Part shown: positions 1 to 29,584 of the stretch, one piece after another | How positions within the stretch are numbered: the stretch's first letter is position 1 | Layout of the letters: every line of letters starts with the position of its first letter | DNA from: Bacteroidota bacterium | Lineage (GTDB): Bacteria; Bacteroidota; Bacteroidia; M30B66 | Direction of reading: 5' to 3' | Assembly: GCA_020438185.1 (NCBI GenBank) | Contig: JAGQVC010000001.1 | Span: 1 to 29,584, forward strand | DNA: 29,584 nt | Program-made: the position numbers and the translations under genes | Notes under the pieces: generated by a model | What the model was told of the DNA's origin: nothing | Seen by the model: only the letters and a program-made list of their open reading frames with translations | Database searches by the model: none

Positions 1-1
1 G

Positions 2-481
2 TATGCGTACTTACTAAACAACGGTACAATGTTTTATTTCCTGAGCTTTAAAGGCGACAGAAATTCATTGTTGTATCATTTTCACATGGCAGTTTATCAG
101 GTATTATTAGGCTATTATCCTGATTTAATTGTAAGGGACCAACTTCCTGCATCTATTTTACCAATGTCACTATTGCGTGTTGCCCAGGATTTTATTGCTC
201 CTTTTGCTCGTTTACTCAGAATCAATTTTGAGCTGGAATATTCGGGCGTTGACAATCAATTTAGTCCTAAAATGATTTTGATACGCTCTCATGTAAAGTC
301 TTCCTTTTGGGGCATCGGACAAAAAAGGAACAGTTATGAAACTGAAATTCTCACAAATGGAATTTCCCGTTTTGAATTCAAAACGGGAAACAAAAAAGTA
401 AGGGCGTTTCTTCACCACGATGGGGCAGATACGCTTGAGTTATTAAACAATCAAAAGAATCAGTCATATGAAATTGCTTAA
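2..481 (+). CDS. C-terminal fragment of a larger uncharacterised protein (reading frame open to the window edge)
   Basis: No in-frame stop upstream of the ATG at 29 (frame reads YAYLLNNGTMFYF...). The stop overlaps the start of the next gene by 14 nt, which suggests translational coupling. Confidence 0.75.
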   Translation, partial: YAYLLNNGTMFYFLSFKGDRNSLLYHFHMAVYQVLLGYYPDLIVRDQLPASILPMSLLRVAQDFIAPFARLLRINFELEYSGVDNQFSPKMILIRSHVKSSFWGIGQKRNSYETEILTNGISRFEFKTGNKKVRAFLHHDGADTLELLNNQKNQSYEIA

Positions 482-1073
482 CCTAATTTTCGTATTTACA
501 TTGTTCACCTCAGCTACAGTTGCACAACCCGCAGAAATGCAGGCATATAAAGAAAGTTATGCTTTGGAAGAAAAAGCTGAATACACAAAAGCAATTGCAA
601 CACTTCAAAAGGTTTATACAGAAGAATCATATGAAGCGAACCTACGGTTGGGTTGGTTATGTTATGAGGCAGGACAGTTTACGCAAAGCATGACGTATTA
701 TCAGAAAGCGATTTCATTGCGCCCCTATTCAATTGAAGCAAGATTAGGTTACGTTTTGCCGGCAGCAGCTTTAGGAAATTGGGATCAGGTAGTTTCTACC
801 TACAAGAAAATACTGGATTTTGATGCACAAAACACGCTTGTAAATTTCAGGTTGGGCATGATTTACTACGAACGAAAAGACTATCCGACAGCCCAGAAAT
901 ACTTTGAAAGAGTTATGAATTTATACCCTTTCGACTACGATAGTGTTGTTATGAATGGCTGGAGTTATCTCCAAATGGGCAAAACAAGAGAAGCTCGTGT
1001 TTTATTCAATAAAGCTTTGTTGATGCGTCCTGATGATGAATCTGCTTTGCAGGGATTGAGTCTGATTAAATAA
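468..1073 (+). CDS. Secreted tetratricopeptide-repeat (TPR) protein
   Basis: Signal-peptide-like N-terminus (MKLLNLIFVFTLFTSATVA). Several TPR-like helical repeats (NLRLGWLCYEAGQFTQSMTYYQKA; NFRLGMIYYERKDYPTAQKYFERV). Confidence 0.85.
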   Translation: MKLLNLIFVFTLFTSATVAQPAEMQAYKESYALEEKAEYTKAIATLQKVYTEESYEANLRLGWLCYEAGQFTQSMTYYQKAISLRPYSIEARLGYVLPAAALGNWDQVVSTYKKILDFDAQNTLVNFRLGMIYYERKDYPTAQKYFERVMNLYPFDYDSVVMNGWSYLQMGKTREARVLFNKALLMRPDDESALQGLSLIK

Positions 1074-1178
1074 TGGAGGTAAAAAGTTTACACCTGACAA
1101 TCAATCTAGTGTGAAATTTTTACGTTTTCTTTAAGAAAAATTTACAATAACCGCCTACGTACACTCGTTAGCTTGGGT

Positions 1179-1196
1179 TAAAACTATTTAGTTTTA
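1179..1196. promoter_or_regulatory. Probable TetR operator (TAAAACTA-TT-TAGTTTTA)
   Basis: Perfect 8-bp inverted repeat with a 2-nt spacer, 17 nt before the tetR start codon. TetR-family regulators typically bind such palindromes at their own promoter. Confidence 0.5.
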
Positions 1197-1213
1197 CCAC
1201 ACAATGAATATGT

Positions 1214-1840
1214 ATGAAAGCAGCGGAAAAGCGAAAAAAAATTCTGGAAGCGGCCAAGTCTTGTTTTACCCAGTTTGGGTATGAAAAAACCACCCTTGAC
1301 GATATAGGCAGAAAGTTAGGATTAAACAAGTCTTCACTTTACTATTATTTTAAGAACAAGGAAGAAATCTTCACAGCAGTGGTGGTTAAAGAAGCAGAAG
1401 CCATAGTTGATGAATTGCAGCAAGAATTCAGCGATCGGGATGAGCCTGAAGAAAAGATTCAGGTCTACATGAAAAAAAGGTTGATTTATTATCGTCAGGT
1501 GTTAGGCTTGCATAAGCTGGACGCAGAAAGCTTACGACAAATACAACCCGGATTTCATGAGTTGTATGCAACTTTGTTACAGCGCGAAATTCTGTTTGTT
1601 GCCAGAGAGCTCCGAAAAATTGACGATCAGCTTGGTGCACGAATGGCCGAAAGTATTGCAGAAGTAATTCTTTCGTCAGCTGATGCAATTAAGCACGATG
1701 AGATTATGCACAACCGAAAAGGACCTGATGCTGAGCCTGATTATTCCAGAATTGAACAAGACACGGAATTGCTCATCAGACTCATTCTTCACGGAGTCAG
1801 GCAAACGGTTAAAAAGTACTATAAGCAGACTGTGGTTTAA
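1214..1840 (+). CDS. TetR/AcrR-family transcriptional regulator
   Basis: N-terminal HTH: ILEAAKSCFTQFGYEKTTLDDIGRKLGLNKSSLYYYFKNKEEIF. Confidence 0.95.
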   Translation: MKAAEKRKKILEAAKSCFTQFGYEKTTLDDIGRKLGLNKSSLYYYFKNKEEIFTAVVVKEAEAIVDELQQEFSDRDEPEEKIQVYMKKRLIYYRQVLGLHKLDAESLRQIQPGFHELYATLLQREILFVARELRKIDDQLGARMAESIAEVILSSADAIKHDEIMHNRKGPDAEPDYSRIEQDTELLIRLILHGVRQTVKKYYKQTVV

Positions 1841-1921
1841 TTCCATTTCGCCTGTAAGGCGATGATGCAATTTTCGTCTGAGTGGTTAACAATTCATTAA
1901 TCTCTTTGTTAGCTCTTTATT

Positions 1922-2587
1922 ATGAACGTTTCAATCCGGAATTCCATCACAATAGTATTTTCAATAATTTTCGCTGCCCTTCAAGCTTGTCAGGCAACAG
2001 AATCAAAACCGCTGTCAAATAATTCTATGGAAGCATCAAATACTTCAGCAAATACTGACACAATCTATTTTGCCGCCGGTTGTTTCTGGTGTGTTGAAGC
2101 CATCTTTCAGCAGCTCGATGGAGTGATTTCTGTAAACTCCGGTTACACAGGAGGAACTGTAAAAAATCCAAGCTATAAGGAAGTCTGCACAGGACGAACC
2201 GGTCACGCTGAAGCCGCACGCATTATTTACAATCCTGAAATAATCAGTTTCGATGAATTGCTGGAGGTTTTTTGGCAAACTCACGACCCTACCACTTTGA
2301 ACAGACAAGGTGCTGATGTGGGAACTCAATACCGGTCAGGTATATATTTTACTGATGAAGGTCAGCGCGAGAAAGCGTTGTACTACAAACAAAGACTGGA
2401 AGAAGAAAAAGCGTTCGACTCCCCTATCGTGACAGAAATACTGCCCTTTGACGGAGCTTTTTACATTGCGGAAGATTACCATCAGAATTATTATAACCAA
2501 AACGGGGAACAAGGATATTGTCAAATGGTTATCCGACCGAAGGTTGAAAAATTCAGAAAGGTTTTTAAAGACAAGCTTCGCCACTAA
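1922..2587 (+). CDS. msrA: Peptide-methionine (S)-S-oxide reductase MsrA, probable lipoprotein
   Basis: GCFWC catalytic motif, GHAEA, HDPTTLNRQGADVGTQYRSGI, AEDYHQNY. Lipobox-like LQA-C after a hydrophobic N-terminus. Confidence 0.95.
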   Translation: MNVSIRNSITIVFSIIFAALQACQATESKPLSNNSMEASNTSANTDTIYFAAGCFWCVEAIFQQLDGVISVNSGYTGGTVKNPSYKEVCTGRTGHAEAARIIYNPEIISFDELLEVFWQTHDPTTLNRQGADVGTQYRSGIYFTDEGQREKALYYKQRLEEEKAFDSPIVTEILPFDGAFYIAEDYHQNYYNQNGEQGYCQMVIRPKVEKFRKVFKDKLRH

Positions 2588-4048
2588 TCAGGTCCTCTTC
2601 CGAATTAAATATAAACCTCCCATGGTTAACAGACCGTTAATCAGCAGCAATTCAAATCCGATTGAATAGCCATTAAAAAGCTCCTTGGAATACGCTGAAA
2701 TTATATAGCTGATCACAGGAGATAGAAGACATACAAGGGGCACCCACTTGTCGTATAATGCATGTCTGGAATAAATTCCAAATGCGAACAGACCTAACAA
2801 TGGTCCGTACGTGTATCCGGCTGCTTTAAAAATACCGGTTATAACAGCCTCATTGTTTATAGCTCTGAAAACCAGAATAACAATTAGAAGAAGTACTGCA
2901 AACCCGGCATGTATCACGTTTCTGATAGTCTTCTTTTTTTCTGCTGACTTTGATCCGTCGATATCAAGATGCAGAATGTCTATGTACAATGATGTAGTTA
3001 GCGTTGTAAGTACTGAATCTGCACTTGAAAATGTTGCTGCAATAATTCCAAGCAAAAAGACAATGGCTGCGAAGGTCCCCAAATGATTCAAAGCCAGCAT
3101 TGGTAAAAGATCATCAGTTCTTGCCGGAATTTCTATCCCTTTCGCACTGGAATAGAGATACATCAAAGCTCCAAGCGAAACAAATATCACGTTCACAATC
3201 ATCACAATAAAGCTGAACCAGATTACATTCTTTTGAGCATCTCGTAGTGTATTAACACTCAGGTTTTTCTGCATCATGTTCTGATCCAGACCTGTCATGG
3301 CAATAGCAATGAACATCCCACTTAAAAACTGTTTTGGAAAAAAGGTAGGTGCGTTAAAATCCCAGTCGAAAACTTTAGAATATCCGGATTCGGAAACAGC
3401 GGCAACAGCATCAGATAAGGACCAATCCAACCCGCTGATTATTGCAGAAGCCGTAAGCACAACTCCCAACAATAGAAACAATGATTGAAAGGTGTCAGTC
3501 CAAACCAAAGATTTGATTCCCCCTTTTAATGTGTATGCAAGAATTAATATGATTATAATGCTTACCGACAGCCAGAACGGAACACCTAATGGTCCGAATA
3601 GAAACAAATGCAACACACCGGCAGAAATGTATAATCTGAAAGCTGCACCAATTGTGCGTGACAAAAGAAAATAAAATGACCCCGTACTTTGTGAAACATG
3701 GCCAAATCGGCTTCCCAGATAAGCATAAATTGAAGTGAGGTTTAGTCTGTAATAGAGGGGCAAAAGCACCTTAGCTATCACAAAGTAACCCGCCATGTAA
3801 CCAAAAACTATTTGCAGATAATAGAAGTGTTTGATCCCTACCTCTCCGGGAACGGAAACAAATGTTACGCCCGAAAGCGAGTCTCCTATCATTCCAAATG
3901 CAACCAGATACCAGGGCGAAGCCTTATTTCCCAGAAAGTAAGCATCTTCATTGGCATGCCTGCCCTTCCACCAGGAAATAAGCACGAGAGCCAGAAAATA
4001 AAAAACTATGATTCCGGCTAGTACAATAGGATGGAGAATCTGATCCAT
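2588..4048 (-). CDS. Sodium:solute symporter (SSS/SLC5 family)
   Basis: Many hydrophobic TM segments. Family motifs YFLGNKASPWYLVAFGMIGDSLSGVTFVSVPG, YTLKGGIKSLVWTDTFQ, AATFSSADS. Confidence 0.92.
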   Translation of the reverse strand: MDQILHPIVLAGIIVFYFLALVLISWWKGRHANEDAYFLGNKASPWYLVAFGMIGDSLSGVTFVSVPGEVGIKHFYYLQIVFGYMAGYFVIAKVLLPLYYRLNLTSIYAYLGSRFGHVSQSTGSFYFLLSRTIGAAFRLYISAGVLHLFLFGPLGVPFWLSVSIIIILILAYTLKGGIKSLVWTDTFQSLFLLLGVVLTASAIISGLDWSLSDAVAAVSESGYSKVFDWDFNAPTFFPKQFLSGMFIAIAMTGLDQNMMQKNLSVNTLRDAQKNVIWFSFIVMIVNVIFVSLGALMYLYSSAKGIEIPARTDDLLPMLALNHLGTFAAIVFLLGIIAATFSSADSVLTTLTTSLYIDILHLDIDGSKSAEKKKTIRNVIHAGFAVLLLIVILVFRAINNEAVITGIFKAAGYTYGPLLGLFAFGIYSRHALYDKWVPLVCLLSPVISYIISAYSKELFNGYSIGFELLLINGLLTMGGLYLIRKRT

Positions 4049-4052
4049 TCAA

Positions 4053-4060
4053 CAAAAGTA
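4053..4060 (-). promoter_or_regulatory. Bacteroidota sigma-A -7 box (TACTTTTG) for the symporter gene
   Basis: Exact TAnnTTTG match ending 4 nt before the ATG at 4048. Confidence 0.5.
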
Positions 4061-4086
4061 ACCTTGTCGAAGTCCGTAAAAATGAT

Positions 4087-4290
4087 CCTGATGCACAGTT
4101 ATGAAATGCAAAAAGTGAATATCCGGATGAGGTATTAGATAGACGCACGCATAGTTTATTCAGCACTCAGGTAAGTATTTGCCTGTGGTATAAGGGGGAT
4201 ACCTGAGTGTTTTTAATAGAAGTATTGGAAACAGGGAGCTTAAGAGTTTGAAACGTTTATAATCATTTAATCACAAATAACTGTGCAGGG
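4087..4290. ncRNA. Candidate structured ncRNA (rod-like, 6S-RNA-sized)
   Basis: Perfect 11-bp inverted repeat TGCACAGTTAT (4092-4102) / ATAACTGTGCA (4277-4287) encloses a nested 10-bp stem CACTCAGGTA (4164-4173) / TACCTGAGTG (4200-4209). No ORF of 60 aa or more spans it. Confidence 0.3.
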
Positions 4291-4895
4291 CTTCGTAAAT
4301 TGAACCCGGGTAGGGGCTTTTGGGTATTTCCCTCGCCAATTCCCCAGAATAAGTCAAGCAAAAAAATTTGATTTCTGCGAATTCTATCAACAAGCATGTT
4401 GATAACCAGAACCATCTTTACCAACCCCTTCCATAGAGAAAGCTACTTTGAGCTAAACTCCATCTAAGCCTCACTTTGAACAACCTGAAAAGCGCCTTGA
4501 TTTCGATTTACCCATTTAGAATAATACTTGCAGATCAAGCTGTTAATTGTTTCCGGAAAGAGACTTTTGGGTATATCTCTATCTGATTTTCACAGGTATG
4601 TCGGTCTAATAAATTGCACTCTCAAAGTACTTTTCCAATTACTAGTAGAAAACTACTTTTACCACGCAGACGAACCAATCTCTTGCATTATTGACCATAA
4701 GCCACTATTGCAAAAAATAAATTAATCTTTAAAAACTACAGTCTTTCCTAATCAGGGAAATAAATATTACACCTCAACATTGTTTAATATTATTAGCTTT
4801 CATCTCGTCCATCGGACTGAAACTATGCGTCGCAATTAGCCCGTTTCTAACATCTGCTTAGCCCTTTAAATATTTCAAAATCATTATCAGAAAAA

Positions 4896-5480
4896 ATGAA
4901 ACTAATTTTTGCTTCAAATAACGATCATAAACTTGAGGAGGTTCTTTCAGTTAGTCCCGATTGGATTTCGATTGTTCCATTGAAAGATTCAGGGTGTACC
5001 GGTGAACTTGAAGAAACCACAGGAACAATCAGAGGTAATGCATTGCAAAAAGCAACACAGGTATACAAATCCACAGGCTTTCCTTGCTTCGCAGATGATT
5101 CAGGCCTTGAGGTAGAGGCTTTAAATGGTCAACCTGGCGTTGACACAGCTCATTTTGCAGGTCCGGAGCGAGACTCTTTTAAGAATATGAATAAGTTATT
5201 GAATCAACTTAGTGAAAGTAAAAACCGAAAAGCTAGGTTTATTACTGTTATAGCTTACGTTGACAAGCATGGACACCACCTGTTTGAAGGTGAAGTCAAA
5301 GGTTCAATATCTGAAGAAATGCAAGGTTCTGAAGGGTTTGGATATGATCCTGTTTTTATTCCGGAAAATCATTCAGTAACGTTCGCAATGATGAAACCGG
5401 AAACCAAAAACAGTATGTCACACCGATCCAGAGCCATGAAACTATTTATTGAATTCCTTAACAAGCAAACTCGTAATTAA
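4896..5480 (+). CDS. rdgB: Non-canonical purine NTP pyrophosphatase (RdgB/HAM1)
   Basis: ASNNDHKLEE, FADDSGLEVEALNGQPGV, GFGYDPVF, SHRSRA motifs. Confidence 0.95.
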   Translation: MKLIFASNNDHKLEEVLSVSPDWISIVPLKDSGCTGELEETTGTIRGNALQKATQVYKSTGFPCFADDSGLEVEALNGQPGVDTAHFAGPERDSFKNMNKLLNQLSESKNRKARFITVIAYVDKHGHHLFEGEVKGSISEEMQGSEGFGYDPVFIPENHSVTFAMMKPETKNSMSHRSRAMKLFIEFLNKQTRN

Positions 5481-5482
5481 TA

Positions 5483-5490
5483 TACTTTTG
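5483..5490 (+). promoter_or_regulatory. Bacteroidota -7 box (TACTTTTG) for dedA
   Basis: Exact TAnnTTTG match 7 nt before the ATG at 5498. Confidence 0.5.
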
Positions 5491-5497
5491 CCCCACT

Positions 5498-6154
5498 ATG
5501 GAATGGATTTCCTCACTTATTGATTTTGTTCTTCACATCAACGACCATCTCGACCAACTTGTATTAGATTACGGGACAGCTATTTATGCTATTCTTTTTC
5601 TGATAATCTTTGTTGAAACAGGCCTGGTAATCATGCCCTTTTTACCCGGTGATTCTTTATTGTTTGCCGCAGGTGCACTCTGCGCAAGACCCGGATCTGA
5701 TCTCAGTATCGGTTTGCTGATTCTTCTCCTTTTTATTGCCGCTGTTCTGGGAGACAATAGTAATTATGCTATTGGAAGATTTGCAGGGCATAAAGCTGTG
5801 AATCTAAAAATAAGAGGACGCAAGCTTGTGAAACAGGATTACATCGATCAGACCCACCGCTTTTTTGAGAGGTATGGCACAAAAGCAATCATTATGGCTC
5901 GATTTGTCCCAATTGTCAGGACTTTCACGCCATTTGTTGCAGGAGTTGGTCAAATGAGCTACAGAAGCAAATTTCTTCCTTATGATATTGCCGGAGGATT
6001 TCTTTGGATAAGCTCTATGTCGCTATCCGGATATTTTTTAGGAAATCTACCTTTCTTTCGGGACCATTTTGAAGCAGTCGTGTTAGGCATCATTGTTCTG
6101 TCTGTCTTGCCTATGGTTTATGGTGTTCTTAGGGCCCGTTTTGCTAAAAATTAA
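5498..6154 (+). CDS. dedA: DedA/VTT-domain membrane protein
   Basis: LFLIIFVETGLVIMPFLPGDSLLFAAG, GDNSNYAIGR, ARFVPIVRTFTPFVAG motifs. Confidence 0.93.
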   Translation: MEWISSLIDFVLHINDHLDQLVLDYGTAIYAILFLIIFVETGLVIMPFLPGDSLLFAAGALCARPGSDLSIGLLILLLFIAAVLGDNSNYAIGRFAGHKAVNLKIRGRKLVKQDYIDQTHRFFERYGTKAIIMARFVPIVRTFTPFVAGVGQMSYRSKFLPYDIAGGFLWISSMSLSGYFLGNLPFFRDHFEAVVLGIIVLSVLPMVYGVLRARFAKN

Positions 6155-6172
6155 TTTTGTTGTATTGCTTTT

Positions 6173-6190
6173 TCCGCCTTCACAGGCGGA
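6173..6190. other. GC-rich hairpin TCCGCCT-TCAC-AGGCGGA between dedA and the aminotransferase
   Basis: Perfect 7-bp stem. No downstream U-tract on either strand, so it is not a canonical intrinsic terminator. Confidence 0.4.
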
Positions 6191-6217
6191 TGAAAACTTT
6201 AGCAGAACACATTTTAC

Positions 6218-6225
6218 TAACTTCG
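6218..6225 (+). promoter_or_regulatory. Possible -7 box variant (TAACTTCG) for the aminosugar genes
   Basis: One mismatch to TAnnTTTG, 19 nt upstream of the ATG at 6245. Confidence 0.3.
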
Positions 6226-6244
6226 CAACATAACCAGGCTGCAA

Positions 6245-7330
6245 ATGATTCCTGTCACCAGGACCTTCTTACCTTCTTTAGACAAATACCAGCGTTACAC
6301 AGCCGAAATCTTCGGCAGAGGCCAAATCACTAATCATGGCCCATTAAAAAATGAACTTGAAAGTATTCTTCGTGAGTATTTTAATGTCAAGCACTTTTTC
6401 CTGGTTACTAATGGCACAATAGGTTTACAAATCGCGATTAAAGCTGCCAATCTTCAGGGCGAAGTAATTACAACTCCCTTTTCATACATTGCGACCACAT
6501 CCAGCTTGTTTTGGGAAGGCGGCAAGCCGGTCTTTGCAGATATTTTACCAGATGAATACAATATTAATCCGGAAGAAATATCAAAATTAATCGGTCCTCA
6601 AACATCTGGAATTCTGGCTACTCATGTTTTTGGTAACCCATGCAGAATCGCCGAAATTCAGGAAATCGCAACAAAATATAGGCTCAAACTTATATTTGAT
6701 GCCGCACATACTTTCGGTGCAAAATGGAACAATTCACACCTGATGCAGTTTGGGGACATTTCCGTTATTAGCTTTCACGCTACTAAGCTTTTTCATACCG
6801 TTCAGGGGGGCGGAATTGCTACAAATGATGATGAACTCGCTGAAAAAATCAGACAAATGAAGAATTGCGGGCATGATCGTTTCACAAATATTGCCGGCCC
6901 TGGTATAAATGCCGAATGCTCAGAATTTCAGGCCGCTATGGGGCTATGTGTTCTCCCGGAAGTCGAAAATATTATGTATCAAAGATCATTAATTATCGAT
7001 TTTTATAAAAAACAACTAGCTTCATTGGGGGAGAAAATCAAATTTCAACAGTTTAACCCAGCACTTACTCAGGCCAATCATGCTTATTTTTCAGTTAAGT
7101 TTCACTCCGAAGAAACTAGGGAAAAAGTAATTAAAGCTCTGAATTCGAAGGATGTTTTTCCAAGAAGGTACTTCGCACCATCACTGAATAAACTCAATTA
7201 TATATCAGACAATCAAAGCTGTCCTGTGTCAGAAGATCTGGCAAATACTATTGTGTGCTTGCCTTTATATGTCGGTCTGTCTGACAAAGAAGTAACAATG
7301 ATTTGTGACACTATCAAATCTTCACTATGA
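6245..7330 (+). CDS. DegT/DnrJ/EryC1/StrS-family PLP-dependent NDP-sugar aminotransferase (VioA/ArnB-like)
   Basis: VTNGTIGL, ITTPFSYIAT, THVFGNPC, FDAAHTFG and SFHATK (PLP lysine) motifs. Confidence 0.93.
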   Translation: MIPVTRTFLPSLDKYQRYTAEIFGRGQITNHGPLKNELESILREYFNVKHFFLVTNGTIGLQIAIKAANLQGEVITTPFSYIATTSSLFWEGGKPVFADILPDEYNINPEEISKLIGPQTSGILATHVFGNPCRIAEIQEIATKYRLKLIFDAAHTFGAKWNNSHLMQFGDISVISFHATKLFHTVQGGGIATNDDELAEKIRQMKNCGHDRFTNIAGPGINAECSEFQAAMGLCVLPEVENIMYQRSLIIDFYKKQLASLGEKIKFQQFNPALTQANHAYFSVKFHSEETREKVIKALNSKDVFPRRYFAPSLNKLNYISDNQSCPVSEDLANTIVCLPLYVGLSDKEVTMICDTIKSSL

Positions 7331-7950
7331 TTGTTTTCGGAGCAGGAGGACTCACCATTCAAATTCTGGACATGTTGCTGGGCCTTCATGATGAGACGAT
7401 TTTGGTGTTCTCCGACAAACCGACGGCGAAACCCAAAATTTCAGAATTTCTTCATGTTAGCAACGAAATCAAAGATCTTGAAACGCAGCTCCGTCAAACC
7501 GATTCCAAATTTATTATTTCGCATGCCGGCCCGCAGCATAGAGAAGATTCATACAATAGACTAACCTCTTTAGGAGGAACAGGATTAAGTCTCCTGTCTC
7601 CCAAATCAGATATTAGCCAGGGCGCAGTAATTTCTGGAGACTCAGTAATTATTTTGCATGACGCCATAATTGAGCAAATGGTAACAGTTGGTAAAGGCTG
7701 TTTAATCAATTGCAAAGTTTTTATCGGTCATGAATCTACAATCGGCAATTTTACTGAAATAGCGCCTGGAGCAATATTGAATGGCAATGTTGTAGTTGGG
7801 GAAAGATGCTTTATTGGTTCGGGTGCTGTAATTTTACCTGGTGTTAATTTGGGAGATGGTTGCACAGTAGGTGCCGGTGCCGTAGTTTTATCTGATGTTG
7901 AGCCGGCAACCACAGTGATTGGAGTGCCAGCCAAAAAGGTTATCAAATGA
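7327..7950 (+). CDS. Hexapeptide-repeat sugar N-acyltransferase (NeuD/PglD/VioB-like)
   Basis: Left-handed beta-helix repeats, His in IGHES, C-terminal IGVPAK. ATGA overlap with the upstream gene. Confidence 0.88.
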   Translation: MIVFGAGGLTIQILDMLLGLHDETILVFSDKPTAKPKISEFLHVSNEIKDLETQLRQTDSKFIISHAGPQHREDSYNRLTSLGGTGLSLLSPKSDISQGAVISGDSVIILHDAIIEQMVTVGKGCLINCKVFIGHESTIGNFTEIAPGAILNGNVVVGERCFIGSGAVILPGVNLGDGCTVGAGAVVLSDVEPATTVIGVPAKKVIK

Positions 7951-8897
7951 TATCATTTATCATCCCGGTATTTCAAAATGAGCTCACGATTGATCAAACT
8001 TTTGCTGAAGTTCAAAGGTTGATAAAAGAAAGTGTCGGAATAGCATACGAGTTCATCTTCATCAACGATGGTTCTACAGATGATTCATGGAACAGAATTC
8101 AAAAGCTGAGTCAAATTCACCCGGAGGTTTCAGGTATCAGTTTTAGCAGGAATTTTGGCCAGGTTCCGGCTATTAATGCTGGCCTGAATCTTTGCAAGGG
8201 AGATGCTGCAATAGTATTATCAGCAGACTTACAAGATCCGCCTGAAATGATTCTGAAACTTCTGGATGCATGGCAAAATGGCGAAGAAATAGTGATTGCC
8301 TACCGCATTGCACGCGAAGACAGATGGACTTCCCGACTGGTTTCGTCCATATTTTATCGCTCTATCCGAGCTGCTATTCCTTCGATGCCTGCAGGCGGAT
8401 TTGACTTTGTACTTCTCGGCAGGAAAGCGATTAACGCATACAATCAACTAAAAAGTAAAAATCGCTTTTTTCAGGGCGATGTCCTATGGTTAGGGTACCC
8501 AACCAAAATGCTACCTTATAAACGAGTTGCGAGAACAAAAGGTAAATCTCAATGGACAATCAAGAGGAAGCTTAAATATTTCATTGATGCCTGGCTAAAT
8601 TCCAGCTATTTACCAATTCGCCTAATGTCGTTAAGCGGTGTAATTACCGCTTTCGCGGGATTTATTTATGCTATGGTAGTAGTTTATGCCAGAATGATAA
8701 ATCACGTTCCGTTTAAAGGATATGCACCCATTGTAATTCTTATCTTACTAATTGGAGGCCTTGTTATGATTATGCTTGGAATAATTGGGGAATATCTTTG
8801 GAGAATTCTTGATGAAGTAAAAACAAAGCCTGAATACATCATAAGTGAATATTCAGGCTTCGAAGACCCTTCCTCCGGCACGGAGAAAATAAAGTAA
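7947..8897 (+). CDS. GT2 glycosyltransferase, polyprenyl-phosphate (GtrB/ArnC-like) type
   Basis: IIPVFQNE, INDGSTD, SRNFGQ, SADLQDPPE, two C-terminal TM helices and LGIIGEYL. ATGA overlap with the upstream gene. Confidence 0.9.
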   Translation: MISFIIPVFQNELTIDQTFAEVQRLIKESVGIAYEFIFINDGSTDDSWNRIQKLSQIHPEVSGISFSRNFGQVPAINAGLNLCKGDAAIVLSADLQDPPEMILKLLDAWQNGEEIVIAYRIAREDRWTSRLVSSIFYRSIRAAIPSMPAGGFDFVLLGRKAINAYNQLKSKNRFFQGDVLWLGYPTKMLPYKRVARTKGKSQWTIKRKLKYFIDAWLNSSYLPIRLMSLSGVITAFAGFIYAMVVVYARMINHVPFKGYAPIVILILLIGGLVMIMLGIIGEYLWRILDEVKTKPEYIISEYSGFEDPSSGTEKIK

Positions 8898-8899
8898 GC

Positions 8900-10198
<1,299 letters not shown>

Positions 10199-10213
10199 TT
10201 AAAAGGTTATAAT

Positions 10214-11335
10214 TCAGGCGACAGCGTGCTTTACTGATTCCATCATTTCAATAAATTGATCAAAAAGGTATCTGGAATCATGTGGCCCCGGAGATGCTTC
10301 TGGGTGATATTGAACTGAAAATGCATGCTTAGACTTATGTTTTATACCTGCCACAGTATGATCATTCAAATGAACATGAGTAATCTCCAGTTCAGGATTG
10401 CTTTCAACATCTTCCTTCACTATGGCAAATCCATGATTCTGCGATGTCACTTCACACAGACCTGTTTGCAGGTTTTTTATGGGATGATTAATACCTCTGT
10501 GGCCATTAAACATTTTATAAGTATTCACACCCATCGCTTTCGCAAAAACCTGATGGCCAAGGCAAATTCCAAAAAGCGGGATACCTGATTCAAGCACCTC
10601 ATTTACAGTGTGTACAGCATAATCTAACGTAGCAGGATCACCTGGGCCATTTGAAATCATGAAACCGTCAGGCTTGAATTCAAGCATTTCAGCAAAAGAA
10701 GTTCTTGCCGGAAATACCTTTACAAGACATCCCCTTTCAGCAAGATTGGAAACAATAGACTTTTTCACACCAAGGTCTAATAATGCAACCTTGAATCCGG
10801 ATTCTTTTTCCCCAACCTCGTATGCCGTTTTTGTACTTACTTCACTGGCTAATTCCAAGCCTTCCATGGAAGGAATTTCACTGAGTTTCAATTTCAACTG
10901 TTCCGGATCAAGAATCTCGGACGAAATCACAGCGTTCATTGCTCCTTTATGCCTGATGTGCCTAACTAATTCGCGTGTATCTATTCCAAAAATTGCAGGA
11001 ATATTAGCTCTGGAAAAATAGTCGTGGATATTCCCATTGGCCAACTGGCGGGACATAAACGGCGAAAGATCCTTACAAACCAGACCTGCAATTTTCATCC
11101 CTTTTGACTCTTCGTCTTGCTCTACCACACCATAATTACCAATGTGGACATGAGTTGCCACTACTATCTGACCAAAATAGGAAGGGTCTGTAAATATTTC
11201 CTGGTAGCCGGTCATTCCGGTATTAAAACAAATTTCTCCTTGAGCAGTTAACGGCGTTCCCGCCGTGAAGCCTTTAAAGTGCCTGCCGTCGGCAAGAAGC
11301 AGAATGGCAGGATTAAATTGTTCCGTTGTATTCAT
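10214..11335 (-). CDS. carA: Carbamoyl-phosphate synthase small subunit
   Basis: FNTGMTGYQEIFTDPSY, SNGPGDP, GICLGHQ, SQNHGFA, QYHPEASPGPHD. The ATG at 11335 is preferred over the TTG at 11353, which lies in the terminator U-tract. Confidence 0.97.
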   Translation of the reverse strand: MNTTEQFNPAILLLADGRHFKGFTAGTPLTAQGEICFNTGMTGYQEIFTDPSYFGQIVVATHVHIGNYGVVEQDEESKGMKIAGLVCKDLSPFMSRQLANGNIHDYFSRANIPAIFGIDTRELVRHIRHKGAMNAVISSEILDPEQLKLKLSEIPSMEGLELASEVSTKTAYEVGEKESGFKVALLDLGVKKSIVSNLAERGCLVKVFPARTSFAEMLEFKPDGFMISNGPGDPATLDYAVHTVNEVLESGIPLFGICLGHQVFAKAMGVNTYKMFNGHRGINHPIKNLQTGLCEVTSQNHGFAIVKEDVESNPELEITHVHLNDHTVAGIKHKSKHAFSVQYHPEASPGPHDSRYLFDQFIEMMESVKHAVA

Positions 11336-11351
11336 TGGAGCACAAAAGTTC

Positions 11352-11383
11352 AAAAAAAAAGGATAAAACCGATGGCTTTATCC
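11352..11383 (-). terminator. Intrinsic terminator after rplQ
   Basis: Minus strand reads GGATAAAGC-CATCG-GTTTTATCC followed by a run of T. Confidence 0.8.
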
Positions 11384-11413
11384 TTCTAAATGTTCACAGA
11401 TTGATAATTAATA

Positions 11414-11986
11414 TCATTCAGCTTTTTCTTCTTCAGTAGATTGTTCTTCCGAATTATTCGAGTCGTTTGAAGTGTCTTCAGCTTTTGCTTCAACCTCAGG
11501 CGCATCAGTGGAAGTCGCTACAACTTCTTCTGCCGAGGACGCCTGAGCAACAGGGGCGGCAGGCTTTTTCTTTCCGGCACGACGAGTTTTCTTCTCAGAC
11601 TTTAGTTTAGAATCCTTACGCAGGTTTTCGTTGTAATCAACAAGCTCGATTAAAGCCATTTCTGCGTTATCACCTAAACGATTTCCAAGCTTTATTATTC
11701 TTGTGTAACCTCCCGGACGATCAGCAACCTTAGCTGAAACATCTCTAAAAAGCTCACTCACGGCATTTTTATCCTTTAGATAAGCAAATACCGTTCTGCG
11801 GCTATGAGTTGTATCCTCTTTCGATTTTGTAATCAGTGGTTCTACAAACACTCGCAAAGCTTTAGCTTTTGCAAGTGTGGTATTGATTCTTTTGTGCAGT
11901 ATCAGTGAACTGGCCATGTTCGCCATCATAGCCTTGCGATGTGGCGCTTTTCTGCCTAAGTGATTTACTTTTTTACCGTGTCTCAT
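11414..11986 (-). CDS. rplQ: 50S ribosomal protein L17 with acidic C-terminal tail
   Basis: [32 protein letters not shown]. Confidence 0.98.
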
Positions 11987-12028
11987 GATTTCTTCGTATG
12001 ATCTTCAACCCGCAAGGGTGAACAATTT

Positions 12029-13021
12029 TTAGTCTTTATCCAGTTTATATTTTGAAAGGTTCATACCAAAAGTAAGTTGCTTACTCTGTACCAGTTCTTC
12101 TAGCTCAGTTAGAGACTTCTTTCCAAAGTTTCTGAATTTGAGTAAGTCGTTTTTATTGTATGAAACCAGATCGGCAAGTGTATCAACATCTGCAGCTTTC
12201 AAACAATTCAAAGCCCGAACAGATAAGTCCATGTCAACCAAACGTGTTTTCAACAACTGACGCATGTGAAGAATATCCTCATCAAACTCTTCTGTGGTAA
12301 CCTTCTCTTCAATGTCTTCAGTAATCTTTTCATCAGAAAACAACATGAAGTGTTGGATTAAAATTTTCGCAGCTTCTTTTAATGCGTCCTTAGGATGAAT
12401 GGACCCATCACTGGCAATATCAAGAATCAGCTTCTCATAGTCAGTCTTTTGTTCAACTCTGTAATTCTCTACCGTATATTTAACATTACGGATAGGTGTA
12501 AAAATTGAATCAATCGGTATAAGTCCAATTTGCTGTGTAGCAGGTCTGTTTTCTTCTGCAGGAACGTATCCACGCCCCTTATCAATTGTAATCTCAAGTT
12601 TTAAATTAACACTTGGATCCATTTGACAAATCACAAAGTCGTGATTGAGAACCTGAAAAGAAGACGTGAATTTACCTATATCTCCCGCGGTCAACTGATT
12701 CTGACCACTAATTTGAATAACTACTTTTTCATGTTCTGTAGAATCAATCTGGCGCTTAAATCTTACTTGTTTAAGATTAAGAATGATTTCAGTTACATCC
12801 TCAACAACACCTTTGATGGTAGAAAACTCATGCTCAACTCCTTCTATTTTCACAGAGGTAATGGCGAAGCCTTCAAGTGATGAAAGCAGAATACGACGAA
12901 GCGCATTGCCAACAGTGATTCCATATCCGGGCTCCAGAGGTCTGAATTCAAACTGACCTTCGTAGTCAGTTGACTGAATCATGATTACTTTATCCGGACG
13001 TTGAAATGCCAATATAGCCAT
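12029..13021 (-). CDS. rpoA: RNA polymerase alpha subunit
   Basis: [38 protein letters not shown]. Confidence 0.99.
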
Positions 13022-13066
13022 GTTAATTGCAGGTTTGAAAGATGAATAGATGATAAAAGAAACAAA

Positions 13067-13672
13067 TTACTTGGAATACAATTCCACAATTAACTGTTCC
13101 TTAATGTTCTCCGGAATTAGCTCACGCTCTGGAAAATTGAGGAAAGTTCCGCTAAGGCTTTGAACATCAAATTCAAGCCATGAGAATTTGTTGTGATGAC
13201 CGGCAACAGAAGCAGAAATAACTTCGAGTGATTTAGACTTCTGACGAACAGCAACTTTATCACCGGGTTTAAGTGTATAAGACGGAATATTTACCACACT
13301 ACCATTAACTGTGATGTGACGGTGTGATACCAGCTGACGGGCTCCTGATCTGGTTGGAGCTATTCCCAATCTGAACACCACATTATCAAGACGTGCTTCA
13401 ATAAGCTTTAAAAGCATTTCACCTGTTACACCCTGTGCTCTGTTAGCGCGATCAAAAATTCTTGCGAATTGTTTCTCAAGAATACCATAAGTGTATTTCG
13501 CCTTTTGTTTCTCCTGAAGCTGAATCCCATATTCAGAAACCTTGTTTCTGCGTTTTGAATTTCCGTGCATTCCCGGAGGATAGTTCTTTTTCGTAAGAAC
13601 TTTATCAGGACCGAAAATAGGTTCACGGAATTTACGTGCGATTTTCGATTTGGGGCCTCTGTATCTTGCCAT
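13067..13672 (-). CDS. rpsD: 30S ribosomal protein S4
   Basis: [41 protein letters not shown]. Confidence 0.99.
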
Positions 13673-13698
13673 TTTACTTGAATGAAATTAATGATTGA

Positions 13699-14088
13699 TT
13701 AAACGCGGCGACGTTTTGGTGGACGACATCCATTATGTGGAACTGGTGTTACATCTACAATCTCACTCACTTCAATTCCACTATTGTGAATGGTTCTGAT
13801 AGCTGACTCGCGACCGCCTCCGGGACCTTTAACAAATACTTTCACTTTACGCAATCCAAGGTCATATGCAACTTTAGAGCAATCTCCTGCAGCCATCTGA
13901 CCAGCATAAGGTGTATTTTTCTTTGATCCGCGAAATCCCATCTTGCCGGCAGAACTCCAGGAAATAACCTGTCCGTTCGTATTGGTGAGGGAGATAATGA
14001 TGTTGTTAAAAGTAGCATTTATGTGGGCGTGCCCAACTGCTTCTACTTTCACAACTCGCTTCTTGGTTGTTTTTGTTGATTTAGCCAT
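13699..14088 (-). CDS. rpsK: 30S ribosomal protein S11
   Basis: [32 protein letters not shown]. Confidence 0.99.
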
Positions 14089-14123
14089 TTTTCGGTGTTC
14101 TCAATCGTTATATTGCTGGAAGA

Positions 14124-14501
14124 TTATTTCGTAACCTTCTTCTTGTTAGCTACAGTTTTCTTCTTGCCTTTTCTTGTGCGGGCATTGTTCTTAGTGGTTT
14201 GACCACGAAGAGGTAAGCCTACACGATGACGAATACCACGATAGCATCCAATATCCATAAGACGTTTGATGTTAAGTTGCACTTCAGAACGAAGAGAACC
14301 CTCTACCTTGATATTATTATTAATGAACTCCCTGATTTTTGAGAGTTCATCATCGTCCCAGTCAGATACTTTCTTATCAAAAGAAATTCCTGATTCAGAA
14401 AGAATTCTTTGAGCAGTAGAACGACCTATACCGTAGATGTAGGTAAGGCCAATTTCACCACGCTTATTTTTTGGAAGATCAATTCCTGAAATACGAGCCA
14501 T
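14124..14501 (-). CDS. rpsM: 30S ribosomal protein S13
   Basis: [36 protein letters not shown]. Confidence 0.99.
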
Positions 14502-14516
14502 ATCGCTTGCTTTTTA

Positions 14517-14633
14517 TTATCCTTGACGTTGTTTGAATTTGGGATTCTTTTTGTTGATGACATAAAGTCTCCCCTTGCGGCGAACAATTTTGCATTCCGC
14601 ACTCCTTTTCTTGATGGAGGTTTTTACTTTCAT
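14517..14633 (-). CDS. rpmJ: 50S ribosomal protein L36 (not in the ORF track; 38 aa)
   Basis: Manual translation: [38 protein letters not shown]. Located between infA and rpsM. Confidence 0.97.
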
Positions 14634-14641
14634 CTCTGTGT

Positions 14642-14860
14642 TTATTTATAGCGGTAAGTGATACGTCCTTTAGTCAAATCATATGGAGACATTTCAACCT
14701 TCACTTTATCGCCCGGTAAAATCTTTATATAGTGCATGCGCATCTTGCCTGAAATATGAGCGATAATAATATGCCCATTTTCAAGTTCCACCCGAAACAT
14801 TGCATTAGACAACGCTTCTACAATGGTTCCGTCCTGCTCTATTGACGACTGCTTTGACAC
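14642..14860 (-). CDS. infA: Translation initiation factor IF-1 (GTG start)
   Basis: [33 protein letters not shown]. Confidence 0.99.
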
Positions 14861-14878
14861 TCAGTATATTTTGTTTTA

Positions 14879-15670
14879 TTAAACAATTATTTCATTTCGC
14901 TGCTTCAAGACTTCCTCCACAAAAACAAATGAAGAAAGAATATCTGCCTTGCCCTTTTGCACTGCTATGGTATGCTCAAAATGCGCTGATGGCTGTTTGT
15001 CAGCTGTAGTTATCGTCCAGCCATCCGTTCCATGCTTCACATTCTTTGTACCCATATTTACCATTGGTTCAATAGCAATCACGAGTCCCTCCTGCAACTT
15101 CAATCCACTACCTCTTTTTCCAAAGTTCGGAACCTCAGGAGCTTCATGAAGACTTTTTCCAAGACCATGGCCAACTAATTCTCGAACTACACCATATCCT
15201 TCCTTTTCGCAATGTGATTGGACAGCAAAAGATATATCTCCTAACCTTTTGCCGGCAACAGCCATTTCAATTCCTTTATAAAGGCTTTCCTTCGTAACTC
15301 GCATGAGTTTCAGCACATCCTCCTTTACTTCACCTATTGCGAAAGTATAAGCAGAATCTCCATAAAAACCATTTTTCAGAACACCGCAATCAACTGAGAT
15401 AATCTCACCATCCTTAAATGGAGTTGATGTTGGAATTCCATGAACAACTTGTTCATTTGGAGAAATGCAAAGCGCATTTGGAAAACCACCATAGCCCTTA
15501 AAAGCAGGAACAGCAGCATGATCTCTGATAAACTCATCAGCTATTTTATCCAAATCAAGCGCAGAAACACCTGGTCTGATTATTTTGGCCACTTCTGCAA
15601 GTGCCCGGGCAACAAGTAAAGAACTCTCTCTTATTAATTCAATCTCTTCAGCTGTCTTGTAATAGATCAT
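14879..15670 (-). CDS. map: Type I methionyl aminopeptidase
   Basis: VHGIP, DCGVLKNGFYGDSA, VGHGLG, IEPMVN, HFEHT. Confidence 0.98.
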   Translation of the reverse strand: MIYYKTAEEIELIRESSLLVARALAEVAKIIRPGVSALDLDKIADEFIRDHAAVPAFKGYGGFPNALCISPNEQVVHGIPTSTPFKDGEIISVDCGVLKNGFYGDSAYTFAIGEVKEDVLKLMRVTKESLYKGIEMAVAGKRLGDISFAVQSHCEKEGYGVVRELVGHGLGKSLHEAPEVPNFGKRGSGLKLQEGLVIAIEPMVNMGTKNVKHGTDGWTITTADKQPSAHFEHTIAVQKGKADILSSFVFVEEVLKQRNEIIV

Positions 15671-15680
15671 CTGAAGATCA

Positions 15681-17030
15681 TTAACTCGCCATTGTAACAG
15701 CTGATGATGTTGCGCGACCTTTCAGTCTTCCGCTCTTCATCAACCCGTCATACTGTCTCATCAAAAGATAACTTTCAATTTGCTGTAATGTATCAAGCAC
15801 AACCCCAACTAGAATCAAAAGAGAAGTGCCGCCATAAAATTGAGCAAACTTATTTGTAACTCCGATTAACATAGCCAGTGCCGGAAGTATTGCCACAACG
15901 GCAAGAAATACGGAACCTGGTAATGTAATTCTTGACATAATATTATCAATAAAATCAGCAGTTGGTTTGCCTGGACGAATACCAGGGATGAATCCACCAC
16001 TGCGCTTCATTTCTTCTGCCATATTCTTAGGATTAACCGTAATTGCAGTATAGAAATAAGTAAAGAGGATAATCATCACTGCAAAAGTCAGATTGTACCA
16101 AAAACCTGTTATGTTGCTGAATTCTGAAATAAAACCTTGTAAAGAATCACTGTTAGCAAAACCTGCTATAGTAATTGGAATAAACATAATAGCCTGCGCG
16201 AAAATGATTGGCATCACTCCTGCAGCATTTACACGTAATGGTATGTATTGGCGGGCACCAACAATTTGCTGATTACCTTGAACTCGCTTCGCTTGTTGAA
16301 CAGGAATTCGTCTTACACCCTGAACTAACAATAAAGTAAGTATTACAACCAATAAGAGAATAACTAATTCAACCAGGAACATTACCAATCCTCCTCCTGA
16401 TTGTTCCAGGCGGGAACCAAATTCAGCAACGATTGCAGATGGCAGACCAGCAATAATCCCCACCATGATAATTAACGAGATACCGTTACCAATTCCTCTG
16501 TCTGTAATTCTCTCGCCAAGCCACATGATAAACATAGTGCCCGCTACCAGAATAATAGTAGAAGAAATCCAAAAGAATGCTCCTGAATTGGAAACAGCGT
16601 TTGTCCCAAGCTGTGAATTTAAATTAGCAAGATAGCCCGGAGCCTGAAAAGCTGTTATAATTACAGTGAGATAACGAGTAAACTGATTAATCTTCTTCCT
16701 GCCGGATTCGCCCTCTTTTTGAAGCTTCTGAAAATAAGGAACAGCAATACCTAACAGTTGGATCACAATAGATGCAGAAATGTAAGGCATGATCCCAAGA
16801 GCAAAAATCGAAGCGTTTGAAAACGCCCCTCCTGAGAACATGTTTAACAAACCCATAATCCCATCAGACGTTTGCTTCTTTAATTCACCAAGTGCGTCAG
16901 GATTCACTCCCGGCAATACCACGAACGAACCAAGACGGTAAATCAGCAGAAAAAGCAGCGTATTACCAATTTTGGTGCGTAACTCTTCTACTTTGTATAT
17001 GTTCTTAATGGTATTGATCAGGTTCTTCAT
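15681..17030 (-). CDS. secY: Preprotein translocase SecY
   Basis: SIFALGIMPYISASI, WLGERITDRGIGNGISLII, GFIPGIRPGKPT, GGTSLLILVGV. Confidence 0.99.
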   Translation of the reverse strand: MKNLINTIKNIYKVEELRTKIGNTLLFLLIYRLGSFVVLPGVNPDALGELKKQTSDGIMGLLNMFSGGAFSNASIFALGIMPYISASIVIQLLGIAVPYFQKLQKEGESGRKKINQFTRYLTVIITAFQAPGYLANLNSQLGTNAVSNSGAFFWISSTIILVAGTMFIMWLGERITDRGIGNGISLIIMVGIIAGLPSAIVAEFGSRLEQSGGGLVMFLVELVILLLVVILTLLLVQGVRRIPVQQAKRVQGNQQIVGARQYIPLRVNAAGVMPIIFAQAIMFIPITIAGFANSDSLQGFISEFSNITGFWYNLTFAVMIILFTYFYTAITVNPKNMAEEMKRSGGFIPGIRPGKPTADFIDNIMSRITLPGSVFLAVVAILPALAMLIGVTNKFAQFYGGTSLLILVGVVLDTLQQIESYLLMRQYDGLMKSGRLKGRATSSAVTMAS

Positions 17031-17479
17031 CAGGCAATAATTGTGGCGCTTCCGCCGGCTTTTTCAATTGCTGCTTTTGCAGTCGCAGTAAATGCATGAA
17101 CAGTTACATCAAGTTTTGCAGTAAGTTCACCACGGCCCAGGACTTTTACTCTATCCTTTTTAGCTACAAGTCCGTGAGAACGAAGAGTTTCAAAATTGAC
17201 GGTATCGAGTTTGTGATTATCAGCCAATTCTTGCAAAACATCAAGATTGATCCCGCGATATTCTACACGGTTGATGTTTTTAAAACCAAATTTAGGAACT
17301 CGCCTTTGAAGCGGCATCTGACCACCTTCAAAACCAACTTTTGAAGAATACCCAGAACGAGACTTTGCTCCTTTATGGCCACGAGTGGAAGTGCCACCCC
17401 GTCCAGAACCCTGACCGCGTCCGATTCTTTTGTTCGATTTAACCGACCCTTCTGCAGGTTTAAGATTGCTAAGATTCAT
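17030..17479 (-). CDS. rplO: 50S ribosomal protein L15
   Basis: RIGRGQGSGRGGTSTRGHKG, GFEGGQMPLQRR. Confidence 0.99.
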   Translation of the reverse strand: MNLSNLKPAEGSVKSNKRIGRGQGSGRGGTSTRGHKGAKSRSGYSSKVGFEGGQMPLQRRVPKFGFKNINRVEYRGINLDVLQELADNHKLDTVNFETLRSHGLVAKKDRVKVLGRGELTAKLDVTVHAFTATAKAAIEKAGGSATIIA

Positions 17480-17493
17480 TACAAATATCTTTA

Positions 17494-17673
17494 TCAGATT
17501 TCTTCAACAGAAATCAGGTGTTTAACTTTTTCAATCATTCCCTGAATTTGAGGAGTTACCTCATGTTCAACCGGTGAATGCATCTTGCGAATTCCAAGCG
17601 CCCGCAATGTTTTCTTTTGACGCTCCGGGCGGTCAATTCCGCTCTTAATTTGCTTGATAATTACTTTTGCCAT
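17494..17673 (-). CDS. rpmD: 50S ribosomal protein L30 (not in the ORF track; 59 aa)
   Basis: Manual translation: MAKVIIKQIKSGIDRPERQKKTLRALGIRKMHSPVEHEVTPQIQGMIEKVKHLISVEEI. Located between rpsE and rplO. Confidence 0.97.
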   Translation of the reverse strand: MAKVIIKQIKSGIDRPERQKKTLRALGIRKMHSPVEHEVTPQIQGMIEKVKHLISVEEI

Positions 17674-17684
17674 AATGCCAGTTC

Positions 17685-18203
17685 TTATCCGTTAAAAACT
17701 TTATCCATTGAAACCCCTCTTTGTTGAGCAACCGTAGCAGCATCTCGCATAAGTGAAAGTGCATTTATTGTTGCTTTAACCACGTTATGAGGATTTGATG
17801 ATCCTTTTGATTTTGCAAGTACATCGGTGATGCCCACACTTTCAAGTACAGCGCGCATTGCACCACCGGCAATAACTCCTGTACCATGTGCAGCTGGTTT
17901 TAGAAACACTAGAGCCCCTCCAAACTTACCAACTTGTTCGTGAGGAACTGTTCCATTAATTACAGGAACTTTGATTAGAGATTTCTTAGCATCATCAACC
18001 CCTTTGCTAATTGCATCAGTTACTTCTTTTGCTTTACCGAGGCCATGACCTACGATTCCATTCTCGTTTCCGACAACTACAATCGCCGAAAAGCTGAATG
18101 CACGACCACCTTTGGTAACTTTGGTAACACGCTGAACGCCTACCAGTTTATCTTTTAGCTCAATTTCGCTGGAGCGAACTCTTTTAATTGTTGCGTTTGC
18201 CAT
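17685..18203 (-). CDS. rpsE: 30S ribosomal protein S5
   Basis: [31 protein letters not shown]. Confidence 0.99.
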
Positions 18204-18209
18204 AACTGA

Positions 18210-18566
18210 TTAAAATTTAAGACCACCTTCGCGGGCTCCTTCTGCTAATGATTTAATTCTCCCATGATACAGATATCCGTTACGATCAAATTTCACAACA
18301 GAAATACCCTTTTCTATAGCTTTTGCGGCTATGGACTTTCCTACAAGAGCAGCTTTCTCTATTTTAGTTCCTTTTTGAGAAACAATGTCCGCTTCAGAAG
18401 ATGAAGCTGAAGCCAGAGTATGACCTTTCGAATCATCAATAAGCTGAGCATAAATCTCTTTATTGCTTCTGAAGATGCTGAGACGAGGTGCAGAATCATC
18501 GCCGGTAACCACCTTACGGATACGTTTCTTGATTCTTTCTCTTCTATATTCTTTTGAAATTGCCAT
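18210..18566 (-). CDS. rplR: 50S ribosomal protein L18
   Basis: [39 protein letters not shown]. Confidence 0.99.
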
Positions 18567-18581
18567 GATTTCTTAATATGC

Positions 18582-19139
18582 TTATTTCTTACCAGCTGAT
18601 TTACCGGCTTTACGACGAATTACTTCACCAACGAACTTGATACCTTTCCCTTTGTACGGTTCAGGTTTTCTAAGTGAACGAATTTTTGAAGAAACCATAC
18701 CAAGCAATTGCTTATCGTGTGATTTCATAATCAAAAGTGGATTTTTCCCTCTTTCAGTTTTGGCTTCTGCCTTAATCTCTTTAGGAAGTTCGAAAACCAC
18801 ATTATGAGAATAACCCAGAGACATTTCAAGCATTTGGCCAGTCACCGCTGCGCGGTAACCCACACCAACAAATTCCTGCTCTGTGGTAAAGCCTTCGCTT
18901 ACTCCTTTAACCATATTGGCAATAAGGGCACGATAAAGACCATGTTTAGATCTGTTTTCCTTCTCATCATTAGGACGGCTTACATTAAGCAATCCATCTT
19001 CAACTTTGACGCTAATATTTGGGTCAACATCCTGACTCAATTCACCTAGAGGCCCTTTCACAGTGACCAAATTATCAGCCGAAACATTAACCGAAACTCC
19101 CTGAGGAAGATTAATCGGCATTTTTCCTATTCTTGACAT
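18582..19139 (-). CDS. rplF: 50S ribosomal protein L6
   Basis: MSRIGKMPI, RKPEPYKGKGIK. Confidence 0.99.
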   Translation of the reverse strand: MSRIGKMPINLPQGVSVNVSADNLVTVKGPLGELSQDVDPNISVKVEDGLLNVSRPNDEKENRSKHGLYRALIANMVKGVSEGFTTEQEFVGVGYRAAVTGQMLEMSLGYSHNVVFELPKEIKAEAKTERGKNPLLIMKSHDKQLLGMVSSKIRSLRKPEPYKGKGIKFVGEVIRRKAGKSAGKK

Positions 19140-19160
19140 TTCCTGACGCTTTAGAAATGA

Positions 19161-19565
19161 TTAATAAACGTAACAAAGTACTTCTCCTCCAACATTCTCT
19201 CTTCTGGCCTCCTTATCAGTCATTACACCTCTTGAAGTAGAGATTATTGCGATCCCAAGACCATTGATAACCCGAGGAATACTCTGAACGTGAGTATACT
19301 TACGTAAACCTGGTTTAGAAACACGTGTTAGAGTCCTGATGGCCGGAACTTTAGTAACCGGATGGTACTTGAGAGCAATTTTGATAGTTCCCTGCGGACT
19401 ATCTTTAGCCGGATCAAGAAACTTATAACTCAGGATATATCCTTTATCAAAAAGAATCTTTGTAATTTCCTTTTTCAAGTTAGAAGCAGGAATATCAACA
19501 ACGCGGTGGTTCGCATTAATTGCGTTACGTACACGTGTCAGAAAGTCAGCTATCGGATCAGTCAT
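19161..19565 (-). CDS. rpsH: 30S ribosomal protein S8
   Basis: [34 protein letters not shown]. Confidence 0.99.
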
Positions 19566-19592
19566 TGTAGTTCTTTTGAAAAATTTATTGGC

Positions 19593-19862
19593 TTACCAGC
19601 TCGATTTAGTGATTCCGGGAATCTTGCCTTCAGAAGCCATTTCGCGGAATGTAATTCTTGAAATACCAAACTGACGCATGTATCCTCTTGGACGCCCGGT
19701 AAGTTTGCAGCGGTTACGAAGACGAATTTTGTTTGAATTCTTTGGAAGCTTTTGAAGTGCAACGTAATCGCCGGCTTCCTTTAAAGCAGCTCTTTTTGCC
19801 GCAAACTTTTCTACCAATTTCGCCCGTTTAACTTCACGGGCTTTCATGCTTTCCTTAGCCAT
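19593..19862 (-). CDS. rpsN: 30S ribosomal protein S14 (long, zinc-independent form)
   Basis: 89 aa; [21 protein letters not shown]. Confidence 0.99.
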
Positions 19863-19871
19863 CGGTCGCTG

Positions 19872-20429
19872 TTATTTTTTTTGATTTTTAAAAGGAATTC
19901 CAAACTCTTTCAATAATGCAAAAGCTTCTTTATCAGTTGGTGCGTTTGTCACAAAAGTGATATCCATACCCATAATTTTTGAAACTTTGTCAATATTAAT
20001 TTCCGGAAAAATAATCTGCTCTGTAACTCCCAATGTGTAATTGCCTCTCCCGTCAAATCCTTTATCATTCACTCCACGGAAATCACGAATACGTGGTAAC
20101 GCAACCACAATCAGACGCTCAAGGAATTCATACATCTTGTCGCCACGAAGCGTAACCCGACATCCAATTGGAACACCTTTACGAAGTTTGAAATTGGAAA
20201 TATCTTTTCTTGACTTGGTAGACACAGCTTTTTGACCGGCAATTATCGACATTTCAGCCACAGCCGAATCAATTTGCTTTTTGTCAGAAACAGCAGAACC
20301 AATTCCCTGATTCAGACAAATTTTCTCAAGCCTGGGAACTTGCATTACGCTTTTGTAACCGAACTCCTGCTTTAGGGAAGGAGCAATTTCCTTACGGTAT
20401 TTTTCTTTGAGATTTGGGGTATATTCCAT
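19872..20429 (-). CDS. rplE: 50S ribosomal protein L5
   Basis: [38 protein letters not shown]. The ATG at 20429 overlaps the rplX stop (TGATG). Confidence 0.99.
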
Positions 20430-20758
20430 CACTTAATGATCTCTCCGGATTTTTTCGAGTAACGAACTAGCTTGCCATCGTTATTTGGCTTTCTTCCTAC
20501 ACGGGTCGGTTTTCCACTTGAAGGATCTACCAACATTAAATTAGAAATGTGAATAGAACCCTCTACTTTAACAATTCCACCCTGCGGGTTTGCTGAACTT
20601 GCCTTTGTATGCTTGGTGATCATATTCACACCAGATACGACGGCACGCATTTTTGAAGTATTAATTTCACGAACCTCTCCTGTCATTCCTTTTGAATTAC
20701 CGGAAAGAACGATCACCTTATCTCCTTTTTTTATATGCAGCTTCATTTTTAATTTCAT
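20429..20758 (-). CDS. rplX: 50S ribosomal protein L24
   Basis: [23 protein letters not shown]. An alternative start is possible at 20746. Confidence 0.98.
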
Positions 20759-21126
20759 TAAAGCACTTCAGGTGCAAGTGAAACAATTTTCATGTACTGC
20801 TTTTCACGGAGTTCACGTGCTACCGGTCCGAAAATACGAGTACCTCTGAGTTCATCATTATTATTCAAAAGCACAACAGCGTTATCATCAAATCTGATAT
20901 AGGATCCGTCAGGCCTTCTAATCTCTTTTTTGGTTCTTACTACCACTGCTTTGGAGACAGCTCCTTTTTTAGCGTTTCCTGATGGGAGCGCATGCTTGAT
21001 AGTAACAACAATCTTATCTCCAATTGAAGCATACCTTTTTTTAGTACCTCCAAGTACACGGATGCAAAGAACTTCTTTCGCGCCACTGTTATCTGCTACA
21101 GATAATCGGGATTCCTGCTGTATCAT
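20758..21126 (-). CDS. rplN: 50S ribosomal protein L14
   Basis: [30 protein letters not shown]. Confidence 0.99.
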
Positions 21127-21150
21127 GACTTCTTAAATCTTATTCAAAAA

Positions 21151-21414
21151 TTATTTAGCTCTCTCAAGCACTTGAACCAGTCTCCAGCGTTTGTTTTTAC
21201 TCAACGGACGAATCTCGCTGATAAGAACAGTATCGCCAATTCCACAATCATTCTTCTCATCGTGAGCGAAGAATGTGGTCGTTTTTTTAACGAACTTACC
21301 GTATTTAGGGTGTTTCACCTTACGTTCCACAGAAACGACGATGGTTTTATCCATCTTATTACTCTTAACAAGACCAATACGTTCTTTGCGGAGGTTTCTT
21401 TGAATTGCTTCCAT
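21151..21414 (-). CDS. rpsQ: 30S ribosomal protein S17
   Basis: [28 protein letters not shown]. The ATG at 21414 is preferred as start. Confidence 0.98.
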
Positions 21415-21419
21415 GGCTA

Positions 21420-21629
21420 TCAATTGTTGGAGGCTGAAGTTTGAGATTCTTTATTCTTTAGTGCAGTTTTCAAACGAGCAATTGTTTTTCTTGAAGCTCT
21501 AAGCTGCATAGGATTCTCCAAAGGAGAAACAGCATGATTGAACTGCATTTTAGACAGAGACACCGATTCTTCCAAAATCATATCCTTGATTTCGGTTAGT
21601 GTTAATTCATTTATTTGAGACTGTTTCAT
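21420..21629 (-). CDS. rpmC: 50S ribosomal protein L29
   Basis: [19 protein letters not shown]; position between rplP and rpsQ. Confidence 0.95.
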
Positions 21630-21634
21630 GACGA

Positions 21635-22063
21635 TCAGACTGTTGCTTCTACGTAATCCCTTCTAACAATAAACTTTGTAGTAACAGGCAGTTTTTGGGC
21701 TGCCAGGCGAAGAGCTTCTTTTGCTATTTCTAAAGGAACACCTTCTGCTTCAAAAATTACTGTTCCTGGTTTTACTACCGCAACCCAATACTCAGGAGAA
21801 CCTTTACCTTTACCCATACGAACCTCTGCAGGTTTCTTGGTGATTGGCTTATCTGGAAACACTCTGATCCAGATTTGCCCCTCCCTTTTCATGTACCTTG
21901 TTACAGCGATACGGGCAGCTTCAATTTGCCTGGCTGTCATCCAAACTCCTTCCATTGCCTTAATTCCGAAAGAACCAAATGCCAACTCGTGTCCACGGGT
22001 AGCATTCCCTTTCATCTTCATTTTATGCTGCTTCCTGTACTTAGTACGTTTAGGCTGTAACAT
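21635..22063 (-). CDS. rplP: 50S ribosomal protein L16
   Basis: [22 protein letters not shown]. Confidence 0.99.
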
Positions 22064-22147
22064 CGGTGATTCTTTTTATATCGTAATTGTTGTTATTCCC
22101 TTTAAAGCAGTATGATCAAGTGACAAAGCCTGCTATTTTGGGGACGG

Positions 22148-22177
22148 CAAAGATAGTAAGTTGTTTTTTAATTCCAA
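22148..22177 (-). promoter_or_regulatory. Bacteroidota sigma-A promoter upstream of rplP (TTG-N19-TATCTTTG)
   Basis: Exact TAnnTTTG at 22155-22148 with TTG at 22177-22175 (19-nt spacer), in the rpsC-rplP gap. Confidence 0.7.
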
Positions 22178-22283
22178 CAGCCTGAAACAAAAAAAATTAA
22201 GACGTTTTTTAAGGCTAAGCTAACCGGAATCCAAACATCTGACTGTCAGCGTTCTGTGACAATAAATTATAAATCAAAAAATC

Positions 22284-22311
22284 AAAAAAAAGGGAGGCAA
22301 AAGCCTCCCTT
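22284..22311 (-). terminator. Intrinsic terminator after rpsC
   Basis: Minus strand reads AGGGAGGC-TTTT-GCCTCCCT followed by 7 T; perfect 8-bp stem. Confidence 0.88.
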
Positions 22312-22328
22312 AAAATTTGTTATTAATT

Positions 22329-23057
22329 TTATTTACCTCTTCTACGTCCACCGCGGCGTTCTCCGCCTTGTGGAGCATTAGTATTTCCACCTTTTTGAGA
22401 TGCCATTCCAACATTCGGAGAAAGGTCACGTTTTCCAAAAACTTCCCCTTTGCAAATCCAAACTTTCACACCTATACGACCGTAGGTAGTGTGAGCTTCC
22501 GATAATGCGTAATCAATATCAGCACGCAACGTATGTAATGGTATTCTGCCCTCCTTATAACCTTCCACACGAGCCATTTCAGCACCACCTAAACGACCAC
22601 TGCATTTAGTCTTAATTCCTTCAGCACCCATTCTTACGGTAGAAGCAATTGAAGTTTTCATAGCACGGCGAAAAGAAATTCTCCCTTCAAGCTGACGAGC
22701 TATACCGTCAGCCACAAGACGCGCATCAAGTTCAGGTCTTTTGATTTCAAATATGTTAATCTGAACTTCCTTCTTAGTAAGCTTTTTAAGCTCTTCCTTC
22801 AGCTTGTCTACTTCCTGACCACCTTTACCAATAATAATCCCCGGGCGGGCAGTATTAATAGTAACTGTTACCAGTTTAAGAGTCCTTTCTATAATGATTC
22901 GTGAAACACTCGCTTTTACAAGACGCGCAGAAAGATACTTTCTGATTTTGTGGTCTTCAACAATTTTATCACTGTAATTGCGACCTCCATACCAGTTGGA
23001 GTCCCATCCACGAATAATGCCCAGTCGAAGGGCTATAGGATTACATTTTTGTCCCAT
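22329..23057 (-). CDS. rpsC: 30S ribosomal protein S3
   Basis: [38 protein letters not shown]. Confidence 0.99.
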
Positions 23058-23075
23058 TAGAGTCTTTTGTCTTAG

Positions 23076-23480
23076 TTAGTTGGCTTCAGTTCTGGAATCA
23101 AGTACCATTGTAACATGGTTTGAACGCTTGCGAATACGATATCCCCTTCCCTGCGGAGCAGGACGAAGTCTTTTCAGCATTCTTGCGCCGTCAACTTTGA
23201 TTTCTTTAATAAAAACGTTGCTGTCTTCCAGACGAAGACCTTCATTTTTTGACTGCCAGTTTGCAATAGCGGAAAGAAGCAGTTTTTCAAGTCTGATAGC
23301 AGCTTCTTTATTAGTGAACTTCAGAATTGATAATGCTCTGTCAACTTCAACTCCTCTAACGAGATCAGCAACCAATCTCATTTTACGGGGTGAGGTCGGG
23401 CAGTTATTCAGTTTGGCAAATGCAATCTTCTGCTTTTCAGCCTTAATTGCTTCTGCTCTAAGATGTTTTCTAGCTCCCAT
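23076..23480 (-). CDS. rplV: 50S ribosomal protein L22
   Basis: [32 protein letters not shown]. The true start is probably MGARK at 23480; the ORF-track extension overlaps rpsS. Confidence 0.98.
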
Positions 23481-23505
23481 TGTAAATGAATAAAGAACGA
23501 TTAAA

Positions 23506-23787
23506 TTATTTTTTACCCTTGTCTTTTCTGTTACCGGCGTGTCCGCGAAAGGTACGGGTTGGAGCAAATTCTCCAAGCTTGTGACCTACCATGTTTTCGG
23601 TAATGTAAACAGGAATGAACTTATTGCCATTGTGAACGGCGATGGTTTGTCCAACAAAATCCGGAGAAATCATTGAACGGCGTGCCCACGTTTTAACCAC
23701 CGATTTTTTACCCGATTCAATCAAGTTAAAAACTTTCTTTTCGAGTTTGAAGTCAATGAAAGGGCCTTTTTTAAGTGAACGGCTCAT
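23506..23787 (-). CDS. rpsS: 30S ribosomal protein S19
   Basis: [25 protein letters not shown]. Confidence 0.99.
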
Positions 23788-23813
23788 GATAAATGTGTCT
23801 CAGGGTTGAACAA

Positions 23814-24638
23814 TTATTTTTTTCTTCGTTCGATGATCAGCTTCGAACTAGCTTTCTTAGGATAACGTGTTTTATATCCTTTCGCAGGAATTCCGTTGCG
23901 ACTTCTTGGATGACCTCCGGAAGCACGGCCTTCACCACCACCCATTGGGTGATCTACCGGGTTCATTGAAACACCTCTGTTCCTTGGTCTTCTTCCAAGC
24001 CATCTGCTTCGACCAGCTTTACCAGATCGCTCAAGTCGATGGTCGCCATTTGAAACTGTTCCAATAACTGCCATGCAGGTTGAAAGAATCATTCTGGTTT
24101 CACCAGAAGGCAGTTTGATGATTGCATACTTTCCGTCCTTCGCGGTAAGCTGAGCTGAAACCCCTGCTGAACGAACAAGAGATGCTCCCTGACCTGGACG
24201 CAACTCAATATGATGAATCATTGAACCGAGAGGAATATCCTTAAGAAACAATGCATTTCCCGCTTCAATCGGAGCTTTTTCGCCAGACATAACTGTCGAA
24301 CCAGCCTCAAGACCTTCCGGAGCAAGGATGTAACGCTTTTCACCATCAGCATACTGCAAAAGAGCAATATGTGCAGAACGATTCGGGTCGTATTCAATTG
24401 ACATCACTTTTGCAGGAATGTCGTGCTTGTCTCTCTTAAAGTCAATCAGACGGTAACGCTGCTTATGACCACCACCAATATAGCGCATAGTCATTTTTCC
24501 AGAGTTGTTACGTCCGCCCGATTTTTTCTTCTTAACCAGAAGAGATTTTTCAGGAGTACCCTTGGTTACTTCACTGAATGTGTTAGCTACCTTAAATCTG
24601 GTACCTGGGGTAATTGGATTGAATTTTTTAAGTCCCAT
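23814..24638 (-). CDS. rplB: 50S ribosomal protein L2
   Basis: [25 protein letters not shown]. Confidence 0.99.
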
Positions 24639-24644
24639 TTCTTA

Positions 24645-24935
24645 TCAGATGTTACTGTAAAAATCAATGGTATCACCCTCGGCAAGAGAAACAACCGCTT
24701 TCTTGCATCGGCCGGTAAGGCCAACGTTAACACCATTTTTTGTATTACGCATTTTTACTTTACCGATGTATCTCATAGTGCGAACAGAGTCAACACTAAC
24801 ACCATAAAGTTTCTCAATTTCTTTCTTAATCTCCACCTTATTGGCATCCATCCGAACAACAAAACCATATCGGTTCATCTTTTCGGTAAGTCCGCTCATC
24901 TTTTCGGTGATGATAGGTTTGATGATGATACTCAT
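24645..24935 (-). CDS. rplW: 50S ribosomal protein L23
   Basis: IIKPIITEK, ANKVEIKKEIE, KKAVVSL. Confidence 0.98.
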   Translation of the reverse strand: MSIIIKPIITEKMSGLTEKMNRYGFVVRMDANKVEIKKEIEKLYGVSVDSVRTMRYIGKVKMRNTKNGVNVGLTGRCKKAVVSLAEGDTIDFYSNI

Positions 24936-24936
24936 T

Positions 24937-25569
24937 TTAGTTTTGTGTTAAGAGGTTTTCAATTGGTGAAACAGAATTTTCGAAAAGCACAATTGAACCT
25001 GCGTTCATTATATCGTAAGTGTTCAAATCACTTGCAACAACAACTTTACTTTTCGGAAGGTTTCTGGATGAAAGGTGAAGCATTGAATTGTGCTCCGGAA
25101 CAACCACAAGAGTCTTTTTATCTTCAAGCTTGAGGTTTTTCAGTACACCTGCAAATCCCTTAGTCGAAGGCTTCTCAAAGTTGAATCCTTCAATAAGAAC
25201 AATCCCTTGCTCCTGAGCTTTATAAGAAAGGGCTGATTTACGTGCCAACTGTTTAACTTTCTTATTCAACGAAAAAGAATAGTTACGCGGACGAGGACCG
25301 AAAACACGACCACCGCCAACAAAAACGGGAGATTTAATACTACCAGCACGGGCCCCGCCTGTACCTTTCTGACGCTTAAGCTTACGGGTAGAATAGTTAA
25401 CTTCTGCTCTCTCTTTTGCTTTATGAGTTCCCTGACGGCGATTAGCAAGAATTTGCTTCACATCCAGGTAAATCGCATGATCATTTGGTTCAATCGCAAA
25501 GACATCGCTACTGAGCTTAACCTTGCGACCGGTCTCCTGACCGTTGGTATTTAATACTGCGAGTTCCAT
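24937..25569 (-). CDS. rplD: 50S ribosomal protein L4
   Basis: [35 protein letters not shown]. The ATG at 25569 is preferred as start. Confidence 0.99.
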
Positions 25570-25570
25570 C

Positions 25571-26188
25571 TTATTTTTCAATCATTACGTAAGAACCTTT
25601 TGGTCCCGGGATAGCGCCCTGAACAACAATCAGATTCTGTTCTGGTAAAACTTTCAGAACAACCAGGTTCTGCACTTTAACTCTCTTGTTTCCGGTTTGG
25701 CCGGCCATTCTCATCCCTTTAAAAACTCTTGAAGGGTAAGAAGACGCGCCTAGTGAACCCGGTGCACGCATTCTGTTATGCTGCCCGTGCGTTCCCATAC
25801 CAACACCACCGAATCCGTGACGTTTTACAACACCCTGGAAACCTTTACCTTTAGATGTACCCATTACGTCAACGAATTCGCCTTCGTTAAACAGATCTAC
25901 AGTAATTGTTTCACCCAGTGTACGTTCTGTTTCGAAGAAACGGAACTCCGCAACCTTACGCTTTGGAGTAGTGGAAGCTTTTTTAAAGTGACCATCCATG
26001 GCCGCTGAAGTATGCTTCTCCTTTCTTTCATCAAACGCCAGTTGAACTGCGTTGTAACCGTCTGATTCGACAGTTTTTACTTGCGTTACCACGCAAGGAC
26101 CAGCCTCTATAATTGTGCATGGTACGTTCTTACCAGCGGCACTAAAGATGCTTGTCATTCCGATTTTTTTACCTATTAAGCCTGACAT
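25571..26188 (-). CDS. rplC: 50S ribosomal protein L3
   Basis: [32 protein letters not shown]. Confidence 0.99.
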
Positions 26189-26227
26189 TTATTTATAAAT
26201 GAATTGATGAATTCTTTCAGTTTAGCG

Positions 26228-26533
26228 TTACACTTTGATTTCAACCTCCACTCCACTTGGAAGTTCAAGCTTCATTAATGCATCTACAGTTTTTGAAGTA
26301 GTGCTGTAGATATCGAGCAGACGCTTGTATGAACAAAGCTGGAATTGTTCCCGTGCTTTCTTGTTCACGTGTGGTGACCTCAATACAGTGTAAATCTTTT
26401 TATTTGTAGGAAGCGGAATTGGACCACTCACTACAGCTCCGGTTGATTTAACCGTCTTCACGATTTTTTCAGCCGATTTGTCTACGAGATTATAATCGTA
26501 TGACTTGAGCTTGATTCTGATTTTTTGATTCAT
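26228..26533 (-). CDS. rpsJ: 30S ribosomal protein S10
   Basis: [31 protein letters not shown]. It directly follows fusA with no tuf, the usual Bacteroidota order. Confidence 0.99.
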
Positions 26534-26554
26534 AAGAATGAAATAAAGAACGAA

Positions 26555-28678
26555 TTATACAGATGCTGTTTTTCCTTTTGATTTAGCGATTACTTCTTCT
26601 GCAACCTGACGAGGGGCTTCAGAATAATGTGAAGGCTCCATGGTTGAAGTTGCACGCCCTGAAGAAATAGTACGAAGTGTGGTAACATAACCGAACATTT
26701 CACTCAAAGGAACTTTGGCTTTAATCACCTGCGCTCCTCCTCGACTATCCATTCCTTCAAGCTGACCGCGACGTTTGTTAAGGTCACCAATAATATCTCC
26801 CATGTATTCTTCCGGAGTAACTACCTCAACTTTCATGATTGGCTCAAGCAGGATAGGACGTGCTTTAGGCAAAGCTTCGCGGAATGCTGCTTTCGCGCAG
26901 ACTTCGAATGATAATGAATCAGAGTCAACTGCGTGGTAAGAACCATCAGAAAGTGTAACTTTAAGACTATCGAGAGTAAATCCGGCAAGTACACCATTCT
27001 GCATTGCTGTTTTGAATCCTTTCTCAACAGATGGAATGTATTCACGTGGAATGTTACCCCCAACAACTTCATTAACGAACTGAAGCCCTTCCTTACCTTC
27101 ATCAGCAGGTCCGATAGTAACAACGATGTCGGCAAACTTACCGCGACCGCCCGTCTGTTTCTTGTAAACCTCGCGATGAGTAACAGTACCGGTAATTGCT
27201 TCTTTGTAATTAACCTGAGGAGCACCCTGGTTACACTCAACTTTAAATTCGCGCTTCAAACGATCGAGAATAATCTCAAGGTGAAGTTCACCCATTCCGC
27301 TGATAATAGTCTGTCCGGAATCTTCGTCTGTTTTAACACGGAAGGTTGGATCCTCTTCAGCAAGTTTACTGAGAGCCATACCTAATTTATCAACGTCGGC
27401 CTGAGTTTTAGGCTCAATTGCAACACCGATAACCGGATCAGGAAACTGCATTGCTTCAAGAACGATTGGGTTCTTTTCGTCACAAAGTGTATCACCTGTT
27501 TTAATATCCTTAAAACCTACAGCAGCTCCAATATCACCTGCTTCGATGTACTCAATAGCATTCTGCTTGTTAGCATGCATCTGGAAAATACGGCTGATAC
27601 GCTCTTTATTGCCACTGCGCGTGTTAAGAACATAAGAGCCCGCATCAAGATGTCCGCTGTAAGCGCGGAAGAAACACAAACGGCCAACAAATGGATCGGT
27701 TGCAATTTTAAAAGCAAGTGCAGTAAACGGACCTTTAGGATCAGGTTTACGTGTAAGTTCCTCACCTGTATCAGGATGTGTTCCTTTGATGTTTTCTCTG
27801 TCAAGAGGACTTGGCATCAACTCCATAACGAGGTCAAGCATAGTCTGAACACCTTTGTTCTTGAAGGATGAACCGCAAACCATCGGAACAATTTTATTGT
27901 CGAGACAAGCCTGACGAAGTGCCCCAAGAATTTCAGCCTCGGAGATAGAATCCGGATCCTCGAAGAATTTCTCCATCAAAGTATCATCGTATTCAGCAAT
28001 TTCTTCAAGAAGCTTCCCTCTCCATTCAGTTGCTTCATCAAGCAAATCATCAGGAATTGGAACAACATTATAAGTCATTCCCTTATCAGCCTCATTCCAC
28101 TCAATACCACGGAAGTTGATCAAATCTACAACTCCACGAAAAGTCTCTTCAGCTCCAATTGGAATCTGAAGCGGAATTGCATTACCGCCAAGAACCTCAC
28201 GAACTTGTTTAACAACGTTCAGGAAGTCAGCACCCTGACGGTCCATTTTATTTACGAAACCAATTCTGGTAACGTTGTAATTATTTGCAAGTCTCCAGTT
28301 TGTTTCTGATTGCGGTTCAACGCCGTCAACAGCAGAAAACAGAAACACCAGACCGTCCAGTACACGAAGTGAACGATTCACTTCCACTGTAAAGTCAACG
28401 TGTCCGGGAGTATCAATGATGTTGATTCGGTGTTGCGGAAGATCGTTCTCAGAGCCTTTCCAGGAACAGGTAGTCGCGGCTGAGGTGATGGTAATTCCAC
28501 GCTCTTGCTCTTGCTCCATGTAGTCCATGGTAGCTGCACCGTCGTGCACTTCACCGATCTTATAGTTTACTCCGGTGTAGTACAAGATACGTTCGGTAGT
28601 AGTGGTCTTACCCGCATCGATGTGCGCCATAATACCGATATTACGAACTCGCTCTAATGGAATTTGTCTTTCAGCCAT
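26555..28678 (-). CDS. fusA: Elongation factor G (apparently chimeric: foreign N-terminus, Bacteroidota body)
   Basis: [38 protein letters not shown]. Composition and sequence style change around 28379-28426. Confidence 0.98.
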
Positions 28679-28895
28679 CGTTCCTTTCCAGACGATTTAC
28701 AAAGGTAAATAAGCAAAAGTAATTTGTGAACCAACACCGACATTCGACCCTTGGGCGCCGAATCCTAAGAGAGGTCACATAAACTCGGATTTTTTGCAGC
28801 AACCTTTTTAAAAGACTCCTGCGATAGAAATTCGAGTCTATCCGAGATCACCCGAATTCGGCACCCAAACGCCGAATGCAGCTCGACAGGTTACA

Positions 28896-28921
28896 GAAAA
28901 ACGCGACCGACGTCGCTTTTC
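28896..28921 (-). terminator. Terminator-like hairpin after rpsG
   Basis: Minus strand reads GAAAA-GCGAC-GTCG-GTCGC-GTTTTTC: a 5-bp GC stem plus 5 T. Confidence 0.4.
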
Positions 28922-28928
28922 GGTAGCC

Positions 28929-29399
28929 CTACCAGCGGTAGTGCGCGAATGCTCGGTTCGCCTCGGCCATACGATGCGTTTCTTCTCGCTTCTTTACCGC
29001 GTTACCACGGTTTTGGCTTGCATCATACAACTCATTCGCGAGGCGTTCTTTCATGTTCTTTTCCGAACGCTCACGGGCGTGCTGAATCAGCCAGCGAATC
29101 GCCAACGTGTCGCGACGGGAAGGACGAACCTCGGTAGGAACTTGGTAGGTTGCTCCGCCGACTCGTCGAGAGCGAACTTCAACCAACGGACGGACATTCT
29201 CGAGTGCCTTGCGGAAAACTTCGATGCCCTCTTCCTTGTAGCGAGTCTGGATAGTGTCGAGTGCTCCGTAGACGATCGACTCGGATACGCTCTTCTTTCC
29301 GCTCCACATCATAGAATTAATGAAACGGCCGACGATTTCATCGTTAAAACGAACGTCGGGCAAAATATCTCGCTTAAATTCGCGTCTTTTTCGCGACAT
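28929..29399 (-). CDS. rpsG: 30S ribosomal protein S7 (non-Bacteroidota type)
   Basis: [30 protein letters not shown]. About 53% GC by hand count. AAGGTG SD-like site 9 nt upstream. Confidence 0.99.
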
Positions 29400-29423
29400 G
29401 GAACTCTACACCTTAGCTAAATT

Positions 29424-29584
29424 TTATTGTTTTGGTTTCTTCGTACCATACTTGGAACGGCTCTGATTTCGCCCAACTACGCCTTGCGTATCAAGCTTAC
29501 CGCGAACGATATGGTAACGAACCCCCGGCAAGTCCTTCACACGACCGCCGCGAATGAGCACCACGGAGTGTTCTTGGAGATTAT
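29424..29584 (-). CDS. rpsL: 30S ribosomal protein S12, 3' part (5' end outside the window)
   Basis: Manual translation: [52 protein letters not shown]. Confidence 0.98.

Follow-up and report, generated by a model that had tools for sequence, protein, structure and literature searches.

Inter-genome chimeric contigs in short-read metagenome assemblies combine two source genomes, with the junction in shared sequence, a position at a contig end and duplicated marker genes. The contig described here resembles them in its two source genomes, its contig-end position and its duplicated markers, and its junction lies in a stretch that the parents may share. In assemblies of mock communities, chimeric sequences were always located at contig ends (Lui et al., 2021; PMC8172020). 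Two differences from the mock-community chimeras stand out. Those involved very similar genomes, whereas the parents of our contig belong to different phyla and have at most 35 nt that they could share. In addition, the join we describe happens to be in frame, and gene callers consequently return an EF-G of full length and plausible appearance, which public protein collections now contain.

The second frame of reference for this locus is the EF-G gene (fusA) of the host's own family. Our comparison set consisted of fusA from 11 same-family genomes, one of them of the same genus. The N-termini of the family are almost invariant (M(S/A)HDL(K/Q)(Y/F)TRNIGIAAH ... MDWMVQEQ ... CFWNYRDNKYK(L/I)NIIDTPGH). 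The native protein is 700-702 aa long and has IGIAAH, MDWMVQ and a 12-residue loop before NIIDTPGH, and its gene starts about 25 nt after rpsG with no SD-like site. This N-terminus is found in 11/11 family genomes, and the native combination of IGIAAH, MDWMVQ, the 12-residue loop and VEVNRSL occurs in 119/119 of the nearest EF-G homologues, some of which carry the source names Flavobacteriales or Bacteroidia.

Results

Layout of the contig

The window, that is, the whole stretch of 29,584 nucleotides that we analyzed, is the entire contig C110 of a MAG (G000; 2.1 Mb, 439 contigs, 73% complete) whose host is a Bacteroidota of Flavobacteriales type. On the minus strand the genes follow the order rpsL tail, rpsG, a 250-nt spacer, fusA, rpsJ, rplC and the remaining ribosomal protein cluster. 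The contig ends inside rpsL, of which translation reveals the 3′ part (29426..29582; 52 codons and the stop). The rpsG gene (28929..29399) encodes an S7 protein of 156 aa, the spacer occupies 28679..28928, and fusA is one ORF for a protein of 707 aa (26555..28678). This ORF has what is expected of an EF-G, namely the G1 (AHIDAGKT) and G3 (DTPGH) motifs and the rpsL-rpsG-fusA context, and precomputed Pfam matches place PF00009, PF03144, PF14492, PF03764 and PF00679 on it, in keeping with the five-domain architecture of the family. Elsewhere in the cluster, which is otherwise tightly packed, there is a gap of about 265 nt (22064-22328) between the ribosomal-protein ORFs 21635-22063 and 22329-23057.

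An EF-G with two sets of relatives

Set against its family, the EF-G of the window deviates at 16 of 76 family-invariant columns in residues 1-84 versus 3 of 489 in residues 85-707 (Fisher p = 2e-12), and its identity to the relatives is 72% over the former range versus 90% over the latter. Instead of the family's motifs it has IGIMAH and MDYMEQ, the loop before DTPGH is 15 residues long, three more than in the relatives, and the 250-nt spacer lies upstream of its gene. The sequence directly after the motif is identical in the window and the relatives, and from the motif on the identity is 86-94%. The window also shares its post-motif signature, its Pfam domains and the rpsJ-rplC synteny further along with the native family. 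By BLASTP, residues 1-97 are 84-90% identical to EF-Gs of Bdellovibrionota type and 79-80% identical to those of the Bacteroidota relatives, and residues 98-707 are 87-94% identical to same-family EF-G versus about 52% to donor-type EF-G. A sequence-only reading of this DNA had proposed an in-frame fusion at DTPGH of a foreign N-terminus to a body with Bacteroidota-style residues after the motif, and had suggested comparing the two parts separately. The column counts bear this proposal out, as do the independent donor and native contigs described below (L015 and C39), and the separate comparison did return different nearest relatives for the two parts.

A foreign block from rpsL to the start of fusA

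Nothing between 28424 and 29584 belongs with the remainder of the contig: the codons for EF-G residues 1-85, the spacer, rpsG and the tail of rpsL are all foreign to it. The foreign rpsL product ends ...KYGTKKPKQ, without the K-rich tail of the relatives' S12 and of the native S12 encoded on contig C39. The foreign S7, which is Bdellovibrionota-like and encoded by one of two rpsG copies in the bin, is 55% identical both to the S7 of the same-genus relative and to the native S7 on C39. Its best matches in the genome collection are MAGs of Bdellovibrionota/Bdellovibrionales (68-74%), and exact look-up found the identical protein on two other contigs (L015 and L016). When the window was compared by blastn with the same-genus contig G002:C23, it aligned from 28645 downward only, and 28646-29584 had no match.

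Composition changes along with ancestry. The GC content is 48.1% in fusA codons 1-97, 52.7% in rpsG and 43.6% in the rest of fusA, in agreement with the contrast that had been counted by hand in the sequence-only reading, and the corresponding GC3 values are 0.51, 0.58 and 0.33. Taken as a whole, the foreign block (28389-29584) has a GC content of 49.7% versus 40.5% for the rest of the contig, a value within the top 0.7% for MAG windows of equal size. The correlation of its tetranucleotide usage with that of the MAG is 0.22; random windows score 0.80 +/- 0.08, and the native rpsL-rpsG scores 0.64. The start of the gene also fits the foreign assignment made earlier, in that an SD-like site, GGAAAGGA, stands at 28689-28682, 3 nt before the fusA ATG, unlike the starts of rpsJ, rplC and the native fusA on C39, which have A/T-rich leaders and no SD-like site.

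Within the spacer, about 150 nt (roughly 28742-28877, minus strand) make up a long, imperfect hairpin, and the folding energy of the 250-nt spacer is -95.7 kcal/mol (z = -6.25 versus shuffles). The hairpin is a feature of the Bdellovibrionota-like donor, and L015 and L016 have it too; it may represent either a palindromic insertion element or a leader structure. Membership in an Rfam family was considered and rejected, the sole match being a miRNA-precursor model far below threshold (35 bits versus a gathering score of 136), and this match reflects the long hairpin and not family membership.

The donor contig and the position of the junction

An independent counterpart of the foreign block is L015, a 1528-nt ENA scaffold (ERZ28655193, WANG18-1_SAMN08389185) that carries rpsL-rpsG-spacer-fusA 5′ in the same register as the window end. 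Nucleotide identity is 98.6% over 28389-29584, made up of 99.4% over rpsL-rpsG-spacer and 95.9% over fusA codons 1-97, and falls to 55% beyond the motif. At the protein level the product of fusA codons 1-85 (28424..28678, minus strand) is 100% identical to the L015 fragment and 82-89% identical, loop included, to the EF-G of MAGs of Bdellovibrionota type, and it differs from the native N-terminus encoded on C39 and L108. The L015 EF-G remains identical to the window through the motif and then has a coherent non-Bacteroidota continuation. MAGs with donor-type EF-G (L019, L021, L022) have the same N-terminal type as the window and, like L015, share its loop, of the type ...W(K/Q)G(S/T)...(P/L)(Q/L). 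Further likenesses of the Bdellovibrionota type to the window are an S7 ending in AFAHYRW, an S12 without the K-rich tail and an extended spacer between rpsG and fusA, of about 100-150 nt or more. In these MAGs and in L015 the gene continues in donor fashion ((I/V)AVF...), unlike the Bacteroidota body in the window. Judged by these sequence features, the donor appears to resemble Bdellovibrionota.

We also observed that the window (at 29584) and L015 (at its position 1) end at exactly the same base of rpsL (codons NLQEHS...) despite 27 substitutions between them. Both assembly graphs may thus have branched at one and the same point in conserved sequence of rpsL.

Comparison of the window with L015 and with the native contig L108 fixes the junction closely. 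The last donor-only base is 28424, a C in the window and L015 and a T in L108, and the first bases that separate the body from L015 are 28388 and 28387. The switch therefore lies within the 35 nt of 28389..28423 on the minus strand, a narrower interval than the 28379-28426 to which it had been assigned from the window alone, and the native Bacteroidota body (Flavobacteriales type; approximately codons 98-707) occupies 26555..28388, followed by rpsJ, rplC and more genes. There are no N's at the junction. Identity of the DNA to relatives was of no use for this purpose, because same-genus DNA is only about 80% identical and the breakpoint cannot be located from it; L015 and L108 were needed.

The 35 nt are the longest stretch that both parents could share exactly, and the exact share of the window with L015, our proxy for the donor, is 23 nt at the junction (28389-28411). 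At 28421 and 28412 the window carries the native alleles of L108 and differs from L015, which makes the origin of these two positions ambiguous. If the donor in the sample had the L015 alleles there, the overlap would be 2 nt, which a k-mer join could not use. The donor here does, however, depart from L015 at 12 of 290 positions in fusA, one of them 28436, which lies beside the junction in the donor-specific loop, so that an exact overlap of 35 nt between the parents is plausible. We considered whether these 12 differences (in codons 1-97) were native alleles that had leaked into the consensus. Nine of them (28463-28601), which lie upstream of the donor-specific loop, fit no such pattern and are synonymous strain variation.

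The displaced native 5′ end

There are two rpsG copies in the MAG, one in the window and one on contig C39 (1-987; L018). On the minus strand C39 carries a native rpsL (580-987) and rpsG (91-558), and then fusA codons 1-22 (MAHDLKHTRNIGIAAHIDAGK) at the contig end, which falls in the P-loop. Its rpsL product has the K-rich tail of the Bacteroidota type, its rpsG-fusA spacer is 25 nt long and A/T-rich, and its S7 is 93% identical to that of the same-genus relative. The best PDB match of this S7 is 7jil, the Flavobacterium johnsoniae ribosome, at 229 bits, with all other entries at 200 bits or less; the foreign S7 ranks 7jil far down its list. C39 is collinear with the same-genus contig G002:C23 up to the point at which the window takes over, and the window continues there from 28645 downward. 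An orphan Bacteroidota contig with the 5′ part of rpsL-rpsG-fusA, for which the sequence-only reading had recommended a search, thus exists in the same assembly.

Additional native sequence came from Logan contigs found by exact look-up of the native S7 and S10 (runs SRR28338163, SRR28338166, SRR28338169 and SRR28338170). Three of them (L101, L104, L106) match the 25.8-27.2 kb region of the window with 100% identity, and two (L108, L109) are 99.8-99.9% identical to C39. L108, at 99.8%, carries the native fusA as far as codon 86 and stops 22 nt into the junction stretch, its last 22 nt being equal to 28402-28423 of the window. C39, L108 and the body in the window together thus cover the native gene, with the normal N-terminus of its family. 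A search for a single contig spanning the native junction found none, L108 stopping inside it. We also sought a full-length native EF-G of the same strain, for which about 97% identity was expected, and found none, the best other protein being 93% identical; the native junction is therefore covered only by the overlapping pieces C39, L108 and the window.

Two short contigs of the bin were considered as missing parts of the fusA genes and rejected, as they are fragments of two further organisms. C372 (558 nt; L002) is a third fusA 5′ fragment, with 46.8% GC and 82% identity to EF-G residues 8-131 of the window. It is donor-like on both sides of DTPGH and closest in type to the Bdellovibrionota/Bdellovibrionales MAGs L029 and L044, from which we conclude that this stray contig comes from another predator-like organism, the second one in the bin. 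C355 (627 nt; L003) holds a fusA 3′ end and the start of rpsJ, with 31% GC and 69% identity to the C-terminus of the window EF-G, and has strayed into the bin from a different Bacteroidota of low GC. The remainder of the donor's fusA and native codons 23-86 are absent from the bin.

Discussion

The contig has two parents, its junction lies in the 35 nt given above, and both parents exist in unrecombined form. We are highly confident that it is an inter-genome misassembly at a contig end, and the caveat of the sequence-only reading, that misassembly was at least as likely as biology, turned out to be the answer. Several observations expected of a chimera coincide here: the two sides of the junction differ in nearest relatives and in composition, each parent is present unrecombined elsewhere (the donor on L015, the native on C39 and L108), and the bin holds both an orphan native contig and duplicated single-copy markers. 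We infer that the join is the work of the assembler and runs through a short k-mer, no longer than 35 nt, common to both genomes. At the conserved DTPGH stretch of fusA it would have left the native genome and entered that of a co-occurring Bdellovibrionota-like organism, following fusA codons 1-85, the spacer, rpsG and rpsL until, after 1.2 kb, the path came to a halt in conserved rpsL. What it displaced, the native rpsL and rpsG with the start of fusA, would have remained as the end of C39. The native path would thereby have been broken twice, in the P-loop where C39 ends and in the DTPGH stretch where L108 ends. The bin, which is fragmented and probably of low coverage, lacks codons 23 to about 86 of the native fusA, approximately 200 nt.

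What was the step at which the two genomes were joined? A post-assembly process (scaffolding, gap filling, contig merging or bin refinement) that joined contigs overlapping in the conserved stretch would have the same effect as a mis-join in the graph. A share of up to 35 nt is acceptable to some overlap-based mergers, and the lack of N's at the junction is in keeping with such a merger, but the outcome is indistinguishable here from that of a mis-join in a de Bruijn graph. We consider this variant rather unlikely, and what probability it has is included in that of misassembly as a whole and not added to it.

A biological origin would have to take the form of a real and very recent homologous recombination between phyla, in which rpsL, rpsG and fusA codons 1-85 gave way to a Bdellovibrionota-like segment from a possibly predatory donor, with the crossover in the DTPGH stretch. 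The recombinant would share the sample with an unrecombined strain, to which C39 and L108 would belong. This was the reading, a cross-phylum mosaic of a core translation GTPase, that had been raised for the case that the junction were real, and it is not supported, in view of the native 5′ end on C39 and the unrecombined donor gene on L015. We regard it as very improbable. The join is, admittedly, in frame and in a stretch of at most 35 nt that may be common to the parents, where a crossover would also be expected, and the donor and recipient lineages do co-occur in related samples (L015, L105 and the WANG18-1 series). However, a recipient without its native allele is not what we see, given that both the bin itself and the same run series contain the native 5′ end. 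Nor has the foreign block been ameliorated in GC or tetranucleotide usage, and at the nucleotide level it is 98.6% identical to a donor contig with an intact fusA. Cross-phylum replacement of S12, S7 and the start of the EF-G G-domain by copies of about 55% identity would be highly unusual. With the contig ending after another 1.2 kb, a second crossover lies beyond observation. The chimeric EF-G forms a singleton 90% cluster, from one contig, among about 15 billion proteins, and is absent from 119/119 of the nearest homologues; a search for the same junction in other assemblies, samples or relatives, covering those proteins and homologues and the 11 family genomes, did not find it. Recombination would need a sample that held both unrecombined parents and a product that appeared in no other assembly.

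Could there be no chimera at all, the N-terminus, rpsG and rpsL being merely fast-evolving, lineage-specific parts of the host's own genome? As such an account would have it, the conserved G-domain retains about 77% identity to the relatives over residues 8-84. Yet the relatives of the genus and family are nearly invariant in this region, and the window is closer to another phylum-level group, the loop included; the identical N-terminus is joined to a different body on L015, and the native copy is present on C39. The probability that we give to this account is negligible, and by these comparisons it is already refuted.

The misassembly, then, is primarily a matter of data hygiene. There is no evidence that a cell carries the chimeric EF-G, and the feature is almost certainly an assembly artefact; if the contig is mis-joined, the 707-aa EF-G is a prediction from a chimera and not a protein that any cell makes. 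Both parents are ordinary fusA genes and the artificial part is the join only. That the join is in frame is the reason why a full-length, well-scoring "EF-G" results from the contig, and this protein is already in public protein collections along with the foreign S7 and S12. Used in trees, marker taxonomy or contamination estimates, the latter two could misplace the MAG or suggest a false transfer between phyla. The doubling of rpsL and rpsG in the bin, one foreign and one native copy of each, may have a bearing on its contamination estimate of 2.16%. In practical terms, C110 should be trimmed at about 28388, and the 707-aa EF-G, the S7 and the partial S12 treated as misattributed to the MAG. 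More generally, a stretch of at most 35 nt shareable between two phyla was apparently enough for a mis-join in a low-coverage bin, and such a mis-join can be recognized without reads from an orphan native contig, an independent donor contig and a set of relatives.

A last observation concerns the company that these organisms keep. The WANG18-1 samples contain not only the relative of the donor (L015, SAMN08389185; 98-99% nucleotide identity) but also a relative of the Bacteroidota (L105, SAMN08389190; 96.9% nucleotide identity). Since both occur in one other study series, the donor and Bacteroidota lineages seem to be found together repeatedly, and a common habitat or a predator-prey relationship could be behind this.

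Follow-up and report, generated by a model that had tools for sequence, protein, structure and literature searches.

Donor-type S7 and S12 genes at the end of a Bacteroidota ribosomal-protein contig: very probably an assembly chimera joined within fusA

How a Bacteroidota ribosomal-protein cluster could come to end in S7 and S12 genes that appear to belong to another phylum is the question raised by this locus. The window, that is, the whole stretch of DNA analysed (29,584 bp), is the entire contig C110, the longest contig of its bin (G000: 439 contigs, 2.1 Mb, GC 0.43, completeness 73%, contamination 2.2%). Most of it is a minus-strand Bacteroidota ribosomal-protein cluster, fusA-rpsJ-rplC and onward; in the ORF list, a 265-bp gap is seen at 22064-22328 between rpsC and rplP, inside the S10 operon. 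The terminal genes matter because a cross-phylum replacement of S12 and S7 together with a mosaic EF-G would, if true, call into question the idea that core translation genes are resistant to transfer. The features of this end of the contig, all on the minus strand, are as follows.

29424-29584, minus strand: rpsL (S12), 3′ part, 52 codons (29427-29582) plus the stop (29424-29426), cut by the contig end; donor (Bdellovibrionota-like) type
29400-29423, minus strand: rpsL-rpsG spacer with a Shine-Dalgarno-like AAGGTG (29414-29409), read directly from the sequence
28929-29399, minus strand: rpsG (S7), 156 aa; donor type by identity, tree, AU test and GC3 (0.58)
28679-28928, minus strand: rpsG-fusA spacer, 250 nt, with hairpins; donor type
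28427-28678, minus strand: fusA codons 1-84; donor type
28376-28426, minus strand: crossover interval, fusA codons 85-101 (17 residues), placed by codon alignment
26555-28375, minus strand: fusA body, native Bacteroidota, with rpsJ directly after; assigned by identity to the same genus and GC3 (0.33)

The terminal S7 contains GGATYQ and has the C-terminus AFAHYRW. The S12 fragment contains RVKDLPG, ends in a 15-residue stretch (...KYGTKKPKQ), and is without the Lys-rich C-terminal tail of the native S12 that is encoded on another contig of the bin, C39. AAGGTG lies 9 nt ahead of the rpsG ATG, the GC content of rpsG is 0.527, and 23 of its 24 Arg codons are CGN. The initial annotation, which had assigned rpsG and rpsL to a different phylum from the rest of the cluster, had pointed to the S7 motifs, the S12 end, RVKDLPG, AAGGTG, a GC content of about 53%, and mostly CGN arginine codons, and all of these are present in the sequence; the Bacteroidota S7 signature that it gave for comparison (GGATFQ and ...HFRF) is exactly that of the second S7 of the bin, on C39. 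Both genes are recognisable members of their families: rpsG scores 233 bits against the NCBIfam model rpsG_bact (cut-off 136), and the rpsL fragment scores 92.6 bits against rpsL_bact over model positions 73-123, a score that misses the whole-protein cut-off only on account of the truncation. The composition of the contig end is unusual for the bin. The terminal 1185 bp have a GC content of 0.499, which places them in the top 0.6% of bin windows, and they rank in the top 0.2% for tetranucleotide distance. In the foreign coding parts, GC3 is 0.51-0.58 (0.51 in the 5′ part of fusA, 0.58 in rpsG), compared to 0.28-0.40 in the neighbouring native ribosomal genes. With the SD-like motif also retained, the block is un-ameliorated.

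Comparison of the proteins places the terminal genes outside Bacteroidota. The best S7 identity in 30 relatives from the same genus, family, and class is 49-57% (57% to the same-genus genomes), and it does not exceed 63% across 300 Bacteroidota genomes sampled over the phylum; the S7 type of the window is absent from both sets. Over the about 330 Bacteroidota genomes together, S7 identity is 50-63%, versus 68-78% to Bdellovibrionota-like sequences. Among species-representative genomes, the closest S7 proteins are those of Bdellovibrionota MAGs (74, 71, and 68%). Two metagenome contigs gave the best S7 matches of the metagenome scan (78% and 75%), and that scan contained no identical or near-identical donor contig. 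The S12 fragment is 96% identical to the Bdellovibrionota-like loci L008 and L092 versus 88-90% to same-family genomes. A maximum-likelihood tree of 92 S7 sequences groups the window S7 with three Bdellovibrionota MAGs in a seven-row clade (SH-aLRT 97). Forcing S7 into its own family is rejected by the AU test, the lnL being lower by 104 (p-AU 2e-5). S7 is a short protein, and only this family-level constraint is rejected: a tree in which it is sister to the whole Bacteroidia set is 29 lnL units worse, which for S7 alone is not significant (p-AU 0.13). The supported clade, the rejection of the own-family placement, and the composition bear out the foreign-phylum origin first proposed for rpsG and rpsL. 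The accompanying guess at the donor, a former-deltaproteobacterial lineage with Bdellovibrionota among those named, agrees with the identity of the closest S7 proteins. A separate observation concerns the S7 of L080 (Nocardiopsis yanglingensis A18, Scaffold24), whose sequence is the same as in Stenotrophomonas maltophilia and S. geniculata; this scaffold is probably a contaminant in a public actinomycete isolate genome.

The foreign block does not stop at rpsG. Its limit had been set at 28929, and while the foreign assignment of 28929-29584 stands, this boundary does not, as the spacer of 250 nt and the first 84 codons of fusA are also part of the block, which extends to about 28400. It thus makes up the final ~1.2 kb of C110 (about 28400-29584), at the plus-strand 3′ terminus. 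Residues 1-96 of EF-G are 84-91% identical to the donor-like loci versus 79-80% to native relatives; for residues 97-707, the identity is 94% to the same genus versus 51-53% to those donor-like loci that have a full-length fusA (L008, L010, L093, and L033). The signatures within residues 1-84 (23 protein letters) and a loop three residues longer before HRIN are of the type found in L008, L010, L092, and L093, unlike same-family genomes, and from a stretch of 21 protein letters onward EF-G is typical of the family. The last clear donor-diagnostic codons are 83-84 (His-Arg), and the first clear native-diagnostic codon is 101 (Asn; Glu in the donors). In the codon alignment, no position within 28376-28426 clearly separates the two lineages, and the switch lies inside a conserved EF-G stretch of 13 residues. 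The join is in frame and the EF-G open reading frame is intact. From 28645 downward, the window has 81% nucleotide identity to the same-genus genome G002, and the EF-G body and S10 of C110 reach 94-98% identity to genomes of the same genus and family, on a par with C39. There is a record of the mosaic EF-G on one contig only, which makes it a singleton; over residues 1-140, it shares 81-88% identity with the next-best proteins. For the exact S7, there are records on two contigs (NCBI and ENA sources); the second contig therefore has the S7 without the mosaic EF-G.

The spacer between rpsG and fusA is also of the donor type. It folds with -95.7 kcal/mol (z -6.25), with a terminator-like hairpin right behind the stop codon of rpsG and, at 28742-28877 on the minus strand, a long imperfect hairpin of 136 nt (inverted repeat I1). 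The corresponding spacer has 133-177 nt in the donor-like loci versus 27 nt on C39 and about 27-30 nt in the native family, and strong hairpins are present in that of L092 and L010. We considered whether the long hairpin could be a perfect fold-back artefact and rejected this, its outer arms being 83% complementary. A search for the spacer as a repeat element of the bin found no second copy there. Scanned against Rfam, the foreign block had a single match, below threshold, to the model of a plant microRNA precursor (35 bits versus a gathering score of 136), which we read as reflecting a generic long hairpin. The long spacer hairpin may be a lineage-specific regulatory or repeat element of the Bdellovibrionota-like clade.

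Crucial to the evaluation of this end of the contig is C39 (5.6 kb, GC 0.42). Its rpsL is complete and encodes the Lys-rich tail, its rpsG encodes GGATFQ and ...SHFRF, and after a 27-nt spacer fusA begins, of which codons 1-22 are present. The contig breaks off there, within the P-loop, and this fusA start is similar to that of the family. Compared with two same-genus genomes, its S7 is 93% identical, its S12 97-98%, and the divergently transcribed helicase upstream 85-89%. The cluster to which the C39 S7 belongs includes contigs of up to 74 kb. In G002, the helicase and rpsL-rpsG-fusA-rpsJ are contiguous and collinear, and the helicase flank of C39 is syntenic with this arrangement. No nucleotide overlap was found between the end of C39 and C110, and the bin has no native sequence for fusA codons 23 to about 90, a stretch that is the part of the gene most conserved across phyla. 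Judged from these sequences, the true genome order would most likely run from C39 through about 200 nt of missing native fusA into C110 from about 28400 downward.

The bin contains further foreign pieces of conserved genes. Among the 28 contigs shorter than 1 kb (range C348-C376), 23 are diverged copies, with 50-93% amino acid identity, of genes on longer contigs, and the GC content of these copies spreads over 0.31-0.72 (sd 0.118 versus 0.023 for the longer contigs). Four of the short contigs duplicate the same operon (C372, C355, C361, and C365). The fusA pieces on C372 and C355 are foreign (82% and 69% identity). C372 (558 bp) holds a second, different Bdellovibrionota-like fusA 5′ end including about 180 nt upstream; it has 80% nucleotide identity to the foreign fusA part of the window, and its type is nearest to L018 and L033. 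At least two Bdellovibrionota-like organisms contributed reads. The diverged copies indicate that reads of other community members at conserved genes entered the assembly, which is the condition for contig ends to extend into another genome. We would guess that the bin was re-assembled from recruited reads. Such short debris escapes the marker-based contamination estimate of 2.2%.

In the end, we concluded from the sequences that the end of C110 is very probably an inter-genome assembly chimera and not a xenologous replacement, based on the following: a native copy of the same genes is found on C39, the foreign block is terminal, the junction lies in a universally conserved fusA motif, and no relative or independent assembly has the arrangement. 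The terminal ~1.2 kb (the rpsL 3′ end, rpsG, the structured spacer, and about 84 fusA codons) would derive from an uncultured Bdellovibrionota-like bacterium in the same sample. The assembler would have joined this DNA to the Bacteroidota fusA where the two genomes share the conserved 13-residue EF-G stretch, and the real rpsL-rpsG-fusA start of the Bacteroidota organism would be that on C39. An exact k-mer shared at the junction would be plausible. What is observed here is the change in phylogeny and composition, the place of this change, the native copy on C39, and the scraps of foreign conserved genes; that the join was made by the assembler instead of by recombination in the cell is what we infer. 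The initial annotation had entertained a real xenologous replacement of S12 and S7 and had named misassembly as the outcome that would speak against it. The native rpsL-rpsG-fusA start on C39, the terminal position of the foreign block, and the absence of the arrangement from relatives speak against the replacement, and the same native copy and terminal block, with the junction in a conserved motif, point to the misassembly.

Of course, an in-frame join that leaves EF-G intact is also what homologous recombination would be expected to produce, and this counts against an assembly chimera, as does the lack of an unchimeric donor contig among the metagenome matches, the best of which is 78% identical in S7. 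A real transfer would mean that a Bdellovibrionota-like rpsL-rpsG-fusA′ segment took the place of the native one through homologous recombination; a single crossover, within the conserved fusA motif, would have produced a working mosaic str operon and a mosaic EF-G. The intact open reading frames fit such an event, as does a crossover located where recombination between diverged sequences is most feasible; the donor lineage, moreover, includes predators that meet prey DNA. Transfer and xenologous replacement of bacterial ribosomal protein genes are documented, for example for S14. However, the same bin contains a native rpsL-rpsG-fusA start whose divergence from the genus equals that of the rest of C110, the foreign block shows no compositional amelioration, the arrangement was not found in the 330 related genomes searched, and the mosaic EF-G is a singleton. 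In addition, the contig ends inside the foreign rpsL, so that the second flank is never seen and only one flank is native. We therefore consider a real transfer highly improbable. An equally small chance attaches to its fuller form, in which the junction in the DTPGH-coding stretch is a genuine recombination site, translation would depend on foreign S12 and S7 and on an EF-G that is a cross-phylum mosaic, C39 would belong to a sister strain placed in the same bin, and the donor would possibly be predatory.

Two other explanations were considered. The organism could have both its native rpsL-rpsG with its own fusA (C39) and an acquired donor-type pair upstream of a second, mosaic fusA; the presence of two S12/S7 pairs in one bin that is only 73% complete is compatible with this. 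There is, however, a single native-type fusA body in the bin, the other fusA pieces (C372 and C355) being foreign; the relatives have one rpsG followed directly by fusA-rpsJ; and duplicate S12 and S7 occur in no relative searched. Replacement and extra copy alike are disfavoured by the C39 copy, the terminal position, the lack of amelioration, the absence of the S7 type from about 330 genomes, and the singleton mosaic EF-G, and an extra copy seems to us still less credible than a replacement. A pure binning error, with all of C110 coming from another organism, might be suspected in a bin that is visibly contaminated with small foreign contigs. Against this, the first 28.4 kb of C110 match the composition of the bin, and its EF-G body and S10 are as close to the same-genus and same-family genomes as C39 is. 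We reject mis-binning of the whole contig, as the switch is internal to C110, within fusA, and regard this explanation as having next to no probability.

An assembly chimera at the end of C110 also has a parallel in other public records. Further singleton EF-G proteins (P0003, P0004, P0005, P0006, and P0011) have a Bacteroidota body and a different N-terminus, joined at sites of 18 protein letters or at RVLDG, and these joins, too, are located at conserved motifs (23 protein letters). Their N-termini look gammaproteobacterial, proteobacterial, or otherwise foreign. This suggests that the 5′ end of fusA is a recurrent hotspot of assembly chimeras in public metagenome data. Our verdict is that the arrangement of the terminal S7 and S12 is not a biological feature, and that its value lies in flagging the quality of this MAG and, in general, of marker genes adjacent to fusA. 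Despite an estimated contamination of 2.2%, the longest contig of the deposited MAG encodes an S7 and part of an S12 that are foreign as well as an EF-G that is chimeric, and these would distort ribosomal-protein marker trees and taxonomy.

The foreign block itself most resembles the heads of Bdellovibrionota-like str operons (L008 on JAXLVP010000001, L092, L093, and L010). It shares with them the order rpsL-rpsG, a long and often hairpin-rich spacer (250 nt here), the fusA N-terminus (16 protein letters), and the longer loop before HRIN, and its S7 is 68-78% identical to those loci. The likeness ends within fusA: in the Bdellovibrionota-like operons, fusA is donor-type throughout and is followed by an EF-Tu-like gene (the second tblastn matches), whereas in the window the sequence continues as Bacteroidota fusA and then rpsJ.

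With documented transfers of ribosomal protein genes, the locus has in common that the gene phylogeny is at odds with that of the neighbours. In real transfers of this kind, native DNA borders the foreign gene on either side, a native copy is lacking or clearly paralogous, and related strains have the state in common. Where this can be checked at the end of C110, it is otherwise on each count: native DNA lies on one side only, the native copy is present, and related strains do not share the state.

The closer comparison is with the interspecies chimeric contigs of short-read assemblies and MAGs. According to published benchmarks, most near-complete MAGs from short reads contain such contigs, and conserved regions are one cause (bioRxiv 10.64898/2026.10.15.759294). 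Judged by its sequence, C110 is like them in its abrupt change of lineage and composition, in a junction placed in a conserved stretch, and in a foreign part located at the contig end; like them, too, its bin passes marker-based quality control (2.2% contamination), and the native segment has been assembled separately.
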